64,000 bases of DNA, from contig CAVQFQ010000017.1 in NCBI GenBank assembly GCA_963711835.1, forward strand, positions 288,001 to 352,000, in the 5' to 3' direction. Source of the DNA: an uncultured delta proteobacterium. GTDB taxonomy: Bacteria; Desulfobacterota; RBG-13-43-22. Under the pieces are notes generated by a model, which did no database searches, had not been told where the DNA came from, and saw only the letters and a list, made by a program, of their open reading frames with translations. This document shows positions 1 through 64,000 of this stretch, one piece after another. Numbering within the stretch: position 1 is the stretch's first letter; each line of letters opens with the position of its first letter. Both the position numbers and the translations under genes were made by a program.

Positions 1-351
1 CCCATCGATCTGGTCAAGAGCATCGGTGAAACGATCCTGAAGGGGGAACATGTCCTGATCGAAGATGCCTCAAGGGATTCCCGGGTGCAATATCCGGAAG
101 AGGCCCGTAAGGAGGGGATCGTTTCCATCCTGAGTATTCCCATGAAAGTGAAAGGCCGGGTCATGGGTGCCCTGCGCTTGTATACGGCTGAACCGCGTGC
201 TTTTTCACAGGAGGAGCACCTGTTTCTCTTCGGCTTTGCCGAGCAGGGGGCCTTGGCGGTCCAACGGGCCCGATCCTACGAAGAGGCCCAGCTCGAATAT
301 GAGTCCCTTCGTGAAAGCATCTGGGATTACTTTGACGACGGCTGGACGTAA
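1..351 (+). CDS. GAF-domain protein, 5' truncated by the window edge
   Basis: Frame open from base 1 (PIDLVKSIGETILKGEHVLIEDASRDSRVQYPEEARKEGIVSILSIPMKVKGRVMGALRLYT), a typical GAF C-terminal half; stop abuts the next ATG. Confidence 0.8.
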   Translation, partial: PIDLVKSIGETILKGEHVLIEDASRDSRVQYPEEARKEGIVSILSIPMKVKGRVMGALRLYTAEPRAFSQEEHLFLFGFAEQGALAVQRARSYEEAQLEYESLRESIWDYFDDGWT

Positions 352-1455
352 ATGGAGATCATCAAAAGCCCGGCTTTTTGGGAAAATATCATTGAAAGCT
401 CTCCGGATGCCATCGTGGCCATTAGAAAAGGCGGCGATATCATCATCTTCAATTCGGCGGCCGAGAAGCTCCTGGGATACCAAAAGATGGAGGTCATGGG
501 GAAAATGAACATCGTCTCTCTTTATCCCTATGAGATGGCCAAGAAGATCATGAAAGACCTGCGCTCCGAAGACTTCGGGGGGCCCGGGACACTGCTCAAG
601 CGGGAAATGGAATTACTGGACCAGGAGGGGAAAACCATCCCGGTGTATATTTCAGCAGCCATCCTATACCATAACGGCCAGGAAATAGGATCGGTGGGCA
701 TCTTTACCGACCTCCGGGAAAAGAAAAGACTGGAGAAGCAGTTGCTGCGAACGGAAAAACTTTCCTCCCTGGGCAAACTATCAGCCGGCATTGCCCACGA
801 AATCAACCAGCCTTTGACCGGTGTCCTGACCTTTGCCCATCTTCTTTTGAAAAAATTTAAAGAGGATGAAAAGACCCGCCGGGACCTGGAGGTCATCGTC
901 CGGGAGACGACCCGCATCAAAAACATCGTCCAGGGGATTCTGGATTTCAGCCAGGAGAGGGCCATGCAGAAGCGGGCGCGGCGCATCGAGGAGATCCTGG
1001 ATGATACCCTGGAAATCATCATTCATCAGGAAAAATTTTTCGGGATTAAGCTGGCGAAACAGTACAGCCCCAATGTTCCCCTGATCGTCGTGGACGAAAA
1101 CCGCATCGAGCAGGTCTTCCTGAATATCATCTTTAATGCCCTGGAGGCCATGAAAGGATCAGGCACCTTGGTGATCAAGACCCGCAAGAGCGACCATTGT
1201 GTGGAGATTGATTTTTCCGATACCGGGCCTGGCATTCCTGAAGCCATCCTGGACAGGATCTTCGATCCTTTCTTTTCCACCAAGGAGTCCACGGAAGGCC
1301 TGGGCATGGGGCTGGGGCTGGCCGTGAGCTATGGGATCATTAAAAACCACAACGGCGATATCCAAGTGACGAGCACACCCGGGAAAGGGACCACCTTTAC
1401 CATCCGCCTTCCCCTTCAGGAGAAAGACGAAGGCTTGGAGAGGGTGGTTTGCTGA
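352..1455 (+). CDS. PAS-domain sensor histidine kinase (NtrB-like)
   Basis: PAS (PDAIV..FNSAAEKLLGY), H-box AHEINQPL, N-box QVFLNIIFNA, DTGPGI, FDPFFSTK, GMGLGL. Confidence 0.95.
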   Translation: MEIIKSPAFWENIIESSPDAIVAIRKGGDIIIFNSAAEKLLGYQKMEVMGKMNIVSLYPYEMAKKIMKDLRSEDFGGPGTLLKREMELLDQEGKTIPVYISAAILYHNGQEIGSVGIFTDLREKKRLEKQLLRTEKLSSLGKLSAGIAHEINQPLTGVLTFAHLLLKKFKEDEKTRRDLEVIVRETTRIKNIVQGILDFSQERAMQKRARRIEEILDDTLEIIIHQEKFFGIKLAKQYSPNVPLIVVDENRIEQVFLNIIFNALEAMKGSGTLVIKTRKSDHCVEIDFSDTGPGIPEAILDRIFDPFFSTKESTEGLGMGLGLAVSYGIIKNHNGDIQVTSTPGKGTTFTIRLPLQEKDEGLERVVC

Positions 1456-3549
1456 TGCCGGATTCGACTGGCCCAATCCAGGTCATAAAAACCTCCTGTT
1501 CCCGCATGGACCACGGCGGCTGCGGTCTGTTGGTCGAGGTGTCCGAAGGGCGGATCCAACACATAAAAGGCGATCCCAGTTCCCCCATCAGTCACGGGTA
1601 TATTTGTCCCAAGGGTCTGGCTTCGTCGGATCGGACCGGTCACCCGGATCGCTTAAGGACCCCGTTATTGAGACAGGGGGCCCGGGGGGAAGGCCGCTGG
1701 AAACCGATATCCTGGTCCGAGGCCCTGGGCCGGATGGCCGAGGCCTTAAATCGCATCCGGAAAGAATACGGCCCGCAGGCCGTGGCCTTCGCCCAGGGGG
1801 CGCCTAAAGGGCTGGAGCATTTTGTAATGATTCGCCTGGCCAATTGTCTTTGGTTCCCCGAATGTAACGGGCCCGCAGAATGTCTGCCATATGCCGCGGG
1901 AATTGGCCGGGATGATGACCGTGGGTTTTTTCCCGGTCCCCGACTATGATTCCGACACCGCGTTGATCCTGAATTGGGGCAGCAATCTGCTTAGAAGCAA
2001 TGAAGAAGGAATCATTTCCCTCCAACTGATGAAAACCCTTAAAAAGGGTGCCGATCTGATCGTCATCGATCCCCGGAAAACCCATTTGGCTGAAATTGCC
2101 CAGAGCCATCTCCAATTAAAGCCCGGGAGTGACGGGGCCCTGGCCTTAGGCCTGCTTCAGGTCATCATCCGGGAAGGGTTATATGACCGGGCCTTTGTGG
2201 AGCAATGGACCACGGGTTTTGAGGCCTTAAAGGAATGGGTTAAGGACTATACCCCGGAACGGGTGTCCGATCTCACCTGGCTTTCTCCGGATGAGATCAT
2301 GCATACCGCCTGGATCTATGCCACCTCCCGGCCGGCCCTGATCCAGTGGGGCAATGCCATTGAGCATACCGCCAACAGTTTCCAGACCTGCCGGGCCTTA
2401 TTGGCCCTGATGGCCATAACCGGCAATCTGGATAGCCCCGGGGGAAACATCATGCCCACCATGCCCCCGGTGGCCCGTCTGGCCGACTTTGTCAAGGCCC
2501 AACTCCTTCCGGATAAGGTCCAGAAAATGATCAGCCGGGTCTCGCGGATAGCGCCCAATTTCATGATCGTACCTCCTCCGCTGGTTATCCGGGCCATCCT
2601 GACCGGGCAGCCCTATCCGGTTAAGGCCATGATTACCCAGGTCACCAACCCCCTGCTGACCTACAGCGACGGCCGGCAGACCTTTGATGCCTTGAATAAA
2701 CTGGACTTTCTGGCCGTCTCGGATATCTTTATGACCCCCACAGCGGCCCTGGCTGATATCGTTCTGCCTGCGGCCACCGGCTTCGAGTTTGACGACATCG
2801 GCCATTATGGACTGGCCCATGGCTGGATTGCCGCCCGGCCGAAAATCGTGGACCCCCCGGGCGAGGCCTGGCCGGATGTTAAAATTTTATCCGAAATCGG
2901 CCGGACCCTGGGGCACGAGGAACATTTCTGGGAGGATTATCACCAGGCCTTAGACGAAGCCCTGGCCCCTTCCGGCTTGACCTATGAGCAATTTAAAGAG
3001 ATAGGATTGTTGAGAGGGGAAAGGGCCTTCAAAAAATATGAGGCCAAAGGCTTTAAAACCACTTCCAAAAAAGTGGAACTCTTTTCGGAACAACTTCGGA
3101 AATGGGGATTTGATCCCCTGCCCTCCTTTTCCGAGACCCCGGAGGTTTCCCTGGAATATCCCCTGCTGGCCACCTGCCGGAAAAACCCCTTCTTTTTTCA
3201 TTCCGCCTACAGGCAATTGAAATCCCTGCGGGCTCGATATCCCGACCCCCGGGTGGAAATGCATCCTGAAGCGGCCCGGATAGTAGGGGTGGAGGATGGC
3301 GAGTGGGTCCGGATCGTAACCTCCAAAGGAGAAATCAGACAAAGGGTGGAGATAAGCGATCGATCGGATTCCCGGGTGGTCTTTGTGGATTATGGCTGGT
3401 GGTTCCCTGAAGCCGGCCCGGAATCCTTATTTGACTGGGATCGAGCCAACGTCAATGTCCTGACCAGCAATGATGTGTTGGGCCGCGAAATGGCCACCCC
3501 CAACCTGCGGGCCTTTCCCTGCCGGGTGGAGAAGATCAGCGGGGCCTAA
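1449..3549 (+). CDS. Cytoplasmic Mo/W-bisPGD oxidoreductase, acetylene-hydratase-like family; +1 frameshift at ~1845
   Basis: N-terminal CSRMDHGGC..CPKG FeS motif and HPDRLRTPL. Removing one T from GCCAATTGTC (1840-1849) gives RLANVFGSPNVTGPQNVCHMPRE and joins ORFs 1449..1949 and 1891..3549. DIFMTPTAALADIVLPAA and the C-terminal MopB-CT domain are present; no TAT signal. Confidence 0.85.
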
Positions 3550-3665
3550 TTTTTGAAAAGTTGTGGCACGAATGCATTATTGCCAGACCGGGGCCCGGGG
3601 GTCCGGGGTTTCCTTGCCCGGACGGCACAATAAGATAAAATGGCCAAAAAATTTGAGGGATCCTT

Positions 3666-4733
3666 ATGCGAGTAGCCATTAAAAAACGATCCAAAAAGGC
3701 CGGCCTGCCGCCGGGGACCCCCATTCATATCGGGGAGAAGAAAAGCGAAAGAACCCGGGTAACCCTTTTTGATTATGATGAGCAGCAGGTCCAGGAAAAA
3801 GAAATTGACAGCGTCGATGAGTGCCTGCTGTTTAAGGGGAGGCCGACGACGACCTGGATTAATGTGAGCGGATTGCATCAGGTGGAGACCCTGGAGCAAT
3901 TGAACGGATGTTTCGGGCTGCATCCCCTGGTTCTGGAGGATATTTTAAATACCGACCAGCGACCCAAGATGGAGGACTTCGGCGACTATGTCTATATCGT
4001 CCTGCGAATGCTTTATTTGGATAAAGAAAAGAAAAATGAAATTGTCAGCGAACAGGTCAGTATCATTCTTGGATCAACCTTTGTCCTGACCTTCCAGGAG
4101 AAGGAAGAAGATTTCTTTGAGCCTATTCGGGACCGCCTCCGCAACGGCAAGGGCCGACTGCGCAAGATGGGGCCCGATTACCTGGTCCATGCCCTGTTGG
4201 ATGCTGTGGTGGATCATTACTTCGTGGTCATGGAATCTCTGGGAGAATGGATTGAAGACCTGGAAGAGGAACTGGTCACCCGTCCGACGCCGGCCACCCT
4301 GCAGGTCCTGCATCACCTGAAGCGGGAGATGATTTTTTTACGCAAATCCGTCTGGCCCTTAAGAGAGGTGATCGCCGCTCTGGAACGGGGGGAGTCGCCG
4401 CTGGTTAAAAAAAACACCCTGGTTTATTTAAGGGATGTCTATGACCACACCATCCAGGTCATCGATACCGTAGAGACTTATCGCGACATGCTTTCCGGGA
4501 TGCTCGACATTTATCTCTCCAGTATCAGCAACCGTATGAACGAGATCATGAAGGTCCTGACCATCATCGCCACCATCTTTATTCCCCTGACCTTCGTCGT
4601 CGGATTATACGGAATGAATTTCAAATATATGCCCGAACTGGATTGGCCCTGGGGCTACCCTCTGGTCCTAATCCTGATGCTGGGCGTTACGGTCTTTATG
4701 TTATATTATTTTAGAAGAAAGAAATGGATTTAA
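3666..4733 (+). CDS. corA: Magnesium/cobalt transporter CorA
   Basis: GLPPGT N-terminus, HPLVLEDI, YGMNF signature, MPELDWPWGY loop. Confidence 0.97.
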   Translation: MRVAIKKRSKKAGLPPGTPIHIGEKKSERTRVTLFDYDEQQVQEKEIDSVDECLLFKGRPTTTWINVSGLHQVETLEQLNGCFGLHPLVLEDILNTDQRPKMEDFGDYVYIVLRMLYLDKEKKNEIVSEQVSIILGSTFVLTFQEKEEDFFEPIRDRLRNGKGRLRKMGPDYLVHALLDAVVDHYFVVMESLGEWIEDLEEELVTRPTPATLQVLHHLKREMIFLRKSVWPLREVIAALERGESPLVKKNTLVYLRDVYDHTIQVIDTVETYRDMLSGMLDIYLSSISNRMNEIMKVLTIIATIFIPLTFVVGLYGMNFKYMPELDWPWGYPLVLILMLGVTVFMLYYFRRKKWI

Positions 4734-6076
4734 AGAAACAAAAAGAGGACCGGAGGCAAAAGCAGACCCCCCTATTTCTGGAAATCATCCTGGACAGCAT
4801 TACCGAGGGCGTTTTTACCATCAACCGGACCCAGGTGATTACTTCCTTTAATCGGGCCGCCGAAAGGATCACCGGATTCCCCCGGGAAAAGGCCGTTGGT
4901 AAAAAATGTTTTGAGATTTTTCAGGCCGATATCTGCCAGGGGAACTGTGCCCTGGACCGCACCCTCGGCAGCGGAAAACCGATTGTTGATCTGCCGGTAA
5001 ATATCCTGACCGCTGAAGGGAAGACGGTCCCGATCAGTATTACTACGGCGGTGCTGAAGGACGGCCGGGGAAATTGGATCGGCGGCGTGGAGACCTTCCG
5101 GGATTTATCCATGCTGGAAGCCCTGCGCAAGGAAATCAGCCAAAAATATACGGTCGGCGACATCATCGGCAAGAGCGAGGCCCTGCAACGGATTTTTAAC
5201 CTGCTCCCGGATATTGCCCGAAGCGACAGCACGATTCTGATCCAGGGGCCCAGCGGCTCCGGCAAAGAACTTCTGGCCAAGGCCATTCACCAGTTGAGCG
5301 GCCGGGAAAACAAACCCTTTGTGGCCATCAATTGCAGCGCTTTCCCCGAAACCCTGCTGGAATCGGAGCTCTTCGGCTACGTCCGCGGTGCGTTCACCGA
5401 CGCCAAAAAGGATAAGCCCGGGAAATTCGCTCTGGCTGATTCCGGCACCCTCTTCCTGGACGAGATCGGAGATCTGCCGCTGCCTTTACAGGCCAAATTG
5501 TTGCGGGTGCTCCAGGAGAAGAGCTATGAACCGCTGGGCTCCAATGTCCCCAAGCCGGTTAAAGCGCGTCTGATCTCGGCCTCCAACAAAGACCTTAAAG
5601 AAGGGGTTGCCCGGAGGACTTTTCGGGACGATCTGTATTATCGATTAAAAGTAATCCAGATCAATTTGCCTACCTTGAAAGAACGCCGGGAAGATATCCC
5701 GTTATTGATAGATCATTTTATCCGGAAGTTCAATCTCCAGCAGGGGAAGAAGATCACCCAGGTTTCCCCGAAAGTCCTGGAGATTTTAATGAATTATGAC
5801 TACCCCGGAAATATCCGGGAGTTGGAGAATATCATCGAACATGCCTTTGTCCTCTGTCATGGTTCCGTGATCCAGCCTTCGCACCTGCCTCCCGAACACC
5901 AAAGAAGTTCCGCCGAACCGAGTTTGGGCCCGGTCCTGTCGGGGAAGAAATTAAAGGATCAGGAGCAGGAACTGATTCGAAAGACCCTGGAGAAATTTCA
6001 GGGCAACCGCTCCCGAACGGCCAAAGAATTGGGGCTTCATCCTTCCACCCTCTGGCGCAAGCTGAAGCGTTTTTAA
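4724..6076 (+). CDS. orpR: PAS-containing sigma54-dependent activator, OrpR-like
   Basis: PAS with C-x8-C-x3-C ([14 protein letters not shown]), [21 protein letters not shown], Fis-type HTH; directly upstream of the ORP-type cluster. Confidence 0.8.
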
Positions 6077-6089
6077 TCGCTCCGGTTAA

Positions 6090-6136
6090 TATTGCAACTT
6101 GCACTCATTGCAATAGTTATTATTGCAAACCGCACT
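6090..6136. promoter_or_regulatory. Candidate upstream activator sites for the OrpR-like regulator
   Basis: TATTGCAACTTGCACT (6090-6105) and TATTGCAAACCGCACT (6121-6136), 31 bp apart, about 80-125 bp upstream of the sigma54 site. Confidence 0.55.
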
Positions 6137-6213
6137 ATTTCTCTCGTCTCCGGAATCCGCCCCTTTCAATCCAACAAATTTAAATAACACGATAAATTAA
6201 CCACAAGCCCGGA

Positions 6214-6228
6214 TGGCACATTTCTTGT
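6214..6228 (+). promoter_or_regulatory. Sigma54 -24/-12 promoter
   Basis: TGGCACATTTCTTGT matches TGGCAC-N5-TTGC spacing (GT at -12). Confidence 0.7.
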
Positions 6229-6298
6229 TACTTATAAGCGTGCTTGTATTGTAAAAAGCCATGTCAAACCAATCAAAGGATGGTTTAAAGAACCGACT

Positions 6299-6646
6299 AT
6301 GCTCAAGGTGGCTATCCCTGTTTTCATAGACCGCGTTTCCCCCAGGCTGGACTGCGCCCGGAGGCTGCTGGTTCTGAAAATTGACCGGGAGCGTTTAGTG
6401 GAGAAGGCCGAACTGGATATCAGTCACTGGCAACCGGAAGAAAAGATCACCCGGCTGAATCACCTCGGGATAAATCAGATTATTTGCGGGGGCATTCGCC
6501 AACAGGACCGGGCCGGCTTAAACCGTTTTGGTATTCAGGTGGCCTCTTCCATTTATGGAGAGGTGGACAGCATCATCGGAGACTATTTGCAGGGCAGGTT
6601 AAAGGGCTGCTGCTGTCGAAATAGAAAGAGAAAAGGAAGGGAGTAA
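6299..6646 (+). CDS. NifB/NifX (MTH1175-like) family protein
   Basis: KVAIPV..RVSPRLDCA..IICGGI pattern; Cys-rich tail. Confidence 0.8.
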   Translation: MLKVAIPVFIDRVSPRLDCARRLLVLKIDRERLVEKAELDISHWQPEEKITRLNHLGINQIICGGIRQQDRAGLNRFGIQVASSIYGEVDSIIGDYLQGRLKGCCCRNRKRKGRE

Positions 6647-6654
6647 AAACAAAA

Positions 6655-7017
6655 ATGAAACTGGCTATCAGTGCTAAAGGAAAGACTTTGGACAGTGAAA
6701 TCGATCCCCGCTTTGGGCGGTCCGGATATTTTTTGATCGTGGATTCGGATACCCTGGTTTTTGAGGCGATTGAAAACAAGCAAAACCTGCACCTGCCCCA
6801 GGGGGCGGGTATCCAGGCCTCTCAGACCGTTGTGGAAAAGGGAGCCCAGGTCCTGTTGACCGGAAATTGCGGGCCCAAGGCCTTTAAGGTCCTGCAGGCC
6901 GCCCGGGTTAAGGTGGCGGTGGGGCTTTCCGGTACGGTCCGGGAAGGGGTGGAACGTTTTAAAAAAGGTGAAATACCTTTTGCCGAGGCAGCCAATGTCG
7001 AAGGGCATTGGGGCTGA
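6655..7017 (+). CDS. NifB/NifX family protein, Orange protein (ORP)-like
   Basis: IDPRFGRSGYF, GAGIQA, TGNCGPKAF, ends ANVEGHW. Confidence 0.88.
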   Translation: MKLAISAKGKTLDSEIDPRFGRSGYFLIVDSDTLVFEAIENKQNLHLPQGAGIQASQTVVEKGAQVLLTGNCGPKAFKVLQAARVKVAVGLSGTVREGVERFKKGEIPFAEAANVEGHWG

Positions 7018-7117
7018 GAAAATTGGTGATTGCGGATTTCGGAATGGGCAATTAACTTTTCATTGATAGGGCAATAAAGAAAAATCTTTGATGCCCTGTA
7101 GAAAACAAGGAGGAAAT

Positions 7118-7324
7118 ATGCCGAGAAAAAACGGAACAGGCCCGGCTAAACCGGGCATGGGATTTGGGGCCGGTTTCGGCCGCGGAGCAGGTAAGGGCCA
7201 AGGGATGGGTGCCGGCGGGAACTGCCTCTGCACCAAATGCGGTCACAAGATCCCCCATGGTCAAGGGATTCCCTGTAATACCCAAAAATGCCCCAAGTGC
7301 GGGGCCTTGATGACCCGGGCTTAG
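7118..7324 (+). CDS. Small Gly-rich protein with Cys metal-binding motifs (DUF5320-like N-terminus)
   Basis: AGGAGG RBS before ATG 7118; MPRKNGTGP, CLCTKC..PC..KCPKCG. Confidence 0.75.
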   Translation: MPRKNGTGPAKPGMGFGAGFGRGAGKGQGMGAGGNCLCTKCGHKIPHGQGIPCNTQKCPKCGALMTRA

Positions 7325-7384
7325 GGGGATGATCCCGATCAACTCTATTTTGGAAAACTAAGGAAAAGAGAAAGGAGCACGATT

Positions 7385-8638
7385 ATGACAGGTTGTTCTC
7401 ATGGCGGATCTCAGTCCGAAAAGCCCGACTTAAAAAACGAGGATCTGCTTATCGAAAAATCGTTAAAAAAAATCAAGCATAAACTGCTGGTGATGAGCGG
7501 CAAGGGAGGGGTCGGGAAGAGCAGTTTGGCCGTTAATCTGGCGGTCGGATTGGCGCTGAAGGGATTTGAAGTGGGTCTTATGGATGTGGATTTGCACGGT
7601 CCCAGCATCCCGCGCATGCTTGGTCTCAATAGTCTGGCGTCTATTAAACCGGAAAAGGAGGCCATCTACCCTTTGCCCTTCCAGGATAAATTAAAGGTTA
7701 TCTCTATTGAGTCCCTGATGCCGGATAAGGATTCGCCGGTGATCTGGAGGGGTCCTTTAAAAATCGGGATTATCCGCCAATTTATCGCCGATGTGGTCTG
7801 GGGGGATCTGGATTTTCTGGTCATCGACTCCCCTCCCGGAACCGGCGATGAACCCCTGACCGTGGCCCAGACCATACCCGATGCCGAGGCCATCATTGTA
7901 ACGACCCCCCAGGAGATTTCCCTGGCCGATGTCCGGAAGTCCATCAATTTCTGCCGCCAGGTGGGCATGAAAATCTTAGGCCTGATCGAAAATATGAGCG
8001 GCTACACCTGCCCGCATTGCGGCCAGGAACTGGACCTTTTCAAAAAGGGTGGCGGGAAACAAACCGCTTTTACCATGGGGGTTCCCTTTCTGGGCAGTAT
8101 CCCTGTCGATCGGCAACTCATGGAAATGAGTGATCAGGGGCAGGCCTATCTGCTCCAGGAACTGAACCCGGAAGTCCGCCAGGCTTTGGAATCGGTAATG
8201 GCGAATATCCTAACCGGCGTCACCCTAAAAAAAGAGGAACCGGTTAAGCCGGTCCAAAAGGAGGAATTACCCACCATGATCAAGGAAGAGCTACCCCTAA
8301 AGGATTTGAAAATTGCCATTCCTCTGGCCGAGGGGGTTCTTTGCAACCATTTCGGCCACTGCGAACAGTTTGCCCTGATCGACTTAAAGGGCCAGGAGAT
8401 CACCCAGAAGGAGCTGGTCACCCCGCCTCCCCATGAACCCGGATTATTGCCGCGCTGGCTGGGTGACAAAGGGGTCAACCTGATTATTGCCGGCGGTATG
8501 GGCCAGAGGGCTATTACCCTTTTTGCTGAACGGGGGATCAAGGTAATGACCGGAGCCCCGCAACTCCCGCCCGAGGAACTGGTAGGTCATTTTGTCAGCC
8601 GAACCCTGACCACGGGAGCGAATGTCTGTGATCATTAG
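7385..8638 (+). CDS. mrp: Mrp/NBP35 Fe-S carrier ATPase fused to a C-terminal NifB/NifX domain (MrpORP)
   Basis: SGKGGVGKS, DVDLHGPS, WRGP, DSPPGTGDE, CPHC; C-terminal HFGHCEQF..PPHEPG..CDH. Confidence 0.92.
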   Translation: MTGCSHGGSQSEKPDLKNEDLLIEKSLKKIKHKLLVMSGKGGVGKSSLAVNLAVGLALKGFEVGLMDVDLHGPSIPRMLGLNSLASIKPEKEAIYPLPFQDKLKVISIESLMPDKDSPVIWRGPLKIGIIRQFIADVVWGDLDFLVIDSPPGTGDEPLTVAQTIPDAEAIIVTTPQEISLADVRKSINFCRQVGMKILGLIENMSGYTCPHCGQELDLFKKGGGKQTAFTMGVPFLGSIPVDRQLMEMSDQGQAYLLQELNPEVRQALESVMANILTGVTLKKEEPVKPVQKEELPTMIKEELPLKDLKIAIPLAEGVLCNHFGHCEQFALIDLKGQEITQKELVTPPPHEPGLLPRWLGDKGVNLIIAGGMGQRAITLFAERGIKVMTGAPQLPPEELVGHFVSRTLTTGANVCDH

Positions 8639-9473
8639 TATTGCCAGCGGGAAAGGGGGGACGGGGAAAACCAGTGTGGCCGTGGCCCTGGCGGCCTCTC
8701 TGAAGGGACCGGTTCAGTTGCTGGATTGTGACGTGGAAGCACCCAATGCCCATATTTTTATGAAGCCCCGGTGGGAGAAGAAAGAGACCATCTATGCCCA
8801 GGTCCCACTGGTCGATGAAGAGAAATGCACTTACTGCCGGGCCTGTTCTCAGTTGTGCCAGTTCAAGGCTATCCTGGTACTTGGAGAAACCATCCTGACT
8901 TTCCCCGAAATGTGCCATGCCTGTGGAGGCTGTTTTCTGGTCTGCGAAGCCAAGGCTTTAAGTCCGGGAGGGAAGGAACTGGGGGAGGTGGAAGAAGGCT
9001 GGTCGGGGCCCATTTATTTTGTCCAGGGCCGGTTGCGGGTTGGGGAGCCCATGTCTCCCCCGTTGATTCGTGAAGTCAAAAAGCGCATTAACGGGGATAG
9101 GGTGGCTATCCTGGATGCCCCTCCGGGAACCTCCTGCCCTGTGGTCCAGACCGTGAAAGGGTCCGACTTTACTATCCTGGTCACCGAGCCCACCCCCTTC
9201 GGGCTTTATGATTTAAAGCTGGCCGTCGGGGCCCTGGGAACCCTGGGTATTCCCTGCGGGGTGATCATCAACCGCTCCGATGTGGGGGATAAAAAGGTCC
9301 AGGCCTATCTGAAATCCGAAGGCATCCCCCTGCTGATGGAAATCCCTTTTGACCGCCGGATAGCCGAAGGCTACGCCCAGGGACGGTCACTGATTGAGGT
9401 GAAACCGGAAATGAAAAACAGTTTCCAGGAGCTCTTCCGGGAGATCAGCGTTCAGGTGGAAAGGGAGAGGTGA
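8622..9473 (+). CDS. MinD/ParA-like ATPase with inserted 2x[4Fe-4S] (ORP-complex ATPase)
   Basis: SGKGGTGKT, DCDVEAPN, CTYCRAC..C and CHACGGC..C, DAPPGTSC, TEPTPFG. Confidence 0.9.
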   Translation: MSVIISIASGKGGTGKTSVAVALAASLKGPVQLLDCDVEAPNAHIFMKPRWEKKETIYAQVPLVDEEKCTYCRACSQLCQFKAILVLGETILTFPEMCHACGGCFLVCEAKALSPGGKELGEVEEGWSGPIYFVQGRLRVGEPMSPPLIREVKKRINGDRVAILDAPPGTSCPVVQTVKGSDFTILVTEPTPFGLYDLKLAVGALGTLGIPCGVIINRSDVGDKKVQAYLKSEGIPLLMEIPFDRRIAEGYAQGRSLIEVKPEMKNSFQELFREISVQVERER

Positions 9474-9480
9474 GGGCCCT

Positions 9481-10359
9481 ATGTCCAGTAACGTCAAAGA
9501 AATAACGGTCTTGAGTGGCAAGGGAGGCACCGGCAAGACCAGCCTGGTGGGCGCCCTGGCCGCCCTGATTTCCGATAAGATCCTGGTGGACTGTGATGTC
9601 GACGCCCCGGACCTGCATCTCTTGTTGAATCCTGAGATTCAACAAAGAGAATCATTTATAGGGGGAAAGAAGGCGGTGGTGATTCCTGAGCTATGTACGG
9701 CCTGCGGCCGATGCCGCGAGGTCTGCCGCTTTGAGGCCATAGACGAAAATTACCGGGTGGATTCCACGGCCTGCGAGGGCTGCGGGGTTTGTCATCATTT
9801 TTGCCCCTTCGATGCCATTGAATTTTCGCCCACGGTTTGCGGGGAGTGGTTTGTTTCGCAAACTCGTTTTGGGCCTATGGTTCATGCCCAATTGGATCCG
9901 GGACAGGAAAATTCAGGGTTGCTGGTGGCCCTGATCCGGCAAAAGGCCCGGGATCTGGCCGAGGAGAAGGGCCTGCCCCTGATTCTGGTGGATGGGCCTC
10001 CGGGGATCGGTTGCCCGGTGATTTCCTCCCTGACCGGGGCCGATAGGGTTCTGATCGTCACCGAACCAACCCTATCCGGACTCCACGACTTGGATCGGGT
10101 GGTAGGTTTGGCCAATTATTTTAAGATCCCGGGATCGGTTTTGATAAACAAATTTGACCTGAACCGGGAGATGGCCGGTCGGATTGAAGCCTACTGCCGG
10201 GAGAAAGGCCTGGGGCTGGCCGGAAATCTGCCCTACGACCCGGCGGTAATCGAGGCCGTAGTCCATGGAAAAACCATTATGGAATGGAGCCGGAATGGCC
10301 TGGGGGCGGAAATTAAAACAATCTGGGGAAGAATTCAGGAGCACCTGCTCAAGGATTAG
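9481..10359 (+). CDS. MinD/ParA-like ATPase with inserted 2x[4Fe-4S] (second ORP-complex ATPase)
   Basis: SGKGGTGKT, DCDVDAPD, CTACGRC..C, CEGCGVC..C, DGPPGIGC. Confidence 0.9.
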   Translation: MSSNVKEITVLSGKGGTGKTSLVGALAALISDKILVDCDVDAPDLHLLLNPEIQQRESFIGGKKAVVIPELCTACGRCREVCRFEAIDENYRVDSTACEGCGVCHHFCPFDAIEFSPTVCGEWFVSQTRFGPMVHAQLDPGQENSGLLVALIRQKARDLAEEKGLPLILVDGPPGIGCPVISSLTGADRVLIVTEPTLSGLHDLDRVVGLANYFKIPGSVLINKFDLNREMAGRIEAYCREKGLGLAGNLPYDPAVIEAVVHGKTIMEWSRNGLGAEIKTIWGRIQEHLLKD

Positions 10360-10379
10360 GCAGGCGAGCAAGGGAACAG

Positions 10380-10545
10380 GGGCTACACCTTATGGGTGAT
10401 GCCTTTCCTGGATAATCAGTATCGGGGCATTTTCGCCACCCGGGCCCCCGGTCGTCCCAATTCCATGTGCCTATCGATTATAAGGTTGGTTTCGCTGGAA
10501 GGAGTGATTCTTCATATCTGTGGAGCCAATGACGTGGAAGTATTT
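10380..10545 (+). pseudogene. trmO: Internal fragment of TrmO/TsaA tRNA methyltransferase
   Basis: PFLD...RGIFATRAPGRPNSMCLS resembles the TrmO GVFATRSPxRPNPIGLS motif; N- and C-terminal parts missing. Confidence 0.65.
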
Positions 10546-10630
10546 TCCCTTGTGAACCTAAAGCGAATTTGCTATAAGAGTATCATTTCATAGAGAATAA
10601 TTGGTCAAGAAGCCAGAACAGGAGGAAAAG

Positions 10631-11329
10631 ATGAGCGATTTGACTTTTACGCATAAAGGAAAAACCTATGAGGTGGATTCACTCCATTTCTTAGCGAACT
10701 TTAATGATTGGGATGAGAATTTTGCTGAAGGCCTGGCTGCAAAGGCAAGAATTCCTCAAGGATTGACAAAGGAGCACTGGGAAGTTATCCGTTGTATTCG
10801 CAAAGAATTTCAGGAAAAAGGGGTCTGTCCTCTTATTTATGAAACCTGCAGGATATGCAGATTAAATGTTCAAGAGATGAAAAAATTGTTCCCTACCGGG
10901 TATTGGAGAGGGGCCTGTAAATTAGCAGGCATGGGATCCGGGGTCGTTCATCTGGGTCCGGCATTTCATCCGATTAGCCTGCCGGAGACAGTGCCTTTTA
11001 TGGAGGCCTACAATAAAACCTATGAGGTGGATCTGCGGGGATTTCTGGTTAACCCTGACGATTGGGATGAATACTATGCCATCTATAGAGCCTATGAAAT
11101 GAAACTCCACGGCGGGAAACTGAGCGAAAGGCATTGGCAAGTCATCCGATTCCTTCGGGAAAGATATAAGCAAACCAAGGAAATCCCGACGATTTATGAG
11201 ACCTGTGAAGCCAATCAAATGGACTTGGATGAGATGGAGCGCTTATTTCCTGATGGCTATCATCGAAGCGCCGTTAAGCTTGCCGGCCTCCGATTAGGCG
11301 GTCCGCCCTCTAAAAAAACCCAGGGGTAA
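10631..11329 (+). CDS. Tandem two-domain TusE/DsrC/DsvC-family protein
   Basis: Two repeats of YEVD..FL....DWDE..A.....L...HW.VI...R......P.IYETC.....LFP.GY...A.KLAG; RBS CAGGAGG. Confidence 0.85.
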   Translation: MSDLTFTHKGKTYEVDSLHFLANFNDWDENFAEGLAAKARIPQGLTKEHWEVIRCIRKEFQEKGVCPLIYETCRICRLNVQEMKKLFPTGYWRGACKLAGMGSGVVHLGPAFHPISLPETVPFMEAYNKTYEVDLRGFLVNPDDWDEYYAIYRAYEMKLHGGKLSERHWQVIRFLRERYKQTKEIPTIYETCEANQMDLDEMERLFPDGYHRSAVKLAGLRLGGPPSKKTQG

Positions 11330-11620
11330 CGAACAGGGGAATGCAGCGGCGCGGGCGCCGTCTTTAGCGGAGATCTTCTTGACTTTATCCGGAGAGATGT
11401 TCAGCCTGAACCGGCAGAAGGAGTGGATGGTCTGGCCCTGGACATTAAGGGCCGCTACACCGGTCGGGGCCAGGACCGCCACCTGCATGGCCGTGGTCTT
11501 GCGAAAGAGGTCCAGAAGGGTGGATTTGCCTGTGCCGGCCTTGCCGGTGATGAAAACGTGCTGTTTCGTTTTTTCCATCAGGTCCAGGGCCCGGCGAAAC
11601 TGGTCGTTAATTTCTATTTA
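11330..11620 (-). pseudogene. N-terminal fragment of a PIF1/RecD-like SF1B helicase
   Basis: IEINDQFRRALDLM..VFITGKAGTGKSTLL..VLAPTGVAALNVQGQTIHSF; ends after ~90 aa. Confidence 0.8.
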
Positions 11621-11693
11621 AAAAAAATAAAACCATCTCTTCCCTGGCATCCTGCCCATCAACGGTACGGAATCCCGGTCCGGTGGGCTTCCG

Positions 11694-12530
11694 TTATTCC
11701 AGTACCACAGGAATGCCCTCTACGCCAATCACGACTTCAGTGACTCCCGGGACCTTCTGGGCGACCTCGAACAAGGTGTTTTTGATTCTATGTCTTCCCC
11801 CGGGGAAAATCCCCCCGGTCTCAAAACGTCCGTTTATTGTTAGGCTTCCTCCTTCAGCCGAAACCTCCAATTCCAACCCTTTGGTTAGATCATTGGTGGC
11901 CAAAGCCGCCTTCACCTGGCTGGCCAGGAGAAAATCCGCGACCCTGGCTTGAGAGGCAGGGGATTCCTTAAAGGCAGCCTGATTTAAAACACAAACAATG
12001 ATTTCGCAGGCAGTTTCAATAGGGATGGCATCCAGATTGATTACCAGATCGTACAGCGAAGGATCCCGCCAATCGACATTGTACAAAAATCGTGTCCATT
12101 TGATCCTGCTTTCATCCATTTTTTCAATTCTTTTTGTAGCTTCCTCAAAGGACATCTTTTGGTTTTCAGCCAGTTTCTGTGCCCGACGTGCTAAGGGAGC
12201 GATCACCCGGACTTTTAAAACTTGAGGGACTCCTTTCAATAATAGATGCCCGGCATGGCCGTAATAAACAAAGGGTCCTTGATCCGCTTTCTCAGCCAAG
12301 GCCAGTTGAATAGCCGCCAGAAAAAGGCCGCGCTCTGGAGAAGGACCGGGGATCAAGCCTTTGGATTTCTCCAGTTGCTGGAGAAGGAGCGCTTGGGATA
12401 TTCCAAAACGTCCGGCCGCGTCCTGAAGGATCTCCTGGCTGACCGCTGGGACCCCTAATTTTTCTGAAAGGCACTTAGCCAGAGCTTCCCCTCCGCTCAT
12501 CGTCCCTCTGGAAATCGTTATGATGGCCAT
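11694..12530 (-). CDS. Cytidylate kinase-like family protein with C-terminal BON-like domain
   Basis: MAIITISRGTMSGG, YGHAGH, LKVRVIAP, YDLVINL; C-terminal VKAALA..LEVSAEGG.LTING..VPGV. Confidence 0.85.
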   Translation of the reverse strand: MAIITISRGTMSGGEALAKCLSEKLGVPAVSQEILQDAAGRFGISQALLLQQLEKSKGLIPGPSPERGLFLAAIQLALAEKADQGPFVYYGHAGHLLLKGVPQVLKVRVIAPLARRAQKLAENQKMSFEEATKRIEKMDESRIKWTRFLYNVDWRDPSLYDLVINLDAIPIETACEIIVCVLNQAAFKESPASQARVADFLLASQVKAALATNDLTKGLELEVSAEGGSLTINGRFETGGIFPGGRHRIKNTLFEVAQKVPGVTEVVIGVEGIPVVLE

Positions 12531-12592
12531 TTTATCTCCTTAGTCATTCTTCCTGGCTGGCAGTTCTTCGAACTTTTTTTCGAAAAGGGTGT

Positions 12593-12967
12593 TCAACTGG
12601 AAAGTCCTATGGCTTTTACCACTAAATCCCGCAGTTGGGAAAGTTTGAAAGGTTTGGCGATAAAATCATAGGCCCCTATTTTCAAGGCCTCTTTGGCCTT
12701 TTCCACTGTAGCAAAACCGGTAATGATAATTACCTGGGTTTCCGGGGAAACCTGCTTGACTCGTTTCAAGATCTCGATGCCGTCCAGTTCCTTCATCTTG
12801 AGGTCGGTGATTAAAACCTGGAATTTTTTTTCGGAAACCCGTTTGATGGCTTCCAGGGGATCGGTAAAGGTTTCGAGATCCAAGTGTACCTTCTCCAGAG
12901 TCGAACGCAAGCGTTCACAAACGATGGGTTCGTCATCCAAAATCATAACGCTGGGGATTTTATCCAT
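12593..12967 (-). CDS. Single-domain response regulator
   Basis: ILDDEP, ITDLKM, ITGFAT, IAKPF. Confidence 0.95.
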   Translation of the reverse strand: MDKIPSVMILDDEPIVCERLRSTLEKVHLDLETFTDPLEAIKRVSEKKFQVLITDLKMKELDGIEILKRVKQVSPETQVIIITGFATVEKAKEALKIGAYDFIAKPFKLSQLRDLVVKAIGLSS

Positions 12968-13001
12968 AGGGCCTCCGGTTCCGGGGGAATGCCGGTTCGG
13001 G

Positions 13002-13373
13002 TTACTTGAATTTTTTGGCGGCCTTGTTCACCAGTTTAACGATATGCTCCAGCTTAAAGGGTTTGGTAACAAATTGGGCATTCAAGTACTCGGCCTCCCG
13101 GGCGCTTTCAATCGTCGCATAGCCGGTGATGACAATGGCTTCGGTATCCCGTTTCCGATCCTTCAGGTACCGCAGGACATCTATGCCGCTGGGTCCGCTC
13201 ATTTTCAGGTCGGTAACCAGGACCTGGAAATTTTTTTCCTCCAGCCGGTTTAAGGCCAGCCGGCTGTCGGTAAAAACTTCCACCTGGAAGCCTTCTTTTT
13301 CCAGGACCGGCTGTAGCCGCTCCCCCACAATGGGTTCATCATCCAGGACCATTACCGCAACATCTTTTTTCAT
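13002..13373 (-). CDS. Single-domain response regulator
   Basis: VLDDEP, VTDLKM, ITGYAT, VTKPF. Confidence 0.95.
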   Translation of the reverse strand: MKKDVAVMVLDDEPIVGERLQPVLEKEGFQVEVFTDSRLALNRLEEKNFQVLVTDLKMSGPSGIDVLRYLKDRKRDTEAIVITGYATIESAREAEYLNAQFVTKPFKLEHIVKLVNKAAKKFK

Positions 13374-13429
13374 TGGAACCTCCTTCCGGTTTCCGCTTCG
13401 GGATTATCCCTCATCTAACCTTTTCTGAT

Positions 13430-15988
13430 TTAAGAGGAAAGGGGATGGGCTGCCTGCTCCTCCTCAAAAAACTGGTTGGTAAAAAAATTGATGTCCCGGT
13501 CCGTCCGCAAAAGGACATCCAATTGCCGGGTATAGCCTATTAACTGTCCGATCAAACGAAACTTGTTTTCCATGTTCGGGCGGTCGATCTTTTTAATCCG
13601 TCCAATGATCAAATCGCCTTTGCTCTCCACGGCAAAATCGTTTTTTTCCAAAATCTGGGCCAACACTTTCACTCGGCGGCTGCGCCGGGTGAATTCGGTG
13701 ACGCCCCCGAAGAATCGGAAATAGAGGTAGTTGCTGTTTCGATCATCGGAAAGGTTGCCGTCCACCAGGTTGAAGTGATACCCCAGACCTAAATTCAGGT
13801 TGATATATTCCTTGGAGACGATGGCTAAATTCACATTCGATCGATCCGTGGCCAGGGCCTGGGTGGAAAGATTGCTGGTAAAGCTGGACATGAAGCCCTT
13901 CAGGTCCAGATCAACCGGCTGGGATTGCCAGACACCAGGCGCGGTCAAGGCTTTCAACAGGATCAGCAGGGGCTCACAGGAAACCGCTTCCAGGTCTATC
14001 TCGGAGGCGGAAACCCCTTTTTTAATTCCGCCACCAATATCGACCACGGTTAAATTCAAGGGGATAGGAAGCTTAAGCTTGGCCAGGGAATGAAGAACAT
14101 TCATCTGGGCGGGCTGAATTCCCTGGGCAATTTTTCTGACCGCCATTTCATGGGCGAAGCGAATGATGTCGTGGAAGGTTTTACAATGCGCCGGATCGAA
14201 TTCATTAGACTGCGGATCGGTTAGATGGAGAGCAGACAGCTTTTTTAATAGCCTTCGTAGCAATTTAAATTCAAAGGTCTCTTCATAAGGCCTATTTTCG
14301 AACAGTTGGGCGGTCAAAAGTTCTTTAACAATCCCCCGATAAACGACATTTTCTTCTGCATCCACAGTCACTTCCATACCGGGCCACAAGGTCCGGGTGG
14401 CCTTTTGGGTATCGACTATGGTAGGGATCCGGAATTCTCTACAGATGGTGGCCATATGGCCGGTAACGGCCCCGATGTCCGTTACCACCGCACTGGCCAA
14501 GGGGACAATCTTGGCCATCCGGGGTGAGGTGTGTTTTAAAACCAGCACGCCCCCACGGGGAAAACCCTGACTCTCTTCCTCGGATTGGACTTGGAAAACG
14601 ATCCCGGCCCCGATACCACGACTGGCGATCACTCCGGCATCCTTTAAGAGGATCGGATACTGCTGGGCCGCCGACACCAGCCGGCTTTTGTCGGGCCGGA
14701 CCTGCACCGGGATTTGAAGCGGTCGGGCCTGGAGGTAGATGATCCGGCCGTCCCGGTCAATAGACCATTCAATATCCTGAAAGGACTTCATATACTGCTC
14801 CAGGCGAAGGGCCCCGTCTATCAGCCTGCGGAGCAAGGGTTCATCCAGGCAAGCCCGTTCCTGCTGTTCTTCGGGAACGGGCACTAAGGAAACCCCCGAC
14901 CCGGCAGTCGCTACGTATTGGTTCGTTTTTTTTCCGACATGACGCCCCGAGATGGGATAGGGAGGGGTCTTGGCCACCCGGTACTGATCCGTCTCCCCTT
15001 CCCCGTCCACCACTAATTTGCCCAGACCCCAACAGGCCGACAGGATCATCTCCTCTCCCTCCGGGCAGGTCGGATCCACGGTATAGGTAACCCCGCTGAC
15101 CAGTGGTGAGATCATGGACGTACAGCCTACGGCCATGGCCATCTCTTTTTGTTCGATCCTTTTTTCCTGGCGATAGGCAATGACCTGAGGAGAAAACAGA
15201 CTGGCCACTACCTGCTTATATCCCCAGGCTATTTGGGAGGACGGGACGTTCAACACGGTGACATACTGCCCGGCGTAGCTTATTTGGCCGTCTTCCCCCA
15301 GGGCACTGCTGCGGATGGCCCACCCCCCGGGTGGTCTGTTTTTTTCGCGGGGCAAGACCTTATCTATGGCCTTTTCCACCTCCGGAGGGATTTTGGCGGC
15401 CCCGATGCGTTGCCGCAGTTCTTTCGCTTTTTCCTCCACCTCCCCCGGCAGGAGCTGAGCTTCGCTCAAAGGGACCACCCACTTCTCCAGCTGGTTGTAC
15501 TCAATGAACCTTTTAAAAGCGTAGGTGGAAATAACAAAACCCTCGGGGATCTCCAGCCCCAGACGGCTCCGCAGTTCCCCCAGGGTGGCCATTTTTTCTC
15601 CGACGTAATCGGACATTTCCTTGGTCAGCTCCCCCAAGGGATAGACCCATTCCCCTTTAGGGATCGTGAACCGGGACTCCAGCTCTTCCTGGATTTCTTT
15701 TTTGGCCTTTTCCAAGGCATCAAAAAGGTCCCAATATCTTTTTTGGGTGATTAAATTTAGGTCGTAGACGATTTTATAAACCACATCCTCCAGGTTGGCG
15801 ATGGTGTTTTCGACATACTGTTTGTCGAAGAGATAGTCGCCTCCCAGTTTTTCCCCCATATCCGCCATTAAATCCAGGGCCTGGTTGTTGTAATCCAACA
15901 GTTCCCTGAAGGTTTGGAACAGGGAGGGAAGGTTTAAGGCCTCCTCCTTTTTTTTCCACCGGAATAAATGGGTTAGCGGATTGGGCAT
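13430..15988 (-). CDS. PEP-synthase-like dikinase (ATP-grasp plus phospho-His swivel domain; no canonical pyruvate TIM barrel)
   Basis: VGEKMATLGEL, AIRSSALGED..SYAGQY, WGLG, QDIEW..LQARP, TDIGAVTGHMATICRE; non-PpsA C-terminal domain. Confidence 0.88.
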   Translation of the reverse strand: MPNPLTHLFRWKKKEEALNLPSLFQTFRELLDYNNQALDLMADMGEKLGGDYLFDKQYVENTIANLEDVVYKIVYDLNLITQKRYWDLFDALEKAKKEIQEELESRFTIPKGEWVYPLGELTKEMSDYVGEKMATLGELRSRLGLEIPEGFVISTYAFKRFIEYNQLEKWVVPLSEAQLLPGEVEEKAKELRQRIGAAKIPPEVEKAIDKVLPREKNRPPGGWAIRSSALGEDGQISYAGQYVTVLNVPSSQIAWGYKQVVASLFSPQVIAYRQEKRIEQKEMAMAVGCTSMISPLVSGVTYTVDPTCPEGEEMILSACWGLGKLVVDGEGETDQYRVAKTPPYPISGRHVGKKTNQYVATAGSGVSLVPVPEEQQERACLDEPLLRRLIDGALRLEQYMKSFQDIEWSIDRDGRIIYLQARPLQIPVQVRPDKSRLVSAAQQYPILLKDAGVIASRGIGAGIVFQVQSEEESQGFPRGGVLVLKHTSPRMAKIVPLASAVVTDIGAVTGHMATICREFRIPTIVDTQKATRTLWPGMEVTVDAEENVVYRGIVKELLTAQLFENRPYEETFEFKLLRRLLKKLSALHLTDPQSNEFDPAHCKTFHDIIRFAHEMAVRKIAQGIQPAQMNVLHSLAKLKLPIPLNLTVVDIGGGIKKGVSASEIDLEAVSCEPLLILLKALTAPGVWQSQPVDLDLKGFMSSFTSNLSTQALATDRSNVNLAIVSKEYINLNLGLGYHFNLVDGNLSDDRNSNYLYFRFFGGVTEFTRRSRRVKVLAQILEKNDFAVESKGDLIIGRIKKIDRPNMENKFRLIGQLIGYTRQLDVLLRTDRDINFFTNQFFEEEQAAHPLSS

Positions 15989-16764
15989 GGCGGTCCGGAT
16001 TTTTCGTAATGGGCCCCCTTAGAACTAAAAACGATCCCGATGACCAGTCCGCTCAGGGTGGCAATGATCACGGCCAGGATACCATACCATAATCCCCGGC
16101 GGGCGGCTAAGTTTGATACCAGCGCGGGGAATCCCGCTAGTTTCACTTCAATGGTGCTGGAATGGATCAGCCTGCCGGCCCCGTCCTTAAAGGCGATCAT
16201 TTCCAGCGCGTAGGTCCCCGGGGCAATCTTGGCCGGCAGGTTTAAAACAGCATCGACCTGATCCCAGGCCCCACGCTCTATGGGCTTCAACTGAACGGCA
16301 TCTTCATGGATATGGTAGAGCTGGTCCTCCTCTTTCAGTTTGACCAATTCCCGGAGCAGCCGGGCTTCTTCCTTCGGGTTCTTCTGCGTCAGTGCCCCGG
16401 CCAGCAAGGAAGAATAATCCATTGCCCAAGCCTGGAGACACGCCCCCGTCCCCAGGGAAGACAACTTTCCCGAGGTCCAGAGCAGGTAGACGTTCGGTAT
16501 GTCTTGAAAGGTAATCTGGCCCACATTCATCCATAATCCCCCCACCCGGCCTTTTTTCATCAGAACTAAATGGCCCCGGGGACCCAGGATTCGCAGGGCC
16601 ACCTGATCCCCGGAAGGCACCACCCCCCGGACGGTCACCTGACCTCCGGAAAAAAAGCTCCCGATCCGGATGGTTTTGGGCTGCACCTCATCGATACTTG
16701 GCGGTGAAGTCCGGCCATATCCCCCGGAAACGAAAAAGGCACTGCTGAAAAGCAGCAGGGACAT
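15973..16764 (-). CDS. TIGR02186-like membrane-anchored periplasmic protein (TSUP partner)
   Basis: IRIGSFFSG, KGRVGGLWMN, C-terminal TM (LWYGILAVIIA). Confidence 0.75.
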   Translation of the reverse strand: MSLLLFSSAFFVSGGYGRTSPPSIDEVQPKTIRIGSFFSGGQVTVRGVVPSGDQVALRILGPRGHLVLMKKGRVGGLWMNVGQITFQDIPNVYLLWTSGKLSSLGTGACLQAWAMDYSSLLAGALTQKNPKEEARLLRELVKLKEEDQLYHIHEDAVQLKPIERGAWDQVDAVLNLPAKIAPGTYALEMIAFKDGAGRLIHSSTIEVKLAGFPALVSNLAARRGLWYGILAVIIATLSGLVIGIVFSSKGAHYEKSGPPCPIR

Positions 16765-16803
16765 GGCGCATGGATCAAGGTCTTTCGCTGTCGATCGATC
16801 TCA

Positions 16804-17741
16804 TTAGGAGTGGCCTCCCTTATACGATAATAGGATATGGGGGTTCAGGGCAAGCCCTAATAACATCTGAACCATGACCACGATGATGATGACCGCCAGA
16901 AGGATTTTTATCTGATCGCCTTTCAATCGTTTGCTGATTCGCGCCCCGATCTGAGCCCCGCAGGAAGACCCGATCAGCAGGATGAGGGCCAGGATAAAGT
17001 CCACGGTATGATTAACATGGGCCTGCATGATGGTCACATTGACGCAGGTGAAAAAGATCTGAAAGAGGCTGGTCCCCACGACCACGTGCATGGGCATGCG
17101 GAGTAAATAGACCATAATAGGGACCATGACAAAACCACCGCCAACGCCCATAATGGCGGCCAGGATTCCTACTAAACCGCCCAAAAGGAGAGGAACGATA
17201 AATGAAATCTGAATCCCGGACTTGGCGAAATGGACCTTGAAGGGCAGTCCGGTAACCAAGCGGGCATATAAGGAAGGTTTTTTGGGGGATGGAGGGAAGG
17301 TTCTTCAACCGGAGGAGTCTTTTTAAGGCTTTGAAGACTTTCGACAAACATGTAGCCGCCGATGATCCCCAACATGGCCACGTAAGTAATTTTGATCACA
17401 AAATCGGCGTTTCCCATGGCCCGCAGCATGCGGACCAGGTAGACCCCGAGACTTCCGCCCAGCACCCCGCCCACCAGAAGAACCACGCCCATTTTGAAGT
17501 CCACATTGCCCAGGCGGTAATGGGCATAGGTCCCGGAAGCCGAAGCCGCGACGATCTGGTTGGAGTCGCTGGCAGCGGCCACCGTGGGGGGGATGCCGAA
17601 CATAATCAGCAGCGGGGTGAGCAGGAAACCTCCTCCCACTCCGAAAAGACCGGAGAGAAAGCCCACCAATCCCCCCAGGCCCAAAAGGAGAAGGATATTG
17701 ATGCTATTGGCGGCTATCGGCAGATAGATGGACAAATTCAT
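16804..17741 (-). CDS. TauE/SafE (TSUP) family transporter, frameshifted at ~17290
   Basis: GLFGVGGGFLLTP and AIMGVGGGFVMVP repeats; adding one base in the C-rich stretch gives EEPSPPSPKKPSLYARLVTGLPF and joins the two ORFs. Confidence 0.88.
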
Positions 17742-17744
17742 GCC

Positions 17745-19301
17745 TTATCGCTCCTTGAATTTGGGAATAAAAACAGAAAAAGACGATCCCTGGTTGATTT
17801 GACTATCAATCAAAAACTTCCCGCCATGTTTTTTGACGATGGTGTAACTGGTAGAAAGTCCGAGGCCGGTCCCCTTTTCTTTGGTGGTAAAAAAAGGATC
17901 GAATATTTGGTTTATGACCGACTGGGGGATACCAACCCCGGTATCCTTCACCGCTATCTGGATAAAGTCGGGGTCCTCGGTTTTTACTTGGATGCCCAGG
18001 TTTCCTCCCTGGGGCATGGACTGAATGGCATTGATCACCAGGTTTAGAAAAACCTGTTGCAGTTGGCTGAAGTCTCCTTTAACTTTGGCCTCCGGTGACG
18101 CGGGTGAATAATCCAAAGTGATATTATTCAACTCCATTTCATTCCGGGCCAGGTTAAGAGTAGAGCTTAACAGTTCCGGGACAACAACCGGGACGAAAGC
18201 CGGTTGACCCATACGGGTAAAGTCCAAGAGGTTGCGGACGGTCCCGCTGGCCCGCTCGGCCTGGGTATAGATATCCTGAAGGCGCTTTCTTTTTTCCGCC
18301 TCGGAGATCGTATTTAAATCATCGATCAGGGATTCGGTGGTAATACAAATATTATTCAAGGGATTGTTCAATTCATGGGCTATCCCGGAGGTCAGGGTTC
18401 CAATGGAAGCCATTTTCCGGGATTGAATATATTGCTCCTGGTTTTTTTGGAGTTGATCCATCATCCAGTTGATGCCCAGGGCCAAGCGGGAAAATTCATC
18501 TTTGTACTTTTTGGCTGGTTTGATGGGCGTAAAATCGCCTTGGCCAATTTTTAGGGTATAGTCAACAAAGCGATTTAACGGACGGACGATCTGCTGCGCC
18601 AAAAAATGGGTTAGGTAGACCATAACGACCAGCAGAATAGCCAGGAAAATCAAGGGAACCTGGCGAGATAATCGGGTCAAGCCCTCTACTTCTTTTCGCT
18701 CTTTTTCCACCAAATTGGCGGCCAGGAAGATCATTTCCGACCCGTGCTGCCTGAGTTCCCCTTCGATTCTGGTCGAAGCCACTGGTTTTTCGCTTAACCC
18801 GGACGGATTTACCCTGAGGCTGGTTAATAAGTTTTCATAACGATTAAGATGGGCCGCCATCAAATGCAGTTTTTCCGGACCGATCACTTCGGTAATATTC
18901 CGACTTTCTTTTTTAAGGATCTCCCGGGCGTTTTGAATGTTTTCCAGCGCGTCCGGGAGATTGGTCCGGTAAAGAAAAAAGTTTTTTTCAAACCGGCGCG
19001 CCTGCTGGATCTCGAAGGTGTAGGAGTTGACGGTTTCCATGACTTTCAATTTTTGATTGATCCGGGAGCCCATGATGAGAAAGGTAATGCTGGCCCCGGC
19101 ACACAAAAAAAACAGCAGGACAAACCCCAGAATGATCTTGGCCCGGATGCTCATCGTGGGCCGGGCCGTAAGGTCCTTCTGGGCTTCGGCAAAACACGCC
19201 TCATCCGGCATCGGGGAAACGGGCATCCCTTTCAGAAAGGCCCCTTTTTTTTCCAGAGGGCCATTCGGATTATTATTCATTTTGGGGGCCGTCCAGGTCA
19301 T
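17745..19301 (-). CDS. Membrane HAMP sensor histidine kinase
   Basis: 2 TM, QARRFEKNFFLY periplasmic motif, AHELNNPL, FLNLVINA, FDPFFTTK, GTGLGL. Confidence 0.93.
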   Translation of the reverse strand: MTWTAPKMNNNPNGPLEKKGAFLKGMPVSPMPDEACFAEAQKDLTARPTMSIRAKIILGFVLLFFLCAGASITFLIMGSRINQKLKVMETVNSYTFEIQQARRFEKNFFLYRTNLPDALENIQNAREILKKESRNITEVIGPEKLHLMAAHLNRYENLLTSLRVNPSGLSEKPVASTRIEGELRQHGSEMIFLAANLVEKERKEVEGLTRLSRQVPLIFLAILLVVMVYLTHFLAQQIVRPLNRFVDYTLKIGQGDFTPIKPAKKYKDEFSRLALGINWMMDQLQKNQEQYIQSRKMASIGTLTSGIAHELNNPLNNICITTESLIDDLNTISEAEKRKRLQDIYTQAERASGTVRNLLDFTRMGQPAFVPVVVPELLSSTLNLARNEMELNNITLDYSPASPEAKVKGDFSQLQQVFLNLVINAIQSMPQGGNLGIQVKTEDPDFIQIAVKDTGVGIPQSVINQIFDPFFTTKEKGTGLGLSTSYTIVKKHGGKFLIDSQINQGSSFSVFIPKFKER

Positions 19302-19338
19302 TATTCCGCTCCAGCCTAAGAAACACCGGTGCCCCTTT

Positions 19339-19746
19339 TTATTTGGCGGATTCGACCGCGGTCAGGCCCTTAAAGCCCAGCGCAGCGGCGGCCCGGACGA
19401 TGACTTCTCGCAGGTCGTTGGGTTTAAAGGGTTTGGCAATAAAATCAAAGGCCCCTTTACCCAAGGCCTCCCTGGCTACCTCCACGGTGGCATAGCCGGT
19501 AATCATGATGACTTTGGTATGGTCGGATTTGGCCTTGACCTTTTCCAGGATCTCGATGCCGTCGATATCCTCCATCCGGATATCGGTCACCACAATATCA
19601 AAGGTTTTTTCCTGAATCCGCATTAAAGCCTGGTGGGGGTTTTCAAAGACCTCCACCTCCCCGCCCATTTTGGCCAAGGCCGGTCCTAACCGTTTACCCA
19701 CGATTGGTTCATCATCCAGGATGAGAATTTGTATTTTTCCTTCCAT
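19339..19746 (-). CDS. Single-domain response regulator
   Basis: ILDDEP, VTDIRM, ITGYAT, IAKPF. Confidence 0.95.
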   Translation of the reverse strand: MEGKIQILILDDEPIVGKRLGPALAKMGGEVEVFENPHQALMRIQEKTFDIVVTDIRMEDIDGIEILEKVKAKSDHTKVIMITGYATVEVAREALGKGAFDFIAKPFKPNDLREVIVRAAAALGFKGLTAVESAK

Positions 19747-19825
19747 GGTTCTCCCTCCTTAGCGGAGACATCACGATTTTCTTCTGTTCTCCTTAAACGT
19801 TACCAAAAGGCCGCTATTGAATCCG

Positions 19826-20914
19826 TTAAGAGGCCGTTCTACTATAAGCCAGGGTCAGGTGGATTTTTTTTCGGGCTGAATAAGCCCGGAAGACCTTGAT
19901 CAGGATCATGATAACCCCCGAAATGCCGCTGATAAAAAGGACATATTTACTGGCATTATTGAACCAGGGGTCCAGTCCGGGGTCCATATTTAAAAATCCC
20001 AATTGCCGCAGATACATGGGGATGGAAATGGCCCGGCTTATGACACAGAGCAGGATAATCAGGCAGGTGACCAGCCTGATGTACTTTTCCCCGACCACCT
20101 TAACCCCGTATACTCCGAGATATACCCCGACCAGAGAACCGGACATCAGCAGCATGGTCAGACGGATATCGACAAAGCCTTCCCAGGCGTAACTCAAGGC
20201 CCCGAAAGCTCCCATGAACATGGCCAGGTATAACTCAGTACCCGCGGCCACGGCCGTGGGCACGCCAAAGACGTAGATCATGGCCGGGACGCCGACAAAG
20301 CCCCCCACCCCGATGGTGCCGGCCAGGTAACCGGTAGCCAGTCCGACGGGGAGCAACACCCACAAAGAAACCCGGACGTCGGCCGTCTTAAAAAAAATAA
20401 AGGGCGGGATATGGAGGTTGGCCAAAAACTCGACAATTTTTCTTGAGGGGCCGGCCCCTTCCTCCCCTTTTTTCATCAGATCCTTCAGCATGGAAATGGC
20501 CACGATGGTTAAAATACTGACAAAGACCAGGCTGATATATAAATTGGCCCCGGCCCCTTTGGCGGCTCCGTGCCCGTCCCCCCCTCCATGGAACAGAAGG
20601 CTGTTGATCCAGACCGCCAGGCGGATCCCCACGATGGCGGTTATCAGCAGAAAAAGGCCCAACCGTTTATCGACATTGCCCATTTCGCCGTGCTTCTTGG
20701 AACCCATCATGGCTTTGCCGAATTTATGGGTAATATTGCTGGCCACGGCCACCACCCCATTGACGCCCACGTTCATCATACCCGGGGTCATGAAAAAGGC
20801 CCCGCCGCTGCCGATGAAACCGCTCAAGACCCCCCCGATGAATCCCAGGACCACCACCTGGATAATGGTCGGCAGATCCAGGGTAATAAATAAATTGGAT
20901 AATTCTCCGGTCAT
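19826..20914 (-). CDS. TauE/SafE (TSUP) family transporter
   Basis: SGFIGSGGAFFMTP, TIGVGGFVGVP, multiple TM helices. Confidence 0.9.
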   Translation of the reverse strand: MTGELSNLFITLDLPTIIQVVVLGFIGGVLSGFIGSGGAFFMTPGMMNVGVNGVVAVASNITHKFGKAMMGSKKHGEMGNVDKRLGLFLLITAIVGIRLAVWINSLLFHGGGDGHGAAKGAGANLYISLVFVSILTIVAISMLKDLMKKGEEGAGPSRKIVEFLANLHIPPFIFFKTADVRVSLWVLLPVGLATGYLAGTIGVGGFVGVPAMIYVFGVPTAVAAGTELYLAMFMGAFGALSYAWEGFVDIRLTMLLMSGSLVGVYLGVYGVKVVGEKYIRLVTCLIILLCVISRAISIPMYLRQLGFLNMDPGLDPWFNNASKYVLFISGISGVIMILIKVFRAYSARKKIHLTLAYSRTAS

Positions 20915-20979
20915 AGCGCTGCTCCTCTTGATGGATATTTTCTTCGATTTCCTTACCTCTTAAAATAAATGGGCCTTTC

Positions 20980-22488
20980 CTAATCAAACTTGATCATCTT
21001 TAGAAACAGATGGGCGATGGTCCCATAGAAGTAAGCGAAGAGGGGTGCAAAGAGGCCTATGGCCGCCGCCGATAATAATTTCGACCCCTTATATGCCCAA
21101 AGGAAATCGAGAATCGGTTGCTGGTGGCTAAAGACACCCCAGAAGATTCCGGCAACCAGGGCAATGAAGATAAAAAATCGGATCAACTGTTTACCGCCAA
21201 ATAAATATTTTTCCTGTAATTCATCGGAGGAAATCACTGGGACCCGGATCCGTTCGCTCAGATAAACCTTTAAATCTCTAAGCATGCGGGTCTGGGCCGC
21301 TTTGGATTTAGTCAGAAAGAGATCGCCGATCACCACCAGGCTGTAATTGACATTCCGGCTGATGGCTGAAGACAAGTTCTGGAAATTTCCCTGCAAGAGA
21401 CGGCTGCCCCCGGAACGTCCCTGGCGGACCAGTTCCTCCAGGGCCTCCCCCAGACCTCCGTCTTCGACGGGGGGCGTCTCGGGCAGGTCGTCTTCAATCC
21501 CCCCGGTATATTCTTTTTTCTGGATACGCGTCGCAGGGCCGGCCGGCGTTTCTCCGGCAGGCTCCATCCCGATCTCGTCCGAGGGGATAAACCGGAGTAG
21601 TTCAATGGCCGCCCCCCAGCGCTGGGCCACCTGATTGATCTGGGCAAAATTTTGGGAACGTGGATCGAAGCGCTCCTGGATCCAGAGCACATTGCTGTCG
21701 GCCATGGTGGCCAGGACTTCTTTGACCCCCTCGAGATCGGCTAGGACTTCGGTGATGAATTGAGAACCCTGGGATTGCCGGGGCATATAGGTTACCGTGA
21801 CCACCCCGTCATTGGCCGAAATGGTAAAGTCGGCTTCGGCGGTCCGATCGTCCAGGGCCAGTTTCAGCCGGGCCCGGGCCGCCAGGCAGTAGTTGTCCAT
21901 GGCCTTTAAAGAGGCCGGGGTCGGGCGGAAATCAGGTAATTCGGCCATGGTACAGAGGGCGGAACCGGCGTTGGCCAGGCCCATGTTCTCCAGGTTGAGT
22001 ATCAGGTCGTACTGCTTGGGATCGTGGATGTCCTGGCCGTGAATCAGGTGAACCCACTTCTCAATATCTTCATTTACCTGCAGGATATATTTTTCCGCCT
22101 TGGGATGATCCAGCCGCAACTGCTGCATCTTGGTGTGGATCTCGTATTCCTGGTTGGGGACCAGATGCACCCGGAAGAGATGGGAGATATTGGGGAGCAG
22201 GAGATGCCCTCCCCGGCCATGGTAGACCAGGTTTCCCGCCCCGGCCCGTTCACAGAGGCCGGAGGTGATAAAGGCCAGAAAGCGTTCCTTCAACCGGGCC
22301 TGCCGCTCGGTCTGGGCCGGACTTTTAATGACGGACATTTCCAGTTTCCCCACCGGTATGCCCGCCGCCGTAGCCTGATCGACCAGTTCTTCGCGGCTTA
22401 AACAGGCGAAGCCCAATTTTCGGGCCAGGTCCTCGGAAACCTCCTTTCTCAGGGCCGTCGAGGTACTCGAAATAATTATGAGGGCCAT
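20980..22488 (-). CDS. Cytidylate-kinase-like/BON-like multidomain protein with two C-terminal TM helices
   Basis: Paralog of 11694..12530 (YHGRGGH, YDLILNL) with a degenerate P-loop region; hydrophobic C-terminus. Confidence 0.75.
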   Translation of the reverse strand: MALIIISSTSTALRKEVSEDLARKLGFACLSREELVDQATAAGIPVGKLEMSVIKSPAQTERQARLKERFLAFITSGLCERAGAGNLVYHGRGGHLLLPNISHLFRVHLVPNQEYEIHTKMQQLRLDHPKAEKYILQVNEDIEKWVHLIHGQDIHDPKQYDLILNLENMGLANAGSALCTMAELPDFRPTPASLKAMDNYCLAARARLKLALDDRTAEADFTISANDGVVTVTYMPRQSQGSQFITEVLADLEGVKEVLATMADSNVLWIQERFDPRSQNFAQINQVAQRWGAAIELLRFIPSDEIGMEPAGETPAGPATRIQKKEYTGGIEDDLPETPPVEDGGLGEALEELVRQGRSGGSRLLQGNFQNLSSAISRNVNYSLVVIGDLFLTKSKAAQTRMLRDLKVYLSERIRVPVISSDELQEKYLFGGKQLIRFFIFIALVAGIFWGVFSHQQPILDFLWAYKGSKLLSAAAIGLFAPLFAYFYGTIAHLFLKMIKFD

Positions 22489-22997
22489 ACTCGCGATCCT
22501 TTCTTGCCTGGTGAGGGTTTGATTTTTTGGGTCTGGGGATGGCCCCTTTTGGCTTTGTTACAATCCGTTGGCGCCATTTTTTCCTCCTTTGGTTTGACGA
22601 TGATGAGCTGGCTCTCGAGGCCATTTCGTAATAGGCCGATCTGCTCCATCAACTTGGGATAGACCGGGTCTTGTTCCCTGGGGAGGGCGATGATAATTTC
22701 AGTCATATTATGATCCCTGGAAAACTGCCTGGTCACCTCAACCAGGTCTTCGGTGGAATAAAAAATTTCCAGATTGATTTTTTCGGCCCGGGCTTTTTGA
22801 ATGAGATCTTCAAATTTTATGCGTTGGAGATCATCCTTTTCCAAGGAAGGAGAAGAAAGCTCCTCCCCTTGAGAGGAAGGCGAAAATATTAAAAAGAATA
22901 TCTTGGCCGGATTCCGCTTGGCAAACTCGATCGCAAAATAGGTCGCTGTGAGGGAGAGCCCTGAAAAATTTTCTATGGGTACTAAAAGTTTATTCAT
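22476..22997 (-). CDS. Universal-stress-protein-like protein
   Basis: MNKLLVPIE..SLTATYFAIEFAKR..LIIVKP USP-like pattern; start moved to 22997, downstream of the sigma54 site. Confidence 0.6.
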   Translation of the reverse strand: MNKLLVPIENFSGLSLTATYFAIEFAKRNPAKIFFLIFSPSSQGEELSSPSLEKDDLQRIKFEDLIQKARAEKINLEIFYSTEDLVEVTRQFSRDHNMTEIIIALPREQDPVYPKLMEQIGLLRNGLESQLIIVKPKEEKMAPTDCNKAKRGHPQTQKIKPSPGKKGSRVWPS

Positions 22998-23020
22998 TTC
23001 CGGCCTCGCCCCGTTGTAAA

Positions 23021-23035
23021 GCAAGTACGAGGCCA
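23021..23035 (-). promoter_or_regulatory. Sigma54 promoter of the TSUP/dikinase operon
   Basis: Minus strand TGGCCTCGTACTTGC with correct GG-N10-GC spacing. Confidence 0.8.
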
Positions 23036-23097
23036 TTACTGATAATAAAGTATTTTCAATTGATTAAAATAAATAAAGCCGAATCCAGGGAACCAAA

Positions 23098-23222
23098 TGC
23101 TTTAAAATGAAACAGTAAATCCTGGCCCTGAAGAGCGGAATCAAAAAAAACAGGGAGAACAACAAAGAAAAGAAGGAGTTGGGAGGGAGGAGCCGTGGAA
23201 AAGGCTGTTTCAATATGAAAAG
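23098..23222. promoter_or_regulatory. Candidate NtrC-family activator sites (TGTTTCA-N3-TGAAACA-like)
   Basis: TGCTTTAAAATGAAACA (23098-23114) and TGTTTCAATATGAAAAG (23206-23222); a third copy at 27041-27057. Confidence 0.55.
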
Positions 23223-23287
23223 AGGGCCGGAAGGGGTAGCCCTCGACGAATGGATAGCTTAAAAATCATGCAACATTGGGACAAACT

Positions 23288-24643
23288 CTATTTTTCAATC
23301 AATCCGTATTTGAGCATCTTCCTCCAAAGTGTGGTCCGCGACATCTTTAAGATGCCGGTGGCCTTCATCTTATTATGCTGAGTGGCCTCCAGGATTTTCT
23401 GGATATATTCCTTTTCCTTTTCTTCCCAGGAAACCCAGGGGGAGGCCCCGATGCTTTCCACTTCAAATTGTCTCAAATCTTCCGGAAGGTCGGAAGGTCC
23501 GATTAAATCCCCTTCCGATAGGGCTACGGAACTGGCCACAATATTTTCCAATTCCCGAACGTTGCCCGGAAAAGAATACCTCATCAGGGTTTCCAGGACC
23601 TCCCTGGAAAAGCTGCGGACTTTTTTCTTATAGGCTTGATTATACTTCTCAAGAAAAAAATTCAGTAAAACCGGTATATCCTCCTTTCGTTCCCTCAGCG
23701 CCGGGACCTTTATCTGGACCACTTTCAGCCGATAAAAGAGATCTTCCCGGAAGCGGCCTTCCTTGACTTCCTTTTCCAACTCCCGGTTGGTAGCGCTGAC
23801 GATGCGGATATCCAGATCAATGGGCTTAATCCCTCCTAAGCGAAAAATTTTCCTTTCCTGGATCACCCGCAGGAGTTTTACCTGCATGGACGAAGGCATC
23901 TCCTCAATTTCATCTAAGAGGAGCGTCCCACCCTGGGCGGCCTCCATAAGGCCGATCTTGGTCGAATCGGCCCCGGTGAAGGCCCCTTTCTCGTGGCCGA
24001 AAAGTTCATTGGCAATTAAATCTTCCGAAAATCCCCCGCAGTTAAGGTCTATAAAAGGATGGGTCATTCGCTGGCTGTTTTGATGAATAGAACGGGCGAC
24101 CAGTTCCTTTCCGGTTCCACTCTCCCCTTGAATCAGGACATTGCAGTCAATCCGGGATACTTTGGTGATGGCCTGCAGCAACTCCTTGATTTGGGCACTG
24201 ATGCCTATAAAGCCCTCAAAGGGGACCTTTTGGCCGAGCTCTTTCCGAAGCTGTTGGTTTTCATGGGAAAGCGTGAGATGATCAACGGCCCTGCCGACGA
24301 TGGCCAGGACCTGGTTAGGGGAGAAGGGCTTGGCTAAATAATAAAAGGCCCCTTTTTTAACAGCTTCCACCGCCTGATCCAGGGTGGCATAGCCGGTAAT
24401 GAGGATGACCTCGGTTCCGGGATACTCCTTTTTAATTCGTTTCAGAATTTCCAGTCCATCCATATCCGGCAGTCGAATATCGGAGAGGATCAACTGAAAA
24501 TTTTTTTCGGCCATTCTTTGAAGGGCCGTCCGGCCTTCCCCGAAGGTCTCCACCTCATAAGAGCCCTTCTTAAAAATCTGCTTCAGCCTTTGGCAGACGA
24601 TGGGCTCGTCGTCAATAACGGCCAAGCGTATTTTTCGGTCCAT
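23288..24643 (-). CDS. Sigma54-dependent response regulator (NtrC family)
   Basis: REC domain, GESGTGKE, NELFGHEKGAFTGA, HTH. Confidence 0.96.
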   Translation of the reverse strand: MDRKIRLAVIDDEPIVCQRLKQIFKKGSYEVETFGEGRTALQRMAEKNFQLILSDIRLPDMDGLEILKRIKKEYPGTEVILITGYATLDQAVEAVKKGAFYYLAKPFSPNQVLAIVGRAVDHLTLSHENQQLRKELGQKVPFEGFIGISAQIKELLQAITKVSRIDCNVLIQGESGTGKELVARSIHQNSQRMTHPFIDLNCGGFSEDLIANELFGHEKGAFTGADSTKIGLMEAAQGGTLLLDEIEEMPSSMQVKLLRVIQERKIFRLGGIKPIDLDIRIVSATNRELEKEVKEGRFREDLFYRLKVVQIKVPALRERKEDIPVLLNFFLEKYNQAYKKKVRSFSREVLETLMRYSFPGNVRELENIVASSVALSEGDLIGPSDLPEDLRQFEVESIGASPWVSWEEKEKEYIQKILEATQHNKMKATGILKMSRTTLWRKMLKYGLIEK

Positions 24644-24807
24644 GGGATTGTCCTTGTTTTCCTTAAGTCCCTTATATATAATCTTAAGAAAAAGTTTACA
24701 ACTCCAAATTCCTTAATGTCCTTACAAAGTTGGAGGCCATAGTCTCCAGGCTTTTACACGGAATTGGGTCCGGGCTTCAATCCATTCGCCCCAATCGAGC
24801 AGCCGTT

Positions 24808-26370
24808 ATGTCTCCTGAAAATCCGATCGATCCGGAAACCCTCCTAACGACCTCGATCCATTCCGGGGCTTCTTCCGACAGGAATACCGAAGGAGAAGGC
24901 CGGGTATTGGCGGGAAAGCCTCGCTTAAGCATTCGCATCCGGATCACCCTGGGATTCTTCATCTGTTTTCTTATGGCCCTGGGCATCACCTTGGCCTCCC
25001 TATTTGTCATTTTCCGAATGGAAGAAAAACTTTATTTTTTGGAGGTAGCGGATAATTTTTCTTTTGAAATCCAACAGGCCCGAAGGTTTGAGAAGAATTA
25101 TTTCCTGTACGGGACGAACCTGCCGGAGGCCTTAAGCCATATGGATACGGCCTTAACCTTATTGGGAACCAATAAGGTTAAAATCGCCGGGGTCATAGGA
25201 AAGGATAATTACTCTACCCTGATCAGCCATGCGGAAACCTACCGGACGCTTTTGGAAAACTTGCACATTGTAGTCCAAAAAAAAACAACCGAGGCTTCCG
25301 TCCAGCAAAGCAGACTGGAGTCGGACCTTCGCATCCATGGTGCAGAGATGATTTCCCTGGCCTTCAATTTAGTCCAGAAAGAACGCCAATCGGTTGAAGA
25401 AATGCTCGCCTGGGCGCGTCGGGTGCCCATCTATTTTTTAGTTTTTCTCTTTTTATTAATGGGCTATTTGGCCCATCTTTTAACCCGGCAAATATTGGGG
25501 CCTTTAAAGCAGGTCCTGGGATTTACCCAACGCATTTCCCAGGGGGACTTTACTCCGATCATCCCGTCCCGGCCCTATAAAGATGAATTTTCAGTACTGA
25601 TCCTGGCCATGGATCGTATGCTCAAAGAACTCAGCCGCCGGCAGGAAATACTGGTCCAGTCCCATAAACTCCGGGCCGTAGGCAACCTGACGGCCGGCGT
25701 GGCCCATGAATTGAACAACCCCATCAATAACATCACCCTGACCGCCCACCTGCTCCTGGAGGATTATAAGGAATTATCGGATGCGGAGCGAACGGAAATG
25801 ATCCAGGACCTGATCAGTCAAGCGGATCGATCCCAAGGGATCATTCGAAACCTGCTCGATTTTGCCCGAGAAGGCGAATCCAAAATAGAACCCCTCGATC
25901 TGGGACAGATCATCCAGGAAACGGTCCGATTGGCCGGCAATCAGATCAAGCTTTGCGGGGCCCACTTGGATGTCAGCATATTGCCCCATCTCCCCCGCAT
26001 CCACGGGGACCACCAGCAATTAGCCCAGGTTTTCCTGAATATTCTTTTAAATGCCCTGGATGTCCTCCCCAAGGGGGGACGGATTCAGATCTCCGTGGCC
26101 CACGAAGAACCCAATTTTTTATCCGTGAAGATCACCGATAATGGACCCGGGATACCCGAACATATCCTGCCGAATATATTTGATCCCTTCTTCACCACCA
26201 AAACCAAGGGGAAGGGAACCGGGCTGGGCCTGTCGGTTTCCCATGGCATTGTCGCGCGCCACGGGGGCCAAATCAAGGCTTCCAGTAAGGTGGGAATTGG
26301 GACGACCTTTACGATTGTTCTGCCCATCACGACCATCCCGGCCCTGGAATTATCCCCCAAATTAGAATAG
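24808..26370 (+). CDS. Membrane HAMP sensor histidine kinase
   Basis: Paralog of 17745..19301 (QARRFEKNYFLY, AHELNNPI, GTGLGL); start uncertain (24730 TTG or 24808 ATG). Confidence 0.93.
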   Translation: MSPENPIDPETLLTTSIHSGASSDRNTEGEGRVLAGKPRLSIRIRITLGFFICFLMALGITLASLFVIFRMEEKLYFLEVADNFSFEIQQARRFEKNYFLYGTNLPEALSHMDTALTLLGTNKVKIAGVIGKDNYSTLISHAETYRTLLENLHIVVQKKTTEASVQQSRLESDLRIHGAEMISLAFNLVQKERQSVEEMLAWARRVPIYFLVFLFLLMGYLAHLLTRQILGPLKQVLGFTQRISQGDFTPIIPSRPYKDEFSVLILAMDRMLKELSRRQEILVQSHKLRAVGNLTAGVAHELNNPINNITLTAHLLLEDYKELSDAERTEMIQDLISQADRSQGIIRNLLDFAREGESKIEPLDLGQIIQETVRLAGNQIKLCGAHLDVSILPHLPRIHGDHQQLAQVFLNILLNALDVLPKGGRIQISVAHEEPNFLSVKITDNGPGIPEHILPNIFDPFFTTKTKGKGTGLGLSVSHGIVARHGGQIKASSKVGIGTTFTIVLPITTIPALELSPKLE

Positions 26371-26391
26371 CCTGGAGGTTAAGCCCAGCCC

Positions 26392-26985
26392 ATGAAGGTT
26401 TTGCCCTCTACCATTCGAGGACAGGTCATCCTGGCCTTTTCGGCCTGCTTTCTTTTTATGGCTTTGATGATCGGGATCAACTATTGGAACGGCCACCGCC
26501 TGAGCGAATCCATGCTTGTTTTGCTCATCCTGTTGGGGAGTGTCGTCTTTTTTATCGGGGAGAAGATCGTCCGTCCTCTGGCCCGGATCACCCGGGAATC
26601 CGAGGCCATTGCCCGGGGTGATTTCCAGGGGCTGATTTCTCCTTTTGGAGGTCCCAATAATGAAATTTACAGCCTCATTGTCGCCCTTAACCGCATGATG
26701 ACTGAATTGGAAAGCCGGAAGGAACAACTGGTCCAATCAGGTAAAATTGCCGCGGTCGGCAGCCTGACCTCGGGGATCGCCCACAAACTCAATAATCCCA
26801 TCAACAATATCGTTTTGACCCTTGAAACCCTGGTCGAAGACAATCAAACCATGCCACCTGAGGAGCGCCTCCAGCTATACCAGGAGGCCTTGGATCAGGC
26901 CGATCGGGCCGCTGATATTGTTAAAAATCTCCTCGAATTTTCAAGGGCCAATCATCCCCGATCGGAAAAACGGCCCGCTAAGTAA
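26392..26985 (+). pseudogene. Truncated histidine kinase (TM-TM-HAMP-HisKA; lacks periplasmic and ATPase domains)
   Basis: H-box AHKLNNPI, ends just after LLEFSR; no HATPase coding sequence follows. Confidence 0.65.
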
Positions 26986-27040
26986 CCCCGGGCAGCCGTT
27001 TATTCTGCGCCCGGCTTTCGGGTAATGGATGCCTTTTAAT

Positions 27041-27135
27041 TGTTTCAAATTAGAACAGAGCATCTCCTCCCTTCAGAGCGCTTATTCGTAAGCTGGTTGA
27101 TTTATTTAGTTTTTATTGTTTGGCATTCATTTTGT
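27041..27135 (+). promoter_or_regulatory. Activator site plus sigma54 promoter
   Basis: TGTTTCAAATTAGAACA (27041-27057) and TGGCATTCATTTTGT (27121-27135). Confidence 0.6.
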
Positions 27136-27262
27136 AATAGTGAGTCATAGACAAAATACCGGATCTTTCGCCCTTAGGCCGTAAGGGGATCAGATCCGAT
27201 TATCAGGGAATAGGCCCTAACCTAATGAACAGCAGCAATCAGCTATGGGCAAAGGAGAAACT

Positions 27263-27655
27263 ATGGGCAGGCCTTTAGAAATATTAATTTTAGATGACGA
27301 ACCTATGGTGGGTCAGCGTCTTAAACCTGCCCTGGTGAAAGAGGGCTATCGGGTAGAGACCTTCACTGCTCCCAAGGAGGCCGTTGCCCGCCTGGAAGAA
27401 AAAAACTTTGATATCGTAGTTACTGACATTCGTATGGAAGAACTGGATGGGATGCAGGTCTTGGCGCGCGTTCTGCAAAAGTCGCCCACCACGAAGGTCA
27501 TCATGATTACCGGCTTTGCCACCTTGGAGATGGCCCATGAATCATTAAACCAAGGGGCCTTTGATTTCATCGCCAAACCGTTCCGAATCGGGAAAATCCG
27601 GGATACGATCCTGAAGGCAGTCAAGGCCCTGGAAAGAGAAAGGGACGCATTCTGA
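27263..27655 (+). CDS. Single-domain response regulator
   Basis: ILDDEP, VTDIRM, IAKPF; AGGAGA RBS. Confidence 0.93.
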   Translation: MGRPLEILILDDEPMVGQRLKPALVKEGYRVETFTAPKEAVARLEEKNFDIVVTDIRMEELDGMQVLARVLQKSPTTKVIMITGFATLEMAHESLNQGAFDFIAKPFRIGKIRDTILKAVKALERERDAF

Positions 27656-27691
27656 TGGATCCCGCTTTAACGAGTCACACTTATTTTTTAA

Positions 27692-27904
27692 ATGGAGGTC
27701 TTCAGGAAGGAACCTCTGTTCCCGGGGAAAGGGGAGAGTAATGAGATGAGAATTCACCGCAGCAGCATGGAGAAGATCCTGGATCAACAGGAGAGCGATA
27801 CCATTGTAACCAACCCCAGGCAGCCGGTCAGGACCTTATTCCGAAAAATCCGTTATCTTCTTGCCCTGTGGATCGAAAAAATAAAAAAACCATTCCGTTC
27901 ATAG
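27692..27904 (+). CDS. Hypothetical small protein
   Basis: ORF only; no recognisable motif. Confidence 0.3.
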   Translation: MEVFRKEPLFPGKGESNEMRIHRSSMEKILDQQESDTIVTNPRQPVRTLFRKIRYLLALWIEKIKKPFRS

Positions 27905-28330
27905 ACCCGCACTCAAAGACAGACCCCGCAAGAAGGTTCTCTTAACCTCGGCCCGAGCTGCCCGGCAACCTTTCTGATTTTTTCTCTGGCCTTAAGTCCG
28001 GTGACAATCCCTACCCAAGTAAGATCGCTTTTCTTTATCGGATGTTTGTAGAAAAAAACATCGATTTGAAAAGGGGATCGCTAACCATTGCGGCATTTTA
28101 CTTCTTGTCCATTTAATATTTGTTGGCTGAAGCATTTTGAATCAAGGGTGTGCAGAGTCCAGCGGTAAGGAATTATAGATTATACTTAATATTTTCAGTT
28201 TGTTATCTTTTTAGTGGGTATCTGCCTAAGTATTCCACCCTATTATTACCCTTGCCCTTAAGACCTACCGGTTTTTCTTCAGGCCACTATTTTCAATTGA
28301 TTTCAAGTAGATGAGCTGGAAAGATTTTTT

Positions 28331-28345
28331 TGGCCCCCTTTGTGC
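28331..28345 (+). promoter_or_regulatory. Sigma54 promoter
   Basis: TGGCCCCCTTTGTGC, GG-N10-GC, about 40 bp before ATG 28388. Confidence 0.6.
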
Positions 28346-28387
28346 ATTTCCTTTTATTGAACGTATTACAATGATAGGAGGGGCATC

Positions 28388-29299
28388 ATGTCTGAAAAAA
28401 ATCAAACCAAGGGTAGTCGGATGGTGGTCTTTGATCTAACCAGCAACCAGTGCGTCTGGTCCAAGGCGGGTGTATCCCAACCACGGGTTTGCCACAATGC
28501 CTTTGATTGCACGACCTGTGCCTTTGACAAGAAGGTTCAGCGGGAGTTCAAAGACTTAAAAGGCGAAAGGGCCAGCCGGAGGCTTGACAAAAAAAGATAC
28601 GGCACCGCTCCTTTCGAAGACCGAAAATGTCGTTATATGTTGTCCGGTCAGGTTTCTTTGAAATACTGTGTTCGAGGCTTCAACTGCGCCAATTGCGAAT
28701 ATGACCAGATGATGGAAGAAACCGGACTGGCCATGGCCTGCCAGGATCCTTCCTGTGAATTCGTGGCCGGATTTGCCGTTCCTGAGGATTATTATTTCCA
28801 TAAAGGTCACACCTGGGGCAGGGTGGAATACGGTGGCTGGGTACGCATCGGACTGGATGATTTTGCCGTTCGCCTTCTAGGGCCCTTGAATGCCCTGAGG
28901 CTGCCCAAGCTGGGTATGGCCGTCCGAGAGGGGGAGGCCGGATTTGATCTGAGCCGGGAAGAGCATCAAGCGGCCCTGCAAAGTCCGGTGGACGGTGTGG
29001 TGGTAGCGGTTAATCCCGAGGTCAATACCTCGGCCCAGGCCACTCACAGCCATCCCTATGGACCGGGCTGGCTGTTTATGGTCAAACCAACCCGGCTGCT
29101 TCCCAACCTGGGACATCTTTTCTCAGGAGAGTCGGCCCATAACTGGATGGAGGAGGAGGCCCACAGGCTTTATTCCCTGGTGGAAGGGACCACGGGGCGG
29201 AAATTAGCTTCGACGGGTGGCCGGGCCATTGACGACATTTATGGGAAGGTCCCGGGTCTGGATTGGGAGCGTCTGGTGCGGGATTTTTTAAATCCTTAA
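28388..29299 (+). CDS. Cys-rich GcvH-like protein lacking the lipoyl lysine
   Basis: Two C-x12-C-x5-CxxC repeats, then the H-protein fold (HTW.RVE..VRIGLDDFA..SPVDG.VVAVNP..PYG.GW); the ESVK hairpin is replaced by SREEH. Confidence 0.8.
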   Translation: MSEKNQTKGSRMVVFDLTSNQCVWSKAGVSQPRVCHNAFDCTTCAFDKKVQREFKDLKGERASRRLDKKRYGTAPFEDRKCRYMLSGQVSLKYCVRGFNCANCEYDQMMEETGLAMACQDPSCEFVAGFAVPEDYYFHKGHTWGRVEYGGWVRIGLDDFAVRLLGPLNALRLPKLGMAVREGEAGFDLSREEHQAALQSPVDGVVVAVNPEVNTSAQATHSHPYGPGWLFMVKPTRLLPNLGHLFSGESAHNWMEEEAHRLYSLVEGTTGRKLASTGGRAIDDIYGKVPGLDWERLVRDFLNP

Positions 29300-29901
29300 G
29301 CGATACATCCTGTTATCCCTCCCTGCAAAACCTTTTTCTGGTAGGCCACCTTTGCCTGACAGGAGGGACAAAAATGCAGGTTTAGGTCATCGACATTGGA
29401 GATCCCCGGGGAAAAACGCATCAGGCAACCCGGTTCGCGGCAATGGGAAAGGCCAAGGCTATGAGCGGTTTCGTGCAGGCATATTTTAGCCAACCTTTCC
29501 AGGAAAAGCTCCTGGGCGGCGCGGCTCCCATCCGGATTCAGGGAGAGGCGGGCCAAGGAAACCAGGGCAACCCGCTCTCCGAGGACAGCTTCTCCGAAAA
29601 CATAGGATAAAATTGGCAGGCAGATATCCAGGGCGGTTATCCCCACCCGGACCTGGTTGGCCGGCAGTCTCTGGGAAAGGCCGGTCAGAATCTTGCCGGC
29701 GTCAAATTGATTTCGGTTCGGCATATAGGCGTAGTCCGGGTTCGGCCAGGGAGCGGCCACCCGGGCCGGCCATTCCCAAACAGCCAAGAGATTGGCGGCC
29801 GCCACACTGCAAGCCAGTTCACTTACCTTCCCAAGAGAAACCACCTCAATGAGGGGATGCCGGGAGACTTCGTTATCTGATGCAGGCTGGACTTTCTTCA
29901 T
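29296..29901 (-). CDS. Archaemetzincin (peptidase M54) family Zn protease
   Basis: YVFGEA, HETAHSLGLSHC....CLM.F, FCPSC. Confidence 0.9.
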   Translation of the reverse strand: MKKVQPASDNEVSRHPLIEVVSLGKVSELACSVAAANLLAVWEWPARVAAPWPNPDYAYMPNRNQFDAGKILTGLSQRLPANQVRVGITALDICLPILSYVFGEAVLGERVALVSLARLSLNPDGSRAAQELFLERLAKICLHETAHSLGLSHCREPGCLMRFSPGISNVDDLNLHFCPSCQAKVAYQKKVLQGGITGCIA

Positions 29902-29936
29902 CCCTGAGGAGTTAGGAAGGAGGTGTGATCCCTGGA

Positions 29937-31292
29937 TCAGGGAGAGGGTTTGGTAAGGCCAAACTTTTTTACTTTGCGCAGCAGCGTTCCCCGATCGATG
30001 GCCAATGTTTTTGCCGACTGGGTGATGTTCCAGTTCAAGCGGTCGAGGGTTCTACGCAGGTGGCGGGCTTCCATTTCTTCCAAGGTGACCATTTCCTCCG
30101 TCATCTCCTTCCCCAACTGCAGGAAGGTAAGCTCCCGGTCCCCGATCCAGGGGCCGCGGCTGATCACGACGGCCCTTTCAATCACATTTTTTAATTCCCG
30201 GACATTGCCAGGCCAGTCATAGGCGTGGAGGACTCGAAGACCTTCCGGGGTAAGGCCCGTAAACGGCTTGCCGGTTTCCCGGGCAAATTGTTGAAGAAAA
30301 AAATCGGCCAGGATGGGGATGTCTTCCTTCCGTTCCCTGAGGGGCGGGATCTGGAGGGAAATGACGTTGATGCGGTAGAAAAAATCCTGCCGGAATTGGC
30401 CGGCCCGGATCTGGAGGGCCAGATCCTGGTGGGAGGCGCAGACCAGGCGAAAGTCGCTGGTTATGGCCTGGCTTCCGCCCACCCTGAAAAAATTTTTTTC
30501 TTCCAGGACCCGGAGCAAATCCACCTGCATCTTCAAGGGAATGTCTCCGACCTCATCCAGAAAGAGGGTTCCGCCGTCGGCCATTTCAATCCGACCCCGG
30601 CGGGTTTTAATCGCCCCGGTAAAAGCCCCTTTTTCATGGCCAAAGAGTTCACTCTCCAAAAGACTTTCACTCTGAGCCCCGCAATTGATGGCCACGAAGG
30701 GTCCAAAGGCCCGGCTGCTGCGGGAATGGATGGCCCTGGCAATCAATTCTTTGCCGGTGCCGGTCTCTCCGCTGACCAGCACCGGTGCCTCGGCCGGGGC
30801 CACTTCCTCGATCAGTTTAAAGATCTCCAGCATGGAAGGGGAGCCGGAGACCAGGTCCTCAAAGATGATCTGTTCCCTTTCCGCCAGTCGTTCTTTCAGG
30901 AGGCGATTTTCTTCCAGGACCTGATGGTGCCGGAGAGTTTTTTCGATAACCAGGATCATTTGCTCCGGGTCCACAGGTTTAAGAAGGTAATCACTGGCCC
31001 CCCTTTTCATGGCCGTCACCGCGCTCTCAATCGAACCATAGGCGGTGATGATAATGACCAGGGACTGAGGGTATTTTTCGCGGACCTCTCCAAGCAATTC
31101 CAGGCCGTCCATGCCGGGCATTTTTATATCGACCAGCAGGAGATCATAATCCCTTTGGGCCAGCAGGGATAAGGCCCGAGGGCCGCTTTCAGCCGAATCG
31201 ACCTGAAAACCTTCTTTGACCAGCCAGGCGGATAAAGATTCCCGCATGGCTTCTTCATCGTCTACCACCATGATTCGGTTTTTAGGGTTCAT
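29937..31292 (-). CDS. Sigma54-dependent response regulator (NtrC/AtoC family)
   Basis: REC, GETGTGKE, ESELFGHEKGAFTGA, HTH; start set at MNPKNRIMVVDDE. Confidence 0.95.
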   Translation of the reverse strand: MNPKNRIMVVDDEEAMRESLSAWLVKEGFQVDSAESGPRALSLLAQRDYDLLLVDIKMPGMDGLELLGEVREKYPQSLVIIITAYGSIESAVTAMKRGASDYLLKPVDPEQMILVIEKTLRHHQVLEENRLLKERLAEREQIIFEDLVSGSPSMLEIFKLIEEVAPAEAPVLVSGETGTGKELIARAIHSRSSRAFGPFVAINCGAQSESLLESELFGHEKGAFTGAIKTRRGRIEMADGGTLFLDEVGDIPLKMQVDLLRVLEEKNFFRVGGSQAITSDFRLVCASHQDLALQIRAGQFRQDFFYRINVISLQIPPLRERKEDIPILADFFLQQFARETGKPFTGLTPEGLRVLHAYDWPGNVRELKNVIERAVVISRGPWIGDRELTFLQLGKEMTEEMVTLEEMEARHLRRTLDRLNWNITQSAKTLAIDRGTLLRKVKKFGLTKPSP

Positions 31293-32847
31293 AATCTGCC
31301 CCCTTTTGCATTTCCTTTTCCGGCGATGTGGAGGGAAGAAAGATACGGAAGGTCGCTCCCTGACCTGGAGGGCTCTCAACCTCGATCCTTCCCCCATGTT
31401 CGGTGATGATGCCGTAGACCATGGACAAACCTAATCCTACACCTTGTAGCTCCTTTTTAGTGGAAAAAAACGGTTCGAAGATATGGGGCATATTCTCAGA
31501 TGAAATCCCCGGGCCGGTGTCCGTTATTTCAATCCAGATTTCCTTTTTTTTATGGTGTTGTCCTCCCCGGATGGTCAGGGTCCCCCCTTGGGGCATGGCT
31601 TCAAGGGCATTAAAAATCAGATTCATCAAGCACTGCTGGATCTGGGTCGGATCTCCCCAGAAGGTGAGCGGTTTTTTGAGAAAACCTTGGCTGATTATGG
31701 TTATTTTGGAAAGGTCCAGACGATGTCCGATCAAAAGGATGATTTGATCCAGGATCTCCTGTATAGCTACTTTGCGGGGCTCAATGCTCCGCTGGCGGGC
31801 AAAGGAAAGGAGATTGCCGATAATTTTGGCGGATCGTTGGGCCTCCCGGACGGAAAGGTCAAGCCATTTTTTGAAATCCTTCAGGTCTTCCGAGCTTGGC
31901 CGATGATCCTGCAGGGTCTTCAGGATAAGCTTGTTGAAATTTAAAATACTGCCCAGGGGATTATTGATCTCATGGGCCACCGAAGCGACTAATTTTCCCA
32001 AGGCGATCAATTTATCCTCTTGAACCAGACGGGCCAAGTCATTTTTGATGGCCTTGGTACGCTCTTCAAGGCGTAAGGAAAGTTCTTGGGTGATATCCTT
32101 GAAGATCTCCAGGACCTGAATGACTTCACCTCGTTGATTGACAACCGGGAAGGTGGTCACGTCGCAAAAATGGGCCTTGCCCGAGGCATCAACATGCTCA
32201 TGGATGGCATGGGCCGATTTTCCGGTCATGACCGTTTCCACCATGGGGCAGGGCGTTTCGAGGCTGTCGCAGGGGGTTAAGGATTGATGGGTAATCTGAA
32301 AACAGAAACGGTCCTTGGCCTCATCGGCGGTTATTCCGGCTTGGCGACAGGCCCCCTCGTTGATCTGAATGATCCGGTAGTTGAGGTTCAAGACCATGAT
32401 GGCTTCGCGGGTGGCTTCGGTCAGGGATCGCGCCAGCGAGCTCAGCAGGCTGAATTCATCTTCCCTTTGATCCAGGTGCTGCCCCAGGGAAAGGATCTCA
32501 TGAAAGAAAGAAAAGGCATTGTGATCGATGAGGCCCACCGATGTCGGTTTGCCGGCGGCCACTTCTTGGATTAACTGGTTATTGTCAGACAATTCCAAGA
32601 TTAAATTGAGGCCTTTGAGAGAATAAAGATCATGAAAATCGGAAGTCGTGAAGAGATCCCTGCGTTTTGCCTTTTGGATACCCGGGGCCTCCGGATTGGG
32701 GTCGGCCACCCCGACGATTTCCAATCCCAGCCTGCCGAGGGTATCGGTATCATATTCTTGAAGAAGGGCCAAACAGCGCTGTCCGCCTCCAACAATGGCT
32801 AGTCGCAGTGTGGCGGGACGGGGACCAGGATTTGCGGTAGAGGGCAC
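31282..32847 (-). CDS. Cytoplasmic histidine kinase with N-terminal Rossmann-like domain and PAS
   Basis: LAIVGGG..IVGVAD, PAS with CFQITH..PC..PCP, AHEINNPL, FEPFFSTK, GVGLGL. Confidence 0.9.
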   Translation of the reverse strand: MPSTANPGPRPATLRLAIVGGGQRCLALLQEYDTDTLGRLGLEIVGVADPNPEAPGIQKAKRRDLFTTSDFHDLYSLKGLNLILELSDNNQLIQEVAAGKPTSVGLIDHNAFSFFHEILSLGQHLDQREDEFSLLSSLARSLTEATREAIMVLNLNYRIIQINEGACRQAGITADEAKDRFCFQITHQSLTPCDSLETPCPMVETVMTGKSAHAIHEHVDASGKAHFCDVTTFPVVNQRGEVIQVLEIFKDITQELSLRLEERTKAIKNDLARLVQEDKLIALGKLVASVAHEINNPLGSILNFNKLILKTLQDHRPSSEDLKDFKKWLDLSVREAQRSAKIIGNLLSFARQRSIEPRKVAIQEILDQIILLIGHRLDLSKITIISQGFLKKPLTFWGDPTQIQQCLMNLIFNALEAMPQGGTLTIRGGQHHKKKEIWIEITDTGPGISSENMPHIFEPFFSTKKELQGVGLGLSMVYGIITEHGGRIEVESPPGQGATFRIFLPSTSPEKEMQKGADYEP

Positions 32848-32918
32848 TTTTTTTTCTCCATAAATTGTCTTTGGCCACCGGGTTTAGAGGACAACCCTGA
32901 AGCATTAACCGAAGCGAG

Positions 32919-33698
32919 TCAGTAACCGGACAACTCCCCAACAATGGCCTGGGCATAGTGTCGGCGGGCACAGGCCGGACAGAGGTCCCGCTCCACTTTT
33001 AGCCCCTCCTCGAGATCGGAACGGTTGGTTACATAATCGATGAACCGCTGGGTGTGGTAATAGGTCCCGCAGCTCCGGCAAGAAACGAGGGTCTGCCGGC
33101 TGATGGTGTTGTCTTTCAAAAATATCCGGCGCTGGTCTTCCTGATCCTCCGCATGGATGGCATCGGCTGGGCAGAGGTTGACGCAGGTGGCGCAGCCGAT
33201 GCAGGTCTCGGAAAGTTTGCCGAACTCGGCGGTGACCCGCTTCTTTTGCCCTCGGCCGGCAAAGCACAGGGCGGAGACGCCGATTTTATCCCGGCAGACC
33301 CGCACGCAGAGGCCGCAGCGGACACAGTTGTCGCTCTGGTCGGTGGGGAAACGGGTGGATTCCACCCCGTATTTCCGGGCCAGTTCGAGCAGGGGCTTTG
33401 AATCCGGGGCCCTTCCCAGGAGCAATTCAAAGACAACCTTACGGGATTGCCGGACCAGAGGTGTATCCGTTTCGACCACCAGGCCCGGAGAAACCGCCAA
33501 CGTACAGGAGGCAATAAGCTGCCGCCGCAACATGGGCCCTTCGGCCTCTACGACACACAGGCGGCAGGCCCCGTAGGGTCCTAAGGCTTCGTGGAAACAG
33601 AGGGTAGGGATGTCGATGCCTTCTGACCGGGCTATTTCAAGGACGGTTTTATTGTCCTCAACCTGGAAGGATTTTTTATTAAGTATTATCTCTACCAT
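32919..33698 (-). CDS. NuoG/HndD N-terminal-like FeS subunit ([2Fe-2S] plus [4Fe-4S])
   Basis: IPTLC..GACRLCVVE..ASC, CVRCGLCVRVC, CIGCATCVNLCP, additional CxxC pairs. Confidence 0.9.
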   Translation of the reverse strand: MVEIILNKKSFQVEDNKTVLEIARSEGIDIPTLCFHEALGPYGACRLCVVEAEGPMLRRQLIASCTLAVSPGLVVETDTPLVRQSRKVVFELLLGRAPDSKPLLELARKYGVESTRFPTDQSDNCVRCGLCVRVCRDKIGVSALCFAGRGQKKRVTAEFGKLSETCIGCATCVNLCPADAIHAEDQEDQRRIFLKDNTISRQTLVSCRSCGTYYHTQRFIDYVTNRSDLEEGLKVERDLCPACARRHYAQAIVGELSGY

Positions 33699-33699
33699 T

Positions 33700-36600
33700 T
33701 TATTCTCCCAGATCGCAGCGCAGGCAGCGCTTGGCTTCATTTCGACAATCCAGTTCGCTCAATCCAAGTTCGACGACGCAAAAATCCCTAATACGCTTAA
33801 CCGGTTCCTCCTCCGGCAGGCCGGGCCGCTTCAGGCTTTCTATCTCCTCCTCACTAACCGGGAGAGCTTCGATTCGTTCCCTCGGAGTGGGTATCTTCAC
33901 CTTTTCTTCCAAGGGCTCCCCCTGAAGGAAGCGGTGAATCGATCGGGCCGCCTGTTTGCCGGCTGCCACGGCTTCCACCACCGTGGCCGGTCCGGTGACA
34001 TTGTCTCCGCCGGCAAAGAGGCCGGGGATATTGGTGGCCAAATGAATGGGATGGGCCTCTACCAGACCGCGGCGTGAGTAGGCCAGACTTTCTCCGCCCA
34101 GGTTTAAGGCCAACGGCTCAGGGACCTGTCCGATGGCTTTGATGACTCCATCGATGGGCAGGGTGGTTTCCGAACCGGCAACCGGAATAGGACGTCTTCT
34201 TCCTGAGGCATCCGGCTCCCCCAGGGCCATGGCGATACAGACGATCCCGGTCAGGTTTTGATCATCCCCCAGGATCTCAACCGGCTGGGTCAGGTAGCTG
34301 ATTTCAATCCCCTCTTCCTTGGCCTGGATAATTTCATCGGCATAGGCAGGCATCTCGGCCTCGGTGCGGCGGTAGAGGATGGCCACCGAACTGCCCTGGC
34401 GCAAGGCGGTTCGGGCCGCATCCATGGCTACATTTCCGCCGCCTATCACGGCGATCCTTTTCCCCAGGGCGACCTTTTCTCCCAGGGCGACCCGTTTTAA
34501 AAATTCCACCCCCGAATAGACGCCCGGCAGGTCTTCCCCTTTTATTCCTAAGCGTACCTCCTGATGGGCCCCGCCGGCCAGAAAAAAGGCCTGGAATCCC
34601 TCCTTCTTCAGGTCATCCAGCGAGATGTCCCGGCCGATACAGGTCCCGGTTTTAAACCGGGCCCCCAGTCGGGCAATGGCCTGGATGTCAAATTCCAGGA
34701 CCTCCCTGGGGAGGCGGTAGCTGGGTATGCCGACCCGGAGCATGCCCCCTAAAACCGGCAGGGCTTCGAAGACCGTAACGGGATATCCCTGCCGGGTAAG
34801 GTAGTAAGCGGCTGTCAGGCCTGCCGGACCGGACCCGATAACGGCCACCTTTTGGGTATGAACCGGGTTGGTCCGTGGCTGCACTTCCCGGTGCTCCCGG
34901 ACAAAGTCGGCTACGAACCGTTTTAAGGATTTGATGGAAATGGACTGGTCCACTTCCCCTCGGCGGCACTGCAGTTCGCAGGGTGCGGGACAGACATAGC
35001 CGCACACGGCAGGCAATGGGTTGTCTTCCCGGATCAGGTTCAGGGCCTCCTCATACCGGCCATGACCGATCAGGGAAACATAGCTGGGCACGTCGATGCC
35101 TGCCGGGCAGGCAAACTGGCATGGGGCCGGGGAGAGGCGCTTACAGACCCGGGCCGGACAGGTTTTTTCTTTGATGTGGGCCTCATATTCATCCCGGAAA
35201 TATTTTAGGGTAGAGAGCACCGGGTTCGGAGCTGTCTTCCCCAGGCCGCAGAGGGCGGCCTCCTTGACTACCAGACAGAGTTCTTCTAAGAGAGGCAGGT
35301 GTTCTTCGGTACCTCGACCCTGGGTGATGTCGTCCAGGAGTTTGACCAGTCTCCCGGGTTCCCTCCCGGCAGGGGGTGCATTTGCCGCAGGATTCATCCA
35401 TACAGAAAGAGACGAAGAACTTGGCCACATCCACCATACAGGTATCTTCATCCATAACCACCATACCCCCAGACCCGACGATAGAACCGAGGGCGGTCAG
35501 GTTCTCATAATCCACGGGCACATCAATATGACTGTAAGGGATGCAGCCTCCGGAAGGGCCGCCAGTCTGAACGGCTTTATATTTTTTCTCATTCGGGATA
35601 CCGCCTCCTATGTCATAAATGATTTCGCGCAGAGGTATCCCCAAGGGGACCTCTACCAAGCCGGTATTGCGGATCTTTCCTACCAGAGAAAAGATCTTGG
35701 TTCCTTTAGATTTTTCGGTTCCGATGGCAGCGAACCAGGATGATCCGTTCTGGATGATCTTGGGGACCGTGGCCCAGGTCTCAACATTGTTGATGTTGGT
35801 AGGCTTGCCCCATAAGCCGCTTTGGGCGGGGAAGGGAGGCCGGGGACGGGGTTCCCCGATCTGATCTTCCAGGGAGGCGATTAGGGCTGTTTCCTCCCCG
35901 CAGACAAAGGCCCCGGCGCCTAATTTTACCTGGACCTCAAAGTCAAAACCGGAACCAAGAATGTCTTTCCCGAGGAACCCTTTCTCCCGGGCCTGCCGGA
36001 TGGCCAATTGAAGCCTGTCAACTGCCAAGGGATATTCCGCCCGGATGTAGACAATACCTTCTGTGGCGCCTATAGCATAAGCCCCGATAATCATTCCTTC
36101 AATGACCGCATGGGGATCCCCTTCAATAGTTGATCGGTCCATAAAGGCGCCCGGATCTCCCTCGTCGGCATTGCAAATGATGTATTTTTGATTACCCGGG
36201 GAGCGCCGGCAGGCCTCCCATTTGAAACCTGTCGGAAAACCTGCTCCTCCACGTCCTCTCAGCCCGGAGGCCTTGATTTCGGCAATTATTTCTTCGGGCT
36301 GCAATGCGGTCAGGGCTTTTTCTGCCGCCTGATATCCCCCGACGGATAGGTAGGCCTCTATGTCCTCCGGGTCGATTTGGCCGCAGTGAACCAGCACCAG
36401 TTTCTTTTGTTTCCCATGAAAAGTGGCATATTCCGGACCTACTTGCCATTCGGCTATGGGCTGGCCTTTTAGAATGTGTTCTTCAATTATCCTTTCCACC
36501 ATGTCAGGGGTAACGAATTGATAAGTTGTTGCTTTGCCCTCAATAATGATATCCACCAGTACATCTTTAGCGCAAAAACCCCGGCAGCCTACCTTATGGC

Positions 36601-36826
36601 TCTGGCATCTTTTCTTAAACTGTACGGGTAGTTTCTTACCCTTAAGTCCTTTCTTAAAGGCCTCGAGGACCTCCGCCCCGCCAGCGGCAATCCCTCCGGT
36701 GCCCAGACAGACTTTGATCAGGATTGAAGAAGGGAGAGGCTGGGAAGATTTCCTCTCGGTGATTACCTTTGCCTTCCTCGTACGGAGTGTTTTTTTTGAA
36801 CCGGTTTTGCTGCCCTTGATAACCAC
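33700..36826 (-). CDS. NuoF/HydB(BfuB)-like flavoprotein fused to a GltD/NfnB-like FAD domain; +1 frameshift at ~35355
   Basis: [49 protein letters not shown]; removing one base joins ..[39 protein letters not shown]. Confidence 0.88.
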
Positions 36827-36839
36827 TATCTTCCCCTTG

Positions 36840-37292
36840 TCATTTGTATTTTTTCAGTATTTCTTGAACCTGGTTTTGGTTCACATTCCCAAGGGTGTGC
36901 TTGTTGATGATCATGACCGGGGCCAGGCTGCAGGCTCCTACACAACGGACGGTTCCCAACGTAAAATTCATGTCCTCGGAGGTTTCCCCTTCATCCAGGC
37001 CCAGTTTCTTTTTCACCTCGCTCAAGATTCGAGGAGAACCCTTGACATGGCAGGCTGTCCCCAGGCACACATTCACTTGGTACCTTCCTTTCGGGGTCAG
37101 GCTGAAGAAATGATAAAAGGTGGCCATGCCGTAGAGTTGAGTCAGCGGGATTTTTGTCTTTTCAGAGAGATAGCGCAGGGCTTCTTCGGGCAGATAATTG
37201 AAAAGGGATTGAACCTCGTGTAGGATCGAGATCAGATTTCCTTTGGTTTCGGGATAGTTTTCAAGGATGAGATCAATTTCCTTTGACTCCAT
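36840..37292 (-). CDS. NuoE/HydC-like thioredoxin-fold [2Fe-2S] subunit
   Basis: ATFYHFF, VCLGTACHVKG, CVGACSLAP. Confidence 0.93.
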   Translation of the reverse strand: MESKEIDLILENYPETKGNLISILHEVQSLFNYLPEEALRYLSEKTKIPLTQLYGMATFYHFFSLTPKGRYQVNVCLGTACHVKGSPRILSEVKKKLGLDEGETSEDMNFTLGTVRCVGACSLAPVMIINKHTLGNVNQNQVQEILKKYK

Positions 37293-37435
37293 TACAGCCT
37301 CTCCTTAGTTTAGGACGGACCTGATAAATAAGACAGCCGTGGAAGAGCTTGTGGACTTTTTCAAGTGGAGTTTATTTTATTGATGACTTCAATCACCGGA
37401 GGTTCAGGGATGATATGGCCGGAGGGAGCTTGCCG

Positions 37436-39574
37436 TCAAAGAGAGGCTTTGCTAACCCGGACTAGGCATTCGGTTAGATTGTTCCCTCCTCCCACAGGAT
37501 CATAGCGGGTCAGAAAACCCTTTTGCAGGCGCTGGTCGGCCATGCCCCGTTTATAGGCCCGGGTCTGGAGGGGTACGGTCCGCCCAAAACCGTGGTACAT
37601 GAATACGGCCTCCGGATCAATAAAGGGAGTGACCGAGGCTCGCCCCTGAATATGATAGCCGTTGCTTTCCACTTGAACCGGATCCCCATGACTCAACCCC
37701 ATTTGTTGAGCGGCCCGGGGATGGATCCAAAGGGTGTTTTCCGGCATGATCTCATGGAGCAGGGGGTTGTTCATGGTGTGGGCATGGTTATGCATGGCAG
37801 GCCGGCCAAAGAACAACCGGAATTCCCCGGGGGCCAGTTCAGGGGGGTCTTTAAACGCGGCCAGGCTGGGGAATCCCGCCTCGTTAAGAAGAGAGGACTC
37901 CAATTCAATTTTTCCAGAAGGGGTCTTGAATTTCAAGCCTTCCCGGCGATCCCAGAGGACCGGCTTTTCAGTCAGAACGACCAGGCCCTTTTCACGAATC
38001 CGCTCCAGGGGGATTCCTGTATCCTCTAATTGATAGCGCCAGATATCCTCTATGGTTTCGAAGTCAAAGTATTGGCCGGCACCCAAACGGCGGGCCAATT
38101 CTTTGAAGATCCACCAGGCCGGACGGGCATCGAACCGGGGGGCTACGGCCTGGTCGCGCATGGCTATATTGGGCTTAAGCCCGCTTTTATCCGCCAGGAT
38201 ATTGGCCCGTTCCAGATAGGTGGCCTCCGGCAGGATGACATCGGCAAACCAGCCTGTTTCACTATAGTTGACATCGATCGAAACCAGGAGCTTCAGCTTT
38301 TCATAGGCCCGGATCTGGGCCTCCGGATCGGGGAGCGCTGAAAGAGGGTCATGACGGTAAGTGATATAAGCCCCCACCGGGTAAGGATCCCCGCTTTCCA
38401 GGGCCGGGAAAAGAAGATGCAGAAGCCCTGCGCCCGGATCAAAGTGTTTATACCTCCAGCCCGCTCCATCCACCCGTTTTTCTTCTACCTTGGGGATTCG
38501 GTCCGCCAGCTTTTTTAGGCCGTTGCGTCCGGCGTCCTTGGCCTCTTTGGCAATAATCAACCCTCCCGGGGTTTCAATAGCCCCCAAAAGGGCATTCAAA
38601 AGGTAACTGGACCGGCTGGTATAAAAGGATTGCCCGTGGCGGGCGACCATCCAGCCGGGATGGAAAATAACCTGTGGGGCGTCGGCGGCGATCTCTCGAA
38701 CGAAGGCCCGGATCTCTCCGGCCGGTACACCGGTCTTGGTCTCGGCCCACTCCGGGGTCTTACCCCGGACCAGGTCCCTGATGGTCTCCAGCCCCAGACA
38801 CCAGCGGGCAACAAAATCCTTATCATACAGGTTTTCTTCCAGGATCTGCTGGATAAAGGCCAGATTCAGGGCATATTCGGTATTGGGCCTGATTTGCCAA
38901 AACCGGGTCGCTTTGCTGGCGGTCACGGTGGCCCTGATATCAATGTAGGTGCATTTGGCGCCCCGGTCGATGGCCTTCATAAATTCCTTGGCTTCCTTCA
39001 CCTGCAAAGATTCAAGGAGATTGCGCCCGAACAGGACGATGTGGTTGGTGTTCTTGATGTCATAGCTGAAACCCGTCCGGCCGAGACCAAAGATGCTCTT
39101 GGCCGCATGGTGAGCATTTCTCCCGCAGGTGCAATCGTGGTCAAAATAATTGGGTGATCCCAGGGCCTTCAAAAAACTCTTGGTCAGATCGGTAAAGGGT
39201 CCACCCCGGTCCGAGAGGACGATCCCCCGCCCGCCATATTCGTTAATGACTTCTTTTAATTTGGCGGCTACGTAATCCAGGGCCTCCTCCCAGCCGGCCG
39301 CCCGCCATTGTCCACTGCCCCGGGGGCCGGTCCGGATCATGGGCTGCTGGGGACGTTCGTCATCATATTCGAAGGCCAGCCCGGCCGATCCTTTGGCGCA
39401 CAAGCTGGTTTCCATGGCCTGGTCATGAGGATTACCCTGGATCCAGACAACCCGTCCATTCTCAACTTCCACCTGAATCGGGCAACGGACTGCACACATA
39501 CCGCATATGCTGTAGACCGTCCTCCGAGCGGACTGATCTATCCCGGCAACATTGGGGGCTTTACTCGACTTCAT
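37436..39574 (-). CDS. Cytoplasmic Mo-bisPGD oxidoreductase, thiosulfate/polysulfide reductase (PhsA/PsrA)-like
   Basis: CGMCAVRC..LCAKG, GSPNYFDHDCTC (Cys ligand region), ADVILPEATYLER, HAHTMNNP; no TAT signal. Confidence 0.8.
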   Translation of the reverse strand: MKSSKAPNVAGIDQSARRTVYSICGMCAVRCPIQVEVENGRVVWIQGNPHDQAMETSLCAKGSAGLAFEYDDERPQQPMIRTGPRGSGQWRAAGWEEALDYVAAKLKEVINEYGGRGIVLSDRGGPFTDLTKSFLKALGSPNYFDHDCTCGRNAHHAAKSIFGLGRTGFSYDIKNTNHIVLFGRNLLESLQVKEAKEFMKAIDRGAKCTYIDIRATVTASKATRFWQIRPNTEYALNLAFIQQILEENLYDKDFVARWCLGLETIRDLVRGKTPEWAETKTGVPAGEIRAFVREIAADAPQVIFHPGWMVARHGQSFYTSRSSYLLNALLGAIETPGGLIIAKEAKDAGRNGLKKLADRIPKVEEKRVDGAGWRYKHFDPGAGLLHLLFPALESGDPYPVGAYITYRHDPLSALPDPEAQIRAYEKLKLLVSIDVNYSETGWFADVILPEATYLERANILADKSGLKPNIAMRDQAVAPRFDARPAWWIFKELARRLGAGQYFDFETIEDIWRYQLEDTGIPLERIREKGLVVLTEKPVLWDRREGLKFKTPSGKIELESSLLNEAGFPSLAAFKDPPELAPGEFRLFFGRPAMHNHAHTMNNPLLHEIMPENTLWIHPRAAQQMGLSHGDPVQVESNGYHIQGRASVTPFIDPEAVFMYHGFGRTVPLQTRAYKRGMADQRLQKGFLTRYDPVGGGNNLTECLVRVSKASL

Positions 39575-39811
39575 TCCCGTCTCCTTCCAAAAAATGGAAC
39601 GTGGTTTTTTATGAAAATTTATTCTAAATGGCCTCTCCAAATGATGTCAAGGTCAAAAATGGCCATTTTGCAATAGCCATTAAAAGGGATTATAATTTGA
39701 TGGACGATTAGAGGGCAGCTATGATAAAAAATTAATATAAGCATAGATGAACCTTTGGGAAATTGTGACTGTTGAGCGCAACCAATACCCCTATAAGACA
39801 GGAGAAGAGAT

Positions 39812-40324
39812 ATGAGTATTTACTACCTGTCCCATGATCCCAAGAATTGTATTAACTGCTATTCTTGCGAAATCCACTGTAAAACAAAGAACAACCTCCA
39901 GGTCGGCCCCCGTTTCTGCCAAATTGTCTCCGTAGGACCCAAGTTGGTGAAGGGCCTACCCAAATTAGGGCTGGTTTTTATGCCCTGCTTCCATTGTGAA
40001 AGACCCTGGTGTGTTTCAGCCTGCCCGACCGGGGCCATGCAAAAGCGTCCCAAAGACGGGATCGTCTTTGTAGATTCCACCTTGTGCGTTGGCTGTAAAA
40101 GCTGTATCACTGCCTGTCCCTGGGGGGCGCCGCAGTGGAATCCGGATACAGGCAAGGCCATTAAATGCGATTACTGTAAGGATCGGGTGGATGCCGGCTT
40201 GAAACCGGCCTGTGTCACTAAGTGCCTGACCCAATGCCTGGATTTCGGCCAGGTTACCGATGAGGCGACACAAAAGAAACGGGATCGTTTTGCCAAGGCG
40301 GTGGCCTTTGACCTGGCGGATTAG
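39812..40324 (+). CDS. 4x[4Fe-4S] electron-transfer subunit (PhsB/DmsB-like)
   Basis: CINCYSCEIHC, CFHCERPWCVSACP, CVGCKSCITACP, KCDYC..PACV..C. Confidence 0.92.
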   Translation: MSIYYLSHDPKNCINCYSCEIHCKTKNNLQVGPRFCQIVSVGPKLVKGLPKLGLVFMPCFHCERPWCVSACPTGAMQKRPKDGIVFVDSTLCVGCKSCITACPWGAPQWNPDTGKAIKCDYCKDRVDAGLKPACVTKCLTQCLDFGQVTDEATQKKRDRFAKAVAFDLAD

Positions 40325-40391
40325 GATAAGAGAGTTGGGCTGGGGGTGATCACGGTAGGACCCTTTAAACCCATAAAGGAAACCATAAAAA

Positions 40392-40763
40392 ATGGCTGAA
40401 ATAAAATTTTATAAAGAACATACCTGGGTGCGTCCGGAAGGCGATATCGGGACCGTCGGTTTGTCTCATTATGCCCAGGAGCAGATGGGCCAGATTATCT
40501 ATGTCGATCTGCCTGAGGAAGGCCGGGAGATTACCGCTGGAGAAGAATTCGGAGCCCTGGAATCCAACAAGGTAGCTTCCGATCTGATCGCCCCGGTCAG
40601 CGGGGAAGTCCTCGAATCCAACCCGGCCCTTGAAAACCAGCCGGCCTTAATCAATGATTCCCCTTATGATCAGGGTTGGATAACGAAAGTCAGGCTCAGC
40701 AGCCCGGAAGAACTGGACGGCTTGATGGATGAAGCAGCCTATCTGAAGTTGGTTTCAGGATAA
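40392..40763 (+). CDS. gcvH: Glycine cleavage H protein / lipoyl carrier
   Basis: EHTW, VGLSHYAQ, LESNKVASD (lipoyl Lys), APVSG, N.SPY..GW. Confidence 0.92.
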   Translation: MAEIKFYKEHTWVRPEGDIGTVGLSHYAQEQMGQIIYVDLPEEGREITAGEEFGALESNKVASDLIAPVSGEVLESNPALENQPALINDSPYDQGWITKVRLSSPEELDGLMDEAAYLKLVSG

Positions 40764-40780
40764 GTTAAGGCCTATAAAGT

Positions 40781-42223
40781 ATGAGCAAGCGAATCGGCAT
40801 CATCGGCGCCGGACCGGGAGGTTACATCGCCGCTATCCGGGCGGCTCAGTTGGGGGCCCAGGTGACGGTGGTCGAACAGGAGGCCGTCGGCGGCTGCTGT
40901 TTGAACTGGGGCTGCATTCCCACCAAAACCATCAGAACTACCGCCGAGACCCTGGAGCGCTTTCACCGGGCCAGGGAGCTGGGGATTGATCTGGAGGGGG
41001 GCTTTCGGCCCAATATGGAGCGGATCATGGCCCGGAAAAACGAGGTCATCGCCATCCTGGCTCAGGGCATCAAAAAGATTTTTGAAAGCTATCGGATCGC
41101 CTTTCTTGAGGGGACGGCAACGGTCAGGGATCCGAACACCTTATCGGTTACGGGAAAGGATGGAAGCCGACAAGAACTGCGGGTGGACAACATCATCCTG
41201 GCCTCCGGATCCAGACCGCTGGACTTCCCGGCCTTTCCTTTTGACGGCCGCCATATCCTGTCCAGCAATGACGCCCTGCTCTTGAAAGAGGTCCCCGAGT
41301 CCCTCCTGGTCGTCGGCGGCGGGGTCATCGGCTGCGAATTCGCTTTTATTTTCAGTCTCCTGGGATCCCAGGTGACCGTCGTGGAGGCCCTGTCCCGGGT
41401 GATCGGCCTGCCTTCCATCGACGAAGACTGTTCGGCTGTTATCCTGCGGGAGATGAAGAAGCGCAAGATCAAGGTCTATCTGGATAAGACCATCGAAAAA
41501 ACCGAGATCCAAAACGGCCGGGTCAAGGCCCGCATCGGCCCTTCGCCTTTTTTAACCGAGGCCAGGGAAAAAGACAAAAAGCCCATCGAGCTGGAAATCC
41601 ACAAGGTGCTGGTCTCCATCGGCCGGCAATCCAATACGGATGATCTTGGGCTGGACCGGGTTGGCGTGGCCCTGGATGATCGGGGCTGGATCAAGGCCAA
41701 TGACCGGCTGGAAACCAATGTCCCCGGCATCTATGCCATCGGAGATGCCTTGGGTCCGGCCAGGATCATGCTGGCCCATGTGGCCTCCACTGAGGGCATC
41801 GCGGCCTCGGAAAATATCATGGGAGGCCAACGCGTCATGGATTACCAAGTGGTGCCCTCGGGTATTTTCACCTTTCCCGAGGTGGCTAATGTGGGCCTGA
41901 CCGAGCTGCAAGCCCGGGAGCGGGGCTTGGAATGGCGTTCCGACAGCTTTCAATTCCGGACCCTGGGCAAACCCCAGGCCATGGGAGAGATCGTGGGCCA
42001 GGTCAAAATTGTCTCGGACAACAGGACGCGGAAGATTTTAGGGGTTCATATCGCCGGACCCCAGGCCACGGATCTGATCGCCGAAGGAGCGCTGGCCATG
42101 CAACTGGGGGCCACGGTTGAGGACCTGGCCCATACTATCCACGCCCATCCCACCCTGGCCGAGGCCGTCATGGAGGCGGCCCATAAGGCCCTGGGCACCG
42201 GCCTGCACGGATTAAAAGAATAG
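40781..42223 (+). CDS. lpdA: Dihydrolipoamide dehydrogenase
   Basis: GAGPGGY, GGCCLNWGCIPTK, GGGVIG, HAHPTLAE. Confidence 0.96.
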   Translation: MSKRIGIIGAGPGGYIAAIRAAQLGAQVTVVEQEAVGGCCLNWGCIPTKTIRTTAETLERFHRARELGIDLEGGFRPNMERIMARKNEVIAILAQGIKKIFESYRIAFLEGTATVRDPNTLSVTGKDGSRQELRVDNIILASGSRPLDFPAFPFDGRHILSSNDALLLKEVPESLLVVGGGVIGCEFAFIFSLLGSQVTVVEALSRVIGLPSIDEDCSAVILREMKKRKIKVYLDKTIEKTEIQNGRVKARIGPSPFLTEAREKDKKPIELEIHKVLVSIGRQSNTDDLGLDRVGVALDDRGWIKANDRLETNVPGIYAIGDALGPARIMLAHVASTEGIAASENIMGGQRVMDYQVVPSGIFTFPEVANVGLTELQARERGLEWRSDSFQFRTLGKPQAMGEIVGQVKIVSDNRTRKILGVHIAGPQATDLIAEGALAMQLGATVEDLAHTIHAHPTLAEAVMEAAHKALGTGLHGLKE

Positions 42224-42227
42224 AACG

Positions 42228-42283
42228 GATGACGGATATCGGATGTCTGATACCAGCTGGCGGATGTCAGATGCAGGATATTT
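42228..42283 (+). repeat. Degenerate 7-nt tandem array (8 units)
   Basis: GATGACG GATATCG GATGTCT GATACCA GCTGGCG GATGTCA GATGCAG GATATTT. Confidence 0.7.
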
Positions 42284-42379
42284 AGCTTACGGAATTATTA
42301 CCCGGGATCTGGGAGGGTTTAAAAAGGCCAAGATCCCGGTCTATTCACCTTCCGAGTTTATCCAGGCATTCTTCCCTTC

Positions 42380-43435
42380 TTAGCTCTTATCACTCACCCC
42401 CGCCGATTCAAAGGTGGCCATCTCGTTATAGATCTTGACCGCCGCCTCAATGATGCCCATGGCCAGGGCCGCTCCGGTTCCCTCGCCCAGCCGCAGGCGC
42501 AGGTCCAGTATCGGCTCGACCTTGAAAATTCTTAAGAAAGTGGCGTGGCCCGCCTCCTCGGAACGGTGGCTGAAAAATAAGTAGTCCCGGACCTCGGGAG
42601 CTATTCGACAGGCCGCCAGGGCCCCGGCCGAGGAGATAAACCCGTCCACAACCACAGGGATGCGGAGCGAGGCCGCTCCCAAACAGAGACCGGTGATCCC
42701 GGCGATCTCCAGTCCTCCCAGGGCGGCCAGGGTGCTCAGGGGATCCCCCAGCCTTTTTTGATTTACCTTTATGGCCTTTTTAATAACCTCTATTTTGTGG
42801 TTCAGCCTGGCTTCGTCGATCCCGGTGCCGCACCCGGTGATATCCTCGACCGGACAGGGAAGCAGGACTGCGAAAAGGGCCGAAGAAGCGGTGGTGTTGG
42901 CGATCCCCATATCCCCGGTGCCGATGAGGCTAACGCCGTCGCGGGCCGCTTCCCGGGCTAATTCAATGCCGGCCTCCACGGCCTGAACCGCTTCCTCCAA
43001 TTTCATGGCCGGCTTCCTGGCGATATTGTCGGTCCCGGATCTGATTTTTCTGCGAACCAGGCCGGTGACATCCTCCAGGGGATCATCCACCCCCATATCC
43101 ACCACACACAACTCGGCCCCGATATGCCGGGCCAGGACGTTAATGGCCGCCCCCCCGGACAACATATTCCTGACCATCTGGGGGGTGACCTCCTTGGGAT
43201 AGGCCGATACCCCTTCCACCGCCACGCCATGGTCGCCGCCAAAGGTAACAATCCTTTTTTTGCCCAATCGGGGCCGGGTGGTCTGGGTAATAAGGCCATA
43301 CTGGACGGCCAGGTCTTCCAGCCGTCCCAAGCTTTTGGGCGGCTTGGTCAACCGGTCGAGATGGGCTCGAAGCGACGGTTCCAGGCTGAAGTCCACCGGC
43401 TTTATGGACTGGACGGTTTCATTTACTTTATTCAT
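42380..43435 (-). CDS. cobT: Nicotinate-nucleotide--dimethylbenzimidazole phosphoribosyltransferase
   Basis: [40 protein letters not shown]. Confidence 0.97.
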
Positions 43436-43471
43436 AAAGGTTCCTCCTTAAATAAACGGAAATCAAAGCTG

Positions 43472-43510
43472 AAAATAAAAAGGCCCCCTTCTTCATGGAA
43501 GAAAGGAGCC
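43472..43510 (-). terminator. Intrinsic terminator / attenuator in the cobT leader
   Basis: Minus strand GGCTCCTTTCTTC-CAT-GAAGAAGGGGGCC-TTTTTATTTT. Confidence 0.8.
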
Positions 43511-43539
43511 CTTTACCATCAGGTTCCTGGTCTGCGCAC

Positions 43540-43720
43540 AGCCTCCTGGTCGTCTTCTGGCTTCCCCGGTCTTTAACCGGCCTTCCCATCCCGCTTAGGC
43601 GGGACAGTGGCCGGACTGGTTAAAAGACTTCTCTCCCTGTTAGAAGAAAAGCGGGGTTACAGCGGCGGGACCGCCACGGATTCGCACCGTGTTCCGTTAC
43701 CGGCAGGCTATACCGTAATC
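43540..43720 (-). ncRNA. Cobalamin (B12) riboswitch
   Basis: Minus strand CGGAACACGGTGCGAATCCGTGGCGGTCCCGCCGCTGTAA...GCCACTG..GGGAAGG...AGCCAGAAGAC upstream of cobT; TTGACA-17-TAAAAA promoter at 43755-43727. Confidence 0.92.
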
Positions 43721-43764
43721 AACAAATTTTTAACTCGACTCCCGAAGATTGTCAATAAAAAAAA

Positions 43765-44848
43765 TAGGGGACGTTGGTGCAGAAAGTGCTTGACTAAGTT
43801 GGACTTTAACGTTACTATATACATTATGCCCAGATCAGCACGATTAGATGCGCCGGGGGTGTTGCACCATGTAATCGGACGTGGAATTGAGGGGAGACCC
43901 ATCTTTCCCTCCGGTAAGGATGGGGAGGACTTTATTTCTCGTCTATCCGCTCTGGTTGATACGCAGGCCATGGACGTTTACGCCTGGGCTTTATTGCCTA
44001 ACCATTTTCATCTTCTCTGCAAAACTAAACACAAACCATTGGCCTGGAGTATGCGCAAGCTTCTCACCGGCTATGCCGTCAATTTTAATAAAAGATATAA
44101 AAGGCAGGGGCATCTATTCCAGAATCGTTATAAATCCATCGTCTGCCAGGAAGAAGCCTATTTATTGGAGCTGGTCCGGTATATTCATCTGAATCCTTTG
44201 CGGGCGCGACTGGTTGATCGCCTGCATGAATTGAACTATTATCCCTGGTCGGGGCATTCCGCCCTGTTAGGGCGAAGAAACAGACCGTGGCAGGATATTA
44301 ATTATGTTCTTGGCTATTTTGGAAAAGGAAATATCGGCCCTAAAAAATACCTGCAATTCATTAAAGAAGGAATGGTTCAAGGCAAAAGGCCTGATTTAGT
44401 CGGAGGGGGTCTTATCCGCAGTTCGGGGGGATGGTCCGAGGTCTTAAGTCTCAGAAAACGGGGAGAGAAGGAAGCCAGTGATCAGAGAATCTTGGGTGAG
44501 GGAGATTTTGTGGAAAAGGTTTTATCCGAAGCCACCAATTTTCAGAAGGAGGTTTTGGGCCTGAACAAGAAAAAATTGGATCTGCCTAATTTGGCTTCAA
44601 GGATTAGCGCTCGGCAGGGGATTTCTCTGGATGAACTTCTATCCGCCAGCCTCAGAAAGGAGATCGTCGAAGCCCGCCGGGTTTTGGCTTGGCTTGCAGT
44701 AAAGGTCTTGAGGTACTCCGGGGCGGAAGTCGCCCGCTACCTGGGCGTAACGAGTTCCTGTATAAATCGGTCCCTGTCCAGGGGAGATAGTCCCAAGCAG
44801 GAAGAATACTTATGAGCCTGGAAGCAATCCCTGCACCAACGTCCCCTA
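43765..44848 (+). mobile_element. Y1/HUH transposase element bounded by perfect 18-bp terminal inverted repeats
   Basis: TAGGGGACGTTGGTGCAG (43765-43782) and CTGCACCAACGTCCCCTA (44831-44848). Confidence 0.8.
43826..44815 (+). CDS. RAYT-like Y1 tyrosine transposase with C-terminal HTH
   Basis: MPRSAR..HHVIGRG, YAWALLPNHFHLL (HUH), GHLFQNRYKS, RYIHLNP, YPWSG; TTGACT-17-TACTAT promoter immediately before the ATG. Confidence 0.92.
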   Translation: MPRSARLDAPGVLHHVIGRGIEGRPIFPSGKDGEDFISRLSALVDTQAMDVYAWALLPNHFHLLCKTKHKPLAWSMRKLLTGYAVNFNKRYKRQGHLFQNRYKSIVCQEEAYLLELVRYIHLNPLRARLVDRLHELNYYPWSGHSALLGRRNRPWQDINYVLGYFGKGNIGPKKYLQFIKEGMVQGKRPDLVGGGLIRSSGGWSEVLSLRKRGEKEASDQRILGEGDFVEKVLSEATNFQKEVLGLNKKKLDLPNLASRISARQGISLDELLSASLRKEIVEARRVLAWLAVKVLRYSGAEVARYLGVTSSCINRSLSRGDSPKQEEYL

Positions 44849-46551
44849 AATTGGTGGGCCTTAATTTGGGGTTGGTTCCTTTTAGGGAGGCCTGGGAGTT
44901 GCAGAAAGAATGGGCGGCGCAGCGGCGGGAGGGGACATTGCCGGACGGATTGATTCTGCTGGAACATCCGCCGGTCTTGACCCTGGGCCGGTGGGGGAAA
45001 AAGGAAAATCTTAAGGTCTCGGCCGATTATTTAAAGCAGAAAAACATGGCTCTGATCCGCTGCGAACGGGGAGGAGAGATCACCTACCATGGTCCGGGAC
45101 AGTTGGTGGGCTACCCCATCTTGAGGTTGCAGTCATTCCAGCTCGGCGTCAGGACCTATGTCAGCCGTCTGGAGGAAGTCCTGATCAACACCCTGTTTGA
45201 TTTTGGTCTGGTCGCCGGTCGCCGGGAAGGATTTCCGGGTGTCTGGATCAACCAGCATAAGATCGCTTCTATCGGGATTGCCGTCCAAAAGGGCATTGCT
45301 TTTCATGGCTTTGCCCTGAACTACGCCCCTGATTTGGACCACTTCCGCCTCATCACCCCGTGCGGCTTGCCGGGTGTTGAAATGACCTCCATAGAAGCCA
45401 TGACCGGCAGACCCTTAGACCCTCATTATTTAAGGGAACGGGTGACCCGCAATTTCGGAGAGGTCTTCGGGGCTGAAATAGTCCCGGTAAGCCTTGAGGC
45501 TTTAAATCTGGAAACTGTGTCGCAATTACCAAAACGTCATTCCGGACGAGATCCGGAATCCATCCCGCCGAAGGCGGGACTGGATCCCGGCTCCCTTGGC
45601 CGGGATGACGAATTAAGACGCAGTCTTCAGCTAAAAAAGCCCCTCTGGCTCAAAAAAAAGATCCCTTCGGCAGGTTCCAGCGCCCAGGTCAAGGCCCTGA
45701 TCCGGAAGGGCGGGCTGCATACCGTTTGCCGGGAAGCCCAGTGCCCCAATCAGGGGGAATGTTTCAGCCGGGGAACGGCCGCCTTTCTGCTCATGGGAGA
45801 CCGCTGTACGCGCTGCTGTACTTTCTGTGCCGTGTCGCCCGGCCTTCCGAACCCATTAAACCCGGATGAACCGGCAGAGATCGCCCGGGCCGTAAAGAAG
45901 ATGGGGCTTTCCTATGCGGTCCTGACCTCGGTCACCCGGGACGATCTGTCTGACGGCGGGGCCGGCCATTTTTGTGAAACCATCGAGGCTATCGGCCGGA
46001 TCGTGCCTCAAACACAGGTCGAATGTCTCATCCCCGACTTCCAGGGATCGAAATCGTCCCTGGATCTGGTAGCCCGGACCGATCCGGCTGTCATCAATCA
46101 TAACCTGGAAACCGTGGAGCGTCTCTATCCCTCGGTGCGGCCAGGAGCGGATTTCAAACGCTCCCTCCAACTTATCGGATATCTCAAAGAAACTTTTCCC
46201 GGGCTATTGACCAAATCAGGGATTATGGTAGGATTGGGAGAGACCCGGGAGGAGACCAGGAGGGTCTTGGAGGATCTCCGGGATCAGGGCTGCGCCATCC
46301 TGACCATCGGCCAGTATCTGCAGCCTTCTCCAAAACATCATCCGGTAGTGCGATATGTTCCTCCCGATGAATTTGCAGGATGGGAGGAAGAGGCCTGCCA
46401 ACTGGGCTTTAAAGCCGTGGCCTGCGGTCCTTTTGTTCGCAGCTCCTTTGAGGCCGAAGGCCTTTATGCCAAGGCGGGGTCCAGCCCGCCCCGGCGGATC
46501 GGCGACCCCTCCCCCATCGGGGAGGAGAAAATATTTTGTTGCCTATCCTGA
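44812..46551 (+). CDS. lipB-lipA: Fused octanoyltransferase LipB - lipoyl synthase LipA
   Basis: LEHPPV.TLGR, RGGEITYHGPGQLVGYP, KIASIG, HGFALN, PCG; then TVCREAQCPNQGEC, CTRCCTFC, HNLETV, GQYLQP, VRSS. Confidence 0.93.
   Translation: MSLEAIPAPTSPKLVGLNLGLVPFREAWELQKEWAAQRREGTLPDGLILLEHPPVLTLGRWGKKENLKVSADYLKQKNMALIRCERGGEITYHGPGQLVGYPILRLQSFQLGVRTYVSRLEEVLINTLFDFGLVAGRREGFPGVWINQHKIASIGIAVQKGIAFHGFALNYAPDLDHFRLITPCGLPGVEMTSIEAMTGRPLDPHYLRERVTRNFGEVFGAEIVPVSLEALNLETVSQLPKRHSGRDPESIPPKAGLDPGSLGRDDELRRSLQLKKPLWLKKKIPSAGSSAQVKALIRKGGLHTVCREAQCPNQGECFSRGTAAFLLMGDRCTRCCTFCAVSPGLPNPLNPDEPAEIARAVKKMGLSYAVLTSVTRDDLSDGGAGHFCETIEAIGRIVPQTQVECLIPDFQGSKSSLDLVARTDPAVINHNLETVERLYPSVRPGADFKRSLQLIGYLKETFPGLLTKSGIMVGLGETREETRRVLEDLRDQGCAILTIGQYLQPSPKHHPVVRYVPPDEFAGWEEEACQLGFKAVACGPFVRSSFEAEGLYAKAGSSPPRRIGDPSPIGEEKIFCCLS
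45514..45624. repeat. CGTC-type palindromic repeat doublet inserted in-frame in lipB-lipA
   Basis: CGTCATTCCGGACGAGATCCGGAATCCA ... CTGGATCCCGGCTCCCTTGGCCGGGATGACG inside an outer IR ACTGTGTCGCAATT / AATTAAGACGCAGT. Confidence 0.85.
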
Positions 46552-46672
46552 TGGTCAGGAATAAATTCTTAAGAATACAGGGTATAAGAATCTGAAGTTG
46601 AATTACCCCTTTCAAAAGGGTACAATACCGTTTAAAAATTAATGTCCGGAACGTGATCAGGAGGTAGATCCT

Positions 46673-47170
46673 ATGTCTCTGAAAAGAAGCCACCAGGGGA
46701 GAAAATGCATCCGCGGGGGGCTCATCCTGCTCGGTCTATTCTTATTTTTTGGCACCCTATCCTGCAATTCCGGAACCGGCAGCAGCACCAGTACTACCTC
46801 AACCGGTGGGGGAGGAGGGGTAGGCTGGACGATTTCAGTCAAGACCACCACCAACACCGTTTCCTTATCCCTGAATCAGACTACCTCGGTCATTGTCCAG
46901 GTCAAAGACGGCGCCGGCGGGCCGGCCCCTAAAGGGACACGTATCTGCGTCTCCGTCGCCCGGGGTACGATTTGGGTCGATGAGATCGGGAAAGACGAAC
47001 CGGTTATTACCGGATGCGCCCCTACCGGCAATGATATCGGGCAATTGATGGGGACTTATGTTCCGAACCGAGGCAATACTCAAGATAATCCATTCGCACC
47101 GGGGCATGATTATATCGATGCCTCTTCCCAGGGGGTTTTTGGAACAGTGACTATAAATGTAGTTCCCTAA
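46673..47170 (+). CDS. Putative lipoprotein with Ig-like/invasin-type domain
   Basis: Signal peptide ending GTLSC, S/T/G-rich linker, VIVQVKD..G.P...GT. Confidence 0.6.
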   Translation: MSLKRSHQGRKCIRGGLILLGLFLFFGTLSCNSGTGSSTSTTSTGGGGGVGWTISVKTTTNTVSLSLNQTTSVIVQVKDGAGGPAPKGTRICVSVARGTIWVDEIGKDEPVITGCAPTGNDIGQLMGTYVPNRGNTQDNPFAPGHDYIDASSQGVFGTVTINVVP

Positions 47171-47186
47171 TGTAAGGAGGTGCCTA

Positions 47187-48446
47187 ATGGTCAAACGATT
47201 TTTTTATTTGTTCCTGGTCTTTTTAGTTCCGACTTTATTTCTGGTATTCCTTGAAAAAGACGCTCCTCAGGCCCTGCCCTCGGCCGGCGCTGCCGGGGAA
47301 CAAAAGGCCCCGGCCCCTTCGGGCGGGCCGGGTGCAGTGACCATCCAGGCGGACAAGGCCTCGTTGAACAACGGCGGAACCCTGACCGTTACAGGCCAGG
47401 CCCCGGCCGGCAAACCGGTTTATCTGGAGATTTTCGCCGAAAAAAAGGTGCGGGCCAATCTTTTCGACAACAAGAAAGATGAAAAGACCGGACAAATCCC
47501 TTACATTCTCTATTTGACCGATGAGATGCCCGGTTATTACAAGATCATCGTGCCCAAGGACCAGCAGGGGAAACTGGAGGTCGTAAAGAAAGAAGGCCGG
47601 AAATGGTCTTTTTCCAAGGCCCTCAAAGACCTGGGTGCGGATGTGGCCTACAGCGCTCCGGGCAGCATAAAAATTGATAAATATAAGGCCTCCATTCTGG
47701 CCAGCATCATCGGGTCCCGCGGGGAACTGTTGCCGGCCATGGATCCCCAGGAAAACAAAAGGCGGTCCATGCAATTAGTCAAGTCCCGCTTCCGGAATGT
47801 GGATAAGGTCCTGGCGGCTGCCGTGGAAACCAATCCCGACGGGACCTATAAGGCCACCTTCAATATCCGGTCCGGTTTGCCGGACGGTCGATACACCATC
47901 GTAGCGACAGCGGGTAAAGACCTTAAAAGCCAACCCCTGACCTTTGAAAACAAGATCAGCTTCCCCACCCTTTACCTCAGCAACGCCGGGACCAGCCTCA
48001 ATCTGTTCTGGCCCTTTTTGCTTACCCTGGCCATCGCCATCTTCGGGGTCCTCATGGGCGCCGGTGGCGGATTTATTCTAAATCCCCTCCTGGTCCTGAT
48101 CTGGCCTCTGCCCCACAATGTGGTGGCCGGCACGGTTATGCCCACCGTGGCTTTTTCCCAGGCCAGCGGCATCTATAATTACTCCAAGATCAAGTTCATC
48201 AACTGGAAAGTGGGGGTCATCGTCGGCTGCTCCATGCTGGCCGGCGGATTCATCGGCCCCAAGTTGACCGAACTTCTTACTTTGGATCAATACAAGTTTA
48301 TCTTCGGCTGGATCCTTCTGGTCCTGGCGGTCCTGCTCTTCTGGCAGACCACCAAGAGTTATGTGAATAAGAACAAGAAGGAGCAGGCCATCCTGAAAGA
48401 ATTCAAGAAACGAGCCGAAGAAGCGGCCAAAGGCAAAAAGGGTTAA
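47187..48446 (+). CDS. Large periplasmic domain fused to the N-terminal half of a TauE/SafE transporter
   Basis: Signal/TM, ~250 aa soluble region, then GVLMGAGGGFILNP and 4 TM. Confidence 0.8.
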   Translation: MVKRFFYLFLVFLVPTLFLVFLEKDAPQALPSAGAAGEQKAPAPSGGPGAVTIQADKASLNNGGTLTVTGQAPAGKPVYLEIFAEKKVRANLFDNKKDEKTGQIPYILYLTDEMPGYYKIIVPKDQQGKLEVVKKEGRKWSFSKALKDLGADVAYSAPGSIKIDKYKASILASIIGSRGELLPAMDPQENKRRSMQLVKSRFRNVDKVLAAAVETNPDGTYKATFNIRSGLPDGRYTIVATAGKDLKSQPLTFENKISFPTLYLSNAGTSLNLFWPFLLTLAIAIFGVLMGAGGGFILNPLLVLIWPLPHNVVAGTVMPTVAFSQASGIYNYSKIKFINWKVGVIVGCSMLAGGFIGPKLTELLTLDQYKFIFGWILLVLAVLLFWQTTKSYVNKNKKEQAILKEFKKRAEEAAKGKKG

Positions 48447-48471
48447 TCCGGGTTTAAGTTAGGAGGAGGAT

Positions 48472-48864
48472 ATGGAAATAGATTTCTGGGGACAAAAATT
48501 CAAGGTCAATATGGTCATCGGCTGCATCGGGGGATTTATCATTGCCATAGTGGCTTCCATGTTCGGTTTCGGGGGCGGGCCTTTTATGATGCCCCTGATG
48601 GCCCTGGGCATGGGACTGCCCATGTATGTGGTGGTGGGAAGTTCTCTTTTGGCCATCTTTTTCAACACCGTCATCGGTTCCCTGCAGCATTACCGTTTCG
48701 GAAATTTTGATTTCCTGTTTTTCCTGATCATGTTCCCGGCGGCCATCCTGGGCGGCTACATCGCCCCGCAGATCGCCAAGCGGGTCAGCCCCCTATGGAT
48801 CAAGCGCATTGCCGCCGCGGGACTGGTGATTCTGGGCCTGATTTTACTGGGCGTGATTTTTTGA
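48472..48864 (+). CDS. C-terminal half of a TauE/SafE transporter
   Basis: ASMFGFGGGPFMMP; strong RBS AGGAGGAGG. Confidence 0.8.
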   Translation: MEIDFWGQKFKVNMVIGCIGGFIIAIVASMFGFGGGPFMMPLMALGMGLPMYVVVGSSLLAIFFNTVIGSLQHYRFGNFDFLFFLIMFPAAILGGYIAPQIAKRVSPLWIKRIAAAGLVILGLILLGVIF

Positions 48865-48917
48865 CGAAGGTTGAAAGAAAACAGGGGCGGGTCTTCTATA
48901 CGGAAGCCCCGCTCCAC

Positions 48918-49367
48918 TTATCCAGCTTTATTACTCGGGTTGAATGTCTGAAAAATAAAATCAACCGGCCTGAGAATCAAGGTTTCCCCGATCTTCTTGC
49001 GATAGAAGTCACGAAAATCCCTGGCATTGCCCGTTATAAAAAAATCCATTCCATGGTAGAGGGCTGTGGTCAGGATAATGCGGTCATTAAGAGGGAGGGT
49101 TTCCAATTCTTTGTTTTTAAATCGGATGAGAATATCATCCAGGACCGTAGATTTGTTGATTAATCCTTTGAGGAAGGACAGATGTTCCGGTTTTTTCCTC
49201 TCCATGTTCCAAACTGCCTCTTTCAAGACTAATTCTGAAATGAAGATATCAAAGCCCCCCCTGCTCCGGAGCTCATAAATCAGGTGAGATCTGGAACCGC
49301 CCTTTCCCGAGTAGGCGGCTGAGAATAAAACATTGCTGTCCAGAAAAACTTTTAAATTTTTTCCCAC
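48918..49367 (-). CDS. PIN-domain (VapC-like) toxin
   Basis: VFLDSNVLFSA, ND..IL..A, FITGN.RDF. Confidence 0.85.
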   Translation of the reverse strand: MGKNLKVFLDSNVLFSAAYSGKGGSRSHLIYELRSRGGFDIFISELVLKEAVWNMERKKPEHLSFLKGLINKSTVLDDILIRFKNKELETLPLNDRIILTTALYHGMDFFITGNARDFRDFYRKKIGETLILRPVDFIFQTFNPSNKAG

Positions 49368-49615
49368 CTGGCCAGAGCCTTTTTCTTTTCCCCTGCCTTC
49401 AGGAGATCCTCTTTTGCCAATTCCTGGATAAACTCATCGGAAAAGGCCCTCACGGTGATGGTGAGGGCCGGTTTAACCACAATCCCTTGTTCGGTTAGTT
49501 CCAGAAGCACCGGAGATTTAGGTTTAATTCCCATTTTGTCCCTATATCGTTTAGGAAGAGTTATCTGCCCTCTTTCACCTACCATGACTGTTTCCACCCA
49601 ATCGTACCCCCTCAC
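49352..49615 (-). CDS. AbrB/MazE-type antitoxin
   Basis: VGERGQITLPK.YRDKMGI; overlaps the PIN gene. Confidence 0.88.
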   Translation of the reverse strand: MRGYDWVETVMVGERGQITLPKRYRDKMGIKPKSPVLLELTEQGIVVKPALTITVRAFSDEFIQELAKEDLLKAGEKKKALARWEKI

Positions 49616-49673
49616 TTTTCAGTAAATTCAATAATACATACTTTCCGTAAGTAAGTAAATAGCTATTTTTGGT

Positions 49674-49817
49674 TAGTGTAGTGTCTCAGACAAGTCTTTA
49701 CAACGTCTTAAAGAGCAGTCATTCCCGCGGAAGCGGGAATCCAGAAATAAAAAAACTGGATTCCGGGTCAAGCCCGGAATGACGGCACTGTAAAGCCATT
49801 ACGGAGACACTACATTA
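49674..49817. repeat. Gene-less CGTC-type palindromic repeat doublet (MITE-like)
   Basis: Outer IR TAGTGTAGTGTCTC / GAGACACTACATTA; inner GTCATTCCCGCGGAAGCGGGAATCCAG (49718-49744) and CTGGATTCCGGGTCAAGCCCGGAATGACG (49756-49784). Confidence 0.88.
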
Positions 49818-51688
49818 GGATCAGGGATAATTACCTTGGTTAAAGAAACCATAAATTCGCCCGCCTTTTGCACCCCGATCACCCGGGTTCCCGGAATCTC
49901 TTTTCCCTGATCATCAAAAAATAAGACCGCCGGTGGGCCGAAGAGGCCGAACTGCTTAAGCAGGGCCTCGGTTTCGGCCGTGTTCCGGGTGACATCGGCT
50001 TTGATCAAGGTCAGCCCCTTAAGTGCCTGTTGTACTTTTGGATCGGCAAAGGTGAAGCGCTCCAATTCCTTGCAGGCCGTGCACCAGTCCGCGCTCACAT
50101 AGAGCATCACCGGCCGGCCGGATGCCTCTTTTAAAAATCTCTCCAGTTCTCCGAGACTAGTCAGGGATTGAAAGGCAGGCATTGAGGTTGGAGGTTGGAG
50201 GTTGGAGGCGGGAGGAAAATTCTTGCGGTCCAGTCGGTTCAGTCCTGGACCTGATCTCGGATAAGGGCTGCAACAGGTCTTTCCCTCCCGAAAGGGCCCC
50301 AATGATCAAAACAATTCCGACCAATAAAACAAGGACGCCGATTCCCTTCCGGAATTTGGCCCATCCACCGGCCGGGACAGGCAAGGGATCGAGGGAATTT
50401 AAATAGATCGAGCTGATAATCAGTAAGGCCCCCCAGAGAAATAGGGTGACCGGACCGGGTATAACCGGGGAGACGATCCAGACGGCTACACCCAACAGGA
50501 TCCAGCCGAAGAAGGCCTTGATGGCCATCATCCACTCCCCGGCCCGGGGCAGCAGAAAGCCGGCCGAGGTTCCCAGGATCAGGAGCGGCACCCCCATTCC
50601 CAGGGCCAGGGAAAAAAGGGCCGTCCCGCCCAGCCAGACATCCTGGTGCCGGCTGATATAAATAAGGGCCCCGGCCAGGGGCGCAGTGACACAGGGGCCG
50701 ATAATCAGACCTGAAAGCACCCCCATGATAAAGACCCCCAGAAAAGTGCCGGCCTTTCGTTTGTTGCCGGCGGCGGTCATTTTACCCAGGAAGGAACCGG
50801 GGAGCTGTAAATCATACCATCCGAACATGGACAGGGCCAGGGCGACAAAGATCAGGGCAAAACTTCCCAAAACCCAGGGATTCTGCAAAGCGGAGGCGAT
50901 AAGTCGGCCCGATAAACCGGCCGCCACCCCGGCGGCCGTATAGGTCAGGGCCATGCCCAGGACATAGGTCAGGGAAAGGAGAAAAGACCGGATTTTTGTG
51001 GCTTCTTGGCCCTGGGCCACGATAATTCCCGAAAGGATGGGGATCATGGGAAAGACGCAGGGAGTCAGGGACAAGAGCAGGCCCAGTCCGAAAAAGGTCA
51101 GGATAACCATGAAGAAATTTTTCCGGCTGAAGAGCCCGGAGATATCACCGCCGATCCCTTTTCTCCATCGATGTCTTGCTTACTTGGGGCTGTCCCCTCC
51201 CCGGCGGGAGGGGATGAGGGGAGGTTGAATGGCGGAGACGCGGGGAGGGGGGACGCGGAGAGGGAAGAAAGATCGAGCTGAAACTTCTGCACCTTCGGCG
51301 GATAGCACAGCCCGGCATCGGAACAGCCCTGATAGGCGATGGAAAGGGCCAGGGTCTGTTTTTCCTTGGGTCGGCCTTTAAAGGGGAGTTGGACCGAAAC
51401 CGTATCCCGGTAAATTTGGGTGGATCCGAAATAAGGATCTTTTTTGACCCGGCCCTTCGGAAGTGCTACCGGTTCCAGGGAAAATTCCTCGGGCAGGAGG
51501 GCAAACTTTAATTTGTCCCGGTAAAGATAGTACCCCTCGGCGATGCGGACCGTTACTTCTATGCGGTCCGGCTGGGCGATCCGGGCCTGTATCTGAAAGG
51601 CCTGTTCGGGTTTAAGAGGCTGGCTGTTTCCCAGTGAAGGTAAAAAGAATGAAAGAATAAGGAGCAGAGAAAAAATTAGGTTGGCCAT
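49799..51688 (-). CDS. dsbD: Thiol:disulfide interchange protein DsbD, split by two frameshifts (~51160, ~50200)
   Basis: Alpha domain (GYYLYRDK, YQGCSDAGLCYPP), beta TM domain (LTPCVFPMIPI, GPCVTAPL) and gamma thioredoxin (ADWCTACKE, FGPP) in three successive ORFs. Confidence 0.9.
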
Positions 51689-51734
51689 GGAGGCGTATTG
51701 AATAATGTATTATTTTAGCTGATAAATCATTTAA

Positions 51735-51821
51735 AAATCCCTCCCAACCTCCCTTTGATAAAGGGAGGGGACTATTGGAAGGATTCCCCCCCCTTTGAGA
51801 AAGGGGGGAAAGGGGGGATTT
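51735..51821. repeat. C/G-run palindromic repeat doublet (REP-like)
   Basis: AAATCCCTCCCAACCTCCCTTTGATAAAGGGAGG ... CCCCCCTTTGAGAAAGGGGGGAAAGGGGGGATTT in inverted arrangement. Confidence 0.75.
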
Positions 51822-51918
51822 GTCGAAAGGTTTTTCAAGTCCTAAGGGACGGTTTTAAGAATCTCTTCGGCATTTTTCAGGTAAGGCAGGGCTTCCGTCA
51901 TCATCACGTCCTATTTTT

Positions 51919-52335
51919 TTACTGCTTATAAACAAAGATGCTCACATAGGCGATGGCCCCACGGTAGGAGGCGGTAACCTGATCCACGACGCTGGTTTGA
52001 GTAGTGGTGGTGCTGGCCGCCGGGGCCGTGTAAACCGCGTGGGACACCCCGCCGTCCAATGGGGTGGCCACTGAAAAGGTCCCGCCCTGGGTGGAGGAAT
52101 AGGTGATGGCTGTGGTGGAGGAATCATTGACCGGGTTTCCGGAGGCGTCCTTCACGGAGACGATCAGGGTAGACTGCCCCCCATAGGGAATGGTGGTGTT
52201 AGTGGCCGTCAGGCTCATGGTATATCCGGAGCCCGAACCATATCCGCTGGAACTGAGGGTGTTGGAAGAACAGCCGGCAAAACCCAAAAGAGCCAAAAGA
52301 GCGACGATCCAAAACCAGGTTTTAATGTGGGACAT
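51919..52335 (-). CDS. Lipoprotein with Ig-like/invasin-type domain
   Basis: Lipobox FAGC; STLIVSVKDASGNPV. Confidence 0.7.
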   Translation of the reverse strand: MSHIKTWFWIVALLALLGFAGCSSNTLSSSGYGSGSGYTMSLTATNTTIPYGGQSTLIVSVKDASGNPVNDSSTTAITYSSTQGGTFSVATPLDGGVSHAVYTAPAASTTTTQTSVVDQVTASYRGAIAYVSIFVYKQ

Positions 52336-52349
52336 TTTTCCCTCCGTTA

Positions 52350-52826
52350 TTAAAGAAATAATGATACGATCGTGGATCCCTTGATTATCGTCGGACCTAA
52401 GACGGTGGCCGTGATTACCGTATCCCCGGAAATCCCTCCGGTGGCCGTAAAGGTGGTGGTGAAAAGGCCCCCGGCCGCCAGCCCGCTTTGAGGTTCCAGG
52501 GTGCCCCCCAGGCTGGAGCTCATGAAGACCTGCCCTTCGGCCCTCCGGCCGCTGCTGTCGGTTACCACCACGATAATGGTGGTGGTCCCGCTGAAGGCCG
52601 AAATACTGTTGCTACTGGCCGTCACCGAAACCGAGGCCGGGGCCCCGCCGGCGCTTCCCGACCCGGTTTGGGTTCCGCTGCTGTAGCTTTCCTTATCGTT
52701 ATTGGAGGAGCCGCAGCCTAAACTTAAAAACAAGAGTATGAATAGGGCACAAATCCCCGGGCCGGGAAACAGCTGCTGTTTTTTTAATTTTAAGGAGAAC
52801 ATGGAGGTATGATTAACGTGTGCCAA
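52350..52826 (-). CDS. Lipoprotein with Ig-like/invasin-type domain
   Basis: Lipobox SLGC; TTIIVVVTDSSGR..G....ITATV; start uncertain. Confidence 0.65.
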   Translation of the reverse strand: MAHVNHTSMFSLKLKKQQLFPGPGICALFILLFLSLGCGSSNNDKESYSSGTQTGSGSAGGAPASVSVTASSNSISAFSGTTTIIVVVTDSSGRRAEGQVFMSSSLGGTLEPQSGLAAGGLFTTTFTATGGISGDTVITATVLGPTIIKGSTIVSLFL

Positions 52827-53102
52827 AAAAATAGTCTTTCACCTAAAGCTAATCCGAAAAATTCGGAAAGGTCTTTGCCACCGACACGCACAGACAGCCT
52901 GGCGGCGACCTGCCGCCAGGCTCCCGGCAGGTAAAAACAGTGCCTGGCCAAGAGCTAAAAAAATAGTGAGTGTCTTACTCGCGCCGGACCTAATTCTTTT
53001 TCCCGTCAATCTTATTTCTTTTTTAAAATTTGTCAAGAAATTAGCATGGCAGAAAGGCCGAAAAACTAAACCCTTGAAGCTCGAATTTCCCTAAAAAAAT
53101 AC

Positions 53103-53131
53103 TTGACAAAACCCCCTCAACTTGCTATGGA
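53103..53131 (+). promoter_or_regulatory. Candidate sigma70 promoter of the porin gene
   Basis: TTGACA-17-TATGGA with a TG extension. Confidence 0.5.
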
Positions 53132-53255
53132 TAGACCAAAAGCTATGACTAAAAAAGGGGGTGGTGCCCGGTCTGGATAATAAAAGTTAGTTATATCAGT
53201 AGGTTGTATAGAAAAAGAGATTAAAAAAACACAATTAACAAGGAGAAAAGAGACG

Positions 53256-54476
53256 ATGAAAAAATTAGCGATTATTGCTTTGGTTTTAGGGTTGGCGGTC
53301 GCTTTCGCGGTGCCCGCCTTTGCCTTTAAAATCGAAGGCGCCAAAGACCAGAAGTTTTATTTCGGCGCCCAGATCTACACGGATATTGGTTGGCAAAATC
53401 GGTCCAAGGAGATGAATAACTGGAACGGCACCGGAAGCAACGGTGACAGTGACCGGAGCGTCATGTTCCTGAACTTTCCCCGTCATTCCCGGCTCCAGGG
53501 TTCGTTTGAGAGCGGTGCCGCTGGTGGATTTTTTGATGTCCGCTTAGGCCGTGACAACGTTTCCAGCCATGAACAGGGGGATGCCCCCAATGCCGCCGAC
53601 AAGAACAACCAGTTGAATTATATTGAAGCGGCCCAACTCTACGGCTGGTACACGTTCGGCAATTGCAAGATCATGGCCGGTAAGATGGACGGCAGTATCC
53701 TGGCCATGACCCCCGCGCAGAACCTCGGGTTTAATACCAACAACCATATAGCCGGCTTCGGCTGGGGCGCCATTTACGATGACCGGGCCGCCCAGCTCCG
53801 TTTTGTCCAGAATATCTCCAAGGCGTTCGGCTGGCAGATCTCCCTGGTTCAACCCAACGTCTATGAGTATGGCTTGGGATTGGGCTCGAACGACAGCTAT
53901 GCCCAAATCCCTGCGGTTCACGTCAAGTTTAACCTGAACTTCGGACCGGTCAGCCTCTTCCCCGGCGGGTTCTATGGAACGGTTAAATGGGACAATGTGC
54001 CTAATAACTGGGATAATAGCCTTCAGTATTGGTATGTGCAGTTACCGGTGCGGGTTATGGCCGGCCCCTTCACTGGGTTATTCCAGCTCGGCTACGGCCA
54101 GAACCTGGCGGGTGGTACCTCGCCCCCACTCAGCTTGCAGAGTGGCTATTGGTCCCCTATCCGCGGTGCCGATGGGAAAATTCAAAACGCCACAGGTTGG
54201 GCTGGTTTTTTTGATTTGAGTTTCAACGCCGGCGCGGTCATCCCTCACCTTTATTTCGGTTATGATAATCCGAAAAATAGTGACGCCTGGAAGGTTGGAG
54301 ATGACTATAACGCCAGGATGATGTATGGCGCCAGCGTCCTGATCCCTTTGCATGAAAACTTTGCCCTGTCCCCGGAAATCACCTACTATGACTATGGCAA
54401 GGTACCGGGCAATGCCGCCAAACCGGATATCGGCAAGGAGTGGTTGGCTGGTGTGCAGTTCCGGTTCGTGTTTTAA
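53256..54476 (+). CDS. Outer-membrane beta-barrel porin
   Basis: Signal peptide (AVPAFA), aromatic/Gly-rich amphipathic strands, C-terminal GVQFRFVF. Confidence 0.85.
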   Translation: MKKLAIIALVLGLAVAFAVPAFAFKIEGAKDQKFYFGAQIYTDIGWQNRSKEMNNWNGTGSNGDSDRSVMFLNFPRHSRLQGSFESGAAGGFFDVRLGRDNVSSHEQGDAPNAADKNNQLNYIEAAQLYGWYTFGNCKIMAGKMDGSILAMTPAQNLGFNTNNHIAGFGWGAIYDDRAAQLRFVQNISKAFGWQISLVQPNVYEYGLGLGSNDSYAQIPAVHVKFNLNFGPVSLFPGGFYGTVKWDNVPNNWDNSLQYWYVQLPVRVMAGPFTGLFQLGYGQNLAGGTSPPLSLQSGYWSPIRGADGKIQNATGWAGFFDLSFNAGAVIPHLYFGYDNPKNSDAWKVGDDYNARMMYGASVLIPLHENFALSPEITYYDYGKVPGNAAKPDIGKEWLAGVQFRFVF

Positions 54477-54508
54477 TCTAACTTAAACAACTTAACCTAA
54501 ACCCACAG

Positions 54509-54541
54509 ACCCTGGAGGGGCAACCTTCCAGGGTTTTTTTT
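54509..54541 (+). terminator. Rho-independent terminator
   Basis: ACCCTGGAGGG-CAA-CCTTCCAGGGT followed by a T-run. Confidence 0.85.
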
Positions 54542-54624
54542 GCCGAAATCATTTTTAAAGTGGTATTGACGGGGTGACAGGCACCTGTTAATATGCCTTT
54601 AGAGTACGCGTTAAGGAGGCATCA

Positions 54625-54840
54625 ATGAGAACGACATTGGCCATCAAAGACCAGCTCCTGGAGGAGGCCAAGGTCCTTTCCGGGGCCAGAACTAAAAAGG
54701 AGACCGTAGAGATCGCTTTAGATGAATTTGTCAGGAGGAGAAGGGCAAAAAAATTGATGGACCTGGAAGGCCAGGTGGAATTTGCCCGGACCCTGGATGA
54801 TTTTTTAAAACAAAGGAGAAAAGATGTTCCTTATCGATAG
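54625..54840 (+). CDS. vapB: VapB-family antitoxin
   Basis: MRTTLAIKDQLLEEA....G.RTKKETVEIAL; TTGACG-17-TAATAT promoter at 54566-54594. Confidence 0.88.
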   Translation: MRTTLAIKDQLLEEAKVLSGARTKKETVEIALDEFVRRRRAKKLMDLEGQVEFARTLDDFLKQRRKDVPYR

Positions 54841-55216
54841 TTCTGCCTGGATAGAATATTTCAGGCCGAAAGGATCTCCCAAGGTAAAAGAAAGGGTCCG
54901 GGAAATTCTAAAAAAGGAAGAAGCGGCCACCTGCGGCATTGTGATCGTTGAATTATTGAGGGGTGCCACAGATAAAAAAATCTATCAGTCTCTTAGAGAA
55001 GCCCTTTTAGCCCTTCCTCAAACCCCCTTAAATGATTCGGTGATTCAAAGGGCGGCCGAATGGGGCTTCTTGGTAGACCGTAAACTCAAGACCGTCCCGA
55101 CTACGGACCTTTTGATCGGCGCCTCCGCCTATAAAAAGGCAACGGTCCTGCACTGTGATAAGGATTTCGAGCTGCTGGCTTCGACCTTTGGTTTGGAACA
55201 GGAACGATGCCGGTAA
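54824..55216 (+). CDS. vapC: VapC PIN-domain toxin
   Basis: LIDSSAWIEY, ELLRG, TDLLIGA, LHCDKDF. Confidence 0.9.
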   Translation: MFLIDSSAWIEYFRPKGSPKVKERVREILKKEEAATCGIVIVELLRGATDKKIYQSLREALLALPQTPLNDSVIQRAAEWGFLVDRKLKTVPTTDLLIGASAYKKATVLHCDKDFELLASTFGLEQERCR

Positions 55217-55251
55217 ACACTAACCCAAGATAAGGGATGTAAGAATCAAAA

Positions 55252-56721
55252 ATGCAAAATCGGGGACATCCCCAGATTTGGTATGAGATCAACACCTGGG
55301 TCTGGCTGCATGATCTAAGCCGTCGCTACGGGCGAGAGATAACCCTGGGTGATGTTCCCGAAGCGGAATGGGAGGCCCTGGCCGAGCTGGGGGTGGAGGC
55401 CGTCTGGTTCATGGGGGTTTGGGAACGAAGCCCGGCCGGGCTGGTTATCGCCCTGGAAAACAAGGCCCTGCTTTCCGAATTTCGCCGGGCGCTGCCGGAT
55501 TTTAAACCGGAAGACGCGCTGGGCTCGGCTTACTGTGTGCGCCGTTATCGGGTGGATGACCGCCTGGGCGGGCCCCAGGGATTGGCCCGGGCCCGCGAGC
55601 AGTTGGCCAGGCGGGGGATCGGGCTGCTCCTGGATTTTGTCCCCAATCACGTAGCCCGTGATCACCCCTGGATTTCCGAGCATCCGGACTATTTCATCCA
55701 GGGCCAGACCGAAGACCTCAGCTTGAGCCCCGGGGAATTCTTCCCAGTCAAAGACTGGATCATTGCCTGCGGCCGGGATCCTTATTTCCCGCCCTGGCAG
55801 GATGTGGCCCAGGTCAATGCCTTTCATCCCGGTCTCCGCCGGGCAGCCCAAGACACCTTAATTGAGATCGCCGGCCAGTGCGACGGGGTCCGCTGCGACA
55901 TGGCCATGCTCCTGATAAATCCTGTTTTCGGGCATACCTGGGGCCGGCGGGCCGGTCAGGAACCGGCCCTGGATTATTGGCCTGAGGTGATTCAGGGCGT
56001 CCGGAAGCATTTTCCGGACTTCCTTTTTATAGCCGAAGTTTACTGGAACCTGGAGTTGGAACTGCAGCAGCAGGGCTTCGACTTCTGCTATGACAAGCGG
56101 CTTTATGACCGGCTGGAGCAGGGTCCGGCCGAGAGCGTCGGGCGCCATCTCCGGATGGATCCGGCCTGCCAGCAGAAGCTGGTCCGTTTTATCGAAAACC
56201 ATGACGAACCCCGGGCTGCGGCCGTCTTCCCTTGGCCGAAGCACAGGGCCGCGGCGGTGATCAGCACCACGCTGCCGGGGGCCAGACTTTTTTATGAAGG
56301 ACAGTTCGAGGGACGAAAGATCAGGCCGCCCGTCTTCCTGAGGCGCCGACCCCAGGAAACCATAGACCAGGAGGTGCTGGTATTTTACCGGCGTTTATTG
56401 GAGGCCCTCCAACTGCCGGCCATCCGGGAAGGGGAGTGGACTCTCTGCGAGCGGGCCGGCTGGCCGGACAACCAAAGTTTTCTGAACCTCCTGACCTGGT
56501 GCCGGCGCCGGGAAGGGGCGCGGGTCCTGATCGTGGCCAATTTCTCGGATCAGCCTTCCCAGGGGCGGGTACGGTTGCCCTGGACTGATCCGGCCGGCGG
56601 CACCAGGCGGCTGACCGATTTCTTCACCGGGGAGGTATTCGAGCGGGAGGGCCGTGAGATGGAGGATCCGGGCTTATACGTGGATCTTGAGGCTTGGGGC
56701 TTCCATTTTTTTCTTTTTTAG
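55252..56721 (+). CDS. Alpha-amylase family (GH13) glycoside hydrolase
   Basis: LDFVPNH, DGVRCDMA, AEVY, FIENHDE. Confidence 0.92.
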   Translation: MQNRGHPQIWYEINTWVWLHDLSRRYGREITLGDVPEAEWEALAELGVEAVWFMGVWERSPAGLVIALENKALLSEFRRALPDFKPEDALGSAYCVRRYRVDDRLGGPQGLARAREQLARRGIGLLLDFVPNHVARDHPWISEHPDYFIQGQTEDLSLSPGEFFPVKDWIIACGRDPYFPPWQDVAQVNAFHPGLRRAAQDTLIEIAGQCDGVRCDMAMLLINPVFGHTWGRRAGQEPALDYWPEVIQGVRKHFPDFLFIAEVYWNLELELQQQGFDFCYDKRLYDRLEQGPAESVGRHLRMDPACQQKLVRFIENHDEPRAAAVFPWPKHRAAAVISTTLPGARLFYEGQFEGRKIRPPVFLRRRPQETIDQEVLVFYRRLLEALQLPAIREGEWTLCERAGWPDNQSFLNLLTWCRRREGARVLIVANFSDQPSQGRVRLPWTDPAGGTRRLTDFFTGEVFEREGREMEDPGLYVDLEAWGFHFFLF

Positions 56722-56725
56722 GTAA

Positions 56726-57145
56726 CCCATTAGGCCTAACTTAAGAGCCGAGGGTTTCTCTGACGTCATTCCGGCGAAAGCCGGAATCCAGGGAGCCACC
56801 AGTGAATAAACAACCAGTGGTATATATTCTGGCAAGTAAAAGAAATGGAACTCTTTATATTGGTGTGACTTCAGATCTTGTCAAAAGGGTATGGGAGCAC
56901 AAAAACAATATGGTTGAAGGGTTTACCAAACGCTATGGTGTCCATCAGTTGGTTTGGTATGAATTGCACGAGGGCATGGGATCGGCTATTCAGCGGGAGA
57001 AGCAACTGAAAGAATGGAAGCGCAAGTGGAAACTTGAATTAATTGAGGGTGCCAATCGAAATTGGCAGGATTTGTATTATTTGATTGTCTGACTGGATTC
57101 CGGCTTTCGCCGGAATGACGCTACGCCTAAGTTAGCGCTTATGGG
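56726..57145. mobile_element. Putative element: GIY-YIG nuclease gene enclosed by CGTC-type palindromic inverted repeats
   Basis: Perfect 28-bp IR CGTCATTCCGGCGAAAGCCGGAATCCAG (56764-56791 and 57093-57120) plus an outer 18-bp IR matching 15/18 (56726-56743 and 57128-57145). Confidence 0.75.
56802..57092 (+). CDS. Small GIY-YIG family nuclease (UPF0213/COG2827-like)
   Basis: VVYILAS..NGTLYIGVTSDL.KRV.EH, LVWYE, AIQREKQLK.WKR.WK. Confidence 0.93.
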   Translation: MNKQPVVYILASKRNGTLYIGVTSDLVKRVWEHKNNMVEGFTKRYGVHQLVWYELHEGMGSAIQREKQLKEWKRKWKLELIEGANRNWQDLYYLIV

Positions 57146-57354
57146 ATGGAGGGGAGAGAGATAAGTCTCTGTTATTCACCCCCACCTCTCCGCCGCGGCG
57201 GACTCCCCCCTCTGAGGGGGACGGCCATGAGCCGGGTCAAAGAGGAAAATTTCAATTATCTTTGTTTAGCCCTTTGAAAAGGCCCGCCTCTTTCAGGCCG
57301 GCCAATTAGGCATCGGGTAAAAAAGCACATAGCGCCTATGGAACAGGGTTGGGC

Positions 57355-58650
57355 ATGAAAGAGAACAAATTTTACGACATCCACTGCCATGCCATGAATC
57401 TCAGCCACCCCAATCTGCTGGCTTTTCTGAACCGTTATTCCATCCTCAAAAGTCTAACGCTCCATCAATGGTTACCTTTCGGAACCTTCTTTTTTGGGAA
57501 GAACTTCATTAAAATTAAAAACCTCCTGTCCGTGATGGAAAATGACCTGGGGGATTTCTTCCTGATCATGGAAAACTGCCTGAAGGACCCGGATAATCCC
57601 ATGCTGCAAGGTGCCCTCTTCAGGGTTGGTGACCGGGACTACGGCAAAGTGGTCCTGACCCCTCTGGTGATTGATTTCGGGACCAAAGGAGGCCGGGATC
57701 CGGATATCCACTACAGCCAGTTGTCCGAGAAGCCGGTGGTCGAGCAGGTTATCGATCTTTTTAACGGGATCAGGAGGTATCGGGAAAAGAGCCGGGAAAA
57801 AATCTTTGAAATTTTTCCCTTCCTGGGGTTGAATACCCGGAATTATTTCCTGGAGGCGAAGAAAGAGGGCCCGAGGGATTCTTCTCATTTGGCAGCGGAA
57901 GAGACAAAAAACACCCTCCCCAACCTGCTTGAAAAATACTTCGGTGATTATCAGGCTTCCCCGGCAGCCTTGCTGACCCGAATGGGGGAATTCGATGGAA
58001 ATATGGAGCAGATGACCAGCAACTTTTTTGCCGGGATCAAGCTCTATCCTCCCCTGGGCTTCGATCCCTGGCCGGAGAAGAATGGGGAGGAACTGGAGAA
58101 GGTCCGCTATCTTTACGAATTTTGTTCCGGAAAAAAGATCCCCCTGACGGTTCACTGCTGCGACCAGGGTTTTGTAACCATTCCCGACAGGGAGGTGAAA
58201 GCCTTTACCAATCCCTCCAAGTGGGAACCGGTATTGAAACGGTATCCTGCGCTAAAAATCAACCTGGCCCATTTCGGCAAACAGGGCAAACGCCTGGGCA
58301 TCTTCAGGCAAACGAATTGGCAGAAGACCATCCTGAAGCTTATGGCGGAATATGAGAACGTTTACACGGACTTCGCCAATAACGGCCTGGATGACCAATC
58401 CTATCGATCGTTAAGGGCCTTAATCGAGGCTTCAGCAAGGCGATTCAGCCCCGGGTTTAAGGAAAAACTGACCCGGCGTATCCTCTTCGGCTCGGATTTT
58501 ATGATCAACCTGCTCCGGATGGATTCCTATAATCAATACCTGGGCTTATTTTCCGGAACAAAATGGCTGACCCCGGAGGAGAAAGAGCTCTTCGGCTGCC
58601 TTAATCCGGAGCGATTTCTATTTTCGGATCATCTTCAAAAAAGCCGCTGA
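57355..58650 (+). CDS. Amidohydrolase (TIM-barrel metallohydrolase) family protein
   Basis: DIHCH, GIKLYPPLGF, TVHC, NLAHFG, ILFGSDF. Confidence 0.88.
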   Translation: MKENKFYDIHCHAMNLSHPNLLAFLNRYSILKSLTLHQWLPFGTFFFGKNFIKIKNLLSVMENDLGDFFLIMENCLKDPDNPMLQGALFRVGDRDYGKVVLTPLVIDFGTKGGRDPDIHYSQLSEKPVVEQVIDLFNGIRRYREKSREKIFEIFPFLGLNTRNYFLEAKKEGPRDSSHLAAEETKNTLPNLLEKYFGDYQASPAALLTRMGEFDGNMEQMTSNFFAGIKLYPPLGFDPWPEKNGEELEKVRYLYEFCSGKKIPLTVHCCDQGFVTIPDREVKAFTNPSKWEPVLKRYPALKINLAHFGKQGKRLGIFRQTNWQKTILKLMAEYENVYTDFANNGLDDQSYRSLRALIEASARRFSPGFKEKLTRRILFGSDFMINLLRMDSYNQYLGLFSGTKWLTPEEKELFGCLNPERFLFSDHLQKSR

Positions 58651-58699
58651 GGATAGAGGCTTCAAGGTACCCCAGGCGAGGCCGGGAAAAAAGGAAGGG

Positions 58700-59203
58700 G
58701 TGACGATGGAAAAATATGTCAAGCTGGCCAAGAAGCTGGCCATGGTGGATGCCCGAATCATTTCACCCCGGGAAATCGTTTTTGATATCCGGGCCATTTT
58801 AAAATGCCGCTGGGGCTGTGAAGATTATTTTAAGGAGGATGTCCGCTGCCATACCCGGGGCACATCCTTTCAGGAACGGGTGGCCATGATCAACCAATAT
58901 CATCAGGTCCTGGTCATCCAGTCCCATGAGGCCAGGGCCTTGAGTCAGGCCGCACTAAAAATAGAAAGGGCGGCTTTTCTGGACGGGCATTACTTTGCCT
59001 TTGCCGTCCGGACCTGCAACCTCTGCCGGGCATGTGCGGTTCAAGAGGGGCTGGCCTGCCCGACCCCGGAAAAAATTAGACCCTGCGATCAAAGCTTCGG
59101 GATTGATGTCTATAAGACCGTCCGAAATTTAGGCTGGCCCTGTGAAGTCCTCCGGAATAAAGATGGGCTTCAAAATCGCTATGGTTTTGTGTTGATTGAC
59201 TGA
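58700..59203 (+). CDS. DUF2284-like Cys-rich metal-binding protein
   Basis: KCRWGC, CNLCRAC..C..PEK.RPC..FGIDV.KTV. Confidence 0.8.
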   Translation: MTMEKYVKLAKKLAMVDARIISPREIVFDIRAILKCRWGCEDYFKEDVRCHTRGTSFQERVAMINQYHQVLVIQSHEARALSQAALKIERAAFLDGHYFAFAVRTCNLCRACAVQEGLACPTPEKIRPCDQSFGIDVYKTVRNLGWPCEVLRNKDGLQNRYGFVLID

Positions 59204-59255
59204 AGGCGGGCGGTCGTACAAATCAGGGGAGGGGCCTTTGGGTGCAGGCGAGTAA

Positions 59256-59296
59256 AAGCAAAAAGGGGGTTGAAATGGTTTCAACCCCCTTTTTTA
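59256..59296 (-). terminator. Intrinsic terminator, probably bidirectional
   Basis: AAAAAGGGGGTTGAAA-TGG-TTTCAACCCCCTTTTT between convergent genes. Confidence 0.85.
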
Positions 59297-59318
59297 GTTG
59301 CTTGTAAGTTGGTGGCTC

Positions 59319-59522
59319 TTACAGGGTTTTTACATTGACCGCTGCCGGTCCTTTGTTGCCCTGCTCGATGTCAAAGCTTACCCGCTGGCCCTCATAGAGC
59401 GTACGGAAGCCCTGCATTTCGATAGCCGAATGATGGATAAAAACATCCTTCTCCTGACCATCGACCTCGATAAAGCCAAAGCCTTTGTTCTCATTGAACC
59501 ACTTTACGCGTCCTTCTGGCAT
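59319..59522 (-). CDS. cspA: Cold-shock protein
   Basis: [20 protein letters not shown]; TTGACA-17-TATTAT promoter (59711-59683) gives a long 5' UTR. Confidence 0.95.
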
Positions 59523-59893
59523 AGTCGTATTCCTCCTCCTGAAATATTTCTCAAGTTGGGATACGACCTAAAAATAAAAGGCATCGACCTGAAAAGCTTC
59601 GATGCCTTGAACTGTCGACTTAATCACCAACTCCGACCGCCACCCTGTCCCGAAAGGGTGAATGACGGATTTACTGCGTGTTATAATAAATGCTGGAAAA
59701 GGTTATGTCAAGTTTTTTTTCAACAGGAATCGGGTGCGGCTCATAAAATATATTACTTATAGATATCATTAGATATTTTTGCCAATAGTACCTTTGGAAT
59801 TTTTTTGTTTGTTTTTTGGCAAAGAAAGTTTCTTGCATACCTGCAACTCCTTATCAGCTAAGGATTTGCGACAAATGAATGGCTGTTCAACTT

Positions 59894-60106
59894 TTTTTGC
59901 CACAGACACACGCAGACAAAGGCGGACATTTTTTTAGCCGGGCGACTTGCCCGGCTAAAGAGCCATCGCTGACGCGAACAGACATGCTCGTTAAGTTGAT
60001 ATTGCTCGTTAGCCCAAGTCTTTAGTGCCCGAAGGACGGACGGTTAGGGTAGCGGCAGGTCGCTGTCCCGCTGCAAGCGGGATCCTGCCGTTGTCTTTGG
60101 CAAAAA
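59894..60106. repeat. ~210-bp MITE-like element with terminal inverted repeats
   Basis: TTTTTGCCACAGACA ... TGTCTTTGGCAAAAA (1 mismatch), with internal GGCGACTTGCC-loop hairpins; a related partial copy at 52874-52922. Confidence 0.6.
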
Positions 60107-60126
60107 TCTTTTCCAAATCTTTCGGG

Positions 60127-60588
60127 TTAGGAGTTAAGGGACGATCTAATATCTTCGGCAATGGAATGAATAAGACCGGGAAGTTTTTCCAGTAAAGGGG
60201 GGGATAATTCTTCCCCGAAGGAAACCGGATTTTCTATTTCAATCCCGTAAATTCCGGCAACCTCCGGCATCTGGAGTCCCAGGCTCTTCCCTAATTCGAG
60301 CAAATCAAAAAAATCCAAGCCATGGGAGGAGAAAAGGTGCCTGGCTCCCTCTCCCGATGGTACTTTTTTCAATTCACCAGGATCGTTTTTACCTGAAACC
60401 AAGGCGTCGATCAGAAAGAGTTTTTCATATCCCTTTAAATGATCCAGTAGATTAAGACCCACCATCTGGGTGGTCGCTACCTGGGCATTCGGAATTTTTC
60501 CCTCGAGGGCCCGAGCGATGCATAACCCCACCCCGTCGTCGGACAGGATGGGGTTTCCCATTCCTAAGATCAAGGTCTTCATGGTCAT
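60127..60588 (-). CDS. Hydrogenase maturation protease
   Basis: LGMGNPILSDDGVG, LIDA, SSHG. Confidence 0.93.
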   Translation of the reverse strand: MTMKTLILGMGNPILSDDGVGLCIARALEGKIPNAQVATTQMVGLNLLDHLKGYEKLFLIDALVSGKNDPGELKKVPSGEGARHLFSSHGLDFFDLLELGKSLGLQMPEVAGIYGIEIENPVSFGEELSPPLLEKLPGLIHSIAEDIRSSLNS

Positions 60589-62051
60589 TAAGGTCGGGTA
60601 ATGGTTCGGATTACAACCCCCTTTTTATCTCGGATGGTAACGGTCAGGGGTATGTGTCCCGGCAGGGAGTGCGTGGCGCAGGACAAACAAGGGTCATAGG
60701 CCCTGAAGGCCATTTCCACCCGATTTAACAGTCCCTCCTTTACCTCGGTTCCCCGAATAAATTCCTGGGCGGCTTTTTTTACCGATAAACAGATAGGCGC
60801 GGCATTATTTTGGGTGGCTACAATCAGGTTAACCTTGGTTATTATCCCCTTATCATCCGTTTCATAGTCATGGAAAAGCGTACCCCGCGGGGCTTCTACG
60901 CACCCCACCCCTTTTCGGGTTAATTTCAAGTTCATATTACGGATATCTTTGCTGGTTAATAAAGGATCATTGGCAATGATCTGGTTGTGCTCGGCGGCCT
61001 GAAGGGCGCAAATTAGGCGGGCCCAGTGCATGGCCAGGGTATGATGGGCGGGTTTGCCGCCCAGGGTATCGAACATCTGCTCATATTCCTTTTGAGCCAG
61101 GGGGGTAGCCATGCCATCGGCCACATTGAGCCTGGCCAAAGGGGCTACGCGGTAGAGAGAGGTCCCTTCCCCTTCGATTAATCCTTTCCAGCCGAGTTTT
61201 CGTAAATGATTCAGCTTAATATAGGTCCAGGGTTCGACCCATTCACCGATGTGTTCTACATAGTCCTTGGGATCGAAGAGGGCGAATTCGTTCCCTTTGG
61301 GATCAATAACGCGAACCTTACCGTCATAAAAGGATACCTTTTTGTTCTCGTCTACCAGGGACATATAGTAGGTCTTCAGGTTATAAGCGTCACTGAGGAT
61401 CATATCCAGGTATTCCTTATTCCCAAGTACGACGTCTTTAAATAACTGCATGGCAAACTGGGCGAATTCAACGGAATAATCCGTGGTTTCCTTGATCCAT
61501 TTCCTTTCGTCCTCGGTTATGCCCCGAGGAACCCCCCCGGGCAGCCCTCCTTCCGGATGCGGGGCCTTGGAGAAGATCAATTTAATGATCTCCCGGTTCC
61601 TTTTGCGGACCTCGATGACTTTAGAGCCGATCTCCAGGCCGACTTTTCCCAGGACCCCCAAGATATTCCTTTCTGAAGGATCGGCATCAGGCCCAAGTAC
61701 AAAATCCGGGGCAGCCAAAAAGAAAAAATGGATATAATGATCTTCGACATAGAAAGCGTTGAACTCGAGCTGTCGGATTAATTTGGCCGTCGGGGTGGGT
61801 TCGACCCCATACAGGGCATCCAGGGCCTTGGTGGCGGCCATGTGGTGAGCCGAAGGACAGACGCCACAAATGTTCGGGACGATCCGGGTCATTTCCTCTG
61901 CCGGTCTTCCCAGACAAAACCGTTCAAAACCCCGCAACTCAGCCACCTGCCAGAAGGCGTCATCAACTTGCCCCTGGTCGTTAAGAAAAATCTCTATTTT
62001 CCCATGGCCCTCCAGTCGCGTTATCGGATTGATCGTTATTTTTCCTGGCAT
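60588..62051 (-). CDS. mvhA: [NiFe] hydrogenase large subunit, group 3c (MvhA-like)
   Basis: ITRLEGH, RGFE, ICGVC, EAPRG, RAYDPCLSCATH plus a cleavable C-terminal tail. Confidence 0.92.
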   Translation of the reverse strand: MPGKITINPITRLEGHGKIEIFLNDQGQVDDAFWQVAELRGFERFCLGRPAEEMTRIVPNICGVCPSAHHMAATKALDALYGVEPTPTAKLIRQLEFNAFYVEDHYIHFFFLAAPDFVLGPDADPSERNILGVLGKVGLEIGSKVIEVRKRNREIIKLIFSKAPHPEGGLPGGVPRGITEDERKWIKETTDYSVEFAQFAMQLFKDVVLGNKEYLDMILSDAYNLKTYYMSLVDENKKVSFYDGKVRVIDPKGNEFALFDPKDYVEHIGEWVEPWTYIKLNHLRKLGWKGLIEGEGTSLYRVAPLARLNVADGMATPLAQKEYEQMFDTLGGKPAHHTLAMHWARLICALQAAEHNQIIANDPLLTSKDIRNMNLKLTRKGVGCVEAPRGTLFHDYETDDKGIITKVNLIVATQNNAAPICLSVKKAAQEFIRGTEVKEGLLNRVEMAFRAYDPCLSCATHSLPGHIPLTVTIRDKKGVVIRTITRP

Positions 62052-62053
62052 TT

Positions 62054-63037
62054 TTATTCCTCCATCTCTTTCCTGGGCTTCATCCTCCCCAAGATTGAAG
62101 AGGGTTGGGTAAAACGATAAAAATATCCCGCGGGATCAACGAGGGAATCGATTACCTCTCGTATCTCCTCATCTTTTTCGGCTTTGATTAAAGAGGCCAA
62201 GGCAGACAGATATTTGGGGCCGGCCCCCACTACCCCTGGAGGAGGACCGAAGCAGCCTCGGCAGGGAACGTTGGTCTGGATACAGCTTTCCCCACACCCG
62301 GTACGGGTTACCGGGCCCAGACAAAGGATACCCTCAGCCAGAAAACAGGCATTGGGATCCGCCTCCACTTCATGGATCCTTTTAAATTGCTTAATTTCTA
62401 TCCGGTGGGGTTTCAATTTATTGCGTGGGCAGGTGTCGCATAAGGCCGTACGGGGTGCCAGGGTGGACCCTTTGGGAGGGAGGTCGCCGGCAATGACGGC
62501 ATTGACGGCACTGGCAATCAAACCCGGCGGAGGCGGACATCCGGGCAGATAAAAATCTACATCGATGAGCAGGTCCAGACAATAGACATGTTCATAAAAT
62601 TCCGGAAGAGTCAAGACCTTGCCATTGATCCGGGTTTCTGTTTGGGGGAACTTGGTTTCGGGGTTCACTACCGTAGGGGCATCCCGATAGACCCAGTTAA
62701 AGATATCTTCCTTGCTTGTAAAGTTGGCCAGGCCGGCTGTTCCTCCAAAACAGGCGCAGGCCCCTAAGGCTAAAACCAGTTTAGATTTTTTTCTGAGGAG
62801 CTTGGCGATTTCTTCATGATCAGAATTTCTCACCGCTCCGGAAAGGATACTCAAGGTGATTTCTTCATCCTTCAGGGATTCTATGTGACTATATTTAAAA
62901 TCCATAGCCACCGGCCAGAGAACAATATCTACGGCCTGGGCTACCTCCAGAAGGGTTTCATTTAAGTCCACTATGGATTCATCGCATCCGGCACAGGCAC
63001 TTAACCAATAGATGGCTACTTTGGGCTTATCAGCCAT
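62054..63037 (-). CDS. mvhG: [NiFe] hydrogenase small subunit (MvhG-like)
   Basis: ACAGC, GACACFGG, PGCPP, LCDTC, CLGPVT..GC...C...PCRGC. Confidence 0.92.
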   Translation of the reverse strand: MADKPKVAIYWLSACAGCDESIVDLNETLLEVAQAVDIVLWPVAMDFKYSHIESLKDEEITLSILSGAVRNSDHEEIAKLLRKKSKLVLALGACACFGGTAGLANFTSKEDIFNWVYRDAPTVVNPETKFPQTETRINGKVLTLPEFYEHVYCLDLLIDVDFYLPGCPPPPGLIASAVNAVIAGDLPPKGSTLAPRTALCDTCPRNKLKPHRIEIKQFKRIHEVEADPNACFLAEGILCLGPVTRTGCGESCIQTNVPCRGCFGPPPGVVGAGPKYLSALASLIKAEKDEEIREVIDSLVDPAGYFYRFTQPSSILGRMKPRKEMEE

Positions 63038-63054
63038 TTTGCATTCCTCCTTTT

Positions 63055-63450
63055 TTACAGCCGCTTGATCGGACCAAGTTTGGTAAGGGTTTTCTCCATC
63101 TTAGTTATCAGGGGAGGGATACTTTTCCCCTCGGGGTCCAGGGAAAATTTCATTTCAACCCTTTGCGGTTCAATGCCAAAAGTTTCTAGGACCTTGCGAA
63201 GGAGAAGCACTTTTTTCTTGGTCTGAATGTTCCCATCCTGATAGTGACAATGACCCTCGGAGCAGCCCAAAATCAGAACCCCATCGGCTCCTGAACGGAA
63301 GGCCTTAAGGATATGACTGGTATCGATCTTGCCGCTGCAGACCACAGGTATCCAGTTGGCGATCCTGGATGCCCGGCCAGATTCTCCGGAAAGATAGTCC
63401 CAACCGAACTTGCAGGAAAAACATACTAACTTAGGATTATATTCTGCCAT
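63055..63450 (-). CDS. mvhD: MvhD-like [2Fe-2S] subunit
   Basis: CSGKI, GADGVLILGC..GHCHY..GN. Confidence 0.88.
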   Translation of the reverse strand: MAEYNPKLVCFSCKFGWDYLSGESGRASRIANWIPVVCSGKIDTSHILKAFRSGADGVLILGCSEGHCHYQDGNIQTKKKVLLLRKVLETFGIEPQRVEMKFSLDPEGKSIPPLITKMEKTLTKLGPIKRL

Positions 63451-63470
63451 GTCCCATCTCCTATGCTGAT

Positions 63471-64000
63471 TTATAGCGAGGCATATACTGCTTTGATTCT
63501 GTTTTCCATATTATCCCCTACCAACTTCCTGGCGTCGGAGGGGCAAGCCACAACGCACATCCCGCAGGATTTGCACTTGAAGGTGTCGGTAAATGAAATC
63601 CTTCTGGTTTCAACATCCTTGAGTTGGGCCGCATCATAGTTGCAGACCGAGACACAAATACCACAACCGCAACAGCGGTCTTTATTGACTTCAACGGTGG
63701 GTAAGGACTCCTGGATGCCAATGGAGAGGCAGGCCTTGCAGGAGATACAAGGCCCGCAGCTCAAACACCTCCTGGCCTCGTCAATAGCTTCCGGCAAGGT
63801 AAATCCTCTTTCAAATATCTGAAAATGCATTCTTTTTTCCGGCGGGATCCAGAGGACCTCCGGTTCGGTTAGATAATGGCTTCGCCGGGGAATGTCTTGG
63901 GCCTCATACACCCTTGGGCTGATTTCTTTCAGACTCAGGCCGCGTAAATACCGTTCAATCGATTCGGCCGCAATCAAACCATCCTTCTGGGCATCGGCCA
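63471..64000 (-). CDS. C-terminal part of an HdrA/HdrL- or GltD-like FAD oxidoreductase with a ferredoxin tail (5' end outside the window)
   Basis: GLIAAESIERYL, EARRCLSCG.C..C..C, CCGCGICVSVC, CKSCGMCVVACP. Confidence 0.75.
   Translation of the reverse strand, partial: ADAQKDGLIAAESIERYLRGLSLKEISPRVYEAQDIPRRSHYLTEPEVLWIPPEKRMHFQIFERGFTLPEAIDEARRCLSCGPCISCKACLSIGIQESLPTVEVNKDRCCGCGICVSVCNYDAAQLKDVETRRISFTDTFKCKSCGMCVVACPSDARKLVGDNMENRIKAVYASL

Follow-up and report, generated by a model that had tools for sequence, protein, structure and literature searches.

The Ssn family of GIY-YIG nucleases was defined by Chenal et al. (2025) (PMC11893778). In the part of that article drawn on here, SsnA of Neisseria meningitidis (cd10448) binds a 28-nt hairpin, the NTS, only as single-stranded DNA (ssDNA), cuts ssDNA 4 nt 5′ of the CGTC tag, and lowers transformation by NTS-bearing DNA in Neisseria; mutation of Y6, Y17, or E64 abolished cutting, and hairpins matching the SRM pattern are located on both sides of the gene in 42% of Ssn homologues (PMC11893778). 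The authors likened the NTS-ssnA-NTS architecture to the IS200/IS605 and REP/RAYT systems as a hypothesis; both the pairing of nuclease and hairpin and the RAYT/REP analogy are thus already published. A statement that CGTC REPs are without a dedicated transposase dates from 2013 and is older than the Ssn paper (Di Nocera et al., 2013, PMC3733652, seen in part). Among insertion sequences, IS421 has been placed in the IS231 group (PMC6352166), for which the end signature CAT-------AA--TAA--- and direct repeats of 10–12 bp are tabulated (PMC2266710, Table 1, from the part consulted). Furthermore, mobile insertion cassettes (MICs) are defined by IS ends and a passenger gene with no transposase, and trans-mobilisation is the route proposed for one of them, MIC231 of Bacillus cereus, in the section of PMC6199540 on which we rely.

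The window analyzed here is a stretch of 64,000 nucleotides from an uncultured delta proteobacterium (GenBank assembly GCA_963711835.1, contig CAVQFQ010000017.1, positions 288,001 to 352,000). In this window, an ssn gene lies between its predicted recognition hairpins, the whole is enclosed in IS186-type ends, and the composite was probably inserted by an IS186-like transposase encoded elsewhere. The features are as follows.

56728..57143, no strand assigned: whole cassette of 416 bp without transposase, with IS186-type ends and Ssn cargo; ends common to 18 nuclease-bearing relatives (window included) of 416–463 bp
56728..56745, + strand: left terminal inverted repeat (TIR), decayed, 13/16 to the IS186 core by comparison with it
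56746..56763, + strand: long spacer, with the G of GTC 37 nt from the element end; offset 35–39 in most relatives, sequence homologous but diverged
56764..56791, + strand: left NTS/SRM hairpin with CGTC tag, 8-bp stem, GAAA loop, and CCAG tail, from sequence and SRM match
56791..56795, + strand: putative ribosome-binding site GGGAG, 6 nt before GTG
56802..57092, + strand: ssn gene for a 96-aa single-domain GIY-YIG nuclease (Pfam PF01541; homology to the SsnA orthologue)
57093..57120, - strand: right NTS/SRM hairpin, exact inverted copy of the left in sequence
57126..57143, - strand: right TIR, 16/16 to the IS186 core by comparison with it; G of GTC 24 nt from the end
57144..57154, + strand: right flank, a G-rich 11-mer similar to target sites found in relatives, with no matching copy at the left end (2/11)
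45514..45624, no strand assigned: gene-less CGTC-type doublet with an unrelated weak outer repeat (11/14), from sequence
49674..49817, no strand assigned: gene-less CGTC-type doublet with another unrelated outer repeat (14/16), from sequence

The open reading frame at 56802–57092 begins with GTG and encodes 96 aa with a Pfam GIY-YIG match (E 1.5e-16) and no other domain. The protein is identical at 60 of 93 positions to a protein of N. gonorrhoeae (65% over 93 of 94 aa, E 2e-46), which appears to be the SsnA orthologue from its 94-aa length, residue numbering, and NTS75-like flank. With this gonococcal orthologue as the reference, the values fall within the strict limits of the Ssn paper (identity of 60% or more covering 75% or more of SsnA, with E below 1e-10). 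Y8, Y19, and E66 align gap-free to Y6, Y17, and E64 of SsnA, and R29 and H33 are kept as well; all five catalytic residues are present in 18/18 cassette-borne genes. By homology, the nuclease of the window is a member of the Ssn family, sharing with SsnA the single GIY-YIG domain of about 95 aa and the Tyr/Tyr/Glu residues. A PDB search with the protein returned only 1ZG2 (E 0.005), and an NCBIfam profile search returned no match above cut-off. The median dN/dS of the cassette-borne nuclease genes, at loci chosen by similarity to an intact query and hence subject to ascertainment, is 0.094 over 153 pairs; this value corresponds to strong purifying selection and suggests that the nuclease matters to the host or to the element. 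A second Ssn gene, 72% identical, is present in the same genome (unit C17:662887-663242), with different hairpins in inverted orientation, whose stems are of the classic CCCGCG type, and no IS186 ends; a further doublet is found 45 nt away (region G000:C17:662772-663242).

A sequence-only reading of the window had described two perfect inverted copies of a 28-bp hairpin, and these were recovered exactly at 56764–56791 (+) and 57093–57120 (-). The tight fit of the gene between them also held, as the TGA ends at 57092 and the right copy starts at 57093, and the putative ribosome-binding site GGGAG (56791–56795) begins on the last base of the left hairpin as had been noted. Two hairpin matches were obtained in 0/100 shuffles of the sequence, and the whole 3.9-Mb genome contains just these two copies of the exact 28-mer. 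As with SsnA, a 28-nt CGTC hairpin fully matching the published SRM pattern lies on both sides of the gene; unlike in Neisseria, one C-G pair of the stem is swapped relative to the NTS (two compensatory changes), the hairpins abut the gene head-to-head, and the hairpin family of the genome is small, with 27 loose matches. The SRM pattern alone gave 48 genome matches versus 15–33 in five Markov controls and is by itself too loose for counting in this genome. The layout is also that of CGTC-1 among the CGTC REP families, with an 8-bp stem, a 4-nt loop, a CCA tail, and head-to-head dimers (Di Nocera et al., 2013, PMC3733652, in the part available). That the nuclease is the cognate enzyme of the hairpins, as had been proposed, is published for the Ssn family (PMC11893778, from the same part of the article), and the flanking enrichment was reproduced here: among 86 homologue loci for which 150 nt or more of sequence was available on each side, which are close homologues and not independent and include the window and two duplicated loci, an inverted hairpin pair was found within 300 nt in 59/86 and within 60 nt in 49/86, versus 0/2039 long ORFs of the window's genome within 300 nt.

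Like SsnA, the nuclease is predicted to bind the hairpin as ssDNA only, with a cut expected some 4 nt on the 5′ side of CGTC; the homology is seen in the sequence, and the activity is expected from it. With the cut position taken from the NTS75 oligo and the 20-nt product in the part of PMC11893778 covered, the predicted nick at the left hairpin would fall between 56759 and 56760 and that at the right hairpin between 57125 and 57124 on the bottom strand; the predicted nick at the short end is 1 nt inside the 18-bp TIR. Tandem duplications of about 20 nt next to hairpins span the predicted nick site in seven loci (L021, L022, L028, L031, L033, L036, and L064), and the duplicated unit consists of the hairpin 5′ arm and about 10 nt of upstream flank; slippage and nick repair are candidate explanations. 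Separately, hairpin-to-hairpin contigs from runs X1 and X2 (window 56765–57119) show 0 differences, whereas the flanking contigs listed differ by 2–4%; strain mixing may account for this, and run X1 also contains near-identical pieces elsewhere.

The outer repeat is, by end sequence, a terminal inverted repeat of the IS186 type (IS4 family), and this identification is what the present analysis adds to the published pairing of nuclease and hairpin. The 16-bp terminal core is found without mismatch at each end of a 1339-bp element with 99.9% identity to Escherichia coli IS186B, and an identical core is present at the right end in the window; the signature CAT-------AA--TAA--- fits the left end throughout and the right end as far as the final A of TAA. 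The outer inverted repeat originally placed at 56726–56743 and 57128–57145 does pair at 15/18 positions, but its limits were set too wide: the element itself is bounded by CAT...ATG, with its limits at 56728 and 57143, and the outermost CC/GG is target DNA outside the element. Contig ends of other copies in sequencing-run contigs fall exactly at 57143. Because the ends are the IS186 terminal inverted repeat, the element comprises 56728–57143. Environmental elements of 1.3–1.4 kb that share these ends code for DDE_Tnp_1 proteins containing the YREK motif, and one such autonomous element (L131) has an 11/11 duplication. By contrast with IS186/IS421, the window cassette has no transposase and measures 416 bp instead of about 1340; the nuclease is its only ORF, and no DDE/YREK transposase is encoded within it. 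A DDE transposase would recognize the repeats by their CAT ends, transfer all 416 bp as one piece, and leave a G/C-rich palindromic target of 11 bp in two copies; such duplications, a feature shared with IS186/IS421, occur in relatives of the window cassette, which would itself have been mobilised in trans. The targets of the cassettes are mostly CCC-N5-GGG or G-rich, whereas metagenome sites with IS186-type ends are GG..CC in 46/111 and CC..GG in 8/111.

IS ends, a passenger gene, and the lack of a transposase give the window element the layout of a mobile insertion cassette as defined in PMC6199540. It resembles MIC231 in having IS231-group ends round a passenger gene; it differs in that the ends are of IS186 type, the passenger encodes a nuclease and is accompanied by the hairpins that this nuclease is predicted to target, and the size is below the 700–3000 bp stated for MICs in the part of that source consulted. 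No mention of IS186-type ends round Ssn units was found in the portion of PMC11893778 covered. IS186-type ends are present in 38/401 phylum genomes and also enclose many unrelated palindromic cargoes; since other palindromic cargo lies in the same ends, the ends are not Ssn-specific and constitute a general vehicle. Seven loci have such ends round other palindromic repeats (L098, L111, L116, L199, L388, L389, and L397), L113 has them round a 2.3-kb cargo with a 262-aa ORF, and hairpin repeats from several families seem to accumulate in the IS186-type shell. The record of L408 (NZ_CP119140.1) is labelled as a plasmid but is 2.17 Mb long and looks like a chromosome.

Flanks of 11 bp matching at 9 or more of 11 positions were found in 13/22 TIR-bounded hairpin-bearing elements (10/18 with the gene and 3/4 without; four perfect at 11/11) versus 16/462 mismatched control pairs, and the mean flank identity peaks sharply at length 11 (0.73 vs 0.32–0.51). 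Duplications of 11 bp in relatives are the signature of a DDE transposase and not of a GIY-YIG enzyme. Related cassettes recur with the same spacing at unrelated sites in Desulfobacterota-type, NC10, and Chloroflexota genomes; the 37/24-nt offsets are constant and the spacers homologous across phyla, and these sequence features point to one origin of the cassettes. In sediment runs, other copies leave the window sequence exactly at 57143 into CCC-N5-GGG flanks. In one genome (G004), the nuclease-bearing cassette is present at four separate sites, along with one 87-bp derivative; two of the four copies are complete, 93% identical, and have different 11/11 duplications. CTG replaces the start codon in all four (L106, L108, L099, and L110) and one is frameshifted and truncated; the cassette of this genome may have kept moving after its start was altered. 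The flank at 57144–57154 in the window is 1 base off the perfect duplication of L106.

Structural variants occur among the relatives. In L003:1477-1892 (G034:C132:7818 onward), the gene has the opposite orientation with respect to the long and short cassette ends. L097 and L103, each 87 bp long, lack the gene, contain a single fused hairpin, and have 10/11 duplications of their own. Exchange between the two inner hairpins, or slippage, would yield both the flipped gene and the 87-bp forms, and the nuclease possibly plays a part in their formation. The 87-bp elements could alternatively be targets instead of deletion products, in which case hairpin-gene-hairpin units would have inserted into existing IS186-type MITEs on several independent occasions, and shell and cargo would not move as one. 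This account, which we consider highly improbable, draws on the many kinds of palindromic cargo in IS186-type shells and on the gene tree, in which TIR state is scattered (14 changes vs a shuffled mean of 16.6) and the TIR-bearing genes do not form one clade; the tree, from which 5 short rows and 4 duplicates were excluded, was built on 91 rows by 288 columns, and 41/88 of its branches are open. It is opposed by offsets that stay at 37/24 nt, and spacers that remain homologous, from one phylum to another, by the 93%-identical cassettes with different perfect duplications in one genome, and by the decayed spacers kept in several rows scored as TIR-less.

The sequence-only reading had taken the locus as a candidate autonomous unit, in which the nuclease nicks beside the hairpins and spreads both hairpin-gene-hairpin units and gene-less doublets, the role proposed for RAYT with GTAG REPs; the IS186 shell would then be a secondary vehicle. 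We regard this as unlikely, although several observations speak for it. Among 91 non-redundant genes, both TIRs are present in 18, one in 12, and none in 57 (4 unscorable), so most close homologues are without IS186 ends; many are tightly bracketed, with inverted pairs at 59/86 loci. The second Ssn unit of the same genome has different hairpins and no IS186 ends, the cargo is under purifying selection, the predicted short-end nick falls 1 nt inside the 18-bp TIR, and the hypothesis is raised in the covered part of PMC11893778. Yet the autonomous unit was not borne out: the outer repeat is an IS186-type end, relatives have 11-bp duplications, both of which point to a DDE enzyme at the window locus, and TIR-less units, in small samples, show neither duplication nor a fixed boundary above control. 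Direct repeats outside 19 TIR-less Ssn units, left after manual removal of 8/27 rows that were decayed cassettes or near-duplicates, numbered 4 versus 3.9 expected at 5 bp. No boundary signal emerged in 20 gene-bearing and 25 gene-less doublets (19/75 units dropped as near-duplicates; best p 0.01, at -5, without correction for the 25 positions compared), and an excess at -4/-5 in the 19-unit set was gone in the larger set. The hairpin copy number is also low, at 27 loose matches. GIY-YIG enzymes hydrolyze and are not known to have a strand-transfer step. REPtrons, which pair RAYT with GTAG REPs, are alike in that a nuclease gene is bracketed by tagged hairpins; their enzyme is an HUH tyrosine transposase, whereas that of the window is a hydrolytic GIY-YIG protein for which Pfam gives GIY-YIG only, and no sign of nuclease-made insertions was found for the Ssn units.

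The two gene-less units at 45514–45624 and 49674–49817 had been cited as sharing the architecture of the nuclease element. Both are indeed head-to-head CGTC doublets with outer repeats in the same layout, but their outer repeats are unrelated to IS186 and to each other. Since stems and outer repeats differ in sequence, these units are not derivatives of the nuclease element, and the shared architecture is, from the sequence comparison, best read as nesting in unrelated MITE shells, not as descent from it. A third shell type, with a GTAAAAAGTC-type end motif, has a CGTC hairpin just inside at 11/22 ends genome-wide.

Several results stand against insertion by an IS186-like transposase. The 11-bp flanks of the window copy do not match (2/11); duplications are often lost through recombination or adjacent deletion (PMC11708052, in the part consulted). 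The TIR-bearing genes do not group together on the poorly resolved gene tree, and the purifying selection on the cargo, at loci chosen by similarity to an intact query, exceeds what a passive passenger would require. With a decayed left end, a missing left target copy, and no cognate transposase found, this copy looks old. An IS186-like transposase was not found in the window's genome (tblastn, best E 0.55) or in 10 genomes holding TIR-bearing nuclease loci, and 21 family genomes yielded one E 4e-4 fragment only; 2/301 phylum genomes contain one. These searches used draft assemblies, and transposase pieces do occur at contig ends in G338, while in G005 a TIR is followed by a transposase-like start at the contig end; the contig-end pieces do not explain the absence away. 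Two PF01609 matches in the window's genome were rejected as the cognate transposase, as they have no IS186-type ends nearby and were unmatched by three transposase queries.

The cassette is flanked by a GH13 gene on one side and an amidohydrolase gene on the other, and the sequence-only reading had suggested a search for an empty site between them in relatives. In 20 family genomes, no counterpart of the amidohydrolase was detected at E 1e-30, GH13 DNA matches were not joined to an amidohydrolase, and no orthologous site was found. In 8 sequencing runs, all used as contigs, none of the joints listed skips 56728–57143; many joints from 56791 to 57093 represent hairpin doublets of other organisms, and one contig of 95% identity (X6 record 16) departs from the window sequence at 56707 and has a further 175 letters beyond that point. 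A VapB antitoxin and PIN-domain gene pair is located at 54625–55216, immediately upstream of the GH13 gene. The right flank at 57175–57267 is repeated at C15:156008-156054 and C17:378067-378145 and is a G/C-rich REP- or MITE-like stretch.

Both cassette junctions are present in run contigs of related strains, and the frame, ribosome-binding site, and catalytic residues are intact while the left end has decayed. These features favor a further account, by which the locus is a fixed ssDNA restriction module used by the host to limit integration of incoming hairpin-bearing DNA, like SsnA of Neisseria with its transformation phenotype (PMC11893778, in part), and the IS186 ends are relics. We hold this to be a distinct possibility, short of an even chance; it is compatible with arrival by an IS186-like transposase. 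It is countered by a related strain in RNA run X13, a run not taken to show transcription, in which a deletion of 56821–57273 removes most of the gene, and by the copies of G004 that are broken or without a start codon.

A transposase-moved cassette also leaves room for a two-tier selfish system, in which the IS186-type shell would move ssn between genomes and phyla, while the nuclease would flip or excise the gene at the hairpins, yielding 87-bp MITEs and seeding CGTC doublets. This extension is unlikely; if true, the Ssn nick would be the missing propagation step for CGTC REPs. No description of an IS186-type vehicle for ssn was found in the literature searched, in the covered part of PMC11893778, or in the peer-review file of the Ssn paper. 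The full cassette, the flipped L003, and the gene-less L097 and L103 are natural variants that form a ready substrate set for asking whether Ssn spreads its own hairpins. Furthermore, the IS-like look of the NTS-ssn-NTS unit can stem from a borrowed shell, and hitch-hiking in a very small IS186-type cassette provides a concrete route by which ssn may spread horizontally without its product being a transposase.
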